In this document: positions 1-64,000 of the stretch, piece by piece
Layout of the letters: each line of letters starts with the position of its first letter
Position numbering within the stretch: the first letter of the stretch is position 1
Assembly: GCA_033580375.1 (NCBI GenBank)
Contig: GCA_033580375.1_4527.1
Origin: a phage
DNA length: 64,000 nt
Direction: 5' to 3' (one strand)
The notes under the pieces: model-generated
The model's database searches: none
What the model was told of the DNA's origin: nothing
Seen by the model: the letters and a program-made list of their open reading frames with translations, nothing else
Made by a program: the position numbers and the translations under genes

Positions 1-1
1 T

Positions 2-2311
2 TGGTCTGCTGATGATGTTCGTTTCAGTTCACAAGACGTAACATTTGCTAAAATCGGGGATCAATTAAATTTAGGTTTTGATGTAGAGATTTTCGGTACA
101 TACGCGTCATTACCAGGAAACGTATCACGTATTGCAGAAGCTATTACTTGTAATGATGACTATGTTTATATTGCGGCCAGAGATAAAGTTCGCTTCGTTA
201 AAACCAGTAACGCTCCTATTGATTCAGATCCATTATCTCCGACCTATTCCGAACGGTTGTTTGAACCTGAGACGTTTACAATAACAGGCAACCCTAAAGC
301 AGTTTGTTATAAAATGGATTCTGTTGGTGGAAGAATATTCGCTCTTATTATTGGTGAAGTTGAAAACGTTAATGACGACCCAAGAACAAAGCCTATTTTG
401 GATTCTGTTGATAAAGGTGTATACGTTTTAGACCATGACGCTGGAACATTTAAAAGGATATTTGGTAATACTGAAGAAGAACGCCGTCGTATAGAACCGG
501 CTTTCACCAATATGTCTACTGACGGTGTTGAGCTTTATATCTCTTCTAGTAATTTTAAATTTTTAGAATCTGATATTGTTGACGACCCGGAAACGCAATC
601 TAAGTATGGACTTTTAGGAGCGGTTAAGTATGAATATCCTAGAGAATGGCTCGCAGATAAACATTACCATATGATGATTTTCGCATCAAACGAAGAAAGT
701 AATTGGGAAACTTTTTCACCAACTCCTATGCAGTATTATGCAGAACCTTTCTTTAGTTATTCTAGAAAATCAGGCACACGTTCTTGGATTAATAACTCTG
801 ATAGAGCGGTAGTGATTTATTCTGATTTGCTTTACACAAAGGTAGTGGAAAGCTACCCTAGCACTTCACCTGATCGTAAAGTTCACGAATACTGGAATGA
901 TGGCGATTGTAAGATTGTTATGCCGAATATAGAATTCACTGGATTTAAAAAATACGCATCTGGTATGTTGTTTTATAAATCATCAGGTGAAATAATTTCA
1001 TATTACGATTTTAGTTATCGTGTTAGAGATAACGTTTCTATAATTTGGAAGCCCACTAACGTATTTTTGACCGCCTCATTACAAAACCAAGAAAAAGAAA
1101 CTTCTTGGGTTCCTGTTGAAGAGACAGGTCTAGCTGACCCGGATTTACGCCCATTACTCACTACAATGATGCCAGAGTCTTATCTGTTGGATAATACAAA
1201 CTTTGAAGCATTTTGTGAAGCGTATATTCAATATCTTTCTGATGGATATGGGACTCATTATAATAACTTATTGAATTTGATTAAAAATAAATACCCACGA
1301 GAAGAACACGCATGGGAATATCTTTGGTCTGAAATTTATAAACGGAACATTTATTTGAATGCTGAGAAACGTGATTTAGTTTCTAGGTTCTTTGAGTCCA
1401 GAAGTTATGATTTTTATTCTACTAAAGGAACTGAAGCGTCGTATAAGTTTTTGTTTAAAGTTCTTTATAACGAAGACGTTGAAGTGGAAATTGAGTCATC
1501 TGCTGGAACAGAGTACGATATCATAATTCAATCTGATTCTATAAGTGAAGATTTGGTTGGACAAACTATATACACAGCTACAGGTAGATGTAATGTTACA
1601 TATTTGGAAAGAAGCTATTCTAAAGGTAAATTACAATGGACTGTGACTATTCATAACCTTTTAGGTAGGCTTTTAGTCGGTCAAGAAGTAAAAGCCGAAA
1701 GACTAGCAGATTTTGAAGGTGAAATAGTTCGCGGTATTAAAGGTAAAGAACTTGCCCAAAACACTATCGATTATTTTAATCGTGGTAGAGCTTATTACGT
1801 CATGAAAATAAAGTCAAATCTTCCATCCTCTCGTTGGAAATCTGACGTACTACGTTTTGTACATCCGGTAGGATTCGGATTTATTGCAATAACCTTATTA
1901 ACAATGTTTATTAATACAGGATTAACGCTTAAACATGTTGAAACTATTATTAATAAATATAAAAATTATAAGTGGGATTCCGGTCTGCCTACAGAATATG
2001 CAGACCGTGTCGCTCGTTTAGACCCTCAAGGTAATGTAGAATTCAATCCTGTTACAGGTGAAGTAATTTATGATGCTGGTCCTTATGCCGGTATCGAATA
2101 CCCTTTACCTGCAAATTATAATGAAGAAAATGATAACTCTATTTTCCAAGGACAATTACCGTCCGAACGACGCAAGCCGATGAGCCCATTATTTGATGCA
2201 TCAGGTACAACGTTCTCTAGATTTAGAGAGCTTGTTAATGAAAGATTGTTAGATAACGTGGGAAATCCTAGAGACCCGATTAATCCACCACAGGTTAAAT
2301 TAGATGAATGA
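2..2311 (+). CDS. 7: Baseplate wedge protein gp7, C-terminal ~770 aa; 5' end lies beyond the window
   Basis: Frame is open from window position 2 with no stop before 2311; the TTG at 257 in the ORF track is not a real start. Sits immediately upstream of 8-9-10-11-12 as in T4. Confidence 0.75.
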   Translation, partial: WSADDVRFSSQDVTFAKIGDQLNLGFDVEIFGTYASLPGNVSRIAEAITCNDDYVYIAARDKVRFVKTSNAPIDSDPLSPTYSERLFEPETFTITGNPKAVCYKMDSVGGRIFALIIGEVENVNDDPRTKPILDSVDKGVYVLDHDAGTFKRIFGNTEEERRRIEPAFTNMSTDGVELYISSSNFKFLESDIVDDPETQSKYGLLGAVKYEYPREWLADKHYHMMIFASNEESNWETFSPTPMQYYAEPFFSYSRKSGTRSWINNSDRAVVIYSDLLYTKVVESYPSTSPDRKVHEYWNDGDCKIVMPNIEFTGFKKYASGMLFYKSSGEIISYYDFSYRVRDNVSIIWKPTNVFLTASLQNQEKETSWVPVEETGLADPDLRPLLTTMMPESYLLDNTNFEAFCEAYIQYLSDGYGTHYNNLLNLIKNKYPREEHAWEYLWSEIYKRNIYLNAEKRDLVSRFFESRSYDFYSTKGTEASYKFLFKVLYNEDVEVEIESSAGTEYDIIIQSDSISEDLVGQTIYTATGRCNVTYLERSYSKGKLQWTVTIHNLLGRLLVGQEVKAERLADFEGEIVRGIKGKELAQNTIDYFNRGRAYYVMKIKSNLPSSRWKSDVLRFVHPVGFGFIAITLLTMFINTGLTLKHVETIINKYKNYKWDSGLPTEYADRVARLDPQGNVEFNPVTGEVIYDAGPYAGIEYPLPANYNEENDNSIFQGQLPSERRKPMSPLFDASGTTFSRFRELVNERLLDNVGNPRDPINPPQVKLDE

Positions 2312-3308
2312 TTCAAGTGTTGTCTATCGTGCGATAGTTACTTCAAAATTTAGAACTGAAAAAATGTTGAATTTCTACAATTCAATAGGTGATGGTGATA
2401 ATAAAAACACCATCTTTATAACGTTTGGACGGTCTGAACCATGGGCTGCTAACGAAAATGAGGTGGGCTTCGCCCCACCGTATCCAACAGACTCGGTTTT
2501 AGGTGTAACAGATATGTGGACTAACATGATGGGTTTAGTTAAAGTTATCCCATCTATGTTAGACTCGGTTATTCCTAGACGTGACTGGGGAGATATTCGT
2601 TATCCGGACCCTTATACATTCAAAATAAATGATATAGTCGTATGTAATACAGCCCCATATAATGCCACTGAAGTCGGAGCTGGATGGTTAGTATACCGTT
2701 GCGTAGATGTTCCTGATGTTGGGATGTGTTCTATTGAGTCTCTCGACAACAAAGAAGAATGTCTTAAATTAGGCGGTAAATGGACTCCATCTGTTAGGTC
2801 TTTAACCCCTCCTGAAGGCCGTGGAGATGCTGAAGGGATTATCGAAGTTGGTGATGGATATATATGGGAGTATCTTTATGAGATTCCACCCGATGTGTCT
2901 ATAAACCGATGTACTAATGAATATATAGTCGTTCCATGGCCGGAAGAAGTTAAAGAAGACCCTGCTCGTTGGGGATATGAAAACAATCTAACCTGGCAAC
3001 AAGATGATTTTGGCCTTGTGTATAGAGTTAAAGCAAACATAATTCGTTTTAAAGCCTATTTAGACTCAGTTTATTTCCCTAATGCAGCACTGCCTGGTAA
3101 TAAAGGATTTAGACAAATTTCTATTATCACAAACCCGTTGGAAGCTAAACTCCGTCCTAATGACCCTAATATAAAAGCTGAAAAGGATTATTATGACCCC
3201 AGAGATTTACAGCGTCATTCCGGTGAAATGATTTATATGGAAAACCGTCCACCTATTATTATGGCAATGGACCAAACCGAAGAGATCAATATTTTGTTTA
3301 TGTTCTAA
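2304..3308 (+). CDS. 8: Baseplate wedge protein gp8
   Basis: 334 aa, same length as T4 gp8; T4 synteny; start overlaps the end of gene 7. Confidence 0.8.
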   Translation: MNDSSVVYRAIVTSKFRTEKMLNFYNSIGDGDNKNTIFITFGRSEPWAANENEVGFAPPYPTDSVLGVTDMWTNMMGLVKVIPSMLDSVIPRRDWGDIRYPDPYTFKINDIVVCNTAPYNATEVGAGWLVYRCVDVPDVGMCSIESLDNKEECLKLGGKWTPSVRSLTPPEGRGDAEGIIEVGDGYIWEYLYEIPPDVSINRCTNEYIVVPWPEEVKEDPARWGYENNLTWQQDDFGLVYRVKANIIRFKAYLDSVYFPNAALPGNKGFRQISIITNPLEAKLRPNDPNIKAEKDYYDPRDLQRHSGEMIYMENRPPIIMAMDQTEEINILFMF

Positions 3309-3312
3309 TTTA

Positions 3313-3330
3313 GGGAGACTTCGGTCTCCC
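3313..3330 (+). terminator. Stem-loop GGGAGAC-TTCG-GTCTCCC followed by TTTCGTG, after gene 8
   Basis: Perfect 7 bp GC-rich stem with UUCG tetraloop, read directly; member of a repeated hairpin family. Confidence 0.6.
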
Positions 3331-3337
3331 TTTCGTG

Positions 3338-3345
3338 TATAAATA
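3338..3345 (+). promoter_or_regulatory. T4-type late promoter TATAAATA for gene 9
   Basis: Exact TATAAATA about 26 nt upstream of the gene 9 ATG. Confidence 0.7.
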
Positions 3346-3370
3346 GTATAAACTATTAAGGATTAGCCAC

Positions 3371-4234
3371 ATGTATATTCAAACTCCAAAACAATTGATT
3401 GACGTTGGCGAAATTGGTAACGCTTCTACAGGCGATATCCTTTTTGACGGCGGTGTTAAAATAAACAATGATATAAATGCTATTTACAATGCGTTTGGTG
3501 ACCAACGAAAAATGGCAACTGCTAATGGGACAGGACCAAATGGACAAATAATCCATGCCACTGGATACTACCAAAAAGGAGGTCCTACTGATTATTTCAC
3601 CCCTGTTCCAGTAGGAAGTAGACACGACATAGATGCTTCTACTGGTGGTGTTATTGTTACTGTTGCTAGAGGTGAACTCGGTGATTCCGTGGAATTTATA
3701 AATTCAAACGGTTCAATTTCGGTAAACAACCCATTAAGTATCCAAGCATTAGATTCTATTAAAGGTGTTGCAGGTAATTTAGTTATAACTACACCTTATA
3801 CTAAAGTTACTCTTCGTTGTATTTCTTCTGGTGCGGGCGGCTCAATATGGGATTATTCTACAGAAAGTATGTTTAGTCATACCGAAATTCCTGTAGACGG
3901 GACATGGAATATTATTTCAGACTATGTCAATATTCCTCTATTTTATAAAACTGAATATAATGCTGCTAAACTTTTGGTTACATGCCAATCTGCCAACGGC
4001 AGAAAAATTAAATCATGCGAAATAAATATTCTAATAGATACAATTAATTCAAGAGTTATTTCAACTGAATACGCAGTGATGCGCGTTGGTAATGATAACG
4101 AAGAAGACGAAATTGCGAATATTAGTTTTTCGATAATTAACAATTTTGCCACTATGACAGTTTCTTCACATATAAATGGTCTTCGAGTGGCAGCTAAAGT
4201 TATTTCAACTCAGAAAATTAGGGTCGCTCAATAA
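3371..4234 (+). CDS. 9: Baseplate wedge protein gp9 (long tail fibre socket)
   Basis: 287 aa versus T4 gp9 288 aa; synteny. Confidence 0.8.
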   Translation: MYIQTPKQLIDVGEIGNASTGDILFDGGVKINNDINAIYNAFGDQRKMATANGTGPNGQIIHATGYYQKGGPTDYFTPVPVGSRHDIDASTGGVIVTVARGELGDSVEFINSNGSISVNNPLSIQALDSIKGVAGNLVITTPYTKVTLRCISSGAGGSIWDYSTESMFSHTEIPVDGTWNIISDYVNIPLFYKTEYNAAKLLVTCQSANGRKIKSCEINILIDTINSRVISTEYAVMRVGNDNEEDEIANISFSIINNFATMTVSSHINGLRVAAKVISTQKIRVAQ

Positions 4235-6048
4235 TGAAACAAAATATTAAAATTGGGAACGTCGTTGATGACGGACAAGGCGATTACCTTCGTCGTGGTG
4301 GTGCAAAAATTAATGAAAACTTTGATGAGTTGTATTATGAATTAGGCGATGGCGAAGTTCCATATTCCGCTGGTGCCTGGAAAACATACCATTCTTCAGA
4401 TGGACTTAATTTAGCTGCTGAATGGGGTAAATCATACGCAATTGATACTTCAACAGGGCGTGTTTCTATAAATTTACCTAAAGGAACAGTGGAAGATTAT
4501 AATAAAGTAATTAGAGCCCGTGATGTATTCGCCACATGGAATATTAACCCTGTAACATTAATTGCTGCCAGCGGTGATACTATTAAAGGTTCTTCCAGCC
4601 CAGTAGAAATCAATGTGCAGTTTTCAGACTTAGAATTAGTTTACTGTTCTCCTGGGCGCTGGGAATACGTTAAAAATAAACAAATAGACAAAATTACTAG
4701 TTCTGATATTAGTAGTGTAGCTCGTAAAGAATTTTTAGTCGAAGTTCAAGGTCAAACTGATTTTCTTGATGTATTTGGGTCTGTTTCTTATAATGTGAAT
4801 AATATCCGTGTAAAACATCGTGGTAACGAATTATACTACGGTGATGCGTTCAGTGACAATAGCGACTTTGGTTCTCCAGGAGCTAATCCTGGAGAAATCG
4901 TTGCATTAGACGGTAAAAACATCCGTTTAAGACAACCATGTAATATTGGCGACACTGTACAAATTGAAACCTTTTTAGATGGGATTACACAATTACGTAG
5001 TTCTTATTCTCGTCGCCAAATACGTATTTTAGATTCGAAATTAACAACCCGTCCTTCCTTAGAAGGAAGTGTATATGTTGCTGATTTGTCAACTTTGAAA
5101 TCTATTCCTTTTTCCGCATTTGGAGTTAATCCTTCAGAACCGGTCAATACCAATTCTTTAGAAGTTCGTTTTAACGGTATTCTTCAAGAATTAGCTGGTA
5201 CTGTTGGTTTACCTATGTTCAGATGTGAAGGAGCTGACGCAGAAACTTCTACCGAGTGTTCAGCTTTAGGTGGGACTTGGGTTACATCTAACACAGATTA
5301 TTCTATTGAATATGATGATAACGATGCAACTATCGCACGTGCTTTAGTCTTTGACCGTAAGTTTGAAGACCAAGACATTATTGATATTACATGGTTTAAT
5401 AACGATTTAGGCACTTTATTAAGTATCGATGACATTTTAGATACAACTGATGAAAGGTATGTCGCACAAGGTGCAACCGTAAATGTGACAGGCGATGTGG
5501 CTTTGACCGATTTCAATAATATCGGATGGCCTAATGTAGAATCTGTTCCGGCATATAGCAGGGAATTCTCATCTATTGCAAATATTTTTAACACTATTTA
5601 CCCTGTCGGTACTATTTACGAAAATGCAGTGAACCCTAATAACCCAGCCACGTATTTAGGATTTGGCTCTTGGAAATTATGGGGACAAGGAAAAGTATTA
5701 GTTGGATGGAATGACGATATTAGCGATCCTAATTTTGCATTAAATAATAACGACCTTGATTCTAGCGGGAATCCTACACATACCGCCGGTGGAACAGTCG
5801 GAACAACGTCTAACACACTAACTAATTCTGATTTACCTCCTACTCAAACTGACGAGAAAGTTCTTATTTCCGATGAGAACGGTACAATTATTATTGGTGG
5901 TTGTCAATACGACCCTGATGCAGAAGGTCCTATATACACCAAATACCGTGAAGGCCACGCCACAACGAATAGTACACACATACCGCCTCAAGCCGTAAAT
6001 AATATTCAACCGTCAGTTACCGTATACCGTTGGGTAAGGATTGCATAA
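4234..6048 (+). CDS. 10: Baseplate wedge protein gp10
   Basis: 604 aa versus T4 gp10 602 aa; synteny; ATGA-type overlap with gene 9 stop. Confidence 0.8.
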
Positions 6049-6707
6049 TGACCATACTTAATACTAAAGCGGGAGTAATATCCCGCGAAGCAGATTTTTT
6101 AGGATTTAGAAAAAATCCTACTCAAATTGATATTTTAAACAACCAAGGCGTAGGTTCTGTAACTATTTCTCAATTGGCAAAAGGATTCTATGATGATAAC
6201 GTAGAATCTGCAATAAACGATGTTCATAATATTGCTAGAGCAGATGTAGGAACAGTTACAATTAACACCTCAGGTGTATCTCCTGAAGGAACTTCACAGG
6301 TAGATTATTGGTCCTTTAGTGGAAGTGTAACTGACCCTAGTTTGCCAGATGGAAGCCCTGTTATTGTAAAAGTTTATGGACTTCCTGTTAATGCTACTGT
6401 AGGTATGACCGCCGACGAATTTGTTGTACAATTACGTACTACTCTCCGGAATGCGATTTCCGACCAATTGGCTATTGCAGAGTATAAAGATGACCCTACT
6501 GTTGGGACTAAATTACAAATAACATATTTAGATAACCAAAGACACGTACTCCCAACGTATTCCTCTTATGGTATCACGGTTTCTCAAGAAATAGTGTCTC
6601 AGGCTAAGTCCGGGTACGGCACTTGGAATTTACTAGGTGCGCAAACCATTACTCTTGACAACCATATTTCACCTACAACCTTTTATTATTTTGTGAGAAC
6701 CGCATGA
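6048..6707 (+). CDS. 11: Baseplate wedge protein gp11 (short tail fibre attachment)
   Basis: Track ORF 6030..6707; start moved to the ATG at 6048 (TAATG overlap with gene 10 stop), giving 219 aa as in T4 gp11. Confidence 0.75.
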
Positions 6708-8254
6708 GTAACAATACATATCAACACGTTTCGAACGAATCTGTATATGTTGAATTTGACCCGGTAGGGTCAAATTTTGATAGTTCAATAACCAATGTCC
6801 AGGCAGCCTTAGCCTCAATTAGCGCATATGGTGTTAAAGGTGTTCCGGACGCAAGTGAAGCAGAAAAAGGTGTAATTCAATTAGCGACAGAACAAGAAGT
6901 TCTTGATGGATTTAATAGTACTAAAGCTGTTACACCCGCCACATTAAATGCAAGACTTCAGTATCCGAACGCGTCAGAAACACAATACGGTGTAACTAAA
7001 TACGCAACACAAGAGGAAGCCATTGCCGGCACTTTAGACACTGTTTCTATTACTCCGCTTAAATTAAACCAAACTATTGATAACACGTTCTCTACTCGTT
7101 ATTCAACAGAAACAACTAACGGTGTTATTAAAATTGCAACTCAAACCGCTGCACTTGCCGGGTCTGATGATACCACAGCAATGACACCGCTTAAAACTCA
7201 GCAATTAGCAATAAAATTAATTTCTCAAATAGCTCCTAATAACGACCCGGCTTCAGAATCTATTACCGGTGTTGTGCGTTTAGCTACTGTGGCTCAAACA
7301 CGTCAAGGAACTCTTCGCGAAGGATATGCAATTTCCCCGTATACCTTTATGAATTCTGTTGCAACACAAGAATATAAAGGTGTTATACGTCTAGGAACAC
7401 AAGCGGAAATTAATAGTAATTTGGGAGATGTTGCTGTAACAGGTGAAACGCTAAATGGTAGAGGAGCTACCGGTTCTATGCGTGGAGTCGTAAAATTAAC
7501 GACGCAGGCCGGTGTTGCACCCGAAGGCGATAGCTCTGGAGCATTAGCATGGAACGCAGATGTAATTAATACACGCGGTGGGCAAACTATTAATGGTTCT
7601 TTAAATTTAGACCATCTAACAGCAAATGGAATTTGGTCACGTGGCGGAATGTGGAAAAACGGCGACCAGCCGGTTGCAACAGAGCGATATGCATCTGAAC
7701 GTGTTCCTGTTGGAACAATTCAAATGTTCGCAGGTGATAGCGCTCCTCCAGGTTGGGTTTTATGTCATGGTGGGACCATTTCTGGAGACCAATTTCCGGA
7801 CTATCGAAATGTGGTTGGAACAAGATTTGGTGGTGATTGGAATAATCCTGGAATTCCAGACATGCGCGGTCTTTTTGTTAGAGGAGCTGGTACAGGCAGC
7901 CATATTTTAAATAATCGCGGTCAAGATGGCTATGGAAAGGATAGATTAGGTGTAGGATGTGACGGCATGCATGTTGGTGGTGTCCAAGCACAACAAATGT
8001 CATATCATAAACATGCCGGTGGATGGGGCGAATATCAACGTCATGAGGCACCATTCGGAGCATCCGTATATCAAGGTTATTTGGGTACTAGAAAATACTC
8101 TGATTGGGATAACGCATCATATTTCACAAATGACGGCTTCGAATTAGGTGGTCACCGCGACGCATTGGGCACTCTTAACCGTGAAGGACTTATCGGATAT
8201 GAGACTCGTCCATGGAATATATCTTTAAATTATATTATTAAAGTCCATTACTAA
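6704..8254 (+). CDS. 12: Short tail fibre protein gp12
   Basis: 516 aa; position between 11 and wac; T4 gp12 is ~527 aa. Confidence 0.8.
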
Positions 8255-8263
8255 GGGTAAAAA

Positions 8264-9706
8264 ATGATCGAATTAAAAAGTCTACCATACGTTGATGGCC
8301 CTCCTGATGAGGGTCAAAAACGTTTAAACTGGATTAAAAATTCAGAAGAAATAACTGGCGCTGATACGTTATACGGTTCTGAAGGAGTAATGAACCGTCC
8401 AATAACAGAAGTTCAACGAAATGTAGAAACAATTAACGATAACGTTAAGACTATCGCAGAATCTTTAGATACCGCTAATGCTGATATTGTCACAATTAAA
8501 AGTATCTTGGATGTTTCTGGTGACGTAGATGCTTTAGCACAAATTGGACATAACACTGATGATATTGAAGTATTAAAACACACTGTAAATTCACACGGTG
8601 TTGATATTTTAAACACTGAAGAAAAACTAGATGATACTATTGCTAATATCGGAGTAGTTAATCCAGAAACAGATTCAGTGTATCGTACAGTGCGTAACGA
8701 CCTTCTTTGGATTAAAACCGAATTAGGGCAATATACCGGACAAGATATTAATGGTGTCCCGACCGAAGGTAATGAAAGCACCGGGATGAAACGACGTATT
8801 ATTACTAACAGCTCAGTGTTGGTTGACCAAGGCGTTCGTTTAACCGAGTTAGAAAATAAATTTGCCGATTCTGATGTTGGGGCTCTGACAACCGAAGTTG
8901 AAAACCTCCGTCAAGAAATAGGTCCTAGACCATCGTTAACAGTACCGGTTTACACTCGTTTATCCGGTATTGATTCATCCATTTCTATCCAAACTAGAGA
9001 TATTGCGGCATTAAAAGATTTTGTTGGATATCCTAATTCAACCGCTATTAAAACTCAAGTCGAGGCCAATCGTCTTTCTATATCAACAATAAATTCAGAC
9101 ATTAACTCGCCTGGCGGTATTAAACCACGTTTGACAACGTTAGAAACTACTATAGGCTCTCCAGATTTACCAACTACTCTTCAGGGTAAGATCAAATTAA
9201 ATACCGATTCCATTTCAGGTATTAACACAGTTTTAGGTGTTGATTCTTCTAGTGGTTTACGTTTTAATGTAGCATGGCTTAATCAGGTGGTTGGCGTTGA
9301 TTCAAATGGTGGACAACCCGAACCGGCTGGTTCACTTTTATATAGGACTCGTGTTCTTGAAACTGGTGTTACCGACCTAGGCAATAACATTCAAAACGTT
9401 CAAACTGAATTGGGAACTAATTCGTCCGGTATTAAAGGACAAGTGACTAGTTTAAATAAACTTATAAGCGGTACCAACCCAAACGGTCAAACCATAGAAG
9501 AACGTGGTATATTGCCAACAGTTAAAAACCATGACACGACAATTACAGATTTAACTACGCGTGTTACCACTTTAGAAACCGACCTTGCTGCAGCAGAAGC
9601 AGAAATTCAGGCCCTTAAAGAGGCTGGATATATTGAAGATGCTCCTTCAGATGGTAAATTCTATGTTCGCAAAGATGGTGCATGGGTTGAACTTCCTACA
9701 GCTTAA
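8264..9706 (+). CDS. wac: Fibritin (whisker antigen control, neck whiskers)
   Basis: 480 aa; C-terminal GYIEDAPSDGKFYVRKDGAWVELPTA matches the T4 fibritin foldon [21 protein letters not shown]. Confidence 0.9.
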   Translation: MIELKSLPYVDGPPDEGQKRLNWIKNSEEITGADTLYGSEGVMNRPITEVQRNVETINDNVKTIAESLDTANADIVTIKSILDVSGDVDALAQIGHNTDDIEVLKHTVNSHGVDILNTEEKLDDTIANIGVVNPETDSVYRTVRNDLLWIKTELGQYTGQDINGVPTEGNESTGMKRRIITNSSVLVDQGVRLTELENKFADSDVGALTTEVENLRQEIGPRPSLTVPVYTRLSGIDSSISIQTRDIAALKDFVGYPNSTAIKTQVEANRLSISTINSDINSPGGIKPRLTTLETTIGSPDLPTTLQGKIKLNTDSISGINTVLGVDSSSGLRFNVAWLNQVVGVDSNGGQPEPAGSLLYRTRVLETGVTDLGNNIQNVQTELGTNSSGIKGQVTSLNKLISGTNPNGQTIEERGILPTVKNHDTTITDLTTRVTTLETDLAAAEAEIQALKEAGYIEDAPSDGKFYVRKDGAWVELPTA

Positions 9707-9712
9707 TGAAAA

Positions 9713-9726
9713 GGGCCTTCGGGCCC
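9713..9726 (+). terminator. Stem-loop GGGCC-TTCG-GGCCC after wac
   Basis: 5 bp GC stem with UUCG tetraloop directly after the wac stop codon. Confidence 0.5.
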
Positions 9727-9738
9727 TAAAGGATTTAT

Positions 9739-10665
9739 ATGTCAGGTTATAATGCACAAAACCCTAAAGAATTAAAGGATGTAATATTACGTCGTTTAGG
9801 CGCTCCTATTGTAAATGTCGAATTAACTACAGACCAAATTTATGATTGTATTTCACGAGCGTTAGAACTTTATGGCGAATACCATTTTGACGGGTTAAAT
9901 AAAGGTTTCCATGTATTTTTTGTTGATGACGAAGAAAAATACCGTCACGGCGTATTTGATATGCGTGGTTCTAATGTATTTGCTGTAACAAGAATTATAA
10001 GAACAAACGTTGGCTCTATTACTTCAATGGATGGTAACGCAACTTATCCTTGGTTCACTGATTTCCTTTTAGGAATGGCAGGCGTTTCTGGTGGTATGGG
10101 TAGTAATTGTGGTAAATTCTACGGTCCGAACGCTTTTGGTGCCGACCTCGGGTATTATTCTCAATTAGTATCTTATATGGGTATGCTTCAAGATATGATT
10201 GCTCCTCTTCCAGATTTTTGGTTTAACTCTGCAAACGAGCAATTAAAAGTAATGGGTAACTTTAGACAGAAAGATGTTATTATCGTTGAATCGTATGTTC
10301 GCTCTTATATTGAGACACATAAGATGGTAGGAAATACAGTAGGTTATGGACAGGTCGGTCCTCGTGATTCATGGTCTATTTCTGAGCGGTATGACAACCC
10401 AGACCATAATTTAGTCGGACGTCGAGTTGGTGAAGATCCTGCAACTAAACAAGGCGCATATAACAACCGCTGGGTTAAAGATTATGCAACTGCATTAGCT
10501 AAAGAGCTTAATGGACAAATTCTTGCTAAACATCAAGGTATGATGTTACCAGGCGGTGTCACTGTTGATGGTGTTCGATTAATTGAAGAAGCCCGTTTAG
10601 AGAAAGAAGCTTTACGAGAAGAGTTATATTTACTGGACCCTCCTGCAGGTATTTTGGTAGGTTAA
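9739..10665 (+). CDS. 13: Neck protein gp13
   Basis: 308 aa versus T4 gp13 309 aa; synteny. Confidence 0.8.
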
Positions 10666-10666
10666 T

Positions 10667-11431
10667 ATGGCAACTTATGATAAAAATCTTTTCGCCAAAC
10701 TAGAAAATCGTGGTGGCTATTCTCAGACAAATGAGACCGAAATCCTCAATCCATTTGTCAATTTTAATAACTATGAGAATAGTCAGACATTAGCTGATGT
10801 TCTAGTGGCAGAAAGCATACAAATGCGCGGTATTGAATGTTTTTATGTTCCACGTGAATATGTTGCCGTGGACCTTATCTTTGGTGAGGACCTTAAAAAT
10901 AAATTTACTAAAGCATGGAAATTTGCTGCATATCTGGACTCTTTTGAAGGTTATGAAGGAGCGAAATCGTTCTTCAGCAACTTCGGAATGCAAGTTCAAG
11001 ACGAAGTTACATTATCTATTAACCCAGGTCTTTTCAAACACCAGGTCAACAATCAGGAGCCTAAGGAAGGTGATTTAATATACTTCCCAATGGACAACAG
11101 TTTGTTTGAGATTAACTGGGTTGAACCATATGACCCGTTCTATCAAGTAGGTAAAAATGCGATTCGTAAAATTACTGCAGGCAAGTTTATTTACTCCGGT
11201 GAAGAAATCAATCCGGTGCTTCAGAAAAATGAAGGTATCAATATACCTGAATTTAGTGACTTGGAACTTAATCCTGTTAGAAATCTTGACGGTATCCATG
11301 ACATTAATATCGATGAGTATTCTGAAGTTGAGCAAATCAATTCAGAGGCAAGTGAATACGTTGAACCATATGTAGTAGTTAACAACCGTGGTAGACAAAA
11401 TTCACCATTTGACGATGGGTTTATGAATTAA
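10667..11431 (+). CDS. 14: Neck protein gp14
   Basis: 254 aa versus T4 gp14 256 aa; synteny. Confidence 0.8.
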
Positions 11432-11483
11432 TAAATAAATAAGATAAAGCAAACACCGGTCGAAAGGCCGGTTAGGAGAAATG

Positions 11484-12305
11484 ATGTTTGGCTATTTTTA
11501 CAACTCGTCGTTCAGGCGATATATCACAATGATGGGCGATTTGTTTTCAAATATCCAAGTTAACCGTCAATTGTCTACAGGCAATAAATTAATTAGAGTT
11601 CCTATTACGTATGCATCTAAAGAGCACTTTATGATGAAACTTAATAAATGGACCTCTATAAACTCACAAGAAGATGTGGCTAAAGTCGAAACTATTCTAC
11701 CACGTATAAATCTCCAAATGGTAGATTTCGTTTATAACCCGACGTTTAAAACGAATATATTGAATAACTCTCTTTTGAGTAAATCGACTAAGGATATTGT
11801 AGACCAATACAACCCATCACCAATTAAAATGATTTTTGAACTGAGCATCTTTACTCGTTACGAAGATGATATGTTCCAAATCGTTGAGCAAATTATTCCA
11901 TATTTTCAGCCGCATTTTAATACGACTATGATTGAGCAATATGGACAGGATATTCCATTTGAAAGGGATATTAAAGTCGTATGGATGGCAGCAGCAATGG
12001 ATGAACAAATAGACGGTGATAATTTATCCCGTCGACGTTTAGAGTGGTCATTAACATTTGAAGTAAATGGATGGATGTATCCTCCGGTAGGCGCAACAGA
12101 AGGCCTTATTAAAACGACTTATCTTGATTTTCATGCTAATGAACGAGACCTTCAAACAGCCGCCAGTGTTTTTGAATCAGTTGATACAGAAATTAAACCG
12201 AGAGACGTTGAAGCACAAGATTGGAATGGTGAAGTTGAACAAACTTATACTCATGATATTCCAATCCCGACTCCACCAACCCCTCCTGGTCCTAGAAAAC
12301 AATAA
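11484..12305 (+). CDS. 15: Tail sheath stabiliser / tail completion protein gp15
   Basis: N-terminus MFGYFYNSSFRRY matches T4 gp15; second ATG chosen for better spacing from the AGGAG RBS. Confidence 0.9.
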   Translation: MFGYFYNSSFRRYITMMGDLFSNIQVNRQLSTGNKLIRVPITYASKEHFMMKLNKWTSINSQEDVAKVETILPRINLQMVDFVYNPTFKTNILNNSLLSKSTKDIVDQYNPSPIKMIFELSIFTRYEDDMFQIVEQIIPYFQPHFNTTMIEQYGQDIPFERDIKVVWMAAAMDEQIDGDNLSRRRLEWSLTFEVNGWMYPPVGATEGLIKTTYLDFHANERDLQTAASVFESVDTEIKPRDVEAQDWNGEVEQTYTHDIPIPTPPTPPGPRKQ

Positions 12306-14631
<2,326 letters not shown>

Positions 14632-14658
14632 AAATAAAGCAAATTAAGAGGAATTAAA

Positions 14659-16641
14659 ATGGCACTTCTCTCTCCGGGCGTTGAGCTCAAAGAAACTACT
14701 GTACAGAGTACGGTAGTTAATAACTCCACTGGTACTGCTGCCCTGGCTGGAAAATTCCAATGGGGACCTGCGTTCCAGATTAAACAAATCACTGATGAAG
14801 TTGCATTAGTTGATATGTTTGGTACTCCTAATACGGATACAGCAGATTATTTCATGTCTGCTATGAACTTCCTTCAATATGGTAATGACCTTCGTGTTGT
14901 ACGCGCAGTCGACCGTGATACTGCTAAGAACTCATCTCCTGTAGCAGGCAATATTGAATTCACAATCTCTGCTGCTGGTAGTAACTATGCAGTTGGTGAT
15001 AAAATTATCGTTAAGTATTTGTCCGAAACTGTTGAAGCAGATGGTTATGTCACTTCAGTTGATGTCGATGGTAAAATTCTTAACATTTATATCCCAACCG
15101 GTAAAATTATTGCTCGTGCAAAAGAAATTAATGAATATCCGGCATTGGGTTCTAACTGGACCGCCGAAGTTGCCAGTTCTTCTTCTGGACTTTCTGGCGT
15201 TATTACAATTGGTTCTATCGTAACCGATTCGGGTATTCTGTTGACTGAAGTTGAAACTTCAGAAGAAGCTATTACTTCTCTAACTTTCCAAGAATCTATT
15301 AAAAAATATGGTGTCCCGGGTGTAGTTGCTCTTTATCCAGGTGAACTTGGAGACCAGATCGAAATTGAAATCGTATCTAAAGCAGACTATGACAAAGGTG
15401 CTTCAGCCCAGTTAAAAATTTATCCTGATGGTGGTACTCGTGCATCTACTGCTAAAGCAATCTTTGGGTACGGCCCACAGACTGATGACCAATATGCAAT
15501 TATCGTTCGTCGCAACGACGCGGTAGTCCAGAGCGTAGTTCTTTCTACTAAACGTGGTGAACGTGATATTTATGGTAGCAATATCTTCATTGATGATTTC
15601 TTTGCTAAAGGCGCAAGCAATTATATTTTCGCTACGGCACAAGGTTGGCCAAAAGGTTTCTCCGGTGTAATCAAACTGAATGGTGGCTTATCATCTAATG
15701 AAACGGTTGAAGCCGGTGATTTAATGGAAGCTTGGGATTTGTTTGCTGACCGTGAATCGGTTAATGCACAGTTGTTTATTGCTGGTTCTTGTGCTGGTGA
15801 ATCTTTAGAAGTTGCTTCTACAGTTCAGAAACATGTTGTAGCAATTGGTGATTCTCGTCAAGATTGCTTGGTTCTTTGCTCACCGCCACGTGCAACTATA
15901 GTCGGTATTCCTGTTAATCGTGCAGTTGATAATCTGGTTGATTGGCGTACAGCGTCAGGAACTTACACTGATAATAACTTTAATATAAGTTCTACTTATG
16001 CTGCTATTGATGGTAACTATAAATATCAATATGACAAATATAACGATGTGAATCGTTGGGTTCCATTAGCTGCTGATATCGCCGGTCTTTGTGCTCGCAC
16101 AGACAATATTTCTCAGCCTTGGATGTCTCCGGCCGGTTATAACCGTGGGCAAATTCTTAACGTTATTAAGCTTGCAATTGAAACTCGCCAAGCGCAGCGT
16201 GATCGTTTGTATCAGGAAGCTATTAACCCTGTTACTGGTACCGGTGGTGATGGATATGTTCTGTATGGTGATAAAACTGCCACTTCTGTTCCTTCGCCAT
16301 TTGACCGTATTAACGTTCGTCGTTTGTTCAATATGGTTAAAACGAACATTGGTTCGGCATCTAAATATCGCCTGTTTGAATTGAACAACGCATTCACCCG
16401 TTCTTCTTTCCGTACAGAGACTTCTCAATATCTACAGGGTATTAAAGCTCTTGGTGGTGTATATAACTTTAAAGTTGTTTGTGATACCACCAATAACACC
16501 CCAGCAGTTATCGACCGTAATGAATTTGTAGCTACTTTCTACTTACAACCTGCGAGATCGATAAATTATATTACGTTGAACTTTGTAGCAACAGCAACTG
16601 GTGCCGATTTCGACGAACTGATTGGTGCTGTAGGTGGCTAA
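14659..16641 (+). CDS. 18: Tail sheath protein gp18
   Basis: 660 aa versus T4 gp18 659 aa; synteny. Confidence 0.9.
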   Translation: MALLSPGVELKETTVQSTVVNNSTGTAALAGKFQWGPAFQIKQITDEVALVDMFGTPNTDTADYFMSAMNFLQYGNDLRVVRAVDRDTAKNSSPVAGNIEFTISAAGSNYAVGDKIIVKYLSETVEADGYVTSVDVDGKILNIYIPTGKIIARAKEINEYPALGSNWTAEVASSSSGLSGVITIGSIVTDSGILLTEVETSEEAITSLTFQESIKKYGVPGVVALYPGELGDQIEIEIVSKADYDKGASAQLKIYPDGGTRASTAKAIFGYGPQTDDQYAIIVRRNDAVVQSVVLSTKRGERDIYGSNIFIDDFFAKGASNYIFATAQGWPKGFSGVIKLNGGLSSNETVEAGDLMEAWDLFADRESVNAQLFIAGSCAGESLEVASTVQKHVVAIGDSRQDCLVLCSPPRATIVGIPVNRAVDNLVDWRTASGTYTDNNFNISSTYAAIDGNYKYQYDKYNDVNRWVPLAADIAGLCARTDNISQPWMSPAGYNRGQILNVIKLAIETRQAQRDRLYQEAINPVTGTGGDGYVLYGDKTATSVPSPFDRINVRRLFNMVKTNIGSASKYRLFELNNAFTRSSFRTETSQYLQGIKALGGVYNFKVVCDTTNNTPAVIDRNEFVATFYLQPARSINYITLNFVATATGADFDELIGAVGG

Positions 16642-16652
16642 TAAGACGCCTG

Positions 16653-16674
16653 ATGGGCTATTTCGGTAGCCCAT
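16653..16674 (+). terminator. Inverted repeat ATGGGCTA-TTTCGG-TAGCCCAT after gene 18
   Basis: 8 bp stem read directly; first of two ATGGGC...GCCCAT hairpins in the 18-19 intergenic region. Confidence 0.5.
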
Positions 16675-16681
16675 ATAAATA
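16674..16681 (+). promoter_or_regulatory. Late promoter TATAAATA for gene 19
   Basis: Exact TATAAATA in the 18-19 intergenic region. Confidence 0.65.
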
Positions 16682-16707
16682 TACTATATCGTTTAAAAAT
16701 TAATTCT

Positions 16708-16735
16708 ATGGGCATCCGGTTAATCCTAAGCCCAT
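16708..16735 (+). repeat. Second inverted repeat ATGGGC-(16 nt)-GCCCAT in the gene 19 leader
   Basis: 6 bp arms identical to the core of the upstream hairpin; possible leader structure. Confidence 0.4.
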
Positions 16736-16753
16736 ATTACTACAGAGGCTAAT

Positions 16754-17245
16754 ATGTTTGTAGATGACGTAACTCGTGCCTTCGAATCTGGTGATTTCGC
16801 TCGCCCTAACCTGTTCGAAGTAGAAATCTCTTATCTTGGGCAAAACTTTAGCTTCCAGTGTCGTGCTACTGCTCTTCCTGCTGCGATCGTTGAAAAGGTT
16901 CCTGTTTCTTATATGAACCGTAAAATTAACGTGGCCGGTGACCGTACATTCGATGATTGGACTATTACAGTAATGAACGACGATGCTCATAGTATTCGTC
17001 AGAAATTTGTTGATTGGCAAGGTATTGCAGCAGGACAAGGCAATGAAATTACCGGTGGTAAACCTGCTGAATATAAAAAGACTGCTATCGTTCGTCAATT
17101 TGCTCGTGATGCTAAAACGGTCACTAAAGAAGTTGAAATTGTTGGCTTGTGGCCTACTAACGTTGGTGAAGTATCTCTTGACTGGGATTCGAATAACGAG
17201 ATTGAAACGTTCGAAGTAACTCTTGCTCTTGATTGGTGGGAATAA
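16754..17245 (+). CDS. 19: Tail tube protein gp19
   Basis: 163 aa; sequence MFVDDVTRAFESGDFARPNLF... nearly identical to T4 gp19. Confidence 0.95.
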   Translation: MFVDDVTRAFESGDFARPNLFEVEISYLGQNFSFQCRATALPAAIVEKVPVSYMNRKINVAGDRTFDDWTITVMNDDAHSIRQKFVDWQGIAAGQGNEITGGKPAEYKKTAIVRQFARDAKTVTKEVEIVGLWPTNVGEVSLDWDSNNEIETFEVTLALDWWE

Positions 17246-17251
17246 TCTGGT

Positions 17252-17267
17252 TGGGGAGAAATCCCCA
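17252..17267 (+). terminator. Stem-loop TGGGGA-GAAA-TCCCCA after gene 19
   Basis: 6 bp stem with GNRA tetraloop. Confidence 0.5.
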
Positions 17268-17293
17268 GCTTCCCGTGATGACGGAGAAGTCCA

Positions 17294-17301
17294 TATAAAT
17301 A
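17294..17301 (+). promoter_or_regulatory. Late promoter TATAAATA for gene 20
   Basis: Exact TATAAATA ~28 nt upstream of the gene 20 ATG. Confidence 0.7.
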
Positions 17302-17329
17302 TAACTATAATTCCCATTCGGAGAATACA

Positions 17330-18901
17330 ATGAAATTTAATATCTTAAGTTTGTTTGCTCCATGGGCAAAAATGGACGAACGTGATTACAAAGACCAAGA
17401 AAAAGAAAATTTAGAATCGATCACCACACCAAAATTGGACGACGGTGCGAAAGAATACGAAGTATCTGAAAATGAAGCACAGCAAACATATAATGCTATG
17501 TTTCAGAGAATGTTCGGTAGTCAAGAACCAGGGCTCAAATCAACCCGTGAATTAATCGATACGTATCGAAATTTGATGACGAACTATGAAGTGGATAACG
17601 CGGTCTCTGAAATAGTTTCTGATGCTATCGTATATGAAGATGATACAGAAGTCGTTTCTATAAATTTAGACAACACAAAATTTAGTCCAAATATCAAATC
17701 AATGATGTTGGATGAATTTAACGAAGTGTTGAATCATTTATCTTTCCAACGTAAAGGTTCAGATCATTTTAGACGTTGGTATGTGGATTCTCGAATTTTC
17801 TTCCATAAAATTATTGACCCTAAACGCCCTAAAGAAGGTATTAAAGAGCTTCGTCGTTTAGACCCACGTCAAGTTCAATATGTCCGTGAAGTTATTACAA
17901 CCACTGAAGCCGGTGTTAAAATAGTCAAGGGTTATAAAGAATATTTCATTTATGACACATCACACGAATCTTATGCTTGTGACGGTCGCATATATGAAGC
18001 TGGCACAAAAATAAAAATCCCTAAAGCCGCGATTGTTTATGCCCATTCTGGTTTAGTTGATTGTTGTGGTAAAAATATCATTGGTTATTTACATCGGGCT
18101 ATTAAGCCGGCGAACCAATTAAAACTTCTTGAAGATGCCGTCGTAATTTATCGTATTACTCGTGCTCCTGATCGTCGTGTATGGTACGTTGATACAGGTA
18201 ATATGCCTTCAAGAAAAGCAGCAGAACATATGCAACATGTTATGAATACGATGAAAAACCGTATTGCATATGATGCTACTACAGGCAAGATTAAAAACCA
18301 GCAGCATATTATGTCGATGACCGAAGATTATTGGTTACAACGACGTGATGGTAAAGCAGTAACAGAAGTTGATACATTACCAGGTGCAGATAATACCGGA
18401 AATATGGAAGATGTACGTTGGTTCCGTAATGCGCTTTATATGGCTTTACGTATTCCTATTACCCGTATTCCAAGCGACCAAGGTGGTATACAGTTTGATG
18501 CTGGTACTTCTATTACACGAGATGAATTGTCATTTGGTAAATTTATTCGTGAGCTGCAACATAAATTTGAAGAGATATTCCTAGACCCGCTTAAAACTAA
18601 TTTAATTCTTAAAGGAATTATTACAGAAGATGAGTGGAATGATGAAATAAATAATATTAAGATAAAATTTCATCGGGATAGTTATTTCTCGGAATTAAAG
18701 GATGCTGAGATTCTGGAGCGTCGCATTAATATGCTTCAGATGGCCGAACCATTTATTGGTAAATATATTTCCCACAGAACAGCTATGAAAGATATTCTTC
18801 AAATGTCTGACGAGGAAATTGAACAAGAGGCTAAGCAAATTGAAGAAGAGTCGAAAGAGGCTCGTTTCCAAGACCCCGACCAAGAACAAGAGGATTTTTA
18901 A
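17330..18901 (+). CDS. 20: Portal vertex protein gp20
   Basis: 523 aa versus T4 gp20 524 aa; synteny. Confidence 0.9.
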
Positions 18902-19137
18902 TGGACGATTTAATTCAAGCTATTAAATCAAACGACCTCGTTGCTACTCGAAAGTTTTTTGAAAGTGCAATGGCAGAAAAAACGGTTCGTTTGATTGAAG
19001 CACGCAAAGCAGAAATCGCTTCTCAATTTTTGATTGAAGGCGAAGAACCTGAAGAAGAAGAAAATAAAGCTAAAGCTTCGGAAGACGACGCTGATGAAGG
19101 CGATGACGACGAAGACGAAGATGAGGACGATGAATAA
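18901..19137 (+). CDS. 67: Prohead core protein gp67 (acidic)
   Basis: 78 aa with extremely acidic C-terminal D/E tail; position after gene 20. Confidence 0.8.
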
Positions 19138-19562
19138 TGTATCTTATCCCTGAATCTTATGAATTGGTACTCGAAAATGTCGAAGCACTTATTCCTGAAG
19201 CACAGGGCCGAATCGATGCATTGTCTTCTGCTCTCGATATTGACGATATAAATACTATTATCGAGAACATGCTTGAAACTGAAACGGATTTAGCTGTTGC
19301 AATGGCTTCCATTATTAATGAAGAACAGTTAAATGAGTTTATCGTTAAACATGTTTCTTCTCGTGGTGAAGTCACCCGCACTAAAGACCGTAAAACTCGT
19401 GAACGTAACGCGTTCCAAACAACCGGTCTTTCTAAAGCAAAACGTAGACAAATCGCTCGTAAGGTCGTTAAAGCTAAAAAAGCTAACCCTTCAGGCCAAG
19501 TTAAAGGCATGCGTAAGCGTAAAAAAGCTCTTAAACGTCGTAAAGCATTAGGATTAAGCTAA
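19137..19562 (+). CDS. 68: Prohead core protein gp68
   Basis: 141 aa with basic C-terminus; position between 67 and 21. Confidence 0.8.
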
Positions 19563-20203
19563 TGAATAAACCCGAGTTACTTATTGAAACTTGGGGTCAA
19601 CCCGGTGAGATTATTGATGGCGTTCCAATGTTGGAATCTCATGATGGAAAAGATTCTGGCTTAAAACCAGGGCTTTATATAGAAGGTATTTTTCTTCAGG
19701 CAGAGGTTGTTAACCGAAATAAACGTTTATATCCTAAACATGTTTTGGAAAAAGCCGTAAGCGATTATATTAAAGAACAAGTCGCAACCAAACAAGCCCT
19801 TGGAGAATTAAATCATCCACCTCGTGCAAATGTTGACCCTATGCAAGCCGCTATCATTATTGAAGATATGTGGTGGAAAGGAAACGATGTATATGGACGT
19901 GCTAGAATTATTGAAGGTGACCATGGCCCCGGCGATAAATTAGCTGCTAATATACGAGCTGGTTGGATTCCAGGTGTTTCCTCTCGTGGTCTTGGTTCTT
20001 TAACCGACACCAATAAAGGGTACCGTATCGTGAACGAAGGATTTAAATTAACCGTCGGTGTAGATGCCGTATGGGGTCCTTCTGCTCCAGATGCTTGGGT
20101 TACTCCTAAACAAATATCAGAATCAGAAAATTCGGTGGAAATCACCAAAAACAGTGCTGATGAAGCATTTAAAGCTCTCGCAGAGAGTTTAAAAGCATTA
20201 TAA
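19562..20203 (+). CDS. 21: Prohead protease gp21
   Basis: 213 aa versus T4 gp21 212 aa; synteny. Confidence 0.85.
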   Translation: MNKPELLIETWGQPGEIIDGVPMLESHDGKDSGLKPGLYIEGIFLQAEVVNRNKRLYPKHVLEKAVSDYIKEQVATKQALGELNHPPRANVDPMQAAIIIEDMWWKGNDVYGRARIIEGDHGPGDKLAANIRAGWIPGVSSRGLGSLTDTNKGYRIVNEGFKLTVGVDAVWGPSAPDAWVTPKQISESENSVEITKNSADEAFKALAESLKAL

Positions 20204-20206
20204 ATA
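20199..20206 (+). promoter_or_regulatory. Late promoter TATAAATA for gene 22
   Basis: Exact TATAAATA overlapping the gene 21 stop. Confidence 0.65.
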
Positions 20207-20236
20207 ATAATGTAATCTAAACCACAGGACACTAAA

Positions 20237-21049
20237 ATGATCAAAGAACAACTTTTGAAAGAAGCTCAGAATATCGAGACTTCAGTTGCTCTTAATAGTG
20301 TTTTCGAATCAGTAGAACTGTCTCCGGACGTTAAAGCTAATTTCAGCACTGTATTCGAAGCCACCGTTAAGCAGGAAGCAGTCAAACTAGCTGAATCTCA
20401 TATCAAAGCTATCGCCGAAAAAGCCGAAGAAGAAGTTGAAAAGGCTAAAGAAGATGCTGAAGAGAAAGCTGATAAAAAATTGGCTGAACAAGCTTCTAAA
20501 TTCCTGGACCATCTTGCAAAAGAATGGCTCGCAGAAAACCAAATCGCAGTTGATAAAGGCATTAAAGCTGATTTGTTCGAATCCATGCTTGGTGGTCTGA
20601 AAGAACTGTTTGTTGAACATAACGTTGTTGTTCCAGAAGAATCTGTAGATGTTGTAGCAGAAATGGAAGAAGAGCTGGCCGAACATAAAGAAGAAACCGC
20701 TCGTTTGTTCGAAGAAGTTACCAAACGTGATGCATATATCAATTACGTTCAGCGTGAAACCGCTATTAATGAAAGCGTAAAAGACCTGACTGAATCTCAG
20801 AAAGAAAAAGTTATTGGCCTGGTTGAAGGTATGGATTATTCTGACGCATTTGGTACTAAGTTAACTGCTATTGTAGAAATGGTTAAAGGTTCTACTAAAG
20901 AAGAAGCCGCTATTACCGAAAGTATAAATACAGTTGACAATGACGCTGCCGGTCTTAATTTTGTCGCCGAAGCAGTTGACACTACCACAACTCAGGTAGA
21001 ACAGAATTCTAATGTAAGTTTATATGCGAAAGTCGCATCTCGTTTCTAA
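20237..21049 (+). CDS. 22: Prohead scaffold core protein gp22
   Basis: 270 aa, coiled-coil-rich and E/K-rich; T4 gp22 is 269 aa. Confidence 0.85.
   Translation: MIKEQLLKEAQNIETSVALNSVFESVELSPDVKANFSTVFEATVKQEAVKLAESHIKAIAEKAEEEVEKAKEDAEEKADKKLAEQASKFLDHLAKEWLAENQIAVDKGIKADLFESMLGGLKELFVEHNVVVPEESVDVVAEMEEELAEHKEETARLFEEVTKRDAYINYVQRETAINESVKDLTESQKEKVIGLVEGMDYSDAFGTKLTAIVEMVKGSTKEEAAITESINTVDNDAAGLNFVAEAVDTTTTQVEQNSNVSLYAKVASRF
20923..20930 (+). promoter_or_regulatory. Late promoter TATAAATA for gene 23, inside the 3' end of gene 22
   Basis: Exact TATAAATA ~137 nt upstream of gene 23. Confidence 0.6.
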
Positions 21050-21066
21050 TTTAAAGGTTAACACAA

Positions 21067-22635
21067 ATGACTACTATCAAAACTAAAGCTCAGCTCGTAG
21101 ACAAATGGAAAGAACTGCTGGAAGGTGAAGGCCTGCCGGAAATCGCTAATAGCAAGCAGGCTATTATCGCTAAAATCTTTGAAAACCAGGAAAAAGATTT
21201 CGAAGTATCCCCTGAATATAAAGACGAGAAAATCGCTCAGGCATTTGGTTCTTTCTTGACCGAAGCTGAAATTGGTGGTGACCACGGTTATAATGCTCAG
21301 AACATCGCAGCAGGTCAAACCTCTGGTGCAGTAACCCAAATTGGGCCGGCAGTTATGGGTATGGTTCGTCGTGCTATTCCTAATCTGATCGCTTTTGATA
21401 TTTGTGGTGTTCAGCCTATGAACAGCCCGACCGGTCAGGTATTTGCTCTCCGTGCAGTATATGGTAAAGACCCTATCGCTGCTGGCGCTAAAGAAGCTTT
21501 CCATCCGATGTATGCCCCAGACGCGATGTTCTCTGGTCAGGGTGCTGCTAAGAAATTCCCAGCTCTGGCTGCTGACACTACTACCGTTGTAGGTGATATC
21601 TATACTCACTTCTTCCAAGAAACTGGTACTGTATATCTGCAAGCTTCTGCTATCGTAACACTTGATTCTAGTGCAACTGATGCAGCTAAATTAGATGCAG
21701 AAGTTAAGAAACAAATGGAAGCAGGTGCACTGGTAGAAATCGCTGAAGGTATGGCTACTTCTATCGCTGAACTCCAGGAAGGTTTCAACGGTTCTACCGA
21801 TAACCCGTGGAATGAAATGGGCTTCCGTATCGATAAACAAGTTATCGAAGCTAAATCTCGCCAGCTGAAAGCTGCTTACTCTATCGAATTAGCACAAGAC
21901 CTCCGTGCAGTACACGGTATGGATGCTGATGCTGAACTGAGCGGTATTCTGGCTACAGAAATTATGCTAGAAATCAACCGTGAAGTTGTTGATTGGATTA
22001 ACTACTCAGCACAGGTTGGTAAATCTGGTATGACCCTGACTCCGGGTTCTAAAGCTGGTGTATTTGACTTCCAGGACCCGATTGATATCCGTGGTGCTCG
22101 TTGGGCCGGTGAAAGCTTTAAATCTCTGTTGTTCCAGATTGATAAAGAAGCAGTTGAAATTGCTCGTCAAACCGGTCGTGGTGAAGGTAACTTCATTATC
22201 GCTTCCCGTAACGTAGTTAACGTACTGGCTTCAGTTGATACTGGTATTTCTTACGCTGCACAGGGCCTGGCTTCTGGTTTTAATACCGACACTACTAAGT
22301 CCGTATTTGCCGGTGTACTTGGTGGTAAATACCGCGTATACATCGACCAGTATGCTAAACAGGATTACTTCACCGTTGGTTATAAAGGCGCTAACGAAAT
22401 GGATGCAGGTATTTACTACGCTCCTTACGTTGCACTTACCCCACTGCGTGGTTCCGATCCTAAGAACTTCCAGCCGGTAATGGGCTTTAAAACTCGTTAC
22501 GGTATCGGTGTTAACCCGTTTGCTGAAAGTTCCCTGCAGGCTCCAGGTGCTCGCATCCAGTCCGGTATGCCATCTATCCTGAACAGCCTTGGTAAGAACG
22601 CTTACTTTAGACGCGTCTACGTTAAAGGAATTTAA
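21067..22635 (+). CDS. 23: Major capsid protein gp23
   Basis: 522 aa; sequence MTIKTKA...RRVYVKGI almost identical to T4 gp23. Confidence 0.97.
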   Translation: MTTIKTKAQLVDKWKELLEGEGLPEIANSKQAIIAKIFENQEKDFEVSPEYKDEKIAQAFGSFLTEAEIGGDHGYNAQNIAAGQTSGAVTQIGPAVMGMVRRAIPNLIAFDICGVQPMNSPTGQVFALRAVYGKDPIAAGAKEAFHPMYAPDAMFSGQGAAKKFPALAADTTTVVGDIYTHFFQETGTVYLQASAIVTLDSSATDAAKLDAEVKKQMEAGALVEIAEGMATSIAELQEGFNGSTDNPWNEMGFRIDKQVIEAKSRQLKAAYSIELAQDLRAVHGMDADAELSGILATEIMLEINREVVDWINYSAQVGKSGMTLTPGSKAGVFDFQDPIDIRGARWAGESFKSLLFQIDKEAVEIARQTGRGEGNFIIASRNVVNVLASVDTGISYAAQGLASGFNTDTTKSVFAGVLGGKYRVYIDQYAKQDYFTVGYKGANEMDAGIYYAPYVALTPLRGSDPKNFQPVMGFKTRYGIGVNPFAESSLQAPGARIQSGMPSILNSLGKNAYFRRVYVKGI

Positions 22636-22664
22636 TGCTTTAACGTTAAAATACATAACCTTAT

Positions 22665-22682
22665 GGGAGACTCCGGTCTCCC
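22665..22682. terminator. Bidirectional stem-loop GGGAGAC-TCCG-GTCTCCC between convergent gene 23 and the GIY-YIG gene
   Basis: Perfect 7 bp stem; same hairpin family as 3313, 46145 and 62229. Confidence 0.6.
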
Positions 22683-22692
22683 ATTCTTGTTT

Positions 22693-23352
22693 CTATAGCT
22701 TAAAACAATCATCGCGTTCATTAATCCAATTTCTTATAGTTTTTGCGGATACGTTAAAGAATTCGGCAGCGTAATCGTAGTGGTTAAATTCATGACCTTT
22801 AATAGAAATATCCACAAATACAAATTTCTTACCTTTATTAGAATTCTTTCTAATTTTTGCTTTATGCTCTTCTGATAGTTTTCTACCTTTAAGATGAGAA
22901 TCTCTATTTTTATAAAACTTTTTATTTGCTATAGATTTGTTTTCTCGATGTTCTTTAGATTCTTTAGAACCTAATTTCTTTTTAGATATTTTGGCCCGAA
23001 CTTCTTCAGTCATACCAGCTTTTGTCTTTTCGGATAACATCTCACGATACCCAGGTTCCTGTAAAGCTACTATAACAGGATTACCCTTGCCGCCTAAGGC
23101 TGCATTATAAGTATCTGTTCTCATGACAAAAGCCTCGTCAACTAGTTCGGCTTCCTTAGCATACATCTCTTCAGATGTTTCGAAATTGAAAAGGATTTCC
23201 TTTTTAAAATTCTCTAAGCCGTATTTCTTTATGGATTTTACTATGTTAACCCCGGAACCCATATAAGAATCGTTAACATCTGTAGTGGCATGGGCTCCAA
23301 CATAAATCTTGTTATTAATGAGATTGGTTATTTTGTAAATTAAATAATTCAT
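22693..23352 (-). mobile_element. Free-standing GIY-YIG homing endonuclease (Seg-like, at the T4 segD position between 23 and 24)
   Basis: 219 aa; N-terminal GIY-YIG module (YLIYKITNLINNKIYVGAHATT...YMGSG); basic C-terminal domain. Confidence 0.8.
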
Positions 23353-23355
23353 ATT

Positions 23356-23622
23356 TTACGCTGCTTTGACACGACGGTTGATGATATCACGGAAGTCAAT
23401 ACGATTTTCTTGGATTTTCAGCCAGTTACCAGATTTGTCTTTGGTATGGGTAGAATATTCACCGTTCCACCAGAAGTCAGTTTCATAAGCCAGGGCTTCG
23501 TATTTCTTAACCAATGCATTAACTGCATTACCGTTAGGATTGGTACCAAATTTTTCTACCAGAGCTTTGATGTCTTTGTCAAGGTTAGAAAGTGTGGTAC
23601 GGATAAAGTTTAATTTGTTCAT
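23356..23622 (-). CDS. Hypothetical protein (88 aa)
   Basis: Track ORF trimmed to the ATG at 23622, preceded by AGGAG and an early-promoter cassette; the N-terminal extension would overlap the promoter. Confidence 0.5.
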   Translation of the reverse strand: MNKLNFIRTTLSNLDKDIKALVEKFGTNPNGNAVNALVKKYEALAYETDFWWNGEYSTHTKDKSGNWLKIQENRIDFRDIINRRVKAA

Positions 23623-23651
23623 TTTTAATCTCCTCATGTTTTGATAGGTCT

Positions 23652-23681
23652 ATAGTATCACGACGCTTTTTGTGTGTAAAC
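23652..23681 (-). promoter_or_regulatory. Early-type promoter (GTTTAC -35, TACTAT -10) for ORF 23356..23622
   Basis: On the - strand GTTTAC-N18-TACTAT, followed by the conserved ATCAAAACATGAGGAG leader. Confidence 0.55.
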
Positions 23682-23687
23682 CACTTT

Positions 23688-23695
23688 TATAAATA
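23688..23695 (+). promoter_or_regulatory. Late promoter TATAAATA for gene 24
   Basis: Exact TATAAATA ~30 nt upstream of the gene 24 ATG. Confidence 0.7.
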
Positions 23696-23724
23696 AAATT
23701 ATATTCTCAATAAGGAAAAATGCA

Positions 23725-25008
23725 ATGAGTAAAATCCAAAAATTATTGCGTGAATCTACAACGTCTACTAGCAACTCAATCGGTCGCCCAAATCTCGTTG
23801 CTTTGACTCGCGCTACGACTAAATTAATATATTCTGACATTGTGGCAACACAAAGAACTAATCAACCTGTTGCTGCTTTTTATGGTATTAAATATCTTAA
23901 CCCAGACAACGAATTAACATTTAAAACTGGTGCTACTTATGCAGGTGAAGCTGGATATGTAGACCGAGAAAAAATTACTGAGCTCACAGAAGAATCAAAA
24001 GCCACACTAAATAAAGGTGATTTTTTCAAATATAATAATATCGTCTATAAAGTGTTAGAAGATACACCGTTTGCAGATATTCAGGAAAGTGATCTAGAAT
24101 TAGCTCTTCAGATTGCGGTCGTTCATTTAAAGGTACGGTTATTTTCGGATGCAGCGGTAACAAGCAAATTTGAAAGCTCTGGTAGCGAAATTTCTGATGC
24201 AAGATTCCAGATTAATAAATGGCAAACTTCAGTCAAATCTCGTAAACTTAAAACCGGTCTCACGGTTGAATTAGCACAAGATTTGGAAGCGAATGGATTT
24301 GATGCCCCTAACTTCTTAGAAGATTTGCTTGCTACTGAAATGGCTGATGAAATTAATAAAGATATTCTTCAGTCTTTAATTACTGTATCGAAACGTTATA
24401 AAGTTACTGGAATTACTGACACTGGATTTATTGACTTGAGCTATGCATCCGCTCCGGAAGCAGGTCGTTCGTTATATCGAATGGTGTGTGAAATGGTATC
24501 GCACATTCAAAAAGAGTCAACTTATACTGCAACGTTTTGCGTAGCTTCAGCTCGTGCAGCTGCTATTCTTGCTGCTTCCGGTTGGTTAAAACATAAACCA
24601 GAAGATGATAAGTATCTTTCACAAAATGCTTACGGGTTCTTAGCTAATGGTTTACCGCTTTATTGCGATACTAACAGCCCATTAGATTATGTGATCGTTG
24701 GCGTAGTAGAAAATATTGGTGAAAAAGAAATTGTTGGATCAATTTTCTATGCTCCGTATACAGAAGGTCTCGACTTAGACGACCCTGAACATGTTGGTGC
24801 ATTTAAAGTTGTAGTTGATCCAGAAAGCTTGCAGCCGTCTATTGGTTTATTGGTTAGATATGCTTTATCTGCGAATCCTTACACAGTAGCAAAAGATGAA
24901 AAAGAAGCGAGAGTAATTGATGGTGGGGACATGGATAAAATGGCAGGACGTTCAGACTTGTCTGTTTTACTCGGTGTTAAATTGCCTAAAATTATTATAG
25001 ATGAATAA
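23725..25008 (+). CDS. 24: Capsid vertex protein gp24
   Basis: 427 aa as in T4 gp24; gp23 paralogue at the expected position. Confidence 0.9.
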   Translation: MSKIQKLLRESTTSTSNSIGRPNLVALTRATTKLIYSDIVATQRTNQPVAAFYGIKYLNPDNELTFKTGATYAGEAGYVDREKITELTEESKATLNKGDFFKYNNIVYKVLEDTPFADIQESDLELALQIAVVHLKVRLFSDAAVTSKFESSGSEISDARFQINKWQTSVKSRKLKTGLTVELAQDLEANGFDAPNFLEDLLATEMADEINKDILQSLITVSKRYKVTGITDTGFIDLSYASAPEAGRSLYRMVCEMVSHIQKESTYTATFCVASARAAAILAASGWLKHKPEDDKYLSQNAYGFLANGLPLYCDTNSPLDYVIVGVVENIGEKEIVGSIFYAPYTEGLDLDDPEHVGAFKVVVDPESLQPSIGLLVRYALSANPYTVAKDEKEARVIDGGDMDKMAGRSDLSVLLGVKLPKIIIDE

Positions 25009-25016
25009 ACGAAAAA

Positions 25017-25032
25017 GGGACCGTAAGGTCCC
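25017..25032. terminator. Bidirectional terminator AAAAA-GGGACC-GTAA-GGTCCC-TTTTT between convergent 24 and rnlB
   Basis: 6 bp GC stem flanked by A5 and T5 tracts. Confidence 0.7.
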
Positions 25033-25039
25033 TTTTTCG

Positions 25040-26047
25040 TTATGATACTAATTCAATCCATGCAGGACGCAGAACATCTTGCACCATTCGGACTAATTCT
25101 TTCTTAACAAGATTCGGATTATCAGATGATGTTAATACAATACCTTCACGAGAAGTTTCTTCCAGAATATCTTGAACAGTCAATCCCATCACTTTGCCAA
25201 AATCTTTTGGTGTTACAGTCCCAATCTTAGAAATCACATTATTAACACGATTTAATGTAACATAACAAGCTAGAACATCAAGCAAGTTTTTGTCAATTTC
25301 GGTTAATGGAACCTGAGTTTTAACAGGTTTATCAGACTTTTTCTTTTCACTGAATTTAGAGTTCTTGCACTTAATAGCTACACGAGTACCGTTTGGCAGC
25401 CATTTAGGGAAACAAGGCTTCAGAACATAACCTTCTGCCGTATTATCACCAATAACATTAGCATCAAATACACAATTATTTGCTTCGACAAGGTCTTCCG
25501 ATGCCGTAGCATTATAAGCGGCTAAGACGGAATCAAGGTCGTTTGGAATCATGATAAGAGCATCAAATGTTCCACGTCCAAGCATTGGTGCCATTTTAAA
25601 ACCAAACGTATTACAGAAATCTTGCATTTCGTAATCACTCATGTAATAAGTATCACCGCTTTCCGTGTTTATGATGATATCGAATACATAGAAATCTTTT
25701 TCACCGTAGTCAACACCTTTCTGAATTCCACCACCAGCGAATTCACCAAAGACTTGATATGTCACCGGCACTGAAGTTGAAATACTGCCCATGACTTCCT
25801 GAACGGCTTTAATAGCTTTATCATACTTCTTGAGTACTATTTCATAACCATAAAAATCTTCTGCTGGAAGAATAGGGCCTGTGCGCTTGGCGCATGTGAC
25901 GTTGTCACGTTCAATAATTAAACTAAAGTTGGTCCCATGGATTTTCTCACGTGCTACCCAAACACCAGTAGTCAAACCATTAGTGTAGAGTTTTTCAATA
26001 AACTTAGAGTTGTAGTGGTTTTCAAGACTGCTGTATTTCTTAAACAT
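25040..26047 (-). CDS. rnlB: RNA ligase 2 (Rnl2)
   Basis: 335 aa; N-terminus [20 protein letters not shown] and KIHG adenylylation motif match T4 Rnl2. Confidence 0.95.
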
Positions 26048-26138
26048 AAATCACCATTATAAATAATAATATCAAAATAATTAGCAGAGACTCTATCTCC
26101 GACCCGATGTTTAATTTGAATGGATAGAACCTAGATTC

Positions 26139-26164
26139 ATTATACCATCAAAAAATGTAAAGCA
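26139..26164 (-). promoter_or_regulatory. MotA-dependent middle promoter for rnlB
   Basis: - strand reads ATGCTTTAC (MotA box) - 13 nt - TATAAT, upstream of the rnlB ATG. Confidence 0.6.
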
Positions 26165-26166
26165 TA

Positions 26167-26418
26167 TTAGAACTTGATTTCTATCCAATGACCATCACGC
26201 TGGTCGTGATTAATTTTGTACTGAAAGCCATTATCACGTAACCACTGCCCGACTTGCTCTGTGATAGTTAAATCATTCTTTGATGGATAGTACGTGAATT
26301 GTGTCTGGCCTTTGTCAGCGGCTTTCTCTGCCATCACAGAGAAGTTAGTAATAAAATCACTCAACAAATTGGCTTTAGTGGCCAGAGCCCTTTCTCTTAA
26401 TTCCTGTGCAAAACTCAT
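26167..26418 (-). CDS. Hypothetical protein (83 aa)
   Basis: ORF in operon orientation; overlaps the upstream gene by 4 nt (ATGA). Confidence 0.5.
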   Translation of the reverse strand: MSFAQELRERALATKANLLSDFITNFSVMAEKAADKGQTQFTYYPSKNDLTITEQVGQWLRDNGFQYKINHDQRDGHWIEIKF

Positions 26419-26615
26419 TTCTTCACCTTTTTGTTAATCAAACGTTTACGGTATACAACTTTTTCTTTTGCTTTAAACTTTGACCGAGCTGTCTCGGCTT
26501 TAGTCCATAGTAATCCAACTTCTTTAGGTTGTAAACCGGTTTTTTGAGCAATTTCTACGAATGAAAATCCTGCCTCATGTAATGTATAAACTTCAACTTC
26601 AGCTCTCATAATCAA
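26415..26615 (-). CDS. Hypothetical small protein with helix-turn-helix-like segment
   Basis: 66 aa; the segment FVEIAQKTGLQPKEV resembles an HTH; very basic C-terminus. Confidence 0.45.
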   Translation of the reverse strand: MIMRAEVEVYTLHEAGFSFVEIAQKTGLQPKEVGLLWTKAETARSKFKAKEKVVYRKRLINKKVKK

Positions 26616-26690
26616 TCCAGTGTTATTTGGTTTGTGCCATTATATACATCAATCTCAAGTTGTGTTTTGTATGCTTTAAAAACGAAGAAA

Positions 26691-26704
26691 GGGGCCGAAG
26701 CCCC
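26691..26704 (-). terminator. Terminator GGGGC-TTCG-GCCCC plus T-tract after hoc
   Basis: - strand: hoc stop, then stem-loop, then CTTCGTTTTT. Confidence 0.65.
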
Positions 26705-26710
26705 TTACGA

Positions 26711-28126
26711 TTATGGATATGTATAGATGATACCAGTTTCCAAAGCAGTTTTATGGATGATGTATCCATTACGTGATTCTTGAACATCAACTTCTGGATA
26801 GTCTTTCATCATCTTCTGAAGAGTGTAACGATGCAGGTAGTATTTACTATCTGGATCGTCAATTTTCCAATCTTTACCTTCTTCAGTCATTTTTTGGATT
26901 TCATCCATAACCCACCAACCACACCAGATGTAAGCTGAAGTACGGTGTGGAAGAGGATGAACATAAGGTAGTTCACCTTCTGGCTCAATTGGAGTCCGTT
27001 CAGCAATAACAACTTCAGCGGTTGAACTAATTGTCTTTGAAGTATAGTTATCTTTAGTTAATACTGCTTCAACTTTAATTGTATGAGTACCAGCTGAGGA
27101 GGTATCAATACTGTAAGTATTAGTAGAATTACTTTCTGCTACGTTGTCTTTCTTCCAAGAATACACAATATTAGTATCACCTGGAGCACCAGTAACAGAT
27201 GCTGTTAAAGTTGCAGTTCCACCAACAGTAGTATTAACTGATGTGGGAGATAAATAAATGGTGGCACTATTAAATGTAGCATTATTAGTTACTACTGTTG
27301 CTTCTGCTGAAATTTCTTTTGTAACATAATTTGATGCAGAAACAGATACGGTGCATTTAAGAGTTTTACTTCCGACCTCGGTTGGAGTGAATTTATACGT
27401 AGCAGAAGTTGCATCTGGAATATTACTGTCATCCATTGACCACTGGAATGATGTAGTAGCACCTGAAGGTGCACCAGAGACATTTGCAGTTAAAGTAATA
27501 GGAACACCAAAGACTGTAGTCGGAGACTCAGGCGTAATTTTTAGTGTTGAAGAATTAGCCTTTTTATTTACAGTCAAAGAAACCGCTGATGATTCTACTG
27601 TTTTATCAACGTAATCAGTTGCAGTCACTGTGACAGAGCAAGTTATAGACTTAGTTCCTTCAGATGTTGGTGTATATTCAAAGGTTGATTGCTTTTGTCC
27701 ATCAACAGCGACCCCGTCAACTTTCCATGTATAAGCAATAGCAGCACCACTAGGTTGATTGCTTACATTAGCAGTGAATGTTGTTGCTGTTCCAATTTCT
27801 ACTGCAGCCGGAGAAGCCGGAGTAACAGCGACGGTAGAATTATTTTCTTTCTTATTAACAGTGATAGTTGTTGACGCTTCAGCTATTTCCGGATCTCCTG
27901 CGGAAAGTGTATTAGTTGCAACCACTTTAATTTTTTTTGTTCCTGCCGGAGAAGCAAGAGTATAATCCATTGTAGCAGCCGTAGACTCCTGTGCTATATC
28001 ATCTACAGTCCAGACGTATGTAATAGTACCATCTGGAGTTTCACCTGCAGGTGTAGCAGTGAATGTTTGTGAACCTCCAATAACCCCTGTAGGAGTTAAA
28101 GGAGATAATGTGACAGTGAATGTCAT
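26711..28126 (-). CDS. hoc: Highly immunogenic outer capsid protein Hoc, enlarged with tandem Ig-like domains
   Basis: C-terminal ~100 aa (EPEGELPYVHPLPHR...GIIYTYP) match the T4 Hoc capsid-binding domain; 471 aa versus 376 aa in T4. Confidence 0.9.
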   Translation of the reverse strand: MTFTVTLSPLTPTGVIGGSQTFTATPAGETPDGTITYVWTVDDIAQESTAATMDYTLASPAGTKKIKVVATNTLSAGDPEIAEASTTITVNKKENNSTVAVTPASPAAVEIGTATTFTANVSNQPSGAAIAYTWKVDGVAVDGQKQSTFEYTPTSEGTKSITCSVTVTATDYVDKTVESSAVSLTVNKKANSSTLKITPESPTTVFGVPITLTANVSGAPSGATTSFQWSMDDSNIPDATSATYKFTPTEVGSKTLKCTVSVSASNYVTKEISAEATVVTNNATFNSATIYLSPTSVNTTVGGTATLTASVTGAPGDTNIVYSWKKDNVAESNSTNTYSIDTSSAGTHTIKVEAVLTKDNYTSKTISSTAEVVIAERTPIEPEGELPYVHPLPHRTSAYIWCGWWVMDEIQKMTEEGKDWKIDDPDSKYYLHRYTLQKMMKDYPEVDVQESRNGYIIHKTALETGIIYTYP

Positions 28127-28135
28127 AAGTTATCC

Positions 28136-28804
28136 TTATTTTAATGTTACGAAAGAAGAATTACGAGTTTCACGAATTAGAACTGATCCATCGCGATTAA
28201 TATAATAAATTAAGCTAAATAATGTTTGGTGAGCAGAAGCATGCACAAAACTGGTTGGGCGAGATTTCCAATCAGGTGTTTCGGCTATCCATTGATAAAT
28301 CCACCAAGGAACAGTAACATATCCTAGGCCTTTGCCTAATTTAATGAGTGTAGGACTAAAATTTTCAGGCAGAACAAATTTTACTTCTTTATTTACCTCT
28401 GACTCAGGCTCTTTTTCAGATTCAACAACCTGAGTAATTGCTTCTTCAAATTTATCATGGTCGAATTCTTTTTCTTGTTCGACAACTTCTAATACTTCAA
28501 CTTGTTCTGTTGGAGAATCAAACAACAGAATAGCTTCTTCTTTAACTTCTTCGTTGGTGAAATTAACACCATCCACATCATCTGCGGCAGTAATTAAATC
28601 AGTAATAGATAATCCATCAGTTTCAGGTAATGGTTCATCAGCCAGTGCGTTAAGAGCTTCTTCGATATCAATAACAATATTATCGAATGATTTTGTTTTC
28701 TTAACACTAATGCCAAATTGTTTCGCATATTCGAACAGTTTAGCTTTGGCTTCCTTTTTATCAGAAAGAGCACGTAACTCTTCAATATAGTCTTTATCGA
28801 TCAT
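28136..28804 (-). CDS. inh: Probable Inh (inhibitor of prohead protease gp21)
   Basis: 222 aa; position between hoc and uvsW as T4 inh; acidic central region. Confidence 0.6.
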   Translation of the reverse strand: MIDKDYIEELRALSDKKEAKAKLFEYAKQFGISVKKTKSFDNIVIDIEEALNALADEPLPETDGLSITDLITAADDVDGVNFTNEEVKEEAILLFDSPTEQVEVLEVVEQEKEFDHDKFEEAITQVVESEKEPESEVNKEVKFVLPENFSPTLIKLGKGLGYVTVPWWIYQWIAETPDWKSRPTSFVHASAHQTLFSLIYYINRDGSVLIRETRNSSFVTLK

Positions 28805-28817
28805 GATATTTCCTCAT

Positions 28818-28825
28818 TATAAATA
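28818..28825 (+). promoter_or_regulatory. Late promoter TATAAATA for uvsW
   Basis: Exact TATAAATA ~30 nt upstream of the uvsW ATG. Confidence 0.65.
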
Positions 28826-28854
28826 TAACTATATTTATTACATGGTAATTTGAC

Positions 28855-30369
28855 ATGACTGACATTAAAGTACATTTTTATGATTTTAGTCACGTTCGCA
28901 TTGAATGCGACGAAAGTACGTTTTACGAACTTCGTGACTTTTTTAGCTTTGAAGCTGACGGGTATAAATTTAACCCAAAATATCGCTATGGGCAATGGGA
29001 TGGTAGAATTCGACTTTTAGATTACAATCGTTTGTTACCATATGGACTTGTAGGACAAATAAAAAAGTTCTGTAACAATATGAGTTATTCTGTATGGATT
29101 GACCCTAAAATCTTTGAGACCGAAGACCTTACCAGGGAAGATTTTGACGCATGGCTTTCTAAACAAGAAATTTATTCAGGCAATGCCAAAATCGAACCGC
29201 ATTGGTATCAAAAAGATGCAGTATATGAAGGACTAGTTAATCGTCGTCGAATTTTAAACCTTCCGACATCAGCAGGTAAATCACTAATCCAAGCACTTTT
29301 AGCTCGGTATTATCTAGAGAACTATGAAGGTAAAATTCTCATTATCGTCCCTACAACAGCATTGACAACCCAGATGGCTAATGATTTTGTTGATTATCGC
29401 TTGTTTAGTCATTCGATGATTAAGAAAATTGGCGGTGGTGCTGATAAAGCCGACAAATCTAAAAACGACGCTCCAATTATTGTTGGCACATGGCAAACGG
29501 TAGTTAAGCAGCCTAAAGAATGGTTCTCTCAGTTCGGTATGATGATGAACGATGAATGCCACTTAGCAACAGGCAAAAGTATTTCTTCAATCATCTCAGG
29601 ATTAAATAATTGCATGTTTAAATTCGGTTTATCCGGCTCATTAAGAGACGGAAAAGCCAATGTAATGCAGTACGTAGGTATGTTCGGCGAAATCTTCCGT
29701 CCTGTTAGCACGTCTAAATTAATGGAAGACGGACAGGTAACTGAGCTTAAGATTAATAGTATTTTCCTTCGTTATCCAGACGAATTCGCCACTAAATTAA
29801 AAGGTAAAACATACCAAGAAGAAGTTAAAATTATTACCGGACTAAAACGTCGTACAAAGTGGATTGCTCAACTTTCAGTCAAATTGGCTAAGAAAGACGA
29901 GAACGCCTTTGTAATGTTTAAACACGTTACACACGGTAAAGAAATATTTGAAGCTATTAAAGAGCTTGGATACGAAAAAGTTTATTACGTATCAGGTGAA
30001 GTTGATACTGAAACACGTAACGCTCTTAAAGTCATGGCGGAAAATGGTAAAGGCATTATTATTGTCGCATCATATGGAGTATTCTCTACCGGTATTTCAG
30101 TCAAGAATCTTCATCATGTTATTTTTGCCCATGGTGTTAAATCAAAAATTATCGTACTTCAAACCGTAGGTCGAGTGCTTCGTAAGCATGGTTCTAAAGC
30201 TGTTGCTACAGTTTGGGATCTCATCGATGACGCAGGTGTAAAACCTAAATCATTAAATACTAAAAAGAAGTATACTCATCTTAATTACTTGTTAAAACAC
30301 GGTATTGATCGTATCCAACGTTACGCTGATGAGAAATTTAACTATGTAATGAAAACAATTAATTTATAA
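28855..30369 (+). CDS. uvsW: UvsW RNA-DNA / DNA helicase (SF2)
   Basis: 504 aa; Walker A-like LPTSAGKS and DExH-like MNDECH motifs; T4 synteny. Confidence 0.9.
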   Translation: MTDIKVHFYDFSHVRIECDESTFYELRDFFSFEADGYKFNPKYRYGQWDGRIRLLDYNRLLPYGLVGQIKKFCNNMSYSVWIDPKIFETEDLTREDFDAWLSKQEIYSGNAKIEPHWYQKDAVYEGLVNRRRILNLPTSAGKSLIQALLARYYLENYEGKILIIVPTTALTTQMANDFVDYRLFSHSMIKKIGGGADKADKSKNDAPIIVGTWQTVVKQPKEWFSQFGMMMNDECHLATGKSISSIISGLNNCMFKFGLSGSLRDGKANVMQYVGMFGEIFRPVSTSKLMEDGQVTELKINSIFLRYPDEFATKLKGKTYQEEVKIITGLKRRTKWIAQLSVKLAKKDENAFVMFKHVTHGKEIFEAIKELGYEKVYYVSGEVDTETRNALKVMAENGKGIIIVASYGVFSTGISVKNLHHVIFAHGVKSKIIVLQTVGRVLRKHGSKAVATVWDLIDDAGVKPKSLNTKKKYTHLNYLLKHGIDRIQRYADEKFNYVMKTINL

Positions 30370-30383
30370 GGGCTTCGGCCCTT
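30368..30383 (+). terminator. Stem-loop AAGGGC-TTCG-GCCCTT between uvsW and uvsW.1
   Basis: 6 bp stem with UUCG tetraloop, immediately followed by the AGGAG RBS of uvsW.1. Confidence 0.5.
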
Positions 30384-30394
30384 AGGAGATAAAA

Positions 30395-30625
30395 ATGGTA
30401 CTTGAATTTAAACAATTTTTATACGAAGCATCTATTGACGAATTCATGGGTAAAATTGCTAGTTGTCATACCCTAGAAGGGCTTGAAGAATTGGAAGCTT
30501 ATTATAAGAAACGTATAAAAGAAACGGAATTAAAAGATACAGATGATATTTCTGTCAGGGATGCCTTAGCAGGTAAGCGTGCCGAACTTGAAGGCGACGA
30601 TGAGGATGCGGAAGAAGATTTCTAA
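30395..30625 (+). CDS. uvsW.1: UvsW.1 small acidic protein
   Basis: 76 aa ORF directly downstream of uvsW, as in T4. Confidence 0.75.
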   Translation: MVLEFKQFLYEASIDEFMGKIASCHTLEGLEELEAYYKKRIKETELKDTDDISVRDALAGKRAELEGDDEDAEEDF

Positions 30626-30681
30626 TTAAAAAAGGCCCGACCTTTTTGGAAGGGCCAAAACCATAGGCAAAAAAGGTAACA

Positions 30682-30849
30682 CTATAGTAAAAGTTGGGTT
30701 TCGTTCAATTGCTCTTCTGAACTTTCTGAAACCGGCAATTGTTGTACATAATTATAACAAGGACCAGGATGTGCTGGACCTTTGTCTGTTTCAACAACCA
30801 ATGCAGAATCGATTGGAGTTTTACAGACAACACAAATCTTATCTGACAT
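30682..30849 (-). CDS. Unannotated small protein (55 aa) with CxxC motif
   Basis: Not in the ORF track (below 60 aa). ATG at 30849 preceded by AGGAGG; translation MSDKICVVCKTPIDSALVVETDKGPAHPGPCYNYVQQLPVSESSEEQLNETQLLL. Confidence 0.55.
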   Translation of the reverse strand: MSDKICVVCKTPIDSALVVETDKGPAHPGPCYNYVQQLPVSESSEEQLNETQLLL

Positions 30850-30881
30850 GATTGCCTCCTAAGTTGAAATTACATATCTAT

Positions 30882-31106
30882 TTATACCATTCGCATGCAC
30901 ATATCGATACCCATATCTTTTGTATAAAAATACTCGTCGATGTACCCAGCAAACTTCCCTTTAATATAAAGGACGTCTTCACCACAAGGGTGGTCGGCCA
31001 GAATACGAATATCCTGACGTCGTAGACGATACTTTTCCATTAAGAATTTAATTTCAGTTTCAAATTCTTCATCATTATTAAAGGCATCTTCAATTGAATA
31101 ACGCAT
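30882..31106 (-). CDS. Hypothetical protein (74 aa), uvsY-upstream small gene
   Basis: ORF in operon orientation; T4 has small uvsY.-1/uvsY.-2 genes here. Confidence 0.55.
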   Translation of the reverse strand: MRYSIEDAFNNDEEFETEIKFLMEKYRLRRQDIRILADHPCGEDVLYIKGKFAGYIDEYFYTKDMGIDMCMRMV

Positions 31107-31519
31107 TATTGCCCCGCTTCAAATTCTCGCATATCTTGAATATGTTTAAGTGCAAAACTACGAGACTTAACTGCATCAAGTGCACCACTACAGAACTCAA
31201 GTAAAATTCCCCAGTATTGTAAAGTAGTCTCTATTTTAAGCACATCTTTATCTGCAGCCAGGACAGTTTTCATTTCAGATTTCTCATATCGGTCCATACT
31301 GAATTCATCACCGTCACCTCGTCCCGAGTAGTAGTCTAATCTTGCTTTTAGAGCAGTTTTCTTCTGAGTCTCTATACGCAACATTTCTTTACGAATAAAT
31401 GAGTGCTTACGTAGCCATTTGCTGTATAACTTAACATTATTCGCCGTCTCATATTGCAACTTTGTCATATCAATAGCTAAGTCTGCGTCTAACTCTTCCT
31501 GTAAATCTTCCAGCTTCAT
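31106..31519 (-). CDS. uvsY: UvsY recombination mediator protein
   Basis: Sequence MKLEDLQEELDADLAIDMTKLQYE...HIQDMREFEAGQ matches T4 UvsY; start set to the ATG at 31519, giving 137 aa. The track ORF extends upstream into the promoter. Confidence 0.95.
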   Translation of the reverse strand: MKLEDLQEELDADLAIDMTKLQYETANNVKLYSKWLRKHSFIRKEMLRIETQKKTALKARLDYYSGRGDGDEFSMDRYEKSEMKTVLAADKDVLKIETTLQYWGILLEFCSGALDAVKSRSFALKHIQDMREFEAGQ

Positions 31520-31574
31520 AATGTTCTCTCTTTTAACTAATAATCTCCCGGCTGTATCGGAAGGACCTAAAACC

Positions 31575-31601
31575 ATTATACATAGGTTGCCTTGAAGCAT
31601 T
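31575..31601 (-). promoter_or_regulatory. MotA-dependent middle promoter PuvsY; in T4 this promoter is the core of replication origin oriF
   Basis: - strand reads ATGCTTCA (MotA box) - 12 nt - TATAAT, overlapping the gene 25 stop codon. Confidence 0.65.
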
Positions 31602-31998
31602 ACACTCTATTGCTTGACGCTAACTGAAGTTTAATTTGTTCGATATCATCAGGGTTATCTACGACCGAAAATCTAATCTCTACTATAACTGTATAGTCAT
31701 CATATACTGGCGTTACACTTACAGAAAGTTTGTCGATGCGAGGCTCATAGTTACGGACAGCTGCCTGGATATTACGCTCAATAGTATCGGCTGTAAGTGG
31801 TGTCATGTTCTCGAAAAGTTCGTCGACCAAATCGCATCCAAATTCAGGGTCGAAGGGGCGTGAGCCTTTTCTAGTTGTCACTATGCCAAGAAGACTATTT
31901 TTAATAGAACGAAGTCCTACAGAACGAGCAACGTCCTTGTTCCAATCTATACGCATTTCTGGGTCGATATCTGAATAAAGTTTATTGATATTAGACAT
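31600..31998 (-). CDS. 25: Baseplate wedge protein gp25
   Basis: 132 aa; sequence MSNINKLYSDIDPEMRIDWNKDV...QLASSNRV nearly identical to T4 gp25. Confidence 0.95.
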   Translation of the reverse strand: MSNINKLYSDIDPEMRIDWNKDVARSVGLRSIKNSLLGIVTTRKGSRPFDPEFGCDLVDELFENMTPLTADTIERNIQAAVRNYEPRIDKLSVSVTPVYDDYTVIVEIRFSVVDNPDDIEQIKLQLASSNRV

Positions 31999-32624
31999 TA
32001 TAATAACTCAAAGAATTCTTTGAGGCCTCGTATTGTGTGAACATGTGACGCCCCACATTTGGGACATTTAATAGGGGTTGCCAGATAAATTGATGGCGAT
32101 ACCAAAAGATTTTTAATATTGATCATGTCATCTTCTGTTATAAGGCCGTAAAGGTCGTTTATTTCTGCTTCAGTTAAATCTTCAACAGGGATAGACTCTC
32201 CATTGACAAAAACAGCCTCAATACATGAAGCAATCATTAATGCGATATTTTTATCGTCAAATAATTTAGGTTGACGGAACTTAATTTTAATACCACTGAA
32301 CGAATACCAGGGATCGGCCTGTTCATCTAATTGAGTGTGCAATAAATTCATATATACTTGAAATGAATGCCCACAGGAACAATTCCAGGTGTGTTCTTGA
32401 TTCACTTCACCTAATGAATGTGCCCACAGATTTACCAACAATAACTCGGCTTCTTGTTTAGACAAGTTTTTAGCATTAGAGCAATTAGTGATAATATTGT
32501 TCACTGCTGATTCAATAGTACCGGTAGCACGAGCACCTATGAGCCCTAAATATTCTTTTAAAGTAAAGGCTCTACAATTCACTTCTTTATCGCCTAAACG
32601 TACGGTAAACGTATATTTGTACAT
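31998..32624 (-). CDS. 26: Baseplate hub protein gp26
   Basis: 208 aa as in T4 gp26; ATGA overlap with gene 25. Confidence 0.85.
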   Translation of the reverse strand: MYKYTFTVRLGDKEVNCRAFTLKEYLGLIGARATGTIESAVNNIITNCSNAKNLSKQEAELLLVNLWAHSLGEVNQEHTWNCSCGHSFQVYMNLLHTQLDEQADPWYSFSGIKIKFRQPKLFDDKNIALMIASCIEAVFVNGESIPVEDLTEAEINDLYGLITEDDMINIKNLLVSPSIYLATPIKCPKCGASHVHTIRGLKEFFELL

Positions 32625-32643
32625 GTTAACTCCTTTATTGTGT

Positions 32644-32651
32644 ATTTATAA
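32644..32651 (-). promoter_or_regulatory. Late promoter TATAAATA (- strand) for genes 26/25
   Basis: Reverse complement of TATTTATA at 32644-32651; overlaps the + strand late promoter of gene 51. Confidence 0.6.
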
Positions 32652-32654
32652 ATA
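32647..32654 (+). promoter_or_regulatory. Late promoter TATAAATA for gene 51
   Basis: Exact TATAAATA ~18 nt upstream of the gene 51 ATG. Confidence 0.65.
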
Positions 32655-32671
32655 ATAGAAAAGGAGTAATT

Positions 32672-33424
32672 ATGGCTAATATAATTCGTTGTAAATTACC
32701 GGATGGTGTTCATCGTTTTAAGCCGTTCACTGTGGCGGATTATAGAGACTTTTTACTAGTTAGAAATGATATCGAACATCGTTCGCCACAAGAACAAAAA
32801 GAAATAATTGCCGATCTGATTGATGATTATTTTGGCGAGTACCCTAAAACATGGCAACCGTTTATATTCCTGCAAGTTTTTGCAGGCTCTATAGGCAAAA
32901 CAAAAGTTCCCGTTATTTTCACTTGCCCTAAATGCTCTAAAGAAAAAACTGCACCATTTGAGATATATCAAAAAGAACTAGTCGAACCTGAACTTGATGT
33001 TGCTGGTATAAAAATACGTTTTTCTTTCCCTGAAAAGTTTTATGACAACAAAGCATTAATGATAAGTGAAAACATAAAAGAAATATATTATAATGATGAA
33101 TGGTACCCATGGAATGATTTGACTGAAGAGAACCAAATCCAAGTAATAGAAGCAATAGACATTGACTCGCTCGAGAAGGTTATTGCTTCTATGAACCCTA
33201 TTAATTTGACCCTTAGATTAGGTTGTTGTGAACGACATGTTAAAACATATACTGATATCTTAGAGGTTTTTAAATTGTTAGTTAACCCTGATGAGATTTT
33301 TACATTCTATCAGATAAACCATTCACTAGTAAAGAGTCAATACACATTGGATTCTATTATGCAAATGATTCCTGTTGAACGTGGTATTGCTTTAACATTA
33401 GTAGAAAAGGACCATAAAAAATGA
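32672..33424 (+). CDS. 51: Baseplate hub assembly catalyst gp51
   Basis: 250 aa versus T4 gp51 249 aa; divergent from 26 as in T4. Confidence 0.85.
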
Positions 33425-34593
33425 CAGTATTCCAACGTCCAGGATATCCTAACTTAAGCGTTAAATTATACCAAGATTATTCGGCTTGGCAAGAAAATAG
33501 ATATGTTGAACTCGCAGCAACAATAACAACTTTAACCATGCGAGATTCACTATATGGAAGAAATGAAGGGATTCTTCAATTTTATGACACTAAAAACATC
33601 CACACTAAAATGGATGGTAGACAGATAGTTCAAATCTCTGTTTCAAATTCAAACACACCTCTCCAAGTTAGAACTCGAATTTATGGATGTAGACATTATT
33701 CCGTGTCTGTGGACTCAAAAGGTGACAATATTATTGCAATTGAGCTTGGAACAATACATTCTATAGAGAACCTTAAATTTGGGCGACCATTCTTCCCAGA
33801 CGCAGGAGAATCTATACGTGAAATGTTAGGTGTCATATATAAAGACCGTACGTTAATTACTCCGCCAATAAACACTATTAATGCTTATGTTCCTGATATT
33901 CCTTGGACAAGCACATTTGATGATTATTTGGCATATGTCAGAGAATTAGGACTTGCCACAGCGAGTGATAAGTTCGTATTCGTATGGCAAGATATTTTAG
34001 GCGTAAACATGATTGACTACGATACTCTTATTGGCCAGGAAGGCATTAAGATGGTTGTAGGCGAGCCAAATACCGTAGGTCAGTATATTCAAGAGCTTGA
34101 GTATCCATTAGTATGGGATTTTACCTGGATGACTAAAGCTAACCAATTTACAAGAGACCCTATTAAAAACGCCACGGTATTCGCCCATTCATTTTTAGAT
34201 ACATCTATTCCGGTTATTGTTACAGGTGATGGTGATAATGCTATTCTTGTGTCAAGATCCGGCGGATATTCCGAAATGACCTATCGTAATGGATTTGAAG
34301 AAGCAAGTCGTCTTCAGACAATGGCTCAATATGACGGATATGCTAAATGCACTACTACAGGTAATTTTAACATAACGCCTGCTACTAAAATTATATTTGT
34401 TGACCAAAAGAACCAATTCAAATCCGAATTTTACGTAGATGAAGTTATTCATGAGTTATCAAATAACAACTCACAAACTCATCTGTACATGTTTACCAAC
34501 TCAATGGTGTTAGAACCTGTTAACCCAGTTAAGGTTAAAAATGAACTTAAATCTGATTCTACCTCTAAAGAAAATAATTCTACCACAGTCTAA
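33421..34593 (+). CDS. 27: Baseplate hub protein gp27
   Basis: 390 aa versus T4 gp27 391 aa; synteny. Confidence 0.85.
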
Positions 34594-35074
34594 TAAAAAG
34601 GTAATGATTCCTAAATTAGGGCTCAAACATTATAATCTTTTAAAGGACGTTAAAGGTCCCGACGAAAACATGAAAATCTTAGCTGATTCTATTTGTAAAA
34701 ATATGAGTCCTGCAGATTTTGATTTTGCATGTCTACATATATTGGAATTTAATAACAAACTTAAGTCCGAAGTTGAAAAAGACGGATTCACTTATAAACT
34801 AGATGACGTCTATGTATGCCAACGAACAGAATTCCAATTTCAAGGTAATACTTTTTATTTTAGACCTCCAGGCAAATTTGAACAATTCGCTACAATCAGT
34901 GAAATGTTATCAAATTGCTTAATAAAAGTTAATGACGAAGAGAAAGAAATTTCTTTCCTTGAGATGCCTGCTTTTGTAATCAAATGGGCAGAAGACCTTT
35001 CGACAACTATTGCTATTCCAGGCCCTAATGGTCCTATTAAGGGTATAGCAGAAATTATTGGATTGCTTGAATGA
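34541..35074 (+). CDS. 28: Baseplate hub distal subunit gp28
   Basis: 177 aa as in T4 gp28; overlaps the gene 27 end. Confidence 0.8.
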
Positions 35075-36843
35075 AACCTGAAGAAATGAAATCCATGCGT
35101 AGAAATAAGGTCATTGCCGATAATAAACCACAAAAAGTAGCTGCTGATGCAGCTACCGATTCATTAGAAGCATTGAATGACATTTCATCAAAACTAGACG
35201 ATGTCCAAGCCGCGTCTGAACTCACATCGCAAAGTGTAGAAGATAAAGGCAACGGAATTATTGAATCAATTGGAGACTTAAAGAATTCGACAGATAATAC
35301 TGCTGAAGGCACAGAGCTTATCGCAGAAGTTATTGAAAAACAAACTGAAGTCACTAAAAGTATAAATGAAGTTTCTAGTGCAATAAGCTCTAAGTTAGAC
35401 CGATTAGCTACATTATTAGAGCAAAAATTACAAACATCTACCGCTATTCAAAATACAGGAGGCACCTCTCTTGAAGTAATTGAGAACGCAATACCTGTTA
35501 AAGTGGTTGAGAATGAAACTTCTGATGAGCTGTTTAAAGCATTCCCTACACCTGAAAAGATTGATAATAAGCCAGACGAAGATTTCTTCCCAGCCCCGGT
35601 TCAAGAAAGTGCTAATTCTACTTCCGATTCTAAAGGTGGAATTAGCTTTAAATTGAGCGATAAAATTGCAATGCTCACCAAAACAGTTCAAACCGGGTTT
35701 AATAAATCAATATCAATTTCAGACAGAATTGCCGGAATGCTTTTCAAATACACTATAACGGCTGCTATTGAAGCAGCAAAAATGGCCGCACTTATTCTTG
35801 GTATTGTTATCGGTATTGATTTATTGATAGTCCATTTCAAATATTGGACAGACAAGTTCACTTCTGCCTGGGATTTATTTGATGAAAACTTTACTAAATT
35901 CTCTGATGAAGCTAAAGAGTGGGGTAAATTCTTAAGTGATATATTCACTTCTATTGACTCGATAAAACAATTGTGGGAAGCTGGAGACTGGGGTGGTTTA
36001 ACCGTTGCTATTGTCAAAGGTGTAGGAACAGCATTAATGAACTTAGGTGAACTAATTCAATTAGGAATGGCTAAACTCTCTGCGTCTATATTGCGTGCTA
36101 TAGGTTTTGGCGATACCGCAGACGAAATAGAAGGACGTGCTTTAGAAGGATTCCAAGAAACTACCGGGAACAAATTAAAGAAAGAAGACCAAGAGAAAGT
36201 CGCTAAATATCAAATGAAGCGCGACGATGGGGAATTAGGAACCGTTTCTAAAGGTCTTGATATGTTACAACGCGGCAAAACATTCGTTACTAACTGGGTT
36301 CGTGGTAATGACAATAAAGAAGAGTTTAGTACAAGCGATGAGCGTGCTGCGGAATCGGCAAAATTAAAAGAGTTACCTGAAGAGGAACGTAAAGAGGCAT
36401 ATATAAAAGCTAATGAAACTCGGGCGGCCTTAGTTAGATTTGAGGATTATATCGATAAAATCGATGTGACTAATCCAGAAAATGCTAAAAACGTCGAGAA
36501 GTCTTATGCTGATTTAAGTAAACTTATTAAAGACCCTGAACTTAATAAAACTCCTATTGTTAAAAAGGAATTAGATGCTAGATTTGAAAAGCTAAATAAT
36601 AAAATGGCTGAAGCCAAAAAAGCTCAGACAACAGTTAAGCCTGAATCTTCAACTAAATCTCCGGAAGCAAAACAAGTTCAGTCAATAGAGAAAGGACGTG
36701 CTTCTGAATCTAAACAACAGCAACCGGTAGCGACGATTAGTAACACAAATAATGTCGTCAAAAAGAATACCGTAGTCCAGAATATGACCCCTGTAACAAG
36801 TACAACGGCTCCTGGAATTTTCCATGCCACCGGTGTTAATTAA
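35071..36843 (+). CDS. 29: Baseplate hub / tail length tape-measure protein gp29
   Basis: 590 aa as in T4 gp29; synteny. Confidence 0.85.
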   Translation: MKPEEMKSMRRNKVIADNKPQKVAADAATDSLEALNDISSKLDDVQAASELTSQSVEDKGNGIIESIGDLKNSTDNTAEGTELIAEVIEKQTEVTKSINEVSSAISSKLDRLATLLEQKLQTSTAIQNTGGTSLEVIENAIPVKVVENETSDELFKAFPTPEKIDNKPDEDFFPAPVQESANSTSDSKGGISFKLSDKIAMLTKTVQTGFNKSISISDRIAGMLFKYTITAAIEAAKMAALILGIVIGIDLLIVHFKYWTDKFTSAWDLFDENFTKFSDEAKEWGKFLSDIFTSIDSIKQLWEAGDWGGLTVAIVKGVGTALMNLGELIQLGMAKLSASILRAIGFGDTADEIEGRALEGFQETTGNKLKKEDQEKVAKYQMKRDDGELGTVSKGLDMLQRGKTFVTNWVRGNDNKEEFSTSDERAAESAKLKELPEEERKEAYIKANETRAALVRFEDYIDKIDVTNPENAKNVEKSYADLSKLIKDPELNKTPIVKKELDARFEKLNNKMAEAKKAQTTVKPESSTKSPEAKQVQSIEKGRASESKQQQPVATISNTNNVVKKNTVVQNMTPVTSTTAPGIFHATGVN

Positions 36844-36851
36844 GGATTATT

Positions 36852-37961
36852 ATGATTAGTGTAAAAGAAATAGTAGTAGATGCAAAGGATTTAAATAAAG
36901 CAATCCCAGTCTCAGAAAGTGCTGGGCAAAGCACTAAAACCGAAACAACTACTAAAACTTATGTTGCTCAATTTCCTACAGGAAGAGCAGCCGGAAATGA
37001 CTCCACAGGAGACTTCCAGGTAACAGACCTTTATAAGAATGGATTATTATTTACCGCGTACAATATGTCTGCACGCGATTCAGGATCCCTCAGGAATTTA
37101 CGTCCGGCATACGCCGGGACTTCATCTAATGGTATCATATCAGATTTAACTGATAATGTGAAAGATGCCGTGACTAAATTCTCAAATGGATTGCTTCCTG
37201 CCGGAGCTAATAAATCTACTATAAATAAAACTCCTGTTGCTAATATCCTTTTGCCGCGTTCTAAATCTGACGTTGATACAACTTCGCATCGTTTTAATGA
37301 TATCGGTGATAGCCTTATTACTAAAGGTGGAGGTACTGCTACAGGTGTTTTAAGTAACATTGCTTCTACTGCAGTCTTTGGTGCATTAGATTCTATTACT
37401 CAAGGGCTTATGGCTGATAATAACGAACAGATTTATACGACTTCTCGTAGTATGTACGGCGGTGCTGAGAACCGTACTAAAGTCTTTACATGGGATTTAA
37501 CTCCACGTTCAACTGAAGACCTTATGGCTATTATAAACATTTACCAATATTTTAACTATTTCTCATATGGCGAGACTGGTAAATCACAATACGCCCAAGA
37601 GATTAAAAGTTATTTAGACGAATGGTACCGTTCAACGTTTATTGAGCCTATGACACCAGACGATGCTGTAAAAAATAAGACATTGTTTGAAAAGATTACT
37701 GCGTCATTAACAAACGTATTAGTTGTAAGCAACCCTACAATTTGGATGGTTAAAAACTTTGGACACACGTCTAAATTTGACGGGTTAACTGATGTATTTG
37801 GCCCATGTCAAATTCAAAGCGTACGTTTTGATAAAACTCCAAATGGACAATTTAATGGTCTCGCTGTTGCTCCTAACTTACCATCAACATTTACGTTAGA
37901 GATAACAATGCGAGAAATTATTACATTAAACCGTTCTTCACTTTATGCGGGGACTTTCTAA
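36852..37961 (+). CDS. 48: Baseplate tail-tube junction protein gp48
   Basis: 369 aa versus T4 gp48 364 aa; synteny. Confidence 0.85.
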   Translation: MISVKEIVVDAKDLNKAIPVSESAGQSTKTETTTKTYVAQFPTGRAAGNDSTGDFQVTDLYKNGLLFTAYNMSARDSGSLRNLRPAYAGTSSNGIISDLTDNVKDAVTKFSNGLLPAGANKSTINKTPVANILLPRSKSDVDTTSHRFNDIGDSLITKGGGTATGVLSNIASTAVFGALDSITQGLMADNNEQIYTTSRSMYGGAENRTKVFTWDLTPRSTEDLMAIINIYQYFNYFSYGETGKSQYAQEIKSYLDEWYRSTFIEPMTPDDAVKNKTLFEKITASLTNVLVVSNPTIWMVKNFGHTSKFDGLTDVFGPCQIQSVRFDKTPNGQFNGLAVAPNLPSTFTLEITMREIITLNRSSLYAGTF

Positions 37962-38923
37962 TGTACTCTTTAGAAGAATTTAATAACCAAGCTATAAATG
38001 CAGATTTCCAACGAAACAATATGTTTAGTTGTGTATTTGCTACTACACCGTCGACCAAATCGTCTTCACTAATTTCGTCAATTGGTAGTTTTGCTTATAA
38101 TAACTTAGGGTTGGATTCCGATTGGCTAGGATTGACTCAAGGTGATATCAATCAGGGCGTAACAACCCTGATTACAGCAGGAACACAGAAATTAATTCGA
38201 AAATCAGGTGTAAGTAAATATCTGATTGGAGCAATGAGTCAACGTACGGTACAAAGCTTGTTAGGTGAGTTCACAGTAGGATCTTATCTGATAGACTTCT
38301 TCAATATGGCATATAATAATACAGGTTTAATGATTTATTCTGTAAAAATGCCTGAGAACCGATTATCTTATGAAACAGATTTCAACTATAACTCACCGAA
38401 CATCAGAATTACCGGTCGTGAAATGGACCCGTTAGTAATAAGCTTTAGAATGGATTCCGAAGCATCTAACTTTAGAGCAATGCAAGACTGGGTAAACTCG
38501 GTCCAAGACCCTGTAACAGGTCTTCGCGCTTTACCACAAGACGTCGAAGCAGATATTCAGGTTAATTTACATGCACGAAATGGTTTACCACATACCGCTG
38601 TCATGTTCACCGGATGTATTCCTGTTAGTGTCTCTTCTCCTGAGTTAACGTATGATGGTGATAATCAGATAACAGTTTTTGATGTAACATTTGCTTATCG
38701 CGTTATGCAATCAGGTGCTGTAAATAGACAGGCTGCTTTAGAATGGCTGGAATCAGGACTTATTAGTAGTGTTTCAGGAATGTTCGGAAATAATCAAAAT
38801 GATTCTGGGCTAGGAAGTGCAGTATCAAGACTTTCTAGATTAGGTGGGACTGCTGGAGGTGTGTCTAATATAAACACATTGACAGGCGTGGTGAATTCTG
38901 CATCAAGAGTTTTAGGCCTATAA
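37961..38923 (+). CDS. 54: Baseplate tail-tube initiator gp54
   Basis: 320 aa as in T4 gp54; synteny. Confidence 0.85.
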   Translation: MYSLEEFNNQAINADFQRNNMFSCVFATTPSTKSSSLISSIGSFAYNNLGLDSDWLGLTQGDINQGVTTLITAGTQKLIRKSGVSKYLIGAMSQRTVQSLLGEFTVGSYLIDFFNMAYNNTGLMIYSVKMPENRLSYETDFNYNSPNIRITGREMDPLVISFRMDSEASNFRAMQDWVNSVQDPVTGLRALPQDVEADIQVNLHARNGLPHTAVMFTGCIPVSVSSPELTYDGDNQITVFDVTFAYRVMQSGAVNRQAALEWLESGLISSVSGMFGNNQNDSGLGSAVSRLSRLGGTAGGVSNINTLTGVVNSASRVLGL

Positions 38924-38934
38924 GAAAAAAAAAA

Positions 38935-38951
38935 GGGAGACAACGTCTCCC
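38935..38951. terminator. Bidirectional terminator A10-GGGAGAC-AAC-GTCTCCC-TTT between convergent gene 54 and a - strand ORF
   Basis: 7 bp stem preceded by an A10 run. Confidence 0.65.
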
Positions 38952-38960
38952 TTTAGGGGT

Positions 38961-39254
38961 TTATTTACGGAATGAAAGGAATGCTGGTGCTCGGAACGGA
39001 GTATCATCTTTAGAGTATTTAACTAATACAACCATTGGTACCTCTGTTTCTAAATGACCTGTCACTACACCGATAAAAATTTGGTCGGTGTGCTCAGGGT
39101 CACGAAAGTTTTTAAGAGGTTCCATAGCAATATGGAATGCACCTGGGAATACTCGATTCAATTCGTCAATCACGGCTTCGTTAAAAGCATCATCCGCTGG
39201 GATAACATCTTCAACTACTAGTTCTTGACCATTAAAGCGAAGCATAGATTTCAT
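38961..39254 (-). CDS. Hypothetical protein (97 aa), downstream of alt
   Basis: Track ORF trimmed to the ATG at 39254, preceded by AGGAA and an early-promoter cassette. Confidence 0.5.
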   Translation of the reverse strand: MKSMLRFNGQELVVEDVIPADDAFNEAVIDELNRVFPGAFHIAMEPLKNFRDPEHTDQIFIGVVTGHLETEVPMVVLVKYSKDDTPFRAPAFLSFRK

Positions 39255-39283
39255 AACGTTTTCCTCATGTTGTTGATGGGATG

Positions 39284-39313
39284 ATAGTATCACACATCCA
39301 TGTGCTTGTAAAC
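39284..39313 (-). promoter_or_regulatory. Early-type promoter GTTTAC-N18-TACTAT for ORF 38961..39254
   Basis: Consensus blocks and conserved CATCAACAACATGAGGAA leader on the - strand. Confidence 0.55.
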
Positions 39314-41400
39314 TATCCTTGAACAAATTTAAATGGAACCGATTCTAAATCCATTAAAGATGCTAACAGTTTCAATCCTTTAGGTGCACTGTTTATTTCT
39401 ACGAATGAGGCAAAAGATACTGGCTCATTTGATTCGATTTCACCCGTCATAGCAACCACCTCGCCTGTTTCCATGAGAACATCACCGTCGTAAATGACTG
39501 CTTCATCCAACTGGTCTGAGGACATGACTTCGGCTTGAATAAATTTAAGGTTGGATTCTAAACCTGCACCAGTGTCAGATGACGCATCTGTAATTTTATT
39601 TATCTGCAAGAGAATGCCTCTAGGCAAAATAATTTCTTGCTCATTAGGGTGATTACTCAACTGTCCTGGATAAATCACGTTAACTTTATGGGCGCCATCA
39701 ATAGCCCATCCAACGTTAACACGGATTTGTTCTGGTGCATGCATAGCTGTTCTTACTTGACTAGGAGAAATAGTAACACCTTCGTCATTATTGTCAATGT
39801 TAAGCTCTTTGCGAACTTCTTCAGGAGCAAGTCCAAGGGCAACGTTCTCTTTAAACCCGCCGAAAATAATAGGAGCTAGTGAAGTAGAAACATAGTTTCT
39901 GAAGTAGAATACCTTATTTTTAACCATTGCTTCGTAAATAGGCATTCTGATAGACTGAGCTCTATACAACGTTAGTCCTTCAGGTAAACGGTCTCCATTT
40001 AAAAACGCCGAATCAAGACCATCAATAGCGCGTTTAACTTCATCTTCATCTGCAACATCATAAAAATCCGGTTTATAACGACCTAACAACATATTATTGA
40101 TATCGGTATACGCAGAAGAGGCATATTCACGAATAGCTCGTTTTTCAGCAACAGAGTATTGTTTAGGGTCACGATTCATTGTTATATTAAAGGTGCCTCT
40201 AGCCGATTCTCGTGCATAAGTATACATCACATTAGACAAGAACGCTGATTTACGTTGTTTCCAAGTTTTTTCAGATACTTCAGCTAAAACGTCGTCAGCC
40301 AGCTGGAAATTATCACGTCTAAAATCTTCAAACCATTCGTCTTTAATAGAGTCTGCAATTTCATTTGCAGCTTCAACAAAAGCAGCTAATGCTTTAACAG
40401 ATGTTGTTTTTTCAGTTTTAATTTTCTTAGCAAACTTTTCTAAAGTCGGCTTAATAACACTACCATAAGAAACTTCATCAGCAAATCTAAAGGATTCATC
40501 AATACGATTATAAATCTTATTTTCGATATCAGCAACTAAAGTGCCTTTTGCTGTGGACGATGCTTGGGCTAGTACGATTTCATATGCTTCAGGAAGTAAT
40601 TCGGCTGTAGCCGGGCCGCTAACTTCTTTAGCAGAATTTTCGTATTTCTGGAATAGCTCACCTTCTTGGCGATCTGCTTCTAAAGATTGACTTGCTGCAA
40701 TAGCTCGACGAGAAATTTTAGTACGAGCAATAACAGGCTTATCTTTACGTTTTTCTTCTACAGCAGCAATAGAACCAGCTATAGCCGTTTCTTTGGTGAC
40801 TTTTTCGCCAGTCTTTTTACTCACATAAACTTCACCAACATCAGAATCTACTTTCGTGTACAACTCTGTGTTAATGTTAGGGATGCCTTTAATATCTTCA
40901 ATGTTGGCATTTTTACGAACCATCATCACATATGTGTGTTTACCTGTGAATTGATACATTGCAGACAATACTTTAAAACGACCACCAGTTTTAGTAGAAA
41001 CTAAACGAGCAAGAAGAGTTTGAAGTTGTTGTCCACGTCCTTTCAATTTCTTGGTAGGGAATCGGAACAGAACTGCATCCATACGAAGAGCTTTAACCTG
41101 TTCATACACTGTATTGAAAATGGTGTTGATTGCATCAATAGGAGCAGGACCAAGGCCATTTTTCAATTCAGCGAGATTACCCTTTTCAGACAGACTCATA
41201 ATAACAACATGAGCGTATTTGTCGCCAAGTTTAACTTGTTTTACAGCGTCGCCTTCGGAAAGGTAAGAGAATAAACGAACTACGATGTTTGTATCGATAT
41301 CACCAATTTTCCAGACTTGTGGAACTTTAGCTTTAGGGTTCAAATTGATGACAGGAAGACTGCCTTCAGATTCAAACACTTCATTTAATTGTTCAGACAT
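39313..41400 (-). CDS. alt: Alt, packaged ADP-ribosyltransferase that modifies host RNA polymerase
   Basis: 695 aa versus T4 Alt 682 aa; position between 54 and 30 as in T4. Confidence 0.8.
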   Translation of the reverse strand: MSEQLNEVFESEGSLPVINLNPKAKVPQVWKIGDIDTNIVVRLFSYLSEGDAVKQVKLGDKYAHVVIMSLSEKGNLAELKNGLGPAPIDAINTIFNTVYEQVKALRMDAVLFRFPTKKLKGRGQQLQTLLARLVSTKTGGRFKVLSAMYQFTGKHTYVMMVRKNANIEDIKGIPNINTELYTKVDSDVGEVYVSKKTGEKVTKETAIAGSIAAVEEKRKDKPVIARTKISRRAIAASQSLEADRQEGELFQKYENSAKEVSGPATAELLPEAYEIVLAQASSTAKGTLVADIENKIYNRIDESFRFADEVSYGSVIKPTLEKFAKKIKTEKTTSVKALAAFVEAANEIADSIKDEWFEDFRRDNFQLADDVLAEVSEKTWKQRKSAFLSNVMYTYARESARGTFNITMNRDPKQYSVAEKRAIREYASSAYTDINNMLLGRYKPDFYDVADEDEVKRAIDGLDSAFLNGDRLPEGLTLYRAQSIRMPIYEAMVKNKVFYFRNYVSTSLAPIIFGGFKENVALGLAPEEVRKELNIDNNDEGVTISPSQVRTAMHAPEQIRVNVGWAIDGAHKVNVIYPGQLSNHPNEQEIILPRGILLQINKITDASSDTGAGLESNLKFIQAEVMSSDQLDEAVIYDGDVLMETGEVVAMTGEIESNEPVSFASFVEINSAPKGLKLLASLMDLESVPFKFVQG

Positions 41401-41440
41401 AGTGTTTTCCTTTTAGTAATAATTTATATTTATGCCAAAA

Positions 41441-41456
41441 AGAGCCCGAAGGCTCT
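41441..41456 (-). terminator. Stem-loop AGAGCC-TTCG-GGCTCT plus T-tract downstream of ORF 41456..41644
   Basis: - strand: TAA, stem-loop, TTTTTGG. Confidence 0.6.
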
Positions 41457-41644
41457 TAATCCACAATCGGGAGCAAAGTACGATAAACTTCAAAATTAGG
41501 GCCTTTTTCGTACCCATTAACGTTATCTACGAAAACCCGATACGAATTTTCATTAGGAAAATCTAATATAATCTGAGAGCAAGAGGTGGAAACATCTCCA
41601 CCGTCCTTCTTAGCTACAATAACTGTTTCTAAATAAGCTTTCAT
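41456..41644 (-). CDS. Hypothetical protein (62 aa)
   Basis: Start set to the ATG at 41644, which overlaps the ligase stop codon (TAATG). Confidence 0.45.
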   Translation of the reverse strand: MKAYLETVIVAKKDGGDVSTSCSQIILDFPNENSYRVFVDNVNGYEKGPNFEVYRTLLPIVD

Positions 41645-43137
41645 TATAAACCTGTCTGGGACCACGGTCCAAATACGTCTTCAAATGAATCCGCTTCTGT
41701 TTTATCAAAACGGAACCCTTTAATAATTGGAAGGAAAATACCTACAGTACCTTCACGGCCTTTAGAATGAACCCAACCATTACATTCGCAATCAGCAATA
41801 CGTCCGATCAATTTACCTTCACGAGCTTCGGTCATTAATCGTTCACGGTCTAAATCATGACGCTCGTCTAAAGGAATAAGAACCTTTACACCGTCAACTG
41901 TTTTATGAGTTGTATCTTTAAAACCTGAACCACAATCAGTTGTAATACGACGACAACGTGATACGAGTTCGACACCACCCAATTTGTTAGGGTCTTTAGA
42001 GTGTTCATAGTATCCTACAACTTCTAAAGCGATATCAATAACTTCTTTAAATTTAATTAGGTTCTTAGAGCGTTTGTTTTCCCAATATGAATCACGGTTT
42101 TTAAGGATAATACCTTCAAGACCTTGGTCAACATATTTTTTATAAACCACTTTAGCTTCGTCAAGATTACGAACTAACTGATTTTCAATTGGCTCAATTC
42201 GCTTAAAGCCTTCAGCCATATTTTCAAGAGCAGCAAAACGAACATCGTATTTCTGACCTTTAATTTTGCCATCAGAATAGACTTCATCTAAAGGAACATA
42301 GTCCCAGGCTTGAAGAACCATACCTTCCGCTTCTTTAGGAGAAATAGTCCCTTGAAGAGATTTATTTGCTAAACCGTTTGAAGTGCTACGGTCTGCAACT
42401 TGTACTTCTTCGGATTCTTCATTATCACCAAATAAGAACGACAGGTCATTTCCTGAGCTCACAGCCTTTTTAATATCAAATGAATGATAAACTAATTCAC
42501 CGTCGATTAAAACCCCATTAGGGTGTCTTTCACGAGCTTCTTTAGTCATTTCCATTAGTTCATCCGCTAATAGAGTAAGACCATGGTATTCATTACCAGC
42601 ACGAGAAAAAAATTGGACACCGTCATCGCGAACTTCAGCGAAACAACGAGCACCATCTGCTTTTAATTGGGCAAATGCGGGCCATTTAATATTTTTAGTA
42701 ATCAATTTCTCATCATATGCAGATGCTAACATCTGTGGTTGCAATTGAATAAGTCCTGGCCACACCTTATTCGCGATAGACACTGAAGCACCTACTTCAA
42801 GGTCGCGCATCATTACACGACGAAGGACTTCTACATCATCAGGTTTACCGTCAGCGATATAACCCATGAGCTCTTTAATTGCTGCATTACCAGTGAGTTT
42901 ACGAGTGGCTAATGTGAACTCAATAAAATCCAACATGTCATCTAATTCAAGAAGACCATATGCTTGGGACCTTTCACCTGGTCCTGGCCATTTCTTAATA
43001 TAATACTGGATACCACGTGCATATGTTAAACGATACACACGTTCAAGTAATTTGTTGTCCTTATTTTTCTTAAGGATTTCCTGTTTTGTTTTAGTAGAAC
43101 CGATCGCAGCTATTTGGTTTAAAATATCTAAAATCAT
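41644..43137 (-). CDS. 30: ATP-dependent DNA ligase gp30
   Basis: 497 aa; sequence MILDILNQIAAIGSTKTKQEILKKNKDNKLLERVYRLTY... matches T4 DNA ligase, including the KADGAR adenylylation motif. Confidence 0.95.
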   Translation of the reverse strand: MILDILNQIAAIGSTKTKQEILKKNKDNKLLERVYRLTYARGIQYYIKKWPGPGERSQAYGLLELDDMLDFIEFTLATRKLTGNAAIKELMGYIADGKPDDVEVLRRVMMRDLEVGASVSIANKVWPGLIQLQPQMLASAYDEKLITKNIKWPAFAQLKADGARCFAEVRDDGVQFFSRAGNEYHGLTLLADELMEMTKEARERHPNGVLIDGELVYHSFDIKKAVSSGNDLSFLFGDNEESEEVQVADRSTSNGLANKSLQGTISPKEAEGMVLQAWDYVPLDEVYSDGKIKGQKYDVRFAALENMAEGFKRIEPIENQLVRNLDEAKVVYKKYVDQGLEGIILKNRDSYWENKRSKNLIKFKEVIDIALEVVGYYEHSKDPNKLGGVELVSRCRRITTDCGSGFKDTTHKTVDGVKVLIPLDERHDLDRERLMTEAREGKLIGRIADCECNGWVHSKGREGTVGIFLPIIKGFRFDKTEADSFEDVFGPWSQTGL

Positions 43138-43403
43138 TTGATATCCTCGATTTTGGTTACGGTTCTATTATAAGCCACTTCATCTAGAAGCGATTTCAGC
43201 GTTTTCTGATAAGTGGTAACCCGTTTACCGAGTCCTTCAACATAATATTCTGAAATGTAGATGAACCCTTGTTCAACACACTCTTTAAATATTTCTGCGT
43301 CTTTTACTGAACGAAACAATGTCCAGTCTCGAAAGAACATGTTAACATGACCATAGTCACGTGTGGTATTTTTGCCATCTGTAATATCATGAACTACAAA
43401 CAT
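43134..43403 (-). CDS. Hypothetical protein (30.1-like)
   Basis: 89 aa ORF directly downstream of ligase. Confidence 0.55.
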   Translation of the reverse strand: MFVVHDITDGKNTTRDYGHVNMFFRDWTLFRSVKDAEIFKECVEQGFIYISEYYVEGLGKRVTTYQKTLKSLLDEVAYNRTVTKIEDIK

Positions 43404-43412
43404 AATTAACCC

Positions 43413-44231
43413 TTAACAATTTATAGTCCATTTAGACGAATCTAAAGGAAAGTTTTGAATCGTCCGCCATGGCTGCATATCGGTTGGTCCTGGGGTTCGC
43501 CAGGTATATGGAGTACGTGTTGTCGAGGGGCCACCAATTTGATTAGGCCATGCACCTGGACTTGTTGCACCAGATTCTTTAAGCAAATCCGCCAATCGTT
43601 TTAAAAGGTCTTCACGATCTGAATCTGAATTATTCTTAGGCAGAACCAAACGAGATTCAATATCATCCCACGTGTGTACACGTTGTGCAGTACGAGGAAT
43701 ATCATCACGTTCACCACGGGCCAACCAATAAATCGGTACATTAAGAATTTCTGCCGCATGGTCACAATGATGAGCTAAATCGTCAACGTAACAAATTACG
43801 TTATATTTTGTTTTAGCTAGTTCGAATAATTGTTCCTTTGAAGAATCATGACCACACATCATTACTTCAGAGAAAGCGCCTGGGAACAAAGCATTCAAAT
43901 TAAATTGTCTATTCAATCGAGCATCAATTGAATCACCTAACGCCGTTACGGCTACAAAATTATAGTCTTCTTTTAGTTTATTGATAACTCGAAGAGCATC
44001 CGAATAAGGCGCTAAGTAACGAATAAAATCAGAGCGATTATATTTTTCTATTAATTGTTTACCAAGGTTATCGTCGGTATTGAATAGTTTACCAGGAGAA
44101 ATAAATTTTTCGTCCTGAATCATTTTTAAAATATGTTCTAATGGAAGATTATATTTTTGGGCAAAATAAGGAAGTCCAGATTGCCAGCTTAAACATACAC
44201 CATCAATATCAGTCAAAATAGTAGGCTTCAT
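43413..44231 (-). CDS. HAD-superfamily hydrolase-like protein (30.2-like)
   Basis: 272 aa; N-terminal DxDG motif (ILTDIDGVCL) typical of HAD phosphatases. Confidence 0.6.
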   Translation of the reverse strand: MKPTILTDIDGVCLSWQSGLPYFAQKYNLPLEHILKMIQDEKFISPGKLFNTDDNLGKQLIEKYNRSDFIRYLAPYSDALRVINKLKEDYNFVAVTALGDSIDARLNRQFNLNALFPGAFSEVMMCGHDSSKEQLFELAKTKYNVICYVDDLAHHCDHAAEILNVPIYWLARGERDDIPRTAQRVHTWDDIESRLVLPKNNSDSDREDLLKRLADLLKESGATSPGAWPNQIGGPSTTRTPYTWRTPGPTDMQPWRTIQNFPLDSSKWTINC

Positions 44232-44695
44232 AAAGAGTCTCTTAATAGGTTTAACACATCAATAAATTCAGCTTCGGTTAGTATTGTATCATCTTTTGTT
44301 AGGTGGCTGGCCATGCTATGCTTCAAAATTTTTCCTTTAGAGGCTTGTAAGGCATCGCGAAACCCCTTGTTTTGGATCGCTGCTTCAAAATATGCATTTG
44401 TGTATAATTCTTTCCACGCTTCAGAGTATCTTGAAAATGGAACTCCTAACCAGAAGAGAGTCCCATGGTCCTGAGCTCTTGCATAAGACCTTCCAGCTTG
44501 CTGTGCAGCCAATCCAGACAACCCAAATATACGTCTTTGTTGTTCAACATTTTTCACCTTACATCCTTGGAGAAATCCTTCAAGACCTCCGAATTGAATA
44601 CCATCCATGACAAAAGGCCATTGGGCGAAATTACTTAATGCACATGACGGCCATTTGAAATTACTTCTTATTTCTAATTCAGACATCTTTAACAC
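44228..44695 (-). CDS. NADAR / YbiA (DUF1768)-like protein (30.3-like)
   Basis: 155 aa; motif ALSNFAQWPF...DG...EGFLQGCK resembles the YbiA/NADAR signature (SNF...WP...DG...E.YFQA.K). Confidence 0.55.
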   Translation of the reverse strand: MLKMSELEIRSNFKWPSCALSNFAQWPFVMDGIQFGGLEGFLQGCKVKNVEQQRRIFGLSGLAAQQAGRSYARAQDHGTLFWLGVPFSRYSEAWKELYTNAYFEAAIQNKGFRDALQASKGKILKHSMASHLTKDDTILTEAEFIDVLNLLRDSL

Positions 44696-44897
44696 TTATA
44701 ATTTCAACATCAGCCCAATGACCATAACCAGGTATACGGTCTTCGATAGATAAATTTCCGTCATTTTTAGGCATTTTAATTGACGTAACGTATGGTTCTA
44801 AACGGTTTTCTGCATAATATGGAAAAACATCTGTTACACGATAAGTAACTTCAATCATTTCCGTACCAAACAATTTCTTGATTAATTTTTTAAGCAT
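44679..44897 (-). CDS. Hypothetical protein (72 aa)
   Basis: ORF in operon orientation. Confidence 0.45.
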   Translation of the reverse strand: MLKKLIKKLFGTEMIEVTYRVTDVFPYYAENRLEPYVTSIKMPKNDGNLSIEDRIPGYGHWADVEIISVKDV

Positions 44898-44901
44898 TTT
44901 A

Positions 44902-45189
44902 TTAGAACCTCATCTGAAAGCCATGTGATTTAACATTACCGCCGCCGATATCAGAAATGTTAATTTCACTTGCAATCGAAGGATCGATGTCAATTTCACG
45001 ATTAAGTTTAGTGATAGCTAAAGTATCATGCCCATTTACTGTACGAAACTCCAAAGGACATACTACGTTGACATAGTGTTTAATTGACTCGCTAGTAGGT
45101 TGTAAATGGGCCGGAAGGTCTTTAGGTGCTTTAGAGAAAACAACTTCACAAAAGTTTTTGCGGGTATCAAAATAAGTGGTCATAAACAT
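44902..45189 (-). CDS. Hypothetical protein (95 aa)
   Basis: ORF with GAGGAA RBS 7 nt upstream of the ATG. Confidence 0.5.
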   Translation of the reverse strand: MFMTTYFDTRKNFCEVVFSKAPKDLPAHLQPTSESIKHYVNVVCPLEFRTVNGHDTLAITKLNREIDIDPSIASEINISDIGGGNVKSHGFQMRF

Positions 45190-45205
45190 AATATTTTCCT
45201 CAATA

Positions 45206-45221
45206 GGGAGCCGAAGCTCCC
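45206..45221 (-). terminator. Stem-loop GGGAGC-TTCG-GCTCCC between ORFs
   Basis: 6 bp stem directly after the upstream stop and before the RBS of the downstream gene. Confidence 0.5.
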
Positions 45222-45228
45222 AGTTAAA

Positions 45229-45594
45229 TTAGATATCGAATTCATTAAGAACTACATCAAAGATTGCTTCGAGATGTTCAGGTTTAGCTCGGTTACTCAG
45301 GATATGACGAATCCAAGTTTTAACCAGAAGTTTACGATTGACACCGTTCCAGCAAGGATGAGTACCTAAATCACGCTGACGGAAATCATCATCTAATGCA
45401 ATTTTGAAGTTGGAACCTTCCATCGTGATTGAAAGCGTGATGCCATTTTCAAATCGCATATAAACGTAATTAGGAGTCATGCACTGTTCGATTTCACAAA
45501 CTGTACCGTTTTTGTGTTTCCATAAGCAAATAACTTCAGAAGAACCAGCGATACCGTTAGAAACATATTTACGTTCGAAGTTGATGTAGTTCAT
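45229..45594 (-). CDS. Hypothetical protein (121 aa)
   Basis: ORF with own early promoter; weak similarity to the next ORF (shared CMTP motif). Confidence 0.5.
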   Translation of the reverse strand: MNYINFERKYVSNGIAGSSEVICLWKHKNGTVCEIEQCMTPNYVYMRFENGITLSITMEGSNFKIALDDDFRQRDLGTHPCWNGVNRKLLVKTWIRHILSNRAKPEHLEAIFDVVLNEFDI

Positions 45595-45635
45595 TTTATT
45601 CTCCAGATGTTTAAGTTGTTTGTTGGTACAGGTCT

Positions 45636-45664
45636 ATAATAACATAACCTGTACCAAAGTAAAC
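45636..45664 (-). promoter_or_regulatory. Early-type promoter GTTTAC-N17-TATTAT for ORF 45229..45594
   Basis: The -10 lies in the loop of an 8 bp inverted repeat GGTACAGG/CCTGTACC. Confidence 0.5.
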
Positions 45665-45668
45665 TGTT

Positions 45669-46037
45669 TTATGCAACTTTAATCCAATTGTCTAAATTTA
45701 AAACACCTTTGGCTTTCATTTTTTCGATCAGGTTATCTGCTGTAATGCGTCCATTTTGATACCATGTAACATCTTCAGAGTAACCAGTTTCTTCGTCAAC
45801 ATATGTTTCTGAACGAATTTTGCCGGTAATAATAGTTTTTAATTCGTATGTGTCACCTGTGAAAAAGTTTGCTAACACAATTTTCCAAGAGAAATCATTT
45901 GAAGGACCTTCAGGGGTCATACAACCTACGATCTCAAATTGCTCTTTGTATAACATCCACTGGAATTCTTTAATTTCGATAGCTTTATAACCGTCGTGGT
46001 CTTTACATTCGATGTATGAGTTCAGATTGATTTTCAT
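45669..46037 (-). CDS. Hypothetical protein (122 aa)
   Basis: ORF with own early promoter. Confidence 0.5.
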   Translation of the reverse strand: MKINLNSYIECKDHDGYKAIEIKEFQWMLYKEQFEIVGCMTPEGPSNDFSWKIVLANFFTGDTYELKTIITGKIRSETYVDEETGYSEDVTWYQNGRITADNLIEKMKAKGVLNLDNWIKVA

Positions 46038-46079
46038 TTTATTCTCCAGATTGTTTTATTGATTAGGTGGTACAAGTCT

Positions 46080-46108
46080 ATAGTAACACATCCTACAGGA
46101 GAGTAAAC
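46080..46108 (-). promoter_or_regulatory. Early-type promoter GTTTAC-N17-TACTAT for ORF 45669..46037
   Basis: Consensus blocks on the - strand. Confidence 0.5.
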
Positions 46109-46144
46109 ATCTTTTTAAACTTTTTCTGCCCTAAACGCACAAAA

Positions 46145-46162
46145 GGGAGACCGAAGTCTCCC
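46145..46162 (-). terminator. Stem-loop GGGAGAC-TTCG-GTCTCCC followed by TTTTGTG, after the small basic ORF
   Basis: Same hairpin as at 3313 and 62229, on the - strand. Confidence 0.6.
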
Positions 46163-46167
46163 TAAAA

Positions 46168-46344
46168 TTATGCAACAACCTTTCCAAAACGAGAAGCATC
46201 ATCTCGAAGAACTGCACGTGCTCTGCGCATGATCTTCTCAACTGTTTGATTAATACGAGAGTTCGACCCACGCTTGTATCCAGCGCGTTTAGAATCACCG
46301 ACTTTCTTTTCAACTGCTTTCTTTGCTTTAGTTTGTTTTGCCAT
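46168..46344 (-). CDS. Unannotated small, highly basic protein (58 aa)
   Basis: Not in the ORF track. Translation MAKQTKAKKAVEKKVGDSKRAGYKRGSNSRINQTVEKIMRRARAVLRDDASRFGKVVA; stop is followed at once by the terminator hairpin. Confidence 0.5.
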   Translation of the reverse strand: MAKQTKAKKAVEKKVGDSKRAGYKRGSNSRINQTVEKIMRRARAVLRDDASRFGKVVA

Positions 46345-46716
46345 TATAAATTCTCTTTAAATGAAAATGCAGGACTTATTGACATTGCCTGCTCAAGCCC
46401 TCAAGGGGAACATAGGTTTTTGGATATTTAACGACCAGGATAACCATAAACCCGTCATCATACCTTATAGCTCTTATCTGTTGCACACCGTTAGCTTAAA
46501 GGTTCCGGGTTCGATTTCTCGAGGATAAGATATATACTGATGGATATATAGGCCTTGAGGCGTACTCCCGATTAGCCATCACCTCGGGGTAGCATGCACT
46601 TACCGCTATAAGAACAACATTCAAGAGGTACACCGTAAAATTGTCGGGGCGGTACTTCTAAAACATACCGATTCGCAAATCGATAATCAGACAATTCGAC
46701 GGCTCCTCGATTTAAC

Positions 46717-46965
46717 TTACTTCAGGGTAATAACAAAATGACGAACTGCTTTACGAGCTGCTGAAGCCAGAGGCTTAGCATATTTCAATTCATCTTTCTG
46801 AGCCAGTACATCACGAAGATCGGCCTGTGCTGGATTCAGATGTTTGAAATATCGCAGGATTTCCAGTGCTTCGGCTTCAACATCAATTGACGCGCCGTAG
46901 TTTTCGTGGCCATTATTCCATGCATGGCGTTGCAGTTCAAGAGCGTGTTGTAATTGTTTAATCAT
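46717..46965 (-). CDS. rIII: rIII lysis-inhibition accessory protein
   Basis: 82 aa; sequence MIKQLQHALELQRHAWNNGHENYGASIDVEAEALEILRYFKHLNPAQ... matches T4 rIII. Confidence 0.95.
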   Translation of the reverse strand: MIKQLQHALELQRHAWNNGHENYGASIDVEAEALEILRYFKHLNPAQADLRDVLAQKDELKYAKPLASAARKAVRHFVITLK

Positions 46966-47081
46966 TTTAAATTCTCAATTCGAGATAATATTTAGTAGCC
47001 ACGTTCGTCTGAATTTCACCTTCTTTCGACAGGTCTCTCAGTTGTAGGCTACCGCTTAGAAGAGTGTTCTCTTCATATAGT

Positions 47082-47089
47082 TATTTATA
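47082..47089 (-). promoter_or_regulatory. Late promoter TATAAATA (- strand) upstream of rIII
   Basis: Reverse complement of TATTTATA immediately downstream of the gene 31 stop. Confidence 0.5.
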
Positions 47090-47422
47090 TCACTTATAAA
47101 GACACGGAATAGCTTTATAGTGGCATGTTACGAATTTCTGTTTAATTTCTTTAGGTTGTTTAAGACCTAAAGCCACAAATGGATGTGGAACATTTCGAAT
47201 TTGTCCAACTGGTAGTGGAGTCAAATCACCGACTTCAACAAAACCTTCAGGAACATCAGGACCTACAGAATGAACTACACATAGTTCAGGAACTTCACCT
47301 TGAACACGTTTACCAATCACAAGTCCTGATTCGGTAACTTCTTCATCACCTGCTTGAGCGGGTTCAGAAACCAGAATGACATATTCACCAACAGCACGAA
47401 TTGGGAGTTGTACTTCAGACAT
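47090..47422 (-). CDS. 31: Co-chaperonin gp31 (GroES analogue)
   Basis: 110 aa; sequence [34 protein letters not shown]... matches T4 gp31. Confidence 0.95.
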
Positions 47423-47452
47423 CTTATTTCCTTGTTGTTTGACGATAGATTA

Positions 47453-47478
47453 ATAATACCATACTATTCGTAAAGCAT
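47453..47478 (-). promoter_or_regulatory. MotA-dependent middle promoter for gene 31
   Basis: - strand reads ATGCTTTAC - 12 nt - TATTAT, then AGGAA RBS. Confidence 0.6.
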
Positions 47479-47479
47479 A

Positions 47480-47788
47480 TTACATAAGAAGCAAACGTTC
47501 GACCGGAGTACCATCAACCGAAATTACTTTATCAAGGCGGAAAGAACGCCACTGACCTAACTTGGTATCGAATGCTCGAACTGATTCACGAGGTTCATAA
47601 CGAACTTCTGTTGCCGGATTGTTATTTTCGTATTTGACTTCAAGTTCGTCGCGAGAAGCAAACATCGTACGAACATCACCGTTAGCCTTTTCAAATACAA
47701 CACAATGAACGCCTACAGACAGAATAGTTTTAATACGTTCACGAAGAACCATAGTTTCTTGTTCAGTTAAAATCATATTATTCACCAC
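47480..47788 (-). CDS. Hypothetical protein (31.1-like)
   Basis: 102 aa ORF between cd and 31. Confidence 0.55.
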   Translation of the reverse strand: MVNNMILTEQETMVLRERIKTILSVGVHCVVFEKANGDVRTMFASRDELEVKYENNNPATEVRYEPRESVRAFDTKLGQWRSFRLDKVISVDGTPVERLLLM

Positions 47789-48359
47789 AAAAGTTTCGGA
47801 TTTGTTCCCAATTCAGAGAACGAAGATTATTACGAGAGTACTGAATTACTTCAATACCAGCTTGTTTTAGAATGTCTGCCCAATTTTCAGGAGATCGGTC
47901 ATATAATTCTGCATATACAACCTTTTTAATACCTGACTGCGTAATAGCTTTAGTACAATCAGGACATGGAGAAAGCGTCGTATATAACGTAGCACCTTCA
48001 ATAGAATTACCTTTACGAGCGGCAAACAAAATTGCATTCAATTCTGCATGGATTTCATTATTAGCAGACCATGCACTATGAGCAGCTCGATGTTCTTTGG
48101 CTAAAACAAAATTATCTACCCGTCCAAATGCTGTAGTGCCTTCTTTATGTCCAGCAACGATGACTGGGATTGGTTTATTCTTCAACCAACCGTTTTCAGA
48201 TGCATGTTCGCAACAGTTAACGCCACCTGCAGGTGAACCGTTATATCCAGTAGAGATAATGCGTCCATCTTTTTCAATGACGGCACCAACTTTCCATGAA
48301 CAACATTTTGATTCTTGAGAAATCAGATATGCAATCTGAAGGTATGTGCTAGCTTTCAT
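47778..48359 (-). CDS. cd: dCMP deaminase
   Basis: 193 aa; zinc-binding HAELNA...SPCPDC motifs of the cytidine/dCMP deaminase family. Confidence 0.9.
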   Translation of the reverse strand: MKASTYLQIAYLISQESKCCSWKVGAVIEKDGRIISTGYNGSPAGGVNCCEHASENGWLKNKPIPVIVAGHKEGTTAFGRVDNFVLAKEHRAAHSAWSANNEIHAELNAILFAARKGNSIEGATLYTTLSPCPDCTKAITQSGIKKVVYAELYDRSPENWADILKQAGIEVIQYSRNNLRSLNWEQIRNFCGE

Positions 48360-49351
48360 TATTGAACCTTATTAATATAAGTTAACAGCTCTTTAGTTTG
48401 TTCCCAACTGATGCACGCATCGGTAACGGAAACGCCATAGGACATATTATCAGAAATTTTTTGATTTCCTTCATGTAGGAACGATTCTATCATAATTCCT
48501 TTGACCAAATCATTAGCTGCTAAATTTTTACCAATACCAATTTGATTGCTATAATGCCCTTCAGCGTTTGCATGGCTACAGTCAACCATTACATAATGAT
48601 TCAGACCTACTGCCCTTGCTTTGTTAGAAGCTTCTTGAATATCAGAAGAATGATAGTTCGGGCCGTTGGTCCCGCCACGCAATACGATATGCGTATTCTG
48701 ATTACCTTCAGCTTCAACAATGCCTACAGTACCATCGACGTCCATACCCATATACCGATGAGGCCAGGCGGCACTATACATCGCGTCTGTAGCTACTTTA
48801 ATAGAACCATTGGTTGCGTTCTTGAAGCCTACGCACATCGGTAGACCTGAAGCAATTTCACGATGTGTCTGACTTTCAGTCGTACGGGCGCCAATAGCAA
48901 CCCATGAGAAAATACCAGAAAGATACTTAATCGTGAATGGGTCTAATACTTCAGTTGCTAATGGAAGTCCCATACGTAGAAGTTTACGACACAATGTTCG
49001 TGCAACTATAAGACCGTGGTTCATATCAAAACTTCCGTCAAGATATGGATCATTTACAAGACCTTTCCAACCTACGGTAGTTCGAGGCTTTTCAAAATAA
49101 ACGCGCATCACTAACAGAACATTAGGAAGACGAGTTTGAAGTTCAGCCAGACGTTTGCCGTATTCAACAGCAGCAATAGGGTCATGAATTGAACAAGGAC
49201 CTACAACAATAAGTTTGCGTGGGTCTTCACCGTTCATAATCGAATTAACTTGTTCGCGATGAGAAGCCACTTGTGATGCGTAAGCTTCCGACAAAGGAAT
49301 AATCTCAGCCAGTTCTTTTGGAGAAATAAGTTTTCCGACGACAGGTAACAT
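48359..49351 (-). CDS. 3-deoxy-D-arabino-heptulosonate-7-phosphate (DAHP) synthase, class I alpha (AroG/AroF-like); auxiliary metabolic gene
   Basis: 330 aa; motifs LIVVGPCSIHD, RVYFEKPRTTVGWKGL, GARTTESQ, DCSHAN, IESFLHEGNQ and SVTDACISW match the AroG active site. Stop overlaps the cd start (TAATG). Confidence 0.85.
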   Translation of the reverse strand: MLPVVGKLISPKELAEIIPLSEAYASQVASHREQVNSIMNGEDPRKLIVVGPCSIHDPIAAVEYGKRLAELQTRLPNVLLVMRVYFEKPRTTVGWKGLVNDPYLDGSFDMNHGLIVARTLCRKLLRMGLPLATEVLDPFTIKYLSGIFSWVAIGARTTESQTHREIASGLPMCVGFKNATNGSIKVATDAMYSAAWPHRYMGMDVDGTVGIVEAEGNQNTHIVLRGGTNGPNYHSSDIQEASNKARAVGLNHYVMVDCSHANAEGHYSNQIGIGKNLAANDLVKGIMIESFLHEGNQKISDNMSYGVSVTDACISWEQTKELLTYINKVQ

Positions 49352-49471
49352 AACAATCCTTAGGAGATATAAACAGATTCTGATTCAACAATACCTTTAC
49401 CCGGATTAGACAGGCTAAGTTGGTAGTGCTCAGATTTATGACCATTCTCTATAGTAATGAGATAGCTCTCA

Positions 49472-49708
49472 TTATAGTGTTCCATATACTCGAGTTGCTT
49501 CAACAAGACCATCACTGCCTAATTTAAGATTAGTAATTTGGTCACCATCTTTAGGATTAACGATTATGAGAAAAGAACGTGGAGATTCTTGAATAACTCG
49601 TAATGTTGCATCTTGGAAACGTTCAGACACTTTATTGATGAGTGCTTGAGCAAATTCTTTTACTTTAATCTGAAATTCGTGTACTGTAATTGGGTTTTCA
49701 CTTAGCAT
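49472..49708 (-). CDS. Hypothetical protein (78 aa)
   Basis: Track ORF trimmed to the ATG at 49708, preceded by AGGAA and an early-promoter cassette. Confidence 0.5.
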   Translation of the reverse strand: MLSENPITVHEFQIKVKEFAQALINKVSERFQDATLRVIQESPRSFLIIVNPKDGDQITNLKLGSDGLVEATRVYGTL

Positions 49709-49736
49709 TTCTATTTCCTCATTTGTTGGTAGAGTT

Positions 49737-49766
49737 ATAGTATCACAACTCCACCATGTTGTAAAC
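49737..49766 (-). promoter_or_regulatory. Early-type promoter GTTTAC-N18-TACTAT for ORF 49472..49708
   Basis: Consensus blocks and conserved ACCAACAAATGAGGAA leader. Confidence 0.55.
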
Positions 49767-50042
49767 TTAAATTGCAAAACATTTAATTTCTTGTGAATCG
49801 AAATCAACTTCACACTGAATTACTAGTTCAGCATCAAGACCAAACACAACAATCACATGAGCCGAGCTGGGCAACAATGTAACAGACACAGAATCCACTT
49901 GGTCAGGCACCAGAGTATTCAAAACGTAGAGTAGTTCAGAGTGGACCTTAAGCTCGGTAGCAGTATCCAGCTTATCAAAGAAATGATTTGCGATAATCTG
50001 ACTAAAAACGACCTTTACAATTTCAGAATATTTAGGGAACAT
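49767..50042 (-). CDS. Hypothetical protein (91 aa)
   Basis: ORF in operon orientation. Confidence 0.45.
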   Translation of the reverse strand: MFPKYSEIVKVVFSQIIANHFFDKLDTATELKVHSELLYVLNTLVPDQVDSVSVTLLPSSAHVIVVFGLDAELVIQCEVDFDSQEIKCFAI

Positions 50043-50049
50043 AATTACC

Positions 50050-50274
50050 TCAGTGTACAGTATTTACTTTAACTCGAACAACAAATTGCTCGGTCGGTTC
50101 GCCTACAGGAACAAACTCTACATGATATTCGCCTTTGTAACGAGTATTCAGGTCGTTACGAATTTCGGTAAGCTTGTTGATTAATGTAGAACTCATATTA
50201 AGTCCTACTAGTTTACGAAGCATTTTGTATGCTTCATCTTCGATTTCATGATGTTTATCGTACATAATTTTCAT
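50050..50274 (-). CDS. Hypothetical protein (74 aa)
   Basis: ORF in operon orientation. Confidence 0.45.
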   Translation of the reverse strand: MKIMYDKHHEIEDEAYKMLRKLVGLNMSSTLINKLTEIRNDLNTRYKGEYHVEFVPVGEPTEQFVVRVKVNTVH

Positions 50275-50445
50275 TTAACCATTCAATTGCCTGGTCGACG
50301 TTATCAAATATACCACCGTCCAAACGTTCTTCATGCTCATAGTCCAGCACATCAATACCGAACTGTCCATTTACTAAAGGCCAGGCTACAAACAAATATT
50401 CTTTATGCTGTTCGATGGCCTCAATCACTTCATATAATCGTTTCA

Positions 50446-50446
<1 letters not shown>
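50255..50446 (-). CDS. Hypothetical acidic protein (63 aa)
   Basis: ORF whose stop overlaps the pseT start... wait, its start overlaps the pseT stop region; operon orientation. Confidence 0.45.
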
Positions 50447-51532
<1,086 letters not shown>

Positions 51533-51533
<1 letters not shown>

Positions 51534-51832
51534 TATTTTATTCCTAAGAAAGTTTCAAGAATACGAATGTTATGCTCGCGCCGGTCTTTATTAATTTCAG
51601 CAACGTTTTTATTAATTGACGTACTTCTAACGTTTGAAGAAATAAATTTAATCATATGACTTTTGAGTTGTTGCAAATCCAACCCTTTTTCTTTAGCCGC
51701 TTTACGAAGAGCTTTACCTGCTTCATCTAGTGCCTTTGCAGCATCTTTGTCATAATTGTCAAGTGACGTTCCACGGCAGATATCAATATACTCATCAGAC
51801 CGTTTTATGTAATTCTCTAGTAATGTTTTCAT
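51533..51832 (-). CDS. Hypothetical protein (99 aa)
   Basis: ORF with AGGAA RBS and own early promoter. Confidence 0.5.
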
Positions 51833-51860
51833 TTAGATTTCCTCAATTATCCATAGGAGC

Positions 51861-51890
51861 ATTATACTCTGCTCCCGAGAGTTTGTAAAC
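51861..51890 (-). promoter_or_regulatory. Early-type promoter GTTTAC-N18-TATAAT for ORF 51533..51832
   Basis: Consensus -35 and perfect -10 on the - strand. Confidence 0.55.
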
Positions 51891-52114
51891 TATTTTACTA
51901 AAGATTCGATATACTCATGAAGAGCTTTAGTCGCTACTGCCCACTTGTTCTGATATTCATTTTTCAGATTAGCACGAGACTGAACTAACAAGCGGTCATT
52001 AGTCGGAGGCAAAGATTCTAATCGTTGAATCTGACGGCCATAAATCATAGCCGCCATTTCAGAGTCATAGATAAGTCCTTTAAGGTATTCATGCTGTTCT
52101 TTAGTCATTGACAT
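51890..52114 (-). CDS. Hypothetical protein (74 aa)
   Basis: ORF in operon orientation; overlaps the o-spanin end. Confidence 0.45.
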   Translation of the reverse strand: MSMTKEQHEYLKGLIYDSEMAAMIYGRQIQRLESLPPTNDRLLVQSRANLKNEYQNKWAVATKALHEYIESLVK

Positions 52115-52395
52115 TTTTCCTCTTTTAAACCACTACGATAATAACATAACATAGTCTTCTGGTCATGTACATATCTTTTTACGTCGTTTAACCAGATACG
52201 AAATTCTTGAGAGTCTTCAAATGGCATTCCAACCCATGGATTACCATCAATAATCTTTACTTGCCATTTCTGGTTATATTCAACAATAGATTCAGGCCAT
52301 TGCGGATGTAAAGTTTCTTTAGGGCTTAAGGGCACATCCTGGGCACATCCAGCCAAAATGCCAATAGATAATACAACTGCGGTTAATTTAATCAT
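52105..52395 (-). CDS. Outer-membrane spanin (o-spanin) lipoprotein, T4 PseT.2-like
   Basis: 96 aa; signal peptide with lipobox LAGC; ATGA overlap with the upstream i-spanin. Confidence 0.75.
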   Translation of the reverse strand: MIKLTAVVLSIGILAGCAQDVPLSPKETLHPQWPESIVEYNQKWQVKIIDGNPWVGMPFEDSQEFRIWLNDVKRYVHDQKTMLCYYRSGLKEEKCQ

Positions 52396-52748
52396 TCTGA
52401 GAGCTTCCTGAGGTCTTCTGCAAAGGAATCGAAGGACCTGTTGATTTGTTTTTCAACCAATCCTGGTTTACTTGCCACCACGTTCTTCTTCTTCGAATCC
52501 TTACGGAGCTTTTCATTTTCAGCCTTAAGTTGGTCAACTAAAACACGGTTCTTATAAGTCATTTCTTCGATTGACTGATATTGAACTTTGAAGTCGTCTA
52601 ATACTTTAGCATTGTTTTTAGCAGCCTCTTTAACAGAAGCCAATTCAGTATTCAACGAATCAACTTTGTTGTTTAAGACACCTATTGTTACAGTAGAAAC
52701 TAGAGCAAAAGCTGCTACTATAGCATAAATCGGATTTACTTTAAGCAT
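52392..52748 (-). CDS. Inner-membrane spanin (i-spanin), T4 PseT.3-like
   Basis: 118 aa; N-terminal transmembrane helix followed by a charged coiled-coil region. Confidence 0.75.
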   Translation of the reverse strand: MLKVNPIYAIVAAFALVSTVTIGVLNNKVDSLNTELASVKEAAKNNAKVLDDFKVQYQSIEEMTYKNRVLVDQLKAENEKLRKDSKKKNVVASKPGLVEKQINRSFDSFAEDLRKLSE

Positions 52749-53236
52749 GTTTTAATAATCTCAATGATTTCATCTCGGGATAATCCATTGATAAGAACGG
52801 TTTTCAAACCATCACACTGGATTTTGTACGATTCAAACAATACACACAACTCTTCTGCTGTATGATACTGGCTTGAAATTCCGAGGCGGTTGAATTTGTC
52901 GGTAAGAGGGTCGCAAATAATGTAGAATTTTATACCTGCGATATGTACGTTTGGTTGACTAATATTAATGAACACATTAGCGTCATATTTAGTCAAATTG
53001 TTTTGAAGAAATTCTACCATGGCATTAACTGCTTCTGGCATCGCTTCGCGTTTCTCTTCAGCGTATCGGGTGGAATACTCTTTTTGTTTTACTTTCTTTT
53101 TAAGATTTTTGGCCAGTGTAACACGGAGGTCAGTAAGATAACCAACTGGACGTCCTTTCTTAAAGACTCGGATTCCGTCAGTTGTGTCTCCAAAAGCGGT
53201 TACGACCATATCGTTAGTAATCAATTGCATATTCAT
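52736..53236 (-). CDS. alc: Probable Alc (inhibitor of host transcription elongation)
   Basis: Trimmed to the ATG at 53236 (AGGAG RBS), giving 166 aa versus 167 aa in T4; position between spanins and rnlA. Confidence 0.55.
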   Translation of the reverse strand: MNMQLITNDMVVTAFGDTTDGIRVFKKGRPVGYLTDLRVTLAKNLKKKVKQKEYSTRYAEEKREAMPEAVNAMVEFLQNNLTKYDANVFINISQPNVHIAGIKFYIICDPLTDKFNRLGISSQYHTAEELCVLFESYKIQCDGLKTVLINGLSRDEIIEIIKTCLK

Positions 53237-53266
53237 AATTTTCTCCTCGTGTTGTTGATAAAAGCC

Positions 53267-53296
53267 ATAGTAACACCTTCCTTGGTGTTTGTAAAC
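53267..53296 (-). promoter_or_regulatory. Early-type promoter GTTTAC-N18-TACTAT for alc
   Basis: Consensus blocks and conserved TATCAACAACACGAGGAG leader. Confidence 0.55.
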
Positions 53297-53298
53297 CA

Positions 53299-54432
<1,134 letters not shown>

Positions 54433-54449
54433 TCAGTTAGTTTTTTTAA

Positions 54450-54479
54450 ATTGTACCACAATCCTTGTGGTATGTAAAC
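54450..54479 (-). promoter_or_regulatory. Early-type promoter GTTTAC-N18-TACAAT for rnlA
   Basis: Consensus blocks followed by AGGA RBS. Confidence 0.55.
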
Positions 54480-54889
54480 TACTTTTTCTTATGTTGGATA
54501 TTCCAAGGCGGGTTGAACTTTTTGATAAAAAGCGGTTCTTCAAGGTCCATTGTTGCGATGGTCATTGAACCAAGTTCGTTGGTGACTGAAAGGTCAAAAC
54601 ATTGGCGGGCCCAGAATTCAACCTTTTTGCCTTGCATTAAGGCATCCAAAATCATAAGTGATTTTCTTGAATCTGAAGTCTGGTCTTTTCGATTTATGGC
54701 TGTTCGATAATAGTTAATGCGTTTCTTTAAATTCTTGGTTTTACCAATATACACAAGTTCGTCATCTATAGCAATAGCGTATATGACATTTTTCTTATTA
54801 GGGGCATCAACGGTTTTAATTGTTGCATCTTCTAATAGCTCCAATTCTATATATTTAATAAAGGAATATTCGGCGGCAATATCTTTCAT
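54479..54889 (-). CDS. denA: Endonuclease II (host DNA degradation)
   Basis: 136 aa; sequence MKDIAAEYSFIKYIELEL...YAIAIDDELVYIGKTKNLKKRINYYRTAINRKDQTSDS... matches T4 EndoII. Confidence 0.95.
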   Translation of the reverse strand: MKDIAAEYSFIKYIELELLEDATIKTVDAPNKKNVIYAIAIDDELVYIGKTKNLKKRINYYRTAINRKDQTSDSRKSLMILDALMQGKKVEFWARQCFDLSVTNELGSMTIATMDLEEPLFIKKFNPPWNIQHKKK

Positions 54890-54897
54890 AATAAAGT

Positions 54898-54911
54898 GGG
54901 ACCGAAGTCCC
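54898..54911 (-). promoter_or_regulatory. Stem-loop GGGAC-TTCG-GTCCC between the nrdB stop/SD-like AAGGA and the denA ATG
   Basis: mRNA reads UAAGGACG-GGGACUUCGGUCCC-ACUUUAUU-AUG; the hairpin sits between an SD-like sequence and the start codon. Confidence 0.5.
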
Positions 54912-54915
54912 GTCC

Positions 54916-56091
54916 TTAGAAATATTTTTTGTATGAATTGATTACATTTTGGTCTACATCATTATCAATTTGTGCAACAAGATAAGAACTGATTTCAACT
55001 TCCTGAGGAGCTGCTTGAACTAAATCAGAGTTCAGATATTCACGAATCCAAGGATACGGATGTTTGGTCGGAGCATCAGTAATTGGACACGGCAAACCAC
55101 ACTGTTTCATACGAGACACAGTCAAGTAATCAACAAAAGCACACATACTCTGTGTATTGATACCTGGACATGTACCGTCTTTAAAGAGGTGCGCAGCCCA
55201 TTCCTTCTCTTGACTATTTACTTCCATAAAAATGTCAACTGCTTCTTGTTCACATTCTTTAGCAATTTGAACCCACTCATCGCCGTCAGTACCAGATTGA
55301 AGTTGACGGATAATGTACTGAGTACCCTTAAGGTGGAGTTGTTCGTCACGAGCAATGAACTTCATAATCTTTGCATTGCCTTCCATAATTTCCATATTTT
55401 TATGGAAGTTGAAAGTACATGCAAATGATACGTAAAAACGAATAGCTTCTAAGGCGTTGATAACGTGCAAACAGAGATAAAGAGATTTCATTAGCTCACG
55501 CTTGGCGTTAAACATTATTTCTTCGTACATCTCAATATCATTCTGCTGGCATGAGCCTAGTGAATACTCATAATTTTCCTTAGCATTTTCCCAATGGCGA
55601 GTCTTGATTAGAACATCATCATAATATTTACCTATTGATTCAGCTCGTTTCATGATTGCTTCGTCTAATACAATTTCATCAAATACCTTAGATGGATCGG
55701 TATAAAGATTTCGCATAATATGAGTATATGAACGAGAGTGAATAGTTTCACTGAATGTCCATGTTGCAACCCATGTATCTAATGAAGGGTCAGAAATAAG
55801 TGCCATAAGTACCGCAGATGGGGCCCTGCCTTGTATAGAATCTAATAATGATTGATACTTAAGATTGTTTGTAAAGATGTCCTGTTGGAACTGAGGAAGC
55901 TTATTGAACTGCGCAGAGTCCAACATCAAGTTTACCTCTTCTGGGCGCCAAAAAAATGAGAGAGATTTTTCAGTAAGGTCTTCAAAAACTTTATGACGTT
56001 GGATATCGTAACGTGCAATGCCTAAACCAGAACCAAAAAACATCGGTTCATTTAAAACATCAACTTGTTGGGTGTTAAAAACTGTGCTCAT
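54916..56091 (-). CDS. nrdB: Ribonucleotide reductase small (beta) subunit, uninterrupted
   Basis: 391 aa; di-iron/tyrosyl radical R2 family; T4 synteny; no intron. Confidence 0.9.
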   Translation of the reverse strand: MSTVFNTQQVDVLNEPMFFGSGLGIARYDIQRHKVFEDLTEKSLSFFWRPEEVNLMLDSAQFNKLPQFQQDIFTNNLKYQSLLDSIQGRAPSAVLMALISDPSLDTWVATWTFSETIHSRSYTHIMRNLYTDPSKVFDEIVLDEAIMKRAESIGKYYDDVLIKTRHWENAKENYEYSLGSCQQNDIEMYEEIMFNAKRELMKSLYLCLHVINALEAIRFYVSFACTFNFHKNMEIMEGNAKIMKFIARDEQLHLKGTQYIIRQLQSGTDGDEWVQIAKECEQEAVDIFMEVNSQEKEWAAHLFKDGTCPGINTQSMCAFVDYLTVSRMKQCGLPCPITDAPTKHPYPWIREYLNSDLVQAAPQEVEISSYLVAQIDNDVDQNVINSYKKYF

Positions 56092-56729
56092 TTAAAATCC
56101 TTAAATTTACATTTATCATAATGCCATCTTAAAGCATTACCCTTATTAACTTTCTTGCCACAATGTGGACATGGCGGATATTCAGTACCAGATTTAGTCT
56201 TTTCAGATATTAACAATTTTGTTTTATCTGTATGTGGTACACCTCTTGTTGGAGATATTGTACCATACATAGGATTAAGCACACCAAGTTTAGACTTTGA
56301 TATATTTTCACAGTGTTCTTTAGATTTAGGCTTTCTCATCCGTTGGATATGTAAATCTGTAAATTGTCGTCCTTTCAAAGCTTCGCTGATTTTAGCTTTG
56401 GTTTCCTCAGACATTTCACGTCCAGTCATAGCCTCTGATAGAAGTTTCTTGCCTAATTCGTATAGCCTAGAAGAAACGTTATAATTTCTCCCTTTATTGG
56501 TCAAACACATCATACCAAAGGCTTGTTTAAGACCAGGATAAGAATTGAATTTGGTTAATAATCTATGAGCTAAAAAGTGTTCACGACCAGTTAAATCCAC
56601 AAGGTTTTCAACATCATTGGTTCCTCCTAAACATTTAGGAATTATATGATGAGTCTCTTTATATTCGGATAAAGGTTCCCGAGCCTTCGCCCGGGAAATT
56701 AGGTCATTATAGATTTTTTGATAATTCAT
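56088..56729 (-). mobile_element. Free-standing HNH homing endonuclease (at the T4 mobE position between nrdA and nrdB)
   Basis: 213 aa; HNH motif ETHHIIPKCLGGTNDVENLVDLTGREHFLAH; C-terminal CPHCG...C zinc ribbon. Confidence 0.8.
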
Positions 56730-58984
56730 TACAATTTACACGCAGAGCAATCTTCGGCTTTAGGTGTTTCTAATTCATAGTCATCTGTACCTGACCCATC
56801 ACGAGTGTTATGATAGTAGAGGTTTTTTCCGCCAAAGTACCAGAAGTAAAGCAGATCGTCAAGCATTACTGACATTGGCACTTTACCTTTCTCAAATACT
56901 GTCGGGTCATAGTAAGTATTAGCAGAAGCAGATTGGCACACCCATTTCAACATGATAGCAACTTGGGTCAAATAAGGTTTATTACCTTTCTTAGCAAGTT
57001 TCCACGCGTAGTCGTAAAGACTCATGTTATGTTCGATATTAGGAACAACCTGACGGAAGTTGCCTTCTTTAGATTCTTTAATACTTACAGGTCCACGAGG
57101 TGGTTCTATACCGTTTGTGCTATTTGAGACTTGACTGCTTGATTCGCATGGCATGAGAGCACTAAGTGTACTGTTACGAATTCCGTGTTCTTTGAGTTCA
57201 GCTCGAAGTTCTTCCCAGTCACAGACGTAGTTCGGAGCTGCGATTTGGTCAATCTTTTTATTGTACCAGTCGATAGGTAATTCGCCTCTAGACCATTTAG
57301 TGTCTGAATAATACTCACAAGGTCCTTTTTCTTTGGCGAGCTTGATTGAAGCTTTGATAAGGCCATATTGTAATCTCTCGAACAATTCATGAGTCAAATC
57401 GTTAGCGTCTTCATATGAAGCAAAGTTAGAAGCTAACCATGCGGCATAGTTCGTCACACCAACACCGAGATTTCGACGCTTTTTAGCTTTTAAAGCTTCT
57501 GGAACCGGATAATCTTGATAGTCTAACAGGTTATCAAGTGCACGTACTTGTACTTCAGCAAGTTCATTAATTTTATCTTGGTCTTGCCAATCAAATTTAT
57601 CTAATACAAAAGCAGATAACGTGCATAAACCAATTTCAGCATCAGGACCATTCACATCATTAGTTGGAATAGCGATTTCACAACATAAGTTACTCTGACG
57701 AATTGGAGCTTTTTCACGAATAAATGGAGTGTAGTTGTTCGTGTTATCAACAAACTGTGGATAAATTCGAGCAGTACCAGAACGTTCAGTCATGAACAAT
57801 TCAAAGAGTTCTAGTGCTTTGATTCTTTTCTTTCTGATTGTTGGGTCTTTTTCAGCTTTCTCATAAAGCTCACGGAATTTATCTTGATCTTCAAAGAATG
57901 AGTAATATAGTTCGCCTGACATTTCGTGAGGGCTAAATAAAGTAATATAATCATTTTTACCAAGGCGTTCCATCATAAGGTCATTAATCTGAATTCCGTA
58001 GTCCATATGTCGAATACGGTTTTCATCCACGCCTTTGTTATTTTTCAGAACTAATAGGTTCTCTACTTCTAAGTGCCACATTGGATAATACGCTGTAGCA
58101 GCACCACCACGAATACCACCTTGAGAACAAGATTTTACTGCAGTTTGGAAATGTTTCCAGAATGGAATAACACCCGTATGTCGAACTTCACCCATACCGA
58201 TCTTAGAACCTTCTGCACGAAGCATACCAACGTTGATACCGATACCAGCTCGTTTAGAAATATATTCAATAATTGATGCTGAAGTTTTGTTAATAGATTT
58301 TAACGAATCGCCGGCTTCAATAACTACACAACTAGAGAACTGGCGAGTTGGAGTACGAGCACCTGCCATAATTGGGGTAGGCAATGAAACTTGATGAGTA
58401 GAAACAGCATCATAAAAACGAATAATATGTTTCAAACGGTCATGAGTTTCGTCTTGATGTAAGGCCATACCAATAGCCATGATAGCAAACTGTGGAGTTT
58501 CATAAATCTTCCCAGTTGTTTTATCTTTAACCAGGTATTTTTCTTTAAGCTGCATAGCACCAGCATAAGTCAGATCAAAATCTCGTTCATGTTTAATCTG
58601 AGAATCGAGATAAATGATTTCTTCTGCAGAATATCTAGACAACAACTCAGGGTCGTATTTGCCTTCATTAACACAATACGAGATATGGTCGATAAAAGCA
58701 GGAGGTTCAAACTGTCCGTACACATCTTTACGAAGTGCAAACATTAATCCTTTAGCGGCAACATATTGATAATCAGGTTCTTCGACAGAAATCGAGTTGG
58801 CTGCAACTTTAATACAAATCTTCTGAATATCTTTAGTGCTCATCCCGTCAACAAGATGGGTCTTAATTTCTTCGTACAATTCATATGGGTCGATTTGTGT
58901 TCCTTCACATTGCCAAGTTAATACTTGAATAATTTTCTGTGCATCAAAATTTTGGGATACCCCACTGCTCTTAGTTACTTGCAT
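56729..58984 (-). CDS. nrdA: Ribonucleotide reductase large (alpha) subunit
   Basis: 751 aa versus T4 NrdA 754 aa; C-terminal CSACKL-type cysteine pair. Confidence 0.9.
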   Translation of the reverse strand: MQVTKSSGVSQNFDAQKIIQVLTWQCEGTQIDPYELYEEIKTHLVDGMSTKDIQKICIKVAANSISVEEPDYQYVAAKGLMFALRKDVYGQFEPPAFIDHISYCVNEGKYDPELLSRYSAEEIIYLDSQIKHERDFDLTYAGAMQLKEKYLVKDKTTGKIYETPQFAIMAIGMALHQDETHDRLKHIIRFYDAVSTHQVSLPTPIMAGARTPTRQFSSCVVIEAGDSLKSINKTSASIIEYISKRAGIGINVGMLRAEGSKIGMGEVRHTGVIPFWKHFQTAVKSCSQGGIRGGAATAYYPMWHLEVENLLVLKNNKGVDENRIRHMDYGIQINDLMMERLGKNDYITLFSPHEMSGELYYSFFEDQDKFRELYEKAEKDPTIRKKRIKALELFELFMTERSGTARIYPQFVDNTNNYTPFIREKAPIRQSNLCCEIAIPTNDVNGPDAEIGLCTLSAFVLDKFDWQDQDKINELAEVQVRALDNLLDYQDYPVPEALKAKKRRNLGVGVTNYAAWLASNFASYEDANDLTHELFERLQYGLIKASIKLAKEKGPCEYYSDTKWSRGELPIDWYNKKIDQIAAPNYVCDWEELRAELKEHGIRNSTLSALMPCESSSQVSNSTNGIEPPRGPVSIKESKEGNFRQVVPNIEHNMSLYDYAWKLAKKGNKPYLTQVAIMLKWVCQSASANTYYDPTVFEKGKVPMSVMLDDLLYFWYFGGKNLYYHNTRDGSGTDDYELETPKAEDCSACKL

Positions 58985-59018
58985 ATATTCCTCGGTATAG
59001 GTTGATAGACATTACTCC

Positions 59019-59041
59019 AAACGGGATAGTATTTATCCCGT
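59019..59041 (-). terminator. Stem-loop AACGGGA-(9 nt)-TCCCGTT between an upstream small ORF and nrdA
   Basis: 7 bp stem followed on the - strand by the GAGGAA RBS of nrdA. Confidence 0.45.
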
Positions 59042-59071
59042 TAATTTATTATACACTTTTAAACTGAAGCG

Positions 59072-59326
59072 TTAATTATTCTTAGCAATAATTTCTTTGT
59101 ATTCTTTAGGAGTCAAGACCGTGATATCGAAATAAACCAATGGTTCTTTTTCCATACCGAATCCACCACAAAATTCACGATATTCATAAATTCGTTCATG
59201 TGAATAACAAACGAATCGTTCACCTTTAACTGTGATTTCACTATTTGGTGAAGGGATATCCAGTTCACTTGGATTTTTCATTTCAAAAATTGTGGTGCCA
59301 TATGAATTAATAAAACGTAAAATCAT
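59072..59326 (-). CDS. Hypothetical protein (84 aa)
   Basis: ORF between td and nrdA, where T4 has small nrdA.x genes. Confidence 0.5.
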   Translation of the reverse strand: MILRFINSYGTTIFEMKNPSELDIPSPNSEITVKGERFVCYSHERIYEYREFCGGFGMEKEPLVYFDITVLTPKEYKEIIAKNN

Positions 59327-59327
59327 T

Positions 59328-60188
59328 TTATACCGCCATTTTAGCTTTGATAGCTGGATGTGATTCGTAATTTTTAAGAACGAAATCAGAATGTGTCATC
59401 GTTCCAGTAACCCAGTCCATTTGGATTTTTGTAGGCCAATTCTCAAAATTACCAGGCCAATTAATTTCAAGAGAACACAACTCTTTAGGTTCACGACGAA
59501 GAACTTCTTTGCATTGCTCTACGTGGTTGCTGTAGATATGCGTATTGCCGCCTGAGAATACTAAATCACCCGGGATAAGATTACACATCTTAGCCACAAT
59601 ATGCGTCAAGGCAGCGTACGAGGCAATGTTGAACGGCAAGCCCAAGAAAACATCAACACTTCTCTGATACCATTGTAAATCAAGATGTCCATTACGCACA
59701 TTGAACTGATAGAACATGTGGCAAGGAGGAAGAGCCATTTGATTTATTTCAGCTGGATTCCAGGCAGAAACAATTTGACGACGATCAGTTGGTAATTTTT
59801 TAATACGGTCGATTGTTTCAACTAATTGGTCCACACCACCGAAATCACGCCATTGTTTACCATATATAGGACCAAGTTCACCACTATGATAACCAAGGTC
59901 TTTTGCCTGATTTTCGTAATTATCGTCCCAAATAGTTTTACCTTCAATTAGACTACCATGAGTACGAAGTCGTAATTCATTAACATTAGTAGAACCAGAC
60001 ATGAACCATAGTAACTCGGCAATACAAGCTTTCCATGCTAATTTCTTAGTTGTTACTGCAGGGAATCCTTTAGTCAGATCCCAACGTAATTTAGTTCCGA
60101 ATAGGGCAATAGTGCCTGTGCCTGTACGGTCGTCTGTTTCGTAGCCATTTTCAAAAATGTCTTTAATTAAATCTTGGTATTGTTTCAT
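59328..60188 (-). CDS. td: Thymidylate synthase, uninterrupted (no group I intron)
   Basis: 286 aa continuous ORF; sequence MKQYQDLIKDIFENGYETDDRTGTGTIALFG... matches T4 TS across the site where T4 has its intron. Confidence 0.95.
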   Translation of the reverse strand: MKQYQDLIKDIFENGYETDDRTGTGTIALFGTKLRWDLTKGFPAVTTKKLAWKACIAELLWFMSGSTNVNELRLRTHGSLIEGKTIWDDNYENQAKDLGYHSGELGPIYGKQWRDFGGVDQLVETIDRIKKLPTDRRQIVSAWNPAEINQMALPPCHMFYQFNVRNGHLDLQWYQRSVDVFLGLPFNIASYAALTHIVAKMCNLIPGDLVFSGGNTHIYSNHVEQCKEVLRREPKELCSLEINWPGNFENWPTKIQMDWVTGTMTHSDFVLKNYESHPAIKAKMAV

Positions 60189-60233
60189 TTAGTACCTTAT
60201 ATAAATTATAATACATTTTATGAAGCTAAATAA

Positions 60234-60593
60234 TCAATACAGTTTAGCATCAAATTTTCTTTCGATTTCAGGAGTGAAATATAATTCTTTACCACGTTTA
60301 GAAAAGCGACCAATAATATGATAATTATTCTCATCAAATGTGATATTGCCAATATCCGTAGCTTTCAACCAAATATCGATATTTCTATCCAGCTTTATGT
60401 CAAAATTCCAATACGGAGAACTATTACCGAAAATACTACAAGCGGATTCAGTGAAACAACTGCTATAAATCTTGTCTTTAGGAACTACTAATTGATAGAC
60501 GCCTTTAATAAACTGGGGACCCTGCCACTTTGGCTGTTTCTCATCTTTTTCTAATAGAATAGGGTAATAATTAAAGTTCATATTTTCCGCCAC
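60234..60593 (-). CDS. Hypothetical protein (119 aa) between frd and td
   Basis: ORF in operon orientation. Confidence 0.5.
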   Translation of the reverse strand: MAENMNFNYYPILLEKDEKQPKWQGPQFIKGVYQLVVPKDKIYSSCFTESACSIFGNSSPYWNFDIKLDRNIDIWLKATDIGNITFDENNYHIIGRFSKRGKELYFTPEIERKFDAKLY

Positions 60594-60601
60594 GCGTTAT
60601 T

Positions 60602-61431
<830 letters not shown>

Positions 61432-61441
61432 ATTATTTTCC

Positions 61442-61699
61442 TTAAACAGACTTTTTCACAATTTTCCAATCAGCTTTAAACGATTCAACGTCAGAGTGGT
61501 GAATCCAGAATCCTGCACTTTCGCCGTCTTCGTAGAGTGGACATCCGTCACATTCTTCGTTCCAACCCATTTCACGTAAAGCTTCTTCAGCTTGTTCAAG
61601 TAGTTCAGCATCTTTACCAACGACGTTGAAGTACCATTTACCTTTAACTTCAGAATCTTTGATGCTCTGACGTTGTAATCTCATTTTATTCTCCTTCAC
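61442..61699 (-). CDS. Hypothetical protein (85 aa)
   Basis: ORF in operon orientation. Confidence 0.5.
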   Translation of the reverse strand: MKENKMRLQRQSIKDSEVKGKWYFNVVGKDAELLEQAEEALREMGWNEECDGCPLYEDGESAGFWIHHSDVESFKADWKIVKKSV

Positions 61700-61746
61700 T
61701 TTTGATTTGATAGGGCTATGTTATAGTAGCCCTATCTTGTTATAAA

Positions 61747-62139
61747 CTACTTTTTAAAAGTTTTTTGCAAAAGTTTGATGATTTCGTCGACGTTGGTTTC
61801 ATCTACGATACAATGGATTTTTGTTACACCTAAAGTTATACCTTCGTTAGTAGGTTGAGGCTTTACTAAATCTACCTCAGTAAAGTATTTGAACTCGTCA
61901 GGATAAATCTCAAAATAAGTTTCAATTTCACCACCGGCAGAACATACAGTACCATCTTCCATAGTTACACTTACTACGTTTGGCGTATCATTATCATAAT
62001 CAGGTTCCATTCCGTTTACAACAAAACTGGGCCCGTGGAGTTCAATCAATTTTAACATCTTAGCGTTATTATGTGGTGCTTCTTGAACAAAGTCGTCTTT
62101 AAATAAAGGGTTAATGATATAAGATTTTCCGATTTCCAT
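61747..62139 (-). CDS. Hypothetical protein (130 aa)
   Basis: ORF with AGGAA RBS and early promoter. Confidence 0.5.
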   Translation of the reverse strand: MEIGKSYIINPLFKDDFVQEAPHNNAKMLKLIELHGPSFVVNGMEPDYDNDTPNVVSVTMEDGTVCSAGGEIETYFEIYPDEFKYFTEVDLVKPQPTNEGITLGVTKIHCIVDETNVDEIIKLLQKTFKK

Positions 62140-62168
62140 TTTGATTTCCTCATGTTGTTGATAAGTCT

Positions 62169-62197
62169 ATACTAACACATCCAGGGAAGAAGTAAAC
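62169..62197 (-). promoter_or_regulatory. Early-type promoter GTTTAC-N17-TAGTAT for ORF 61747..62139
   Basis: Consensus blocks and conserved CTTATCAACAACATGAGGAA leader. Confidence 0.55.
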
Positions 62198-62228
62198 AAC
62201 TTTTTCGGTAATTTACAGATACTCAAAA

Positions 62229-62246
62229 GGGAGACCGAAGTCTCCC
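62229..62246 (-). terminator. Stem-loop GGGAGAC-TTCG-GTCTCCC followed by TTTTGAG, after gene 32
   Basis: Perfect 7 bp stem directly downstream of the gene 32 stop. Confidence 0.65.
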
Positions 62247-62252
62247 GATTTA

Positions 62253-63155
62253 TTATAGACCAGCTAACAGGTCATCGAGGTCGCCATCATCAGAGGATGA
62301 GGTAGAGCTCATGAAGTCATCTTCAGTTTTTGCAGAACTAAAGGCTTCCATGTCTTTATCAAAATCGTCAAGGTCAGAAGCAACTTTATCTGCAACAGAA
62401 GCTGCTGCGGCTGCTGCACCACCAAGAGCGGCAGTACCAAGAACCTTAGCGAAAGATTCATTTAATTTTTCAAAAGATTTGAACTGGTCTTTAGCCGTCA
62501 AAGTAGTAAGGTCTACCATCTGGTCATACAGTTCTTTCTGGAATGCTTCGTCATTAATACGAGGAATTTCAGATTGACCCAAGAATTTAGATTCGTCATA
62601 GTTGCTAAAACCGGAAACCTGCTTAGCTTTCAGAACGAAGTTAGCACCTTCAAACGGACAAGTAACATCAACTGGAGTTTCACCCATTTCGGTATCAACT
62701 GCAATCATTGCATTGATTTTGTCCCAAATCTTTTTACCGAAACGATATTTAAATACTTTACCTTCGTTATCTGGAGCTTGAGGGTCTTTAACAACCAGAA
62801 TATTAGCCCAATAAGAAGTTTTACGTTTCAGTTGAGAATATTCAGTTTTGTTGGTATTGTACAGGTCATTTTTACTAATGTACTGACATACAGGACAAGA
62901 GTCGTAATCACCGTGTGTAGAAGAGCAATTTTCAATATACCATTTACCATTTTTCTTGAAACCGTGGTTAACAAGAATTGCAAATGGTAGTGCATCATCA
63001 GTTTTTGCTGGCAAGAAACGAATTACCGCTTGACCATTACCTGATGCATCTAGCTTCAGCTTCCATTCGCCTTTATCTTCTGAAGAGAAACCTTTGTTAC
63101 CGTTCAGTTTAGCCATTTGAGCAGCGAGGTCAGCAGTAGATTTACGTTTAAACAT
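62253..63155 (-). CDS. 32: Single-stranded DNA-binding protein gp32
   Basis: 300 aa; sequence [36 protein letters not shown]... matches T4 gp32. Confidence 0.97.
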
Positions 63156-63240
63156 TATATTTACCTTTATTTAGATTATTTAATTTATTTAATTTATTTA
63201 CAGTTGGTTGCTACGACACTTATACCTCGTAGCTGGTATG
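63156..63240 (-). promoter_or_regulatory. Gene 32 translational operator: A/U-rich repeats plus upstream stem-loop (pseudoknot region)
   Basis: mRNA leader reads GCUACGA-GGUAUAAGUG-UCGUAGC...CUGUAAAUAAAUUAAAUAAAUUAAAUAAUCUAAAUAAAGG before the AUG. Confidence 0.7.
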
Positions 63241-63243
63241 ATT

Positions 63244-63251
63244 TATTTATA
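63244..63251 (-). promoter_or_regulatory. Late promoter TATAAATA (- strand) for gene 32
   Basis: Reverse complement of TATTTATA upstream of the operator. Confidence 0.55.
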
Positions 63252-63280
63252 AAGTAATTTTAACACACAAGAAATAAAGC

Positions 63281-63934
63281 TTAATACTTACATGATTTGA
63301 TTGTTTCTATGAACAATTTCTTAGCAGCATTTCCATCGATTTGAAGTATTTTTCGATATGCCTTTAATTTGGTAGAATAATTTTGCCAGACTAAATTGTC
63401 GGTAAGTTCGTCATGCTTATCTATAATATTCAAGAATGAATCCAACAACAAGAAGGTTTCAAATGAAATTATATTGCTTTGTAGCAATTTAAATATGTAG
63501 CTCGACTGAACTTTATTATTATAATCAAATATCTCTTGAAGCGCACTAACTTCCACCTTCTTACTGAAATAGTAGATGTTACGTACATCTTCAGCAAACG
63601 TCTCCTTGGCCTGTTTGAGACGTCCAATATATTCCCTATAGAAAACTAATGCATCAGCGTCTGAGATCTCACCAATCCATGCATCTTGGTTAGCAACTAA
63701 GTTACTGATGAATATCAAAGTGAGTTCCTTTAACTTATATTTCTCTGATAGTTTCTCAAAGAAATATTTATCTCGGCGTTTTTGATACGCATTATCCGAA
63801 ACACGCATGCACCAGTTATATTTGATTACGTCATACCGACCATTAAAATGTTGTTTGCACATCAAGTATAGTTTGTATACCGATTTTCCATTAATATAAC
63901 GTTCTCCATCAGGAGGCATGCGTATTTTAATCAT
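63281..63934 (-). CDS. 59: Helicase loader gp59
   Basis: 217 aa; sequence MIKIRMPPDGERYINGKSVYKLYLMCKQHFNGRYDVIKYNWCMRVSD... matches T4 gp59. Confidence 0.95.
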   Translation of the reverse strand: MIKIRMPPDGERYINGKSVYKLYLMCKQHFNGRYDVIKYNWCMRVSDNAYQKRRDKYFFEKLSEKYKLKELTLIFISNLVANQDAWIGEISDADALVFYREYIGRLKQAKETFAEDVRNIYYFSKKVEVSALQEIFDYNNKVQSSYIFKLLQSNIISFETFLLLDSFLNIIDKHDELTDNLVWQNYSTKLKAYRKILQIDGNAAKKLFIETIKSCKY

Positions 63935-63999
63935 AATAAGAAATCTAACGTATTAGTTTTTTCACCACGAGCAACTGATGGGCGAAGCATGTTTTCGTC
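63931..63999 (-). CDS. 3' end of an upstream gene, possibly gene 33 (late transcription factor) by synteny; start lies beyond the window
   Basis: Open frame from the window edge ending in a TGA that overlaps the gene 59 ATG (ATGA); only 22 codons visible. Confidence 0.35.
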   Translation of the reverse strand, partial: DENMLRPSVARGEKTNTLDFLL

Positions 64000-64000
64000 A

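What the first reader, a model, noticed from the sequence alone, without database searches (positions are those of the whole stretch)
46168..46344. Unannotated 58 aa lysine/arginine-rich ORF missed by the length cut-off
A - strand ORF (MAKQTKAKKAVEKKVGDSKRAGYKRGSNSRINQTVEKIMRRARAVLRDDASRFGKVVA) sits in operon orientation, ends 2 nt before a canonical GGGAGAC-TTCG-GTCTCCC terminator and has protein-like composition. The overlapping + strand track ORF (46246..46431) looks spurious. Its strong positive charge suggests a nucleic-acid-binding role (internal protein, ribosome or RNA associated).
Basis: seen in the sequence. Interest (0 to 1): 0.5.

Follow-up and report, generated by a model that had tools for sequence, protein, structure and literature searches.

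The report
T4 gene 30.9 orthologue, structured leader
The 58-codon reading frame is real, but it is the already catalogued phage T4 gene 30.9, a small, very basic, dispensable early protein of unknown function; the part worth attention is the 370-base RNA leader in front of it, which folds into conserved structures that match no RNA family in Rfam.

Summary
The ORF at 46168..46344 (-) exists as described. It is the orthologue of T4 gene 30.9 (T4p212, UniProt P17310, PHROG 1427). Homologues occur in more than 1000 T4-like phage records, and the gene is annotated in close relatives and in T4, RB51 and RB69. It was "unannotated" only because of the 60-aa cut-off. Substitutions are biased to third codon positions (pN/pS 0.39; pN 0 against T4-type RB51). 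A UUCG-capped terminator follows the gene and keeps its shape through compensatory changes in relatives. The overlapping + strand ORF is broken by stops in most relatives. In T4 the RNA is early, the protein was not classified by mass spectrometry (only one tryptic peptide of 7 or more residues) and knock-down has no fitness cost. This argues against a virion internal protein. The protein has pI 11.4, a disordered basic tail, an invariant SKRAGYKRxSNxR motif and one amphipathic helix. No fold or family gives a function; RNA binding is my inference. Unexpectedly, the ORF-free 371 nt between rIII and 30.9 is modular structured RNA. One module is a 149-nt, seven-helix domain (46464..46612) with 20 of 44 pairs showing compensatory changes. 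It is present in 408 phage records, absent from bacterial genomes and has no Rfam match. A second module is a pseudoknot found in all 24 leaders examined.

The parts
46168..46344 (-). CDS of the gp30.9 orthologue (58 aa, pI 11.35): Lys/Ala-rich disordered tail (residues 1-17), invariant basic motif SKRAGYKRGSNSR (18-30), amphipathic helix (29-53)
46352..46357 (-). Shine-Dalgarno-like AAGAGA, 8 nt before the ATG. It may pair with the upstream UUUUC (inconclusive)
46131..46163 (-). Intrinsic-terminator-like hairpin AGGGAGAC-UUCG-GUCUCCCU (46144-46163) with an interrupted U tract. It ends the 31-rIII-30.9 transcription unit
   Evidence: -19.2 kcal/mol, z -4.8; relatives keep the hairpin with different stems (GGACUCC/GGAGUCC, GGGAACC/GGUUCCC)
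46345..46716 (-). 371-nt ORF-free intercistronic leader between rIII and 30.9. A gap of about 150-400 nt is present in every enterobacterial T4-like genus examined
46622..46709 (-). Leader module A: long hairpin enclosing an inner hairpin
   Evidence: 25 predicted pairs, 5 with compensatory changes among 8 closely related sequences
46464..46612 (-). Leader module B: 149-nt, seven-helix structured RNA domain with about 70 invariant positions; no Rfam match
46411..46463 (-). Leader module D: H-type pseudoknot, GUAUGAUG-S1-GUU-S2-AUC-S1'-GUUAAAUAUCCAAAA-S2'
46369..46410 (-). Leader module E: CCCCUUGAGGG hairpin, then a GCAGG/CCUGC hairpin whose loop CAAUGUCAAUAAGU is conserved in sequence
   Evidence: read by eye; stem differs and loop is kept in Proteus phage L050
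46717..46965 (-). rIII, the upstream cistron. No terminator or promoter-like site lies between it and 30.9
46246..46431 (+). Antisense 61-aa ORF: spurious, not a gene

Best explanation
SHOWN: the ORF is the Mosigvirus orthologue of T4 gene 30.9. It is a protein-coding gene under purifying selection, fixed immediately downstream of rIII. It is the last cistron of the 31-rIII-30.9 unit and is closed by its own terminator; the next gene, 30.8, appears to have its own early promoter (read by eye, below the scanner's threshold). FROM T4 LITERATURE: the RNA is early, and knock-down has no fitness effect on a laboratory host. INFERRED: gp30.9 is a small accessory early protein that works by binding RNA. 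The proposed contact is the invariant basic segment SKRAGYKRxSNxR together with the Arg-rich face of its single amphipathic helix, in the manner of arginine-rich-motif peptides. Its synthesis is set after transcription by the unusually long, multi-domain structured leader (modules A, B, D, E), which any transcript reading through from rIII must carry. The most economical model is that gp30.9 binds one of the conserved leader elements and/or a host RNA such as rRNA or mRNA, so the leader serves as an operator or sensor that tunes its translation. Identity as gp30.9: at least 0.95. RNA-binding, leader-controlled mechanism: about 0.4.
For: Identity and conservation: PHROG 1427 at E = 1.4e-30; 95% identity to the T4 protein P0002, the 'Gp30-rIII intergenic region' protein; 1007 phage records. 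Synteny: the order rIII, gap, 30.9, terminator, 30.8 is kept in at least 14 genera. Coding: third-position bias and pN/pS 0.39; the longer upstream starts annotated in T4 and RB51 are not frame-conserved. T4 data: RNA class early and protein class NA (PMC9697503 suppl. file 4); CRISPRi-ART 'Not Fit', score 0.04, p 0.26 (PMC11879866 suppl.). Early expression elsewhere: TTGACA-17-TATTAT directly upstream in L034. Protein features: pI 11.35, net +13, helix hydrophobic moment 0.59; AlphaFold2 gives a disordered N-terminus and one helix at 29-53 with pLDDT about 90; 16 invariant residues are concentrated in SKRAxYKRxSN, and the motif is kept in most of the most distant homologues. Structured leader: module B has 98.5% of cells paired and 20 of 44 pairs with compensatory changes, 0 of 500 shuffles reach this, and slid controls give 28-43% paired. 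Many G-U pairs fix the strand as the gene strand. Module D own-versus-swapped helix test: -6.2 against -3.4 to -3.7 kcal/mol. Module A has 5 compensatory pairs. No promoter-like site lies inside the leader.
Against: No experiment or homology links gp30.9 to RNA. Pfam, NCBIfam and PDB sequence searches are empty. Basic charge alone would equally suit DNA binding or an acidic protein partner. Module B is dispensable for the gene: T4, RB51, RB69, phiR1-RT, Dhakavirus and a Proteus phage lack it yet have nearly the same protein. Distant homologues have a plain promoter and short leader with no structure, so the leader is not required for the protein's function. Module order is shuffled between genera, which suits independent RNA units as well as one operator. 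The whole leader is not thermodynamically unusual (z = 0.0). Sequestration of the SD in a hairpin is weak and inconsistent in single-sequence folds. Translation of gp30.9 has not been seen by mass spectrometry.
Confidence: 0.4

Rival explanations
1. gp30.9 is a host-takeover or anti-defence peptide that acts by protein-protein contact. Its basic motif and amphipathic helix would dock on an acidic host or phage protein (for example a nuclease, an RNA-degradosome or ribosome-associated factor, or RIII/S1) rather than on nucleic acid. The structured leader would then be an unrelated set of RNA elements that share the intercistronic space.
For: The gene is early and non-essential on a laboratory host, like most T4 accessory and anti-defence genes. 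The hydrophobic seam on the helix (I31, V35, I38, A42, V45, L46) is conserved. The persistent linkage to rIII is notable, because RIII binds ribosomal protein S1 (PMC9409239). Leader modules are optional and shuffled.
Against: No partner is known. No PADLOC search was run and no defence context was examined. Neither the motif nor the family has any annotated relative.
Confidence: 0.25
2. gp30.9 is a small DNA-binding early protein (nucleoid- or transcription-associated), with a basic region followed by a short dimerising helix.
For: Its charge and its 'basic region plus amphipathic helix' layout fit. Two distant homologues carry Lys/Ala-rich, histone-H1-like C-terminal tails (P0069, P0074).
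Against: There is no HTH, RHH or other DNA-binding fold; only one helix is predicted. There are no Pfam hits. No repeated DNA operator was seen nearby.
Confidence: 0.15
3. gp30.9 is a packaged internal or virion protein (one of the first reader's options).
For: Only its small size and positive charge.
Against: The RNA is in the early class in T4. Distant homologues have sigma-70-type early promoters. No late promoter TATAAATA lies in the leader. The N-terminus MAKQTKAKKAVEKK bears no resemblance to the IPIII capsid-targeting sequence as I recall it (MKTYQEFIAE), though AVE-K is a weak match to the protease motif (read by eye).
Confidence: 0.03
4. The ORF is not translated: it is a chance open frame inside a non-coding RNA region.
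For: The protein has never been detected by mass spectrometry. The flanking sequence is structured RNA.
Against: The frame, length and start codon are conserved across more than 20 distinct sequences with third-position bias. pN is 0 to 0.05 against pS 0.2 to 0.5 for nearer relatives, and the shifted frame gives pN/pS 2.3. Only one tryptic peptide of 7 or more residues exists, which explains the non-detection.
Confidence: 0.02

Closest known systems
Bacteriophage T4 gp30.9 (gene 30.9, synonym 31.-2; T4p212; UniProt P17310; PHROG 1427)
   Same: Same length (58 aa), 95% identity, same position (rIII, gap, 30.9, terminator, 30.8) and same start context.
   Different: The last three residues differ (VVA against QKA). 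The leader in this window carries the extra 149-nt module B, which T4, RB51 and RB69 lack.
Arginine-rich-motif RNA-binding peptides (lambda/P22/phi21 N, HIV Rev and Tat): a resemblance recalled from memory, not a test
   Same: Both are small, highly basic and largely disordered, with a short helix rich in Arg. Hairpins with GNRA-type loops lie in the adjacent RNA (module B helix 6: GAAA, GUAA, UAAA).
   Different: There is no sequence homology and no nut/boxB-like site has been demonstrated. Neither an antitermination function nor RNA binding was tested.
Autoregulated leaders of nucleic-acid-binding proteins (T4 gene 32 mRNA pseudoknot operator; ribosomal-protein leaders)
   Same: A structured 5' leader that includes an H-type pseudoknot lies upstream of a small basic protein, and the leader is conserved more strongly than needed for spacing.
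   Different: No binding of gp30.9 to its leader is shown. The leader is far longer and modular, and its modules are optional and reordered between genera.
Riboswitch aptamers and small ribozymes (comparison for module B only)
   Same: Module B is a multi-helix junction of about 150 nt with many invariant unpaired nucleotides and covarying stems, placed in a 5' UTR.
   Different: It matches none of 4227 Rfam families even at E <= 10. No ligand, cleavage site or clear expression platform is known. The downstream gene gives no metabolic clue.
Phage-encoded small ribosomal proteins (e.g. bS21)
   Same: Small, Lys/Arg-rich and phage-encoded.
   Different: No Pfam ribosomal-protein family matches the protein or its distant homologues at E <= 10.

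Membership tests
T4 gp30.9 family (PHROG 1427) | Significant sequence match to the family profile | tested here: met
   phrog_1427 at E = 1.4e-30 covering residues 1-56; 95% identity to the T4 protein
T4 gp30.9 family (PHROG 1427) | Position immediately downstream of rIII and upstream of 30.8, on the same strand | tested here: met
Protein-coding gene | Frame conserved with synonymous-biased substitution | tested here: met
   Differences by codon position 1812/1332/3421; pN/pS 0.39; shifted frame 2.3
Rho-independent terminator | GC-rich hairpin followed by a U tract, conserved in relatives | tested here: met
   -19.2 kcal/mol, z -4.8; hairpin kept with compensatory stem changes in 11 relatives. 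The U tract here is interrupted, so the simple scanner missed it. Termination itself was not measured
T4 internal proteins (IPI/IPII/IPIII) | N-terminal capsid-targeting sequence ending in a (L/I)-x-E protease site (feature recalled from memory); packaged in the head | tested here: not met
   The N-terminus MAKQTKAKKAVEKK bears no resemblance to the IPIII targeting sequence as I recall it (read by eye); AVE-K is a weak match to the protease motif. The RNA is early rather than late in T4. Packaging itself is not testable here
Bacterial/phage ribosomal proteins (bS21, bL32-36 etc.) | Match to a ribosomal-protein Pfam family | tested here: not met
   No Pfam hit at E <= 10 for the protein; only sub-threshold unrelated hits for 10 distant homologues
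Arginine-rich-motif RNA-binding peptides | Specific binding of the basic segment to an RNA hairpin | not testable with these tools
   Only composition and a predicted helix are available
Structured non-coding RNA (module B) | Base pairs supported by compensatory substitutions beyond controls, and strand-specific | tested here: met
   20 of 44 pairs compensatory; 98.5% paired against 28-43% in slid controls; 0 of 500 shuffles; many G-U pairs
Any described RNA family (Rfam 15) | Covariance-model match | tested here: not met
   No match in 46330-46730 at E <= 10. In 44000-49000 at E <= 1 the only matches are to the terminator hairpin
Riboswitch (module B) | Aptamer plus an expression platform that changes with ligand; a ligand | tested here: inconclusive
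   Aptamer-like architecture and a 5'-UTR location are met. SD sequestration is weak and inconsistent. The ligand is not testable

The most novel reading that the evidence does not exclude
The rIII-30.9 intercistronic region of enterobacterial T4-like phages is an undescribed multi-domain regulatory RNA. Its 149-nt module B (seven helices, about 70 invariant positions, phage-only, no Rfam family) would be a new class of ligand-sensing, protein-sensing or catalytic RNA. Together with the pseudoknot found in every leader examined (module D), it would control or partner the small basic protein gp30.9, either as a phage-encoded switch or as a small RNP. That the structures are real is about 0.9 likely. 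That module B is a new functional class with a sensing, regulatory or catalytic role is about 0.3.
Probability: 0.3. Interest if true: 0.8.

Novelty: already known. Interest (0 to 1): 0.33.

Why it matters
The ORF itself changes nothing. It is T4 gene 30.9, and the only lesson is that a 60-aa cut-off hides known small phage genes. Two things are still worth knowing. First, gp30.9 is one of the most sequence-conserved unknown accessory proteins in this gene block, with 16 invariant residues across genera, yet it has no assigned function. Second, it sits behind an RNA leader with strong evidence of conserved structure. Part of that leader is a riboswitch-sized domain present in about 400 sequenced coliphages and Klebsiella, Enterobacter, Serratia and Erwinia phages, but not in T4 or RB69. 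That absence may explain why it was never noticed. If the RNA is a sensor or a ribozyme, it would be a new RNA class in easily manipulated phages, and it would give the first functional handle on gp30.9.

Tried and rejected
- Remote homology for the protein gave nothing usable. Pfam, NCBIfam and PDB sequences were empty.
- A profile search of 1.84 billion representative proteins found only 16 small unannotated relatives; the four whose genomic context I checked lie in T4-like gene neighbourhoods.
- AlphaFold2 gives one helix and a disordered tail (pLDDT 68). I did not run fold searches, because a single helix gives meaningless matches.
- A tRNA-like remnant in the leader was suspected by eye; ARAGORN finds none.
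- Rfam was run at permissive thresholds and found nothing in the leader.
- The module B core motif was searched in 185,579 bacterial and archaeal genomes with no match. The metagenome scan returned only near-identical T4-like contigs in the same context.
- Folding the whole leader as one sequence gives a z-score of 0.0, so thermodynamic stability is not evidence here.
- SD sequestration by a covarying anti-SD hairpin looked attractive by eye, but single-sequence folds are weak (-3.6 to -11.5 kcal/mol) and inconsistent. I left it as inconclusive.
- Extra pseudoknots inside module B (P2 loop with AGCU; UGCAU with GUGCA) were checked by eye against the alignment and are not supported by covariation.
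- The short ORFs in the leader (the ATGATG frame used for the 97-aa T4 annotation, and the 45-aa ORF annotated in ESh27) are rejected. Indels of 1, 2 and 7 nt and non-conserved stops break the frames.
- Literature: no paper in the held library describes a function for 30.9 or an RNA element in this gap. The specialised papers (Driukas & Nivinskas 2003; Truncaite et al. 2006) and the Miller et al. 2003 review are not held.

Full report
**1. Observation**

The window is a T4-like phage of the genus Mosigvirus. A 1.5-kb stretch around the finding is 99% identical to Shigella phage ESh27 and Escherichia phage phiC120.

Its neighbours on the same strand are, in order: dCMP deaminase, a 31.1-like gene, gp31 co-chaperonin, rIII (46717..46965), a 371-nt ORF-free gap, the ORF, a hairpin, and a 30.8-like gene. 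An SD-like AAGAGA lies 8 nt before the ATG.

The hairpin AGGGAGAC-UUCG-GUCUCCCU (46144-46163) begins 4-5 nt after the stop codon, not 2 nt. It folds at -19.2 kcal/mol with z = -4.8. The simple terminator scanner missed it, probably because the U tract is interrupted.

**2. Identity**

- The protein matches PHROG 1427 at E = 1.4e-30.
- tblastn finds it in 1007 phage records, some annotated 'gp30.9 hypothetical protein'.
- The closest named protein is the T4 'Uncharacterized 11.1 kDa protein in Gp30-rIII intergenic region', 95% identical over the 58 residues.
- T4 RefSeq lists 30.9 (T4p212, 130364..130540, 177 nt, UniProt P17310).
- RB69 lists it with the T4 synonym 31.-2.
- ESh27 and phiC120 annotate the same 177-nt CDS.

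The ORF is therefore 'unannotated' only because of the first stage's length cut-off. The longer N-terminal extensions annotated in T4 (97 aa) and RB51 (72 aa) are not real. A 1-nt indel and stop codons break that frame between relatives, and the window has a stop five codons upstream of the ATG.

**3. Is it a gene?**

Yes. I compared a 30-codon core of 24 distinct homologous CDSs.

| Measure | Result |
|---|---|
| Differences by codon position 1 / 2 / 3 | 1812 / 1332 / 3421 |
| Pooled pN/pS | 0.39 |
| Against RB51 | pS 0.21, pN 0 |
| Against Klebsiella phage PKO111 | pS 0.46, pN 0.04 |
| Shifted frame pN/pS | 2.3 |

The antisense + strand ORF 46246..46431 is broken by stops in 10 of the 13 relatives checked, so it is spurious.

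The terminator hairpin is present after the gene in all 11 relatives inspected. The stem sequences differ and the loop is mostly UUCG.

**4. What is known about expression and need**

In the time-resolved T4 transcriptome and proteome, 30.9 RNA is in the early class and the protein has no temporal class. Its neighbours rIII and 30.8 were classified (PMC9697503, supplementary files 4 and 6). Non-detection is expected, because trypsin leaves only one peptide of 7 or more residues, INQTVEK.

CRISPRi-ART knock-down of T4 30.9 is 'Not Fit' (score 0.04, p 0.26). Knock-down of gene 31, two genes upstream, is strongly 'Fit' (PMC11879866 supplement). The gene is therefore dispensable on a laboratory host.

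A 2003 paper on in-vivo expression of rIII and 30.9 exists (Driukas & Nivinskas, cited in PMC9409239) but is not held.

In distant relatives the gene stands alone behind a sigma-70-type early promoter:

- A metagenomic T4-like contig has rIII, terminator, TTGACA-17-TATTAT, an 88-aa homologue, terminator.
- Pseudomonas phage PspYZU05 has gp31, promoter, a 92-aa homologue, and no rIII.

Early expression argues against the 'internal virion protein' reading.

**5. The protein**

It has pI 11.35 and net charge +13. AlphaFold2 with the family alignment gives a disordered N-terminal half and one helix at residues 29-53, with pLDDT about 90 there and a mean of 68.

The alignment shows a variable Lys/Ala tail, an invariant block S18-K-R-A-x-Y-K-R-x-S-N, and conserved R41, R43, V45, F53 and G54. 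The most distant relatives mostly keep SKRAGYKRKSNKR(I/V)(D/N) followed by an amphipathic, Arg/Lys-rich helix.

The helix has a hydrophobic seam (I31, V35, I38, A42, V45, L46) and a hydrophobic moment of 0.59.

Nothing in Pfam, NCBIfam or the PDB matches. Function therefore rests on inference. A basic segment followed by an amphipathic helix is typical of RNA-binding arginine-rich peptides. It is also compatible with DNA binding or with docking on an acidic protein.

**6. The surroundings: a structured leader**

T4-like genomes are tightly packed, yet every enterobacterial genus examined keeps an ORF-free gap of about 150-400 nt between rIII and 30.9. Aligning these gaps shows conserved modules.

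**Module B (46464..46612)**

- It is present in the window and in 408 phage records. These span Mosigvirus, some Tequatrovirus, Gaprivervirus, Jiaodavirus, Karamvirus, Moonvirus, Kanagawavirus, Roskildevirus and Kagamiyamavirus, plus Serratia phages.
- There is one copy per record. It is unannotated or overlaid by dubious short ORFs.
- On 23 distinct sequences RNAalifold predicts 44 pairs in 7 helices.
- 98.5% of cells are paired and 20 pairs show changes on both sides. No shuffle out of 500 reaches this. Sliding the partners by 1-3 columns drops pairing to 28-43% and compensatory pairs to 7 or fewer.
- ESh27, 99% identical to the window overall, differs by a G-C to A-U double change in the closing helix.
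- Frequent G-U pairs and GNRA-type loops (GAAA, GUAA, UAAA) place the RNA on the gene strand.
- About 70 positions are invariant, many of them unpaired: CGGCAAGUGCAUG, GGCCUA, ACCCGGA, GCUAACGGUGUGCAACAGAU.
- No Rfam family matches, even at E <= 10.
- The core motif is absent from 185,579 bacterial and archaeal genomes. Metagenome hits are all T4-like phages with the same consensus.
- A covariance model finds one copy in the window. It finds none in T4-type RB51, phiR1-RT, RB69, a Dhakavirus, a Proteus Gelderlandvirus or PspYZU05.
- RB69 and the Dhakavirus carry an unrelated insert of about 50 nt at the same junction.

**Other modules**

- **Module D (46411..46463)** is an H-type pseudoknot present in all 24 leaders checked, including T4-type ones. 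Each sequence's own helix partners pair better than partners swapped between sequences: S1 4.7 against 3.8 bp and -6.2 against -3.4 kcal/mol; S2 5.7 against 4.4 bp and -6.2 against -3.7 kcal/mol. Variants such as UGUUGGUU/AACCAACG, GGUGGU/ACCACC and UGUGAG/CUCACA are clearly compensatory. It occurs once in the window.
- **Module A (46622..46709)** has 25 predicted pairs, 5 of them compensatory among only 8 close sequences.
- **Module E** has a hairpin whose 14-nt loop is kept while the stem changes.

The order of B and D is swapped in some genera. The leader as a whole is not unusually stable (z = 0.0), so the evidence is covariation and not energy. No promoter-like or terminator-like site lies between rIII and 30.9. 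Transcripts that read through from rIII should therefore carry the structured RNA in front of 30.9.

**7. Most likely mechanism**

Shown:

- The ORF is an orthologue of T4 30.9.
- It is protein-coding and under purifying selection.
- It is the last cistron before a terminator.
- It is preceded by covariation-supported RNA structures.

From the literature, for T4: the RNA is early and the gene is non-essential.

Inferred: gp30.9 binds RNA through its invariant basic block and the Arg face of its helix. The leader acts as an operator or sensor that sets its translation, possibly bound by gp30.9 itself. This would resemble the pseudoknot operator of T4 gene 32 and ribosomal-protein leaders. I put this at about 0.4.

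The rivals are a protein-partner or anti-defence peptide (0.25), a DNA binder (0.15), a virion protein (0.03) and a non-coding region (0.02).

The main points against the leading model are:

- There is no direct evidence of RNA binding.
- Module B is optional, and the leader is absent in distant homologues.
- SD sequestration could not be demonstrated.

**8. Comparison and novelty**

The ORF is a member of the gp30.9 family; the sequence, synteny and coding tests are all met. It is already known, though functionally uncharacterised. It is not a member of any ribosomal-protein family, and it shows no sign of the T4 internal proteins (tests not met). The resemblance to arginine-rich RNA-binding peptides is functional analogy only.

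Module B works like a riboswitch aptamer or small ribozyme in architecture. It belongs to no described RNA family, and I found no publication describing it in the library available. That search cannot be exhaustive.

**9. Verdict**

As a finding about a 'missed ORF' this is ordinary and already explained, so interest is low. The context raises it somewhat. A riboswitch-sized, phage-specific structured RNA and a pseudoknot found in every leader examined lie directly upstream, in experimentally tractable coliphages. They deserve a finding of their own.

Noticed in passing
window 46464..46612 (-): Module B is a 149-nt, seven-helix structured RNA with about 70 invariant positions and 20 of 44 pairs showing compensatory changes. 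It is present once in each of 408 phage records, between rIII and 30.9. It is absent from T4, RB51 and RB69, and from bacterial genomes, and it matches no Rfam family. It is a candidate new RNA class (riboswitch-like, ribozyme-like or protein-binding).
   Followed up: yes
window 46411..46463 (-): Module D is a conserved H-type pseudoknot, GUAUGAUG-S1-GUU-S2-AUC-S1'-GUUAAAUAUCCAAAA-S2'. It is present in all 24 enterobacterial T4-like rIII-30.9 leaders checked, T4-type ones included. Both stems covary. Its ATGATG was used as the start of the erroneous 97-aa T4 30.9 annotation.
   Followed up: yes
window 46622..46709 (-): Module A is a long hairpin with an inner hairpin directly after the rIII stop codon. 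It is shared with T4, RB69, VR26 and Dhakavirus, and 5 of 25 pairs are compensatory among 8 close sequences.
   Followed up: partly
window 46369..46410 (-); L050 about 780-840: Module E is a CCCCUUGAGGG hairpin plus a second hairpin. The 14-nt loop of the second hairpin, CAAUGUCAAUAAGU, is sequence-conserved even where the stem is different (Proteus phage). This suggests a recognition site for a trans-acting factor.
   Followed up: partly
junction of modules A and D: window about 46613-46621 and 46464; L052 (RB69) 8440-8510; L049 705-760: This junction is an insertion hot spot. T4/RB51 have nothing there, the window's lineage has module B, and RB69 and Dhakavirus have an unrelated insert of about 50 nt. 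The order of modules B and D is swapped in Jiaodavirus, Serratia and Edwardsiella phages, which suggests shuffling of RNA modules.
   Followed up: partly
window 46080..46107 (-): A likely early promoter for the 30.8-like gene (TTTACT, 16 nt, TACTAT) lies just after the 30.9 terminator, at the position of the T4-type GTTTACA...TAGTATTAT. It falls below the scanner's threshold and was read by eye only.
   Followed up: no
window 48359..49351 (-): A 330-aa ORF upstream of cd is annotated in relatives as phospho-2-dehydro-3-deoxyheptonate aldolase (DAHP synthase). This is an auxiliary metabolic gene not found at this position in T4.
   Followed up: no
public records, e.g. KMB38, pEK20, bov9_1, EC101: Several GenBank records label the 30.9 orthologue '1,4-alpha-glucan (glycogen) branching enzyme, GH-13-type'. 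UniRef carries the same name for one member. This is a propagated mis-annotation of a protein of about 60 aa.
   Followed up: no

Follow-up and report, generated by a model that had tools for sequence, protein, structure and literature searches.

What occupies the long gap between the genes rIII and 30.9 of this phage? We analysed a stretch of 64,000 nucleotides of DNA from a T4-like phage (hereafter the window), in which the two genes are separated by 372 bp (46345-46716, bounded by the 30.9 start at 46344 and the rIII stop codon at 46717). Spacer sizes were counted in the annotation of Escherichia phage phiC120 (Mosigvirus c120), which is 99.3-100% identical here. None of the other spacers among the 60 intergenic ones in 41 kb is as long as that between rIII and 30.9; the runner-up measures 213 bp, the median is 10 bp and 47 of the 60 do not exceed 60 bp. 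The original prediction described the gap 3′ of rIII as unusually long, and by this count it is. The local genes (cd, 31.1-like, 31, rIII and 30.9) are all encoded on the minus strand, as listed here together with a hairpin that lies 3′ of 30.9.

47778-48359, minus strand: cd (dCMP deaminase)
47480-47788, minus strand: 31.1-like gene, two genes upstream of the structured RNA described below (RNA B), with a WYL_2 / Sm-like SH3 beta-barrel domain (PF10902, E=3.7e-9)
47090-47422, minus strand: gene 31
46717-46965, minus strand: rIII, 82 aa (phrog_1457, E=2.4e-42), upstream of the gap
46168-46344, minus strand: gene 30.9, 58 aa, basic (phrog_1427, E=1.4e-30), downstream of the gap
46145-46166, minus strand: strong terminator-like hairpin GGGAGAC-UUCG-GUCUCCC, 3′ of gene 30.9, seen in the alignment

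The length of the spacer is explained by the RNA structure that fills it, and the gap is far from empty. A scan of the gap for sigma-70 promoters and terminators returned nothing convincing, a search of the gap by eye for T4 late (TATAAATA) or MotA-box promoters found none, and single-sequence folding was uninformative (z = -0.97 on the plus strand and -0.26 on the minus strand). Comparison with relatives was more productive. A BLAST search of the gap against 50,697 phage records shows that it is a mosaic. The part from 46345 to ~46461 is common to T4, Mosigvirus p000v and HY01, and the part at ~46618-46716 is common to T4 but not to p000v or HY01. The centre, ~46463-46616, is absent in T4, T2, RB6, RB68, HY01 and p000v, while 408 other phage records carry it.

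Eight diverged copies of this central block, which we call RNA B, were aligned with MAFFT and folded with RNAalifold. The result was a fold of 48 pairs, of which 26 show compensatory changes. From this alignment we built a covariance model, which identifies 46463-46616 on the minus strand (169 bits, E=4e-35) as the sole copy in the window. Among 22 distinct homologues, 95.5% of cells pair compared with 82.8% in shuffles (0 of 500 shuffles reach the observed value), and double changes, on both sides of a pair, are seen in 32 of the 48 pairs. When partners are slid by 1-3 columns the pairing drops to 27-42%, and a rerun of RNAalifold on the larger alignment recovers the same helices. It is thus strongly supported, by covariation, that the centre of the gap encodes a discrete RNA fold of ~154 nt on the minus (gene-sense) strand. 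The suggestion in the original prediction that the gap hosts a structured ncRNA therefore holds, whereas the strand, the ~154-nt extent, the four-way junction and the other modules described below were all missed. The predicted parts of RNA B are the following.

46463-46616, minus strand: RNA B, a 154-nt structured RNA with a four-way junction (P1, P2 domain, P3, P4 domain), from the covariance model and covariation
46605-46612 with 46464-46471, minus strand: P1, 5′ strand CUUAUAGC and partner GCUAUAAG, changes on both sides in all 8 pairs
46551-46604, minus strand: P2 domain, with a GGU/GCC base, an internal loop, P2b and P2c
46531-46550, minus strand: P3 hairpin UAUAUAUC...AGUAUAUA with a variable loop, 4 pairs compensatory (e.g. 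U-A to C-G, A-U to U-A)
46472-46530, minus strand: P4 domain, which encloses P5 and P6, with compensatory changes in P4
46524-46530 with 46472-46478, minus strand: P4 helix UCUUAUC/GAUAAGA, 5 of 7 pairs compensatory
46511-46522, minus strand: P5 hairpin UCGA-GAAA-UCGA, 4 of 4 pairs covary (CG, UA, UG, GC, AU)
46485-46510, minus strand: P6, ACCCG / CGG-U-GU, 2 pairs compensatory and the other 3 invariant

The fold comprises eight helices and is closed by P1, whose sequence varies freely while its pairing is kept. P1, P2, P3 and P4 follow one another with no unpaired nucleotides between them, and thus form a perfect (linker-free) four-way junction. The consensus fold has a predicted energy of -38.8 kcal/mol, against -39.6 for the minimum free energy (MFE) structure. 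The P2 domain hosts a conserved internal loop (AAGUGCAU / CUCAAG), a P2b helix with two bulges and compensatory changes in 8 of 10 pairs, and an apical P2c with a GAUG loop; its flanking loop sequences, GGCAAGnGCAUG and CCUnAnGGCC, are near-invariant. P4 reads CCGUG/CACGG in Slopekvirus. The P5 loop is a GNRA loop (GAAA or GUAA) in most homologues, the exceptions being UAAA or UAAU in two sequences and a U-rich loop in Slopekvirus. The P6 loop is conserved (15 nt, GAACCUUUAAGCUAA) and is followed by the invariant joining strand GCAACA; in EcS1 an additional hairpin is inserted in this loop. Two of the arms have internal or multi-helix loops that hardly vary at all. The invariant nucleotides of RNA B sit in internal and junction loops: GGCAAGnGCAUG, CCUnAnGGCCUAU, ACCnGGAnCC and GCUAACnGUGnGCAACnG. 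A mutual information analysis found no credible pseudoknot inside RNA B, as the signal was dominated by phylogenetic splits.

Which strand is the functional one? This is settled by the excess of G·U over A·C pairs (62 vs 11), the reading of the P5 loop as GNRA and the direction of the flanking genes. The A·C pairs on the minus strand would be G·U pairs on the opposite strand, and the GAAA and GUAA loops are of the GNRA type on the minus strand only. These strand-specific RNA features also weigh against a DNA-level element, such as an origin of replication, a site of recombination or packaging, or MITE-like mobile DNA, in which inverted repeats only resemble helices. Such an element would fit with a patchy taxonomic distribution and with presence or absence as an exact unit that has an inverted repeat (P1) at its ends. 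However, P1 covaries and its sequence is not conserved, so it is not a terminal repeat recognised by a transposase. There is one copy per genome, no target-site duplication is seen at the T4 junction, and there is no match in bacterial genomes or plasmids. We consider a DNA-level element very improbable.

Two short motifs in the gap had been highlighted in the original prediction. The 7-bp inverted repeat of TCTTATC (46472-46478) and GATAAGA (46524-46530) is the helix P4, and the compensatory changes in that helix make it a real one. It is the comparative data alone that show this, since each of the 7-mers occurs 6-7 times per strand in the window, which is not beyond chance alone. The second motif, GGTTCGATT (46508-46516), had been described as a tRNA-like T-loop. 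It lies on the antisense strand, where it covers the 3′ strand of P5 and the 5′ strand of P6, and it varies in homologues (GGGTCCGAT, GGGACTGAT, GGGTCAGAT, AGGTTGAGA). A conserved T-loop (GTTCRANYC) is thus missing from the transcribed strand. Judged from the alignment, the 'T-loop' is an unconserved antisense coincidence, and RNA B would therefore be neither a tRNA nor an intron remnant.

The explanation that RNA B is a degenerate tRNA, a remnant of a group I intron or a small protein-coding gene would draw on this resemblance and on the one to three 'hypothetical proteins' annotated there in several records; elsewhere GenBank has no annotation over RNA B. ARAGORN, a scan for tRNA and tmRNA genes, reports 0 tRNA genes in the whole 64-kb window, and the Rfam tRNA and intron models are silent at E<=10. 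BLAST places the block at a single syntenic position per phage record, against a group I or group II intron remnant, and shows no similarity to the T4 introns of td, nrdB or nrdD. The RNA B model finds no match in T4 rnaC, rnaD or the surrounding T4 genome region. As for a coding gene, the original prediction saw no convincing ORF in the gap, and indeed none of the reading frames runs uninterrupted through the core in all eight of the diverged homologues; stop codons break every frame in some homologue. The substitutions are compensatory in helices, with no codon periodicity. As far as sequence analysis goes this explanation is refuted, and we give it next to no credence. The 'hypothetical protein' ORFs drawn across RNA B in many GenBank records are spurious. 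A small ORF at AUGAUG just 3′ of P1 was considered separately and rejected, as its length is not conserved (22 codons here and 3-10 elsewhere).

Does RNA B belong to a known family? No match to the window was obtained with the 4,227 models of Rfam 15 at gathering thresholds. At E<=10, a search of the gap and of three diverged homologues returned nothing that overlaps RNA B, the nearest matches being to the terminator hairpin 3′ of 30.9 only. Of the checks that had been proposed, the covariance scan gave no known family and the homologue alignment gave strong covariation in T4-like phages. Two independent motif patterns retrieved an identical set of T4-like contigs from IMG/VR, and the covariance model finds one RNA B per T4-like contig from IMG/VR and metagenomes and nothing else credible. 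A scan of bacterial and archaeal genomes gave two matches only, one of 11.3 bits and the other unscored by the model. Together, the bacterial/archaeal and metagenome scans gained only close relatives. Two weak matches were rejected: a viral one inside a large ORF (L089) and one of 11.3 bits in a G+C-rich contig (L112). Searches by blastn at E<=10 and E<=1 found nothing similar to RNA B in plasmids or among 5,426 genomes of E. coli, and the longest complement to RNA B elsewhere in the window, 13 nt in the variable P3, is at chance level for trans base-pairing targets. On these searches RNA B is not a base-pairing sRNA or a mimic of a host RNA. Literature searches on structured and regulatory RNAs of T4-type phages, on rIII and 30.9, on surveys of phage RNA motifs and for the sequence string turned up no account of RNA B. 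We take RNA B, whose fold is strongly supported, to be a new family of structured RNA in T-even-type phages, with the novelty lying at the level of the RNA family.

RNA B is found as one copy per genome in the 408 records, which span about ten genera. These include a subset of Tequatrovirus and Mosigvirus, Dhakavirus (JS98), Moonvirus (Merlin), Karamvirus, Jiaodavirus (JD18), Marfavirus (VAC36), Kagamiyamavirus (EcS1), Roskildevirus (Cronus) and Muldoonvirus. The taxonomic range is that of T4-like phages of Enterobacterales, and copies also occur in gut and sewage metagenomes. In all the listed genera RNA B lies between rIII and 30.9; the exception is a relocated copy in Slopekvirus. Its start is often 1-16 nt past the upstream stop codon (1 nt past that of rIII in Merlin and Cronus), and 30.9 follows on the same strand after 37-180 nt in every Tevenvirinae genome examined.

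The absences are equally informative. T4 is without exactly the P1-to-P1 block, which is missing as a single unit, and BLAST of RNA B against T4 matches the flanks only. T4, HY01, p000v, WSPA and others retain rIII and 30.9 without RNA B. With its filters off, the covariance model finds no RNA B at the corresponding regions of T4 (including rnaC and rnaD), HY01 and p000v, nor in those of Providencia PSTCR6, Serratia WSPA, Acinetobacter Henu6 and Aeromonas Ah1. Slopekvirus-type genomes show the converse. In three related contigs a diverged RNA B lies at another locus, where it comes directly after a uvsY.-2-like gene and between convergent genes, with a bidirectional terminator beyond; these three loci have no conserved ORF downstream of RNA B and no 30.9 homologue. 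RNA B and 30.9 are therefore independent in both directions, with 30.9 alone in T4 and RNA B alone in Slopekvirus, and RNA B behaves as a portable, self-contained cassette that is present, absent or relocated.

In most genus pairs the nucleotide identity of RNA B is higher than that of gene 31, rIII and 30.9. For example, JD18 and Merlin share 91.7% identity in RNA B against 73.4% in rIII, 77.2% in gene 31 and 67.7% in 30.9, and JD18 and VAC36 share 96.8% against 68.0, 71.0 and 81.6%, respectively. Measured in this way, nucleotide-level constraint appears stronger on RNA B than on the flanking protein genes, though recent horizontal exchange could be part of the cause of the identity between genera. 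JD18 and VAC36, both phages of Klebsiella, share even the variable P1, which suggests that the cassette was exchanged horizontally, and recently, between phages with a common host.

RNA B is not the only structure in the gap. The remaining modules, predicted from alignments or read from the sequence, are listed here.

46625-46708, minus strand: segment C, a long interrupted stem in the rIII 3′-UTR with a U-rich 3′ side (RNAalifold, 7 sequences)
46410-46456, minus strand: module X, a probable H-type pseudoknot, from alignment pairing against shuffles
46451-46456 with 46433-46438, minus strand: stem S1 of module X, pairs in 92.5% of cells, 3 pairs covary
46442-46450 with 46410-46418, minus strand: stem S2 of module X, from the module X alignment
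46419-46432, minus strand: A-rich linker of module X, 13-14 nt, from the same alignment
46397-46408, minus strand: short G+C hairpin CCCC-UUGA-GGGC followed by UUG, family pattern (GU)ACCC-loop-GGGGCUUG
46359-46392, minus strand: hairpin GCAGG...CCUGC (46369-46392) followed by the U-rich AUUUUCAUUU, read from the sequence, immediately 5′ of the 30.9 ribosome-binding site

Segment C is common to T4. RNAalifold gives it 25 pairs, 4 of them compensatory, in the 7 sequences; it encloses an 8-bp hairpin (46666-46685) with a UGCG loop of the UNCG type, and its constant G·U pairs fit the minus strand only. A leaky terminator or a stabiliser is a possible role for it. Module X is conserved across T4-like genera, T4 included. 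When 16 sequences are aligned with MAFFT unguided, pairing is seen in 78.9% of cells compared with 69.3% in shuffles (0 of 500), and slid controls reach 33-51%. This makes an H-type pseudoknot probable, with moderate support. Module X lies downstream of RNA B here and upstream of it in JD18, Muldoon, L078 and L106, i.e. the order of the two is permuted between lineages. The (GU)ACCC hairpin is found beside RNA B, on one side or the other, in all lineages examined, and the relocated Slopekvirus copy has it too; it also occurs at L007 (~1465-1480) and L062 (~9425-9445), and it has no U-tract. The hairpin at 46359-46392 looks like a terminator or attenuator, although a strict terminator scan does not call it. 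Other genera have at this position a stem CGGGAGC...GCUCCC followed by AUGUAUUUCU, with compensatory variants, e.g. GAGAG/CUCUC, and with a variable insert (loci L002, L003, L004 and others). In many genera a hairpin UCUCC-AAAAU-GGAAGA also precedes 30.9 and would occlude its Shine–Dalgarno sequence. The conserved start of 30.9 is AUGGCUAAACAAGC, and some annotations place it too far upstream.

What might RNA B do? One possibility is that it is a cis-acting leader, a riboswitch or a protein-binding operator, that controls the terminator-like hairpin or the occluded ribosome-binding site of 30.9. The architecture is aptamer-like, with a multi-helix junction, a variable P1 and invariant junction nucleotides, in a conserved fold backed by covariation. 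In all the Tevenvirinae examined RNA B precedes 30.9 on the same strand, and the stem with its U-rich tract and the hairpin that sequesters the Shine–Dalgarno sequence (UCUCC...GGAAGA) intervene between the two. Yet 30.9 and its downstream hairpins are unchanged in T4, HY01 and p000v, which have no RNA B, and the three related Slopekvirus contigs have RNA B with neither 30.9 nor any other ORF downstream. The intervening sequence also varies by lineage, with module X either between RNA B and 30.9 or upstream, we found no other pairing that the P1 3′ strand could enter, and no Rfam riboswitch class matches. This explanation seems unlikely to us.

Could RNA B instead serve the mRNAs of rIII and 30.9, as an element for processing or stability (blocking an exonuclease or guiding endonucleolytic maturation), or as a new self-cleaving ribozyme that separates the cistrons? 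Its position exactly between two cistrons, often within 16 nt of a stop codon, would suit such a role, as would the G+C hairpins that flank it. The natural hairpin ribozyme has a four-way junction with loop-bearing arms, and the linker-free junction of RNA B recalls it. A simple stabiliser, however, does not require the nucleotides of its junction and loops to be invariant, there is no match to a known ribozyme family at E<=10, no cleavage-site signature is recognisable, and T4 has the same two genes without RNA B. We find a processing element or ribozyme a decidedly doubtful explanation.

We favour an RNA that acts on its own. RNA B would be transcribed as part of the minus-strand transcript that runs from rIII to 30.9, and would probably be trimmed out of this polycistronic RNA. 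As rIII is served by early, middle and late promoters (PMC9409239), a co-transcribed RNA B would be made throughout infection, which makes its expression over that whole period plausible. It would then act through its three-dimensional shape as an autonomous RNA, by binding a protein or small ligand present in the enterobacterial cell during infection, in an accessory role in host takeover or counter-defence and not as a regulator of one neighbouring gene. From the comparative data we judge the chances to be about even that RNA B is such an autonomous, shape-dependent ncRNA; the counter-defence role in particular is conjecture. More tentatively, RNA B may found a new class of functional RNA with a tertiary fold of riboswitch or ribozyme grade, as a portable accessory cassette of the T-even-type phages of Enterobacterales that binds and neutralises, or senses, a conserved host factor, e.g. 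a nuclease of a defence system, a nucleotide that signals in immunity or an RNA-handling protein such as S1. If true, RNA B would be an RNA-based device for host takeover or counter-defence; we regard this as possible and no better than a minority prospect. Ribosomal protein S1 has affinity for pseudoknots and A/U-rich RNA. RIII has been reported to bind S1, and a connection of S1 with module X or RNA B is a lead only.

How does RNA B compare with known systems? The closest in kind are the structured RNAs rnaC and rnaD of T4 (species 1 and 2 RNAs), which are ~120-140 nt long and co-transcribed with their neighbours; RNA B resembles them as a T-even phage RNA encoded on the gene-sense strand. 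We know of no established function for either. However, rnaC and rnaD are located in the tRNA cluster, T4 has both of them yet no RNA B, and a true tRNA-like T-arm, GGGTTCGAATCCC, belongs to rnaC. A cmsearch of the T4 tRNA/rnaC/rnaD region with filters off reaches at most 7.7 bits, which is no homology to RNA B. With riboswitch aptamers RNA B shares the multi-helix junction, the free-sequence P1, invariant nucleotides in junction and internal loops, a variable peripheral hairpin and the potential for GNRA-type tertiary contacts. It differs from them in matching no Rfam class and in not being consistently ahead of a gene, as Slopekvirus shows, and its downstream gene and hairpins occur in T4 without it.

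The likeness to the natural hairpin ribozyme extends to two arms with conserved internal loops that could dock; this is a comparison of architecture, as there is no similarity in sequence or covariance model and no identifiable cleavage site. GOLLD, ROOL, skipping-rope and PhotoRC are likewise phage-borne, strongly covarying orphan RNAs in Rfam, but their sizes and folds are different, they show no homology to RNA B, and RNA B is confined to T4-like phages of Enterobacterales. For module X only, the leader pseudoknot of T-even gene 32 is the relevant comparison, since both are pseudoknots of the H type and both lie in the 5′ leader of a small gene of T-even phages. Module X differs in locus and sequence, and its A-rich third loop has 13-14 nt.

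Few viruses have been studied as intensively as the T4-type phages, yet RNA B has apparently gone unnoticed; the probable reason is its absence from T4, T2 and the classical RB phages. The family, present in 408 isolate genomes and in metagenomes, has no relative among the 4,227 curated Rfam families, and RNAs of similar profile have repeatedly proved to act as riboswitches, as ribozymes or by sequestering proteins. The finding is real, and it is more interesting than the original prediction proposed. Natural genomes with and without RNA B, including the exact P1-to-P1 absence in T4, provide a ready knock-in and knock-out design in a tractable system.

Some minor observations concern the neighbouring genes. 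Domains of the WYL_2 / Sm-like SH3 beta-barrel fold, as in the 31.1-like gene, are frequently associated with RNA or ligand binding. This gene is also found in genomes without RNA B. Gene 30.8 matches PF06019. Adjoining the dCMP deaminase gene is a further gene of 330 aa.

48359-49351, minus strand: DAHP synthase (PF00793, E=3.7e-75)

DAHP synthase is the first enzyme of aromatic amino-acid biosynthesis, and we know of no such gene in T4. Finally, five records (OR525701.1, MZ868638.1, NC_054935.2, OR352949.1 and MZ571829.1) list a '1,4-alpha-glucan branching enzyme, GH-13-type' between gene 31 and 30.8. If this label is attached to the 58-aa gene 30.9, it may well be an annotation error.

Follow-up and report, generated by a model that had tools for sequence, protein, structure and literature searches.

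In bacteriophage T4, a hairpin situated between the Shine-Dalgarno (SD) sequence and the AUG of genes 38 and 25 cuts the spacing between the two elements (22 nt reduced to 5 in gene 38 and 27 nt reduced to 11 in gene 25), and mutations that destabilize these structures lower initiation (PMC3014915). Genes 38 and 25 are the only split-SD cases named in that 2010 review, in which denA is not mentioned, and the layout of gene 25 was reported only in close T-evens (PMC3014915). A literature search that reached the older T4 work only in part yielded no study dealing with the initiation region of denA, nor did it find T4 Term-seq, Ribo-seq, a denA toeprint, or transcript 3'-end maps of T4-like phages. 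Here, we describe the nrdB-denA junction of a T4-like phage, and we consider, with a probability of roughly 0.6, that the start of denA is a split ("accommodated") ribosome-binding site, a reading based on comparison of sequences. We found no earlier description of a split SD for denA; the mechanism as such is known from genes 38 and 25.

The window, i.e., the whole stretch of 64,000 nt that was analyzed, carries on its minus strand nrdB (56091..54916; Pfam Ribonuc_red_sm, PF00268) and denA (54479..54889), which codes for endonuclease II, a GIY-YIG protein of 136 aa starting at AUG 54889-54887. The product matched T4 endonuclease II (PDB 2wsh) with E=4e-66, with the GIY-YIG domain present. The junction region is 99% identical to those of phages CEV1, p000v (classified in the Tevenvirinae, Mosigvirus), ST0, and the LF82 series. 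Two other features of the same strand are located nearby. Between nrdA and nrdB there is a 213-aa HNH/NUMOD3 homing-endonuclease ORF (56088-56729, mobE-like), the stop codon of which overlaps the nrdB AUG (AUGA); this ORF is missing from the close relative p000v and present in LF82-1. At the other end of denA, a strong sigma-70-like promoter (54450-54478; TTTACA-17 nt-TACAAT with an extended TG) is predicted upstream of rnlA (54423..53299), its first hexamer beginning 1 nt 3' of the denA stop codon, which would fit with rnlA having an early promoter of its own.

Along the minus strand, the junction reads, 5' to 3', UUC-UAA-GGA-C-GGGAC-UUCG-GUCCC-ACUUUAUU-AUG. The nrdB stop codon UAA (54916..54918) overlaps the SD-like UAAGGA (54913..54918, with the core AAGGA at 54917-54913), and after a single nucleotide comes the hairpin (54898..54911), composed of GGGAC (54911-54907), UUCG (54906-54903), and GUCCC (54902-54898), for which there is evidence from both folding and covariation (see below). 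The hairpin-to-AUG interval is an 8-nt A/U-rich spacer, ACUUUAUU (54890..54897), without any SD-like core. The preliminary description of this DNA had singled out UAAGGA as the only SD-like sequence upstream of denA, about 23 nt from the AUG and with a stable hairpin in between, and this anatomy proved accurate. No other SD-like element was found in the interval, and the distance from SD to AUG, counted from the A of GGA (54913), is exactly 23 nt on the linear RNA, above the roughly 15 nt taken as the lower bound for a split site, and 9 nt with the hairpin folded out. Within these 23 nt, the stem is the only place where a GG-containing SD core occurs. The gap between the nrdB stop and the denA AUG is 26 nt, with no stop/start overlap (AUGA or UAAUG) at this junction, and there is no in-frame ATG, GTG, or TTG upstream of 54889 in the window.

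The assignment of the denA start differs among database records. In the T4 RefSeq entry NC_000866 and in MT984581, denA begins at a GUG located 3 nt after the nrdB stop (435 nt, 144 aa); the 1986 entry X04140 begins at the AUG (136 aa), and most other phage records do likewise. The T4 GUG (L031 2457-2461 and L053 1752-1756, equivalent to 54915-54913 of the window) lies inside the foot of the hairpin, at zero spacing from the SD. It is missing in the window and in most junction variants and elsewhere is often in another frame. Thus, the T4 RefSeq start of denA looks wrong, given that the GUG is not conserved across the junction variants. More generally, the upstream GUG or AUG codons of T4-, VR5-, and L040-type junctions are not conserved, and a GUG/AUG start at the hairpin foot was rejected, as it would be restricted to few junction types, often in another frame, and with zero SD spacing. 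Among denA junction relatives, the AUG and the N terminus MK(D/E)IA are conserved, and the comparative data favor the 136-aa product started at this AUG with a distant SD. The alternative start with a conventional ribosome-binding site that the preliminary description had allowed for was looked for, and none was conserved. X04140 had marked two potential ribosome-binding sites, AGGA at the stop codon and AAGG within the hairpin; the second, formed in T4 by the GCAA loop and the 3' arm, was discarded as an alternative SD, being missing in the UUCG-loop variants, including the window. Automated pipelines were seen either to label the hairpin as a terminator or to place the ribosome-binding site inside the stem.

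The closest counterpart of this arrangement is the T4 gene 37/38 junction, GCA-UAA-GGAGAGGGGCUUCGGCCCUUCUAAAU-AUG-AAA, where SD and gene 37 stop codon overlap. This junction has a CUUCGG hairpin within a 26-nt gap and 22 nt from GGAG to AUG, reproducing the published 22-to-5 nt case, and when it was aligned with various denA junctions, 27 to 31 of 35 to 36 bases were identical. Gene 25 is present in the window, and its site was used as an internal positive control. Its split initiation region (31996..32029, minus strand) reads GAGG-C-CUCAAAGAAUUCUUUGAG-UUAUUAUA-AUG, with GAGG at 32029-32026, the single C, a hairpin at 32024-32007, UUAUUAUA, and the AUG at 31998-31996; the 18-nt hairpin, CUCAAAG-AAUU-CUUUGAG, folds with -6.4 kcal/mol, and the linear spacing is 27 nt. 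The denA junction has the same layout as these two sites.

To follow the junction beyond the window, we ran two scans of IMG/VR, one with the DenA protein and another with a DenA alignment, which gave about 40 loci. Together with T4, these amounted to 23 distinct nrdB-denA junction sequences spanning several genera of T4-like phages; besides T4, they appear to come from STML-198, VR5/JS98, CC31/PG7, Moon, CIP9, PEi20, Muldoon, Pm5461, and TG1. The order of nrdB stop with SD-like purines, GC-rich hairpin, A/U-rich tail, and AUG was kept in 23/23. The purines overlap or abut the nrdB stop in every variant, and the purine element (UAAGG, UAAAGG, UAAGGAG, GAGG, AGGUGA, and similar) is invariably located between -3 and +4 nt relative to the foot of the stem. 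All 23 variants retain the GG of the SD in non-coding sequence, and none has a GG in the hairpin-to-AUG tail, which is A/U-rich and 4 to 10 nt long. The distance from stop to AUG was 24 to 32 nt (mostly 26 to 28) and that from SD to AUG 21 to 28 nt on the linear sequence; with the hairpin looped out, the latter became 5 to 10 nt in 22 of the 23 junctions. A comparison of the variances of linear and effective spacing was uninformative as a test because hairpin length hardly varies. The T4 nrdB-denA junction, for which the preliminary description had proposed a direct comparison, keeps the same layout with a GCAA loop.

The stem is present in several versions (GGGAC/GUCCC, GGGCC/GGCCC, GGGGC/GCCCC, AGGGC/GCCCU, and GGGAGAC/GUCUCCC), with double changes at 5 of 7 pairs and 88.8% of the cells paired across the 23 junctions. 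Compensatory cells numbered 26 versus 9.6 expected, a score that none of 500 shuffles reached, and the slid controls were all lower. The loop was UUCG, GCAA (T4), GUAA, UUUG, UUAG, or CUUGA, and this variation argues for selection on a stable hairpin and not on a sequence-specific (protein-binding) site. When folded in isolation, the denA hairpin had a free energy of -9.0 kcal/mol, in agreement with the stability ascribed to it at the outset, and made up 98% of the ensemble. However, 5 of 200 shuffles folded as stably (z = -1.9 for the hairpin alone), and with 71 nt of context the z-score was only -0.83. A lone 5-bp hairpin is therefore unremarkable; it is conservation with covariation that lifts this one above chance. 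Rfam covariance models gave no match at E<=1 within positions 54300-55300. The gene-38-type split SD put forward in the preliminary description is thus supported by the likeness to the 37/38 junction, the geometry of gene 25, and the conservation over 23 junctions with compensatory stem changes.

Two further observations concern individual lineages. One denA copy (L025 1501-1908 and L041; IMGVR_UViG_2974754850) has an in-frame stop, with only residues 1-124 matching; it may be a pseudogene or the result of a sequencing error, and the upstream SD and hairpin are intact there. The other concerns GGAG, which is the target motif of the RegB endoribonuclease. This motif is found in the SD of T4 (L031 2455-2462), CC31-type, and Pm5461-type junctions, versus GGAC in the window (compare 54913-54917), so that any inactivation of the denA initiation region by RegB would be lineage-specific.

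In predicted folds, the denA SD frequently took part in weak pairing, either with the U-rich tail or with other sequence, and had a low unpaired probability, and the minimum-free-energy folds of many variants extended the stem by pairing AAGGA(G) with the tail. Folds of this kind are what would be expected if the structure were a negative element, its lower stem sequestering the SD and keeping a toxic nuclease low; alternatively, the hairpin could act as a 3' stabilizer of processed nrdB mRNA, and the over-representation of CUUCGG in the window (see below) would suit this class of explanation. We regard it as highly improbable. Most pairs of the lower stem are A-U or G-U, their contribution is only about 1 to 3 kcal/mol, and they show the lowest conservation; in 10/23 variants, pair 15-32 is unpaired. 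Furthermore, partition function calculations for the gene 25 control gave a similar predicted pairing of the SD, yet its structure is reported to enhance translation (PMC3014915); since the control is likewise partly paired, SD accessibility does not discriminate between the readings. A role as stabilizer would, for its part, leave the conserved SD and the fixed distance to the AUG unexplained. A 5-bp complement of the SD, UCCUU, in denA codons 8-10 of the window was attributed to chance, since it is conserved neither in T4 nor in VR5-type genes.

A different explanation, already raised in the preliminary description, is that the hairpin simply ends nrdB transcription. Here, an intrinsic terminator or attenuator would stop most nrdB transcripts, denA would be weakly translated from rare read-through, and UAAGGA would be incidental. 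The denA element does resemble a rho-independent terminator in that a U-rich stretch comes after its GC-rich tetraloop hairpin, and it passed a lenient terminator scan (5 T in 8), with a tail that in the window begins with AC. Better U-tracts, UUUUAUU or an A-tract/U-tract pair, are found in some variants, T4 and STML-198 among them; a terminator is annotated at the denA hairpin in several GenBank records; in the early regions of T4-like phages, TransTerm predicted many hairpins of 5 to 7 bp, one of which precedes denA in RB49; and low expression would suit a toxic nuclease. The denA element differs from a terminator in its short 5-bp stem, in an interrupted U-tract that starts 2 nt past the stem and is not kept in all lineages, and in that a gene starts 8 nt downstream. 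Since the hairpin ends only 8 nt before the AUG and the interval from nrdB to denA was found to hold no promoter-like site, there is no room or site for a denA promoter, so denA depends on read-through and a terminator cannot be the whole story. At the Muldoon-type junctions (L023 and L024), the tail is AUAAAGCU or GUAAAGCU, with no U-tract, whereas the hairpin, the SD, and the 8-nt spacing are kept. The SD GG retained throughout the non-coding sequence of the junctions also counts against termination as the sole function, and the 37/38 module, which lies between two co-transcribed genes, reportedly enhances translation (PMC3014915). We consider the terminator-only explanation unlikely. What stands of the earlier alternative is an additional role, because termination is compatible with a split SD and partial attenuation is possible; the denA site might possibly be a weak attenuator as well, or be coupled to nrdB termination.

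Coupling to nrdB has also to be weighed as an explanation in its own right, by which ribosomes terminating on nrdB would be held by the adjacent SD and restart 26 nt farther on, the hairpin shortening the path or blocking back-sliding. The position of the SD on or next to the nrdB stop in all junctions is in line with this, as is that of the gene 38 SD on the gene 37 stop, and in more distant relatives denA is directly coupled to the upstream ORF, by UAAUG in PspYZU05 and by AUGA in Aeromonas phages AS4 and phiAS5. The same type of coupling is found in the Yersinia phage fHe-Yen9-01 (L022 1300-1700), where denA has neither the hairpin nor the SD and nrdB (326..1504) overlaps denA (1501..) by AUGA. 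In this phage, the similarity to its relatives phiR1-RT and TG1 begins at the denA AUG, from which we infer a recombination breakpoint at the start codon, nrdB having been replaced exactly up to the AUG of denA. On the other hand, simple reinitiation would have to span a rather long gap, 26 nt with a stable hairpin in it; gene 25 has the same geometry without an upstream stop overlapping its SD; and the denA of Krischvirus Cognac has a conventional SD after a hairpin and is uncoupled. Reinitiation as a full account is, in our opinion, quite unlikely. It overlaps with the split-SD reading, and what it suggests is an interplay with nrdB termination, without replacing the split-SD geometry. The natural variants with a stop/start overlap and without SD or hairpin indicate, moreover, that denA as a gene can do without the hairpin.

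We also asked how rare the layout is within the window, using a census of 85 non-overlapping ORFs. A distant SD with an intervening hairpin and no SD at 4 to 13 nt was found only for gene 25 and denA, and six further hits of the pattern were internal codons of longer ORFs. The full pattern is expected by chance about 0.6 times per 85 starts versus the 2 observed, so the census alone is only suggestive. A 4-nt SD at 4 to 13 nt was missing in 33 of the 85 first-start ORFs, a crude count inflated by wrong start assignment, and lack of an SD is accordingly not exceptional in itself. Five other genes are preceded by a hairpin (starts at 9739, 11481, 30395, 45189 on the minus strand, and 51832 on the minus strand), and all of them have a normal SD past it. 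The sequence CTTCGG occurs 30 times in the window versus 17 expected from shuffles, none of which reached 30, and several of these copies are intercistronic hairpins before a conventional SD (genes at 9739, 30395, and 45189).

An IMG/VR pattern scan for TAAGGA, a CUUCGG hairpin, and AUGAAA in succession gave 63 matches. Those with real stems and flanking ORFs were essentially only denA junctions, one 37/38 junction (L096), and one unknown gene. The last of these corresponds to the module TAAGGACGGGGGCTTCGGCCCCTGTGTCATTATGAAA ahead of an unrelated 256-aa ORF (MKVVWLSSGDEIEF...) in three metagenomic viral contigs (L070, L071, and L100), and this module is possibly a further split-SD site, in addition to those at the denA and gene 38 junctions of T4-like phages.

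Under the split-SD reading, denA would be transcribed by read-through from nrdB, and its sole SD, AAGGA, lying within or beside the nrdB stop, would be too distant from the AUG on the linear RNA. The 14-nt CUUCGG hairpin would fold quickly and loop out the intervening bases, leaving the SD about 9 single-stranded nucleotides (1 + 8) from the AUG, so that the AUG could be placed in the P site of a 30S subunit bound to the SD by base pairing. We infer from the comparison with genes 38 and 25 that ribosomes use the distant SD and that folding raises the translation of denA. Since the SD overlaps the nrdB stop, a ribosome terminating there would, for a short time, occupy the SD and open the hairpin, and some interplay of denA initiation with nrdB translation is likely.

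This overlap invites a broader and tentative proposal, which we hold to be unlikely as it stands: that UAAGGAG, tetraloop hairpin, and AUG form a portable T-even cassette in which downstream initiation is gated by upstream termination, with perhaps some attenuation of transcription. With its SD hidden in the stop codon of the preceding gene, such a cassette, deployed at unrelated gene junctions, could function as a gate. The ribosome terminating upstream would melt the hairpin and cover the SD, and refolding after its release would present SD and AUG together, so that at the 37/38 and nrdB/denA junctions downstream initiation would be metered by upstream termination. Attenuation by the hairpin on the same RNA could in turn fix a low nuclease-to-reductase ratio. 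The SD-in-stop architecture shared by denA and gene 38 makes the relation between termination and split-SD initiation directly testable.

Compared with the conventional hairpin-then-SD junctions of T4-like phages, denA has a hairpin of the same CUUCGG or GNRA type after the upstream gene, but there the SD is placed at normal spacing between the hairpin and the AUG, whereas in denA it is on the far side of the hairpin. It is this position that denA has in common with gene 38. In both genes, the upstream UAA overlaps the SD (UAAGGAG in gene 38 and UAAGGA in denA), a CUUCGG tetraloop hairpin of 5 to 7 bp starts 0 to 2 nt past the SD, and a short A/U tail leads to AUG-AAA, with 26 nt from stop to AUG. 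The linear spacing is 22 nt in gene 38 and 23 nt in denA, and the effective spacing 5 and 9 nt, respectively. The two also differ in some respects. The denA loop of T4 itself is GCAA and not UUCG as in the gene 38 hairpin. Gene 38 is a late gene. In contrast, denA is a prereplicative nuclease gene (PMC2988021).

With gene 25, denA shares the succession of SD, 1 nt, hairpin, 8-nt A/U spacer, and AUG, and the differences are that the gene 25 hairpin is A/U-rich and that no stop codon overlaps the gene 25 SD. If our reading is correct, denA would be the third example of a rare type of ribosome-binding site, built by a folding-shortened SD-to-AUG distance, and one conserved more widely than that of gene 25. 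The layout of denA reaches Karamvirus-, Moonvirus-, Kanagawavirus-, Muldoon-, and Proteus-phage-type genomes, whereas that of gene 25 is reported only from close T-evens.

Follow-up and report, generated by a model that had tools for sequence, protein, structure and literature searches.

The td and nrdB genes of this phage are continuous and intron-less, and the junction between nrdA and nrdB is occupied by a 213-codon gene that, judged from its sequence, is an intact, full-length MobE-family HNH homing endonuclease gene with predicted nuclease activity. By analogy with T4, it is highly probable that we are dealing with an RB69/phiC120-like phage that has intron-less td and nrdB and an intact MobE that homes by a T4-like mechanism.

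Gene order in the td-nrdB region

The window, by which we mean the whole stretch of 64,000 nucleotides that was analysed, has a backbone that is 98% identical to phiC120, ESh27 and RB69, and on this evidence the source phage is an RB69/phiC120-like Mosigvirus of the T-even type. Its nucleotide metabolism operon runs in the order td, nrdA.2, nrdA, mobE, nrdB:

59328..60188, minus strand: td (thymidylate synthase), 286 aa, no intron (ORF scan, Pfam)
59072..59326, minus strand: nrdA.2-like small ORF, 84 aa, a conserved neighbour in the gap between td and nrdA (DUF5496, phrog_2458)
56729..58984, minus strand: nrdA (ribonucleotide reductase large subunit), 751 aa (ORF scan, Pfam)
56088..56729, minus strand: putative mobE-family free-standing HNH homing endonuclease gene, 213 aa (ORF scan, Pfam, homology)
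54916..56091, minus strand: nrdB (ribonucleotide reductase small subunit), 391 aa, no intron (ORF scan, Pfam)
54898..54911, minus strand: terminator-like GC hairpin with a T-rich tail, directly downstream of the nrdB stop codon

The ORF scan reproduced the lengths of td, nrdB and the HNH gene (286, 391 and 213 aa) that a sequence-only reading of this DNA had given. Pfam Thymidylat_synt matches td in a single stretch (1.4e-97, profile positions 1-266 of 266), Ribonuc_red_sm likewise matches nrdB in a single stretch (2.9e-37), and for nrdA the ATP-cone, lgN and lgC domains were recognized. The KAW3E185 record has an annotated terminator at the equivalent place after nrdB. An unrelated Tequatrovirus-like patch of ~1.3 kb lies just upstream in the same window.

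td and nrdB lack the T4 introns

The sequence-only reading had described td and nrdB as continuous ORFs without the introns and intron-encoded endonucleases of T4. Continuity is borne out by the ORF scan and the single-stretch Pfam matches, and the absence of the T4 elements was confirmed by alignment to the T4 exons. In BLASTN comparisons with the T4 genes, td and nrdB each match the two T4 exons in succession, leaving the T4 intron between them unpaired (1017 nt for td and 598 nt for nrdB), and the junction reads straight through (GGC/TTGCCG in td and GCAT/GTACT in nrdB, with the slash marking the junction). Since each gene lines up without interruption on the joined T4 exons, neither of the T4 intron sites is occupied:

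59640/59639, minus strand: empty T4 td-intron insertion site (colinear alignment to spliced T4 exons)
55419/55418, minus strand: empty T4/RB3-type nrdB-intron insertion site (colinear alignment to spliced T4 exons)
59662-59666: counterpart of the I-TevI CNNNG cleavage motif in td, reading CAGAG

The nucleotide alignment to T4 td and nrdB contained no short hidden intron, and there were no gaps relative to the intron-less RB69 and phiC120. KAW3E185 carries an insert of ~1.1 kb exactly at window position 55419. An Rfam scan at gathering thresholds of the window and the T4 and KAW3E185 control loci returned zero matches; as even the known T4 introns in td and nrdB escaped it, we regarded it as uninformative and did not use it for intron absence.

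Among ~900 T-even records that match the region, the td intron is largely present in 197 and the nrdB intron in 118; the intron-less condition is the majority state and no special feature, and the combination of mobE with an intron-less nrdB is already present in T6 and LF82-1. We considered and rejected the possibility that td or nrdB is a recent precise intron-loss allele: the nrdB site is not surrounded by T4-like exon sequence, and at the td site there is no more than a local clustering of synonymous changes.

The 213-aa protein is a MobE homologue

The 213-aa protein matches Pfam NUMOD3 (2.5e-9), Pfam HNH (6.1e-5, 23.5 bits with a cut-off of 21.4) and phrog_655, 'homing endonuclease' (7.7e-63). 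Its recognizable parts are the following:

56565-56651, minus strand: N-terminal HNH core, residues 27-55
56370-56423, minus strand: NUMOD3 motif as called by Pfam, residues 103-120
56109-56171, minus strand: C-terminal CX2CX12HX3C zinc finger, residues 187-207

Residues H27, H28, N42, H51, H55, C187, C190, H203 and C207 are invariant in 49 homologues. The metal motif, C187-X2-C190-X12-H203-X3-C207, contains a single CxxC (C187 and C190), and its remaining ligands H203 and C207 sit on a predicted helix (residues 196-207). The C-terminal 'zinc ribbon' of the sequence-only reading, which would call for two CxxC/CxxH knuckles, was thus mistaken: there is only one knuckle, H203 and C207 are supplied from the helix and not from a second one, and the spacing is that of an I-TevIII-type zinc finger. 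A search of PDB sequences with the 213-aa protein gave no significant match, the best being antibody chains and a designed zinc-finger protein (E >= 0.06).

The placement of the HNH gene at the T4 mobE position, in contrast, stands, since both the slot and homology to the T4 and T6 MobE proteins agree with it. Identity is 59% to T4 MobE (residues 1-119), 77% to T4 nrdB.1 (residues 131-213), 61% to the 232-aa KAW3E185 form and 74.6% to the T6 protein of the same slot (AP018814 EcT6_00228), and the LF82-1 'homing endonuclease' in the equivalent slot is a 100% identical protein. The nrdA-nrdB slot is occupied likewise in T4, T6, LF82-1, mogra and KAW3E185. The exact 213-aa protein occurs on 19 public contigs, and in all eight of those inspected it lies between nrdA and nrdB. 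On these sequence comparisons the protein is a true MobE homologue, beyond mere positional equivalence. The T4 reference record shows mobE as two fragments, but strain GT7 has one continuous 232-aa ORF, so that the split looks like two single-base errors or strain-specific changes.

Regulatory elements within mobE

The start of mobE overlaps the nrdA stop codon (TAATGA at 56727-56732, minus strand), and its own stop codon overlaps the nrdB start (ATGA). Two further elements lie within the gene:

56676..56697, minus strand: hairpin with a 9-bp stem and a 4-nt loop followed by CCUUUAU, at mobE nt 33-54
56257..56281, minus strand: candidate for a MotA-type middle promoter, TGCTTAA-N12-TACAAT, within the 3' part of mobE and ~170 nt ahead of the nrdB ATG

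A weak intrinsic terminator has been mapped inside T4 mobE, ~27-30 nt downstream of the AUG (Wilson & Edgell 2009, PMC2790892). The hairpin in the window has a folding energy of -16.3 kcal/mol, compared with -16.7 in the same register in T4 and T6, although its z-score against shuffled sequence is only -1.74; it differs from the T4 hairpin by one G-U pair and by a GAAG instead of a TCAG loop. By analogy, it is the counterpart of the T4 mobE terminator and would presumably act as one. Our simple promoter and terminator scan did not pick it up, the U-tract being too short, and the sigma-70 matches of that scan were near chance level.

In T4, the nrdB middle promoter is located in mobE, which has been argued to select against mobE deletion (PMC2790892). 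The T4 record AF158101 has no promoter features annotated in this region. The sequence of the promoter candidate is conserved in T4 and KAW3E185. Because the pattern matches 20 times in the window, with 6 matches expected by chance, a single MotA-type site is weak on its own.

A near-identical mobE cassette in differing backbones

In T2, a MobE-dependent nick maps to nrdB nt 122-126, cleavage by the purified protein having never been shown for T4 MobE, and in the progeny of T4 x T2 crosses the recombination point lies within the first 189 nt of nrdB (PMC2790892). The corresponding features here are:

55912..56747, minus strand: shared mobE cassette of ~840 bp (informative sites, identity across carriers)
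55936..55970, minus strand: putative counterpart of the MobE target, with nrdB nt 122-126 at 55966-55970 and the FFWRPEE-coding block at 55936-55956

Besides the whole of mobE, the cassette takes in ~20-35 nt from the end of nrdA and ~180 nt from the beginning of nrdB. At informative sites, the window equals phiC120 up to nrdA nt 2220 and again from nrdB nt 204, and it equals LF82 from nrdA nt 2238 through nrdB nt 180 (26 of 27 sites within nrdB), which places the junctions in the intervals 56747-56765 and 55888-55912. The junction in nrdA falls 18-36 nt before the insertion point and the junction in nrdB 55-80 nt past the published nick site, so that the two bracket that site. LF82-1 and eight metagenomic contigs carry the cassette with 99.2-99.9% identity, whereas the flanks are only 89-99% identical; within mobE, the window and LF82-1 differ at two positions, both synonymous. 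All close carriers of this variant that we inspected have RB69/phiC120-like flanking genes, and the variant forms a cluster of its own, with neighbours at 99%, 93% and 80% identity.

In the target region, the window encodes E-K-S-L-S-FFW and the mobE-less phiC120 encodes E-K-Q-L-S-FFW; the RB69 allele has a 3-nt deletion. The carrier's nrdB allele, which differs at these codons, is presumed to resist its own MobE. We interpret the cassette in its phiC120-like backbone as a natural co-conversion tract, with MobE as the probable cause. The pattern is consistent with homing without proving that the endonuclease caused it, and it gives no direction of transfer.

Alternative explanations

The block of ~840 bp could instead reflect ordinary homologous recombination among co-infecting Mosigviruses, or shared ancestry, with no part played by the endonuclease. 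T-even genomes are highly mosaic, as the Tequatrovirus-like patch of ~1.3 kb in the window illustrates, and a pattern of informative sites cannot by itself identify what initiated an exchange. We nevertheless consider this unlikely: both junctions hug the element and agree with the recombination point observed in T4 x T2 progeny, and the near-identical block is found in several distinct backbones. That spread also bears on whether the gene might be a decayed or domesticated remnant that no longer cuts and is kept for the nrdB middle promoter and for a terminator that balances NrdA and NrdB. The argument that the internal nrdB promoter selects against loss of the gene (PMC2790892) would favour such a remnant, as would the fragmented mobE of the T4 reference record and the neighbouring I-TevIII of T4, a known defunct endonuclease. 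However, the ORF is full length and retains all of the invariant HNH and zinc-ligand residues, and strain GT7 lacks the T4 split. Because the protein is 100% conserved across differing backbones, with only the two synonymous DNA differences from LF82-1, recent spread fits better than decay, and we hold a non-cutting remnant to be quite improbable.

It is very hard to see the gene as an endonuclease of another type, either a Hef-like enzyme as in phage U5 or a copy of I-TevIII displaced from the nrdB intron. Endonucleases of more than one type, Hef among them, are known from the nrdA-nrdB slot (PMC2988022), and BLASTP pairs the C-terminal zinc finger with that of I-TevIII (E = 5e-4 over 25 aa). 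Identity to the T4 and T6 MobE proteins, however, extends end to end, and a 269-aa I-TevIII-like ORF is similar only in one zinc finger and, at 29% identity, in the HNH core. Hef is described as unique and distinct from the HNH enzyme MobE (PMC2988022), and it is by description that we set it apart here.

Proposed mechanism and significance

In the T4-like mechanism that we favour, mobE would have no promoter of its own and would be transcribed, as in T4, from promoters upstream of nrdA. Its translation would be coupled to that of nrdA via the UAAUGA overlap and its transcript level lowered by the hairpin terminator near the 5' end, and the MotA-type middle promoter in the 3' part would restore transcription of nrdB. 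During mixed infection with a phage that lacks mobE, the protein would use its NUMOD3 repeats and C-terminal zinc finger to dock on the conserved 5' region of that phage's nrdB, where its HNH domain would introduce a nick or break near nt 122-126. As the damage is repaired by recombination with the genome that carries mobE, the gene and short stretches on either side of it would be copied into the recipient.

A broader and more tentative reading, which we think possible but doubtful, is that the 213-aa and 232-aa MobE lineages are competing, cross-cutting alleles, each with a resistant nrdB, and that the cassette in the window is in the middle of a recent sweep through Mosigviruses. The 213-aa forms may be tied to an E-K-S-L target and the 232-aa forms to E-R-Q-I/L, and each lineage might cut the allele of the other as well as the mobE-less E-K-Q-L allele. 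A recent sweep is suggested because copies of the cassette in at least five different backbones diverge by no more than 0.8%.

The arrangement itself is ordinary and already described, as MobE, its slot, its regulation and its nrdB target are known for T4, and little new is added by a protein of which an identical copy is already deposited and annotated as a homing endonuclease. The near-identical cassette of ~840 bp amid differing flanks is new but expected. Its value is modest: it provides a clean natural example of a short co-conversion tract that brackets an experimentally mapped nick site, and the various MobE sub-lineages are accompanied by distinct target-site alleles of nrdB. It is reasonable to regard the region as a natural test case for homing, as the sequence-only reading suggested, and the phage could serve as a donor against RB69 or phiC120 for studies of MobE specificity and immunity.

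Comparison with known systems

RB69, phiC120 and RB32 share with the window a continuous td of 861 nt and a continuous nrdB of ~1.17 kb, and td is 97.8% identical to that of phiC120. RB69 and phiC120 differ in that they have no gene between nrdA and nrdB, the gap being just 55 bp, and in that the first ~180 nt of nrdB in the window are only ~86% identical to theirs.

With T4 MobE, the gene shares the slot, the UAAUGA start overlap, the 5' internal hairpin, the N-terminal HNH domain and the conserved sequence of the MotA-type promoter candidate in the 3' part. Because a 19-residue stretch is missing in the NUMOD3-repeat region, the protein has 213 aa compared with 232 aa in T4. The linked nrdB target codons are E-R-Q-I in T4 and E-K-S-L here, and unlike T4, the present Mosigvirus offers neither an nrdB intron nor I-TevIII for mobilisation in trans. 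The T6-type 213-aa MobE, of which there are many Tequatrovirus homologues, is alike in length, slot, ATGA overlaps and intron-less nrdB neighbour, and its nrdB target region also encodes E-K-S-L-S-FFW, but protein identity is only 73-75%.

I-TevIII of phage RB3 has a similar N-terminal HNH domain, a C-terminal CX2CX12-13HX3C zinc finger and a target in nrdB, which for the window protein is presumed. The zinc-finger motif of I-TevIII was shown to bind zinc and is required for DNA binding (Robbins et al. 2007, PMC1865063). I-TevIII differs in being encoded inside the nrdB intron, in its 269 aa with two zinc fingers, and in acting as a dimer that breaks both DNA strands, 14 and 16 bp upstream of the point where the intron is inserted, whereas the window protein is free-standing, combines one finger with NUMOD3 repeats, and has a presumed target ~550 nt upstream of the nrdB intron insertion site.

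Gene order and empty intron sites

A six-frame ORF scan reproduced the coordinates of the sequence-only reading and resolved the region as follows:

54916-56091, minus strand, nrdB (391 aa)
56088-56729, minus strand, HNH ORF, mobE (213 aa)
56729-58984, minus strand, nrdA (751 aa)
59072-59326, minus strand, nrdA.2-like ORF (84 aa)
59328-60188, minus strand, td (286 aa)
55419/55418, minus strand, empty T4 nrdB-intron site, window uninterrupted at the junction
59640/59639, minus strand, empty T4 td-intron site, window uninterrupted at the junction

Each gene assignment is backed by full-length, single-stretch Pfam matches: Thymidylat_synt for td (1.4e-97, profile positions 1-266 of 266), Ribonuc_red_sm for nrdB (2.9e-37), ATP-cone, Ribonuc_red_lgN and Ribonuc_red_lgC for nrdA, and NUMOD3 (2.5e-9) and HNH (6.1e-5, exceeding the HNH gathering score) for the 213-aa ORF. 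The neighbouring genes are denA (GIY-YIG, 136 aa), rnlA and frd. Megablast placed the window in the genus Mosigvirus, within the RB69/phiC120 group, to which the structural genes and the 10 kb downstream of nrdB are ~98% identical. With the HNH gene left out, the td-nrdB region is 97.8% identical to phiC120; in RB69 and phiC120 the nrdA-nrdB gap is a 55-bp spacer without a gene.

Both td and nrdB, described from the sequence as intron-less, read continuously across the T4 intron sites. BLASTN aligned each gene with its T4 counterpart as two colinear blocks with the T4 intron looped out (td nt 1-548 with T4 1-548 and 553-861 with 1570-1878; nrdB nt 1-671 with T4 1-662 and 674-1139 with 1263-1728). 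By the junction sequences, the 1017-nt td intron of T4 (NC_000866) follows td nt 549, and its 598-nt nrdB intron follows the equivalent of window nrdB nt 673; because the window is uninterrupted at both, these are empty sites. A multiple alignment of the window and five Mosigviruses contained no gaps in td, and the ~1.1-kb insert in KAW3E185 nrdB, an intron with a 269-aa HNH ORF, mapped exactly to window position 55419. Scanned with Rfam at gathering thresholds, the window, T4 and KAW3E185 yielded no group I intron; because the T4 td and nrdB control introns and the KAW3E185 nrdB intron were missed as well, this negative result carries no weight and is not evidence for intron absence in these phages. 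Intron-less alleles are the common state: among ~900 phage records matching the region, the td intron occurs in 197 and the nrdB intron in 118, a record being counted when at least 80% of the respective intron was present.

Some Mosigvirus relatives carry a MobE gene together with an nrdB group I intron that holds a full-length 269-aa I-TevIII-like HNH ORF. Examples are an SRR25571640 contig (4001-6905), with the identical 213-aa MobE, and KAW3E185 (2656-4981), with a 232-aa MobE and an nrdB that lacks spliced-gene annotation. In T6 (AP018814, 1-1746), nrdA.1, nrdA.2, one small ORF and gene 55 (late sigma factor) lie upstream of nrdA; td and frd are missing from this stretch, which suggests that the assembly has the td-frd-32 block elsewhere or rearranged.

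The td allele and its neighbourhood

I-TevI requires a C-N-N-N-G motif. At the corresponding position the window has CAGAG, phiC120 has CAAAG, and RB69 and T4 have CAACG; the position is variable among intron-less phages. Provided that the motif requirement is right, the window td allele may be cleavable by I-TevI. Window and phiC120 td differ at 19 positions, seven of which cluster within 60 nt (window 59628-59688, td nt 501-561) around the cleavage-motif position and the empty intron site. Six of these seven are synonymous, the other giving His at codon 167 of the window gene against Tyr in phiC120. Eight more differences, at td nt 16-36, lie at the edge of a ~1.3-kb patch (window ~60140-61440) that is ~95% identical to the Tequatroviruses RB32, RB33 and NBEco003 and is flanked on both sides by phiC120-like Mosigvirus backbone. 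This patch, an inter-genus mosaic segment adjoining td, contains:

td nt 1-~40
60234-60593, 119-aa ORF
60602-61186, frd
61186-61431, 81-aa ORF

The window frd is only ~64% identical to that of phiC120. Between frd and td, the 119-aa ORF belongs to phrog_1928 (function unassigned), had no Pfam match and is housed in a 417-bp insert (window 60180-60608). The frd-stop/td-start junction recurs at the two insert ends as an 11/12 direct repeat, with TAAATGAAACAA at the start of td and TAAATGAAATAA following frd. The insert is absent from RB69, phiC120 and T4, whose frd and td genes overlap, and RB32 has a copy that its record describes as 'flanked by 9 bp repeat'. The segment has the look of a small inserted cassette, which may or may not be mobile.

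The HNH protein is a complete MobE

The proposed placement of the HNH gene at the T4 mobE position, the nrdA-nrdB junction, is borne out by its slot and by homology to MobE. Tblastn identified the identical protein in ten LF82-series records, annotated as 'homing endonuclease', and a 213-aa gene with 74.6% identity in the same slot of T6. The protein matched phrog_655 'homing endonuclease' (7.7e-63, PHROGs) and belongs to a well-populated family in a large protein database, its neighbours sharing 99%, 93% and 80% identity with it and many members 73-75%. Whole-chain structure searches and a PDB sequence search with the protein were uninformative.

Residues 1-119 are 59% identical to annotated T4 MobE (141 aa) and residues 131-213 are 77% identical to annotated T4 'nrdB.1' (83 aa), and both parts are spanned, at 61% identity, by the 232-aa KAW3E185 and mogra proteins. 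In T4 strain GT7 (KJ477686, 301-999) the mobE/nrdB.1 region is a single continuous 232-aa ORF, relative to which the T4 reference (NC_000866, 6717-7417) has one additional A within a run of As and one additional C. Sequencing errors or frameshifts specific to the strain are the likely explanation. The reference 'mobE' and 'nrdB.1' are pieces of this one ORF, which is uninterrupted in GT7, mogra and KAW3E185 and lacks annotation in the GT7 record. The GT7 ORF and the part-by-part T4 matches together indicate that full-length MobE consists of an HNH domain, NUMOD3 repeats and a C-terminal zinc finger; the window protein is a complete version minus a 19-residue stretch in the NUMOD3-repeat region.

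In a 49-homologue alignment, Y23, E25, H27, H28, P31, G36, N42, L46, E50, H51, H55, L58 and A70 were invariant, as were the metal-motif residues C187, C190, H203 and C207. I-TevIII fingers of the form CX2CX12-13HX3C bind zinc and are required for DNA binding (PMC1865063). The window motif, C187-X2-C190-X12-H203-X3-C207, has this spacing and aligns with the second zinc finger of the KAW3E185 I-TevIII-like ORF (E = 5e-4), which identifies it as an I-TevIII-type zinc finger. In an AlphaFold2 model (mean pLDDT 86.6), H203 and C207 lie on a helix (residues 196-207). Motif and modelled helix led us to reject the 'zinc ribbon' of the sequence-only reading, whose observation and interpretation were otherwise correct.

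A shared cassette and its target alleles

Informative sites in a three-way comparison of the window, LF82-1 and phiC120 showed that the window tracks phiC120 in nrdA up to nt 2220, LF82-1 from nrdA nt 2238 across mobE to nrdB nt 180 (26 of 27 nrdB sites), and mainly phiC120 again from nrdB nt 204. These switches delimit a block of ~840 bp shared with LF82-1, from which the window differs within mobE at only two positions, both synonymous. The junctions of the block lie 18-36 nt upstream of the mobE insertion point and 55-80 nt past the nick site. In T2, the nicks that depend on MobE fall at nrdB nt 122-126, adjoining an FFWRPEE-coding block (PMC2790892). The corresponding window features are:

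55912-56747, minus strand, shared block (~840 bp)
55966-55970, minus strand, nick-site equivalent in nrdB (T2 nrdB nt 122-126)
55936-55956, minus strand, FFWRPEE-coding block equivalent in nrdB

The exact 213-aa protein was found on 19 public contigs and occupied the nrdA-nrdB slot in all eight inspected, one of which also has the nrdB intron with the 269-aa HNH ORF. Across the inspected carriers, cassette identity is 99.2-99.9% and that of flanking segments 88% to 100%. This pattern would be expected of an element recently spread among related genomes; it proves neither endonuclease-initiated exchange nor the direction of transfer.

The nrdB target codons vary with the resident endonuclease form: E-K-S-L-S-FFW in the window, LF82-1 and T6 (213-aa forms), E-R-Q-I/L-S-FFW in T4, mogra and KAW3E185 (232-aa forms) and E-K-Q-L-S-FFW in mobE-less phiC120. 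RB69, also mobE-less, encodes E-I-L-S-FFW through a 3-nt deletion and a substitution at the published nick site (nrdB nt ~121-129), which alter codons 42-43 (E-K-Q-L to E-I-L) and leave a 390-aa NrdB. The change may confer resistance or be a scar left by repair.

Comparison with T4 mobE

Of the features described for T4 mobE (PMC2790892, PMC2988022), the start overlap and the hairpin have counterparts in the window, and the promoter has a candidate one. The nrdA stop and mobE start overlap as TAATGA, as in T4, and the mobE stop and nrdB start overlap as ATGA. Two further elements lie within the gene:

56676-56697, minus strand, hairpin at mobE nt 33-54 (9-bp stem, 4-nt loop, then CCUUUAU)
56281-56257, minus strand, MotA-box pattern TGCTTAA-N12-TACAAT in the 3' part of mobE, candidate promoter

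The hairpin folds at -16.3 kcal/mol and those of T4 and T6, in identical register, at -16.7; the window hairpin differs from them by one G-U pair and in its loop sequence. The MotA-box sequence is kept in T4 and KAW3E185. The window contains more matches to this pattern than expected (20 against 6), and the single site in mobE counts only as a candidate promoter.

By homology and conserved context, the window gene most likely works like T4 mobE, and it is by this analogy that we infer its nuclease activity, target and donor-allele immunity. mobE would be transcribed together with nrdA and coupled to it in translation, the internal hairpin would lower the mobE transcript level, and the promoter within the mobE 3' end would restore nrdB expression. 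MobE would bind a mobE-less nrdB allele via its NUMOD3 repeats and zinc finger, the HNH domain would nick it near nt 122-126, and repair off the donor genome would copy mobE and short flanks to the recipient.

This gene arrangement has been described before, and public records already include the identical protein with its annotation. The nrdB junction of the cassette matches the recombination point in the progeny of T4 x T2 experiments, which lies inside the first 189 nt of nrdB (PMC2790892). With a cassette read as a natural co-conversion tract and target alleles specific to each lineage, the window makes a tidy illustration of this system rather than a surprise.
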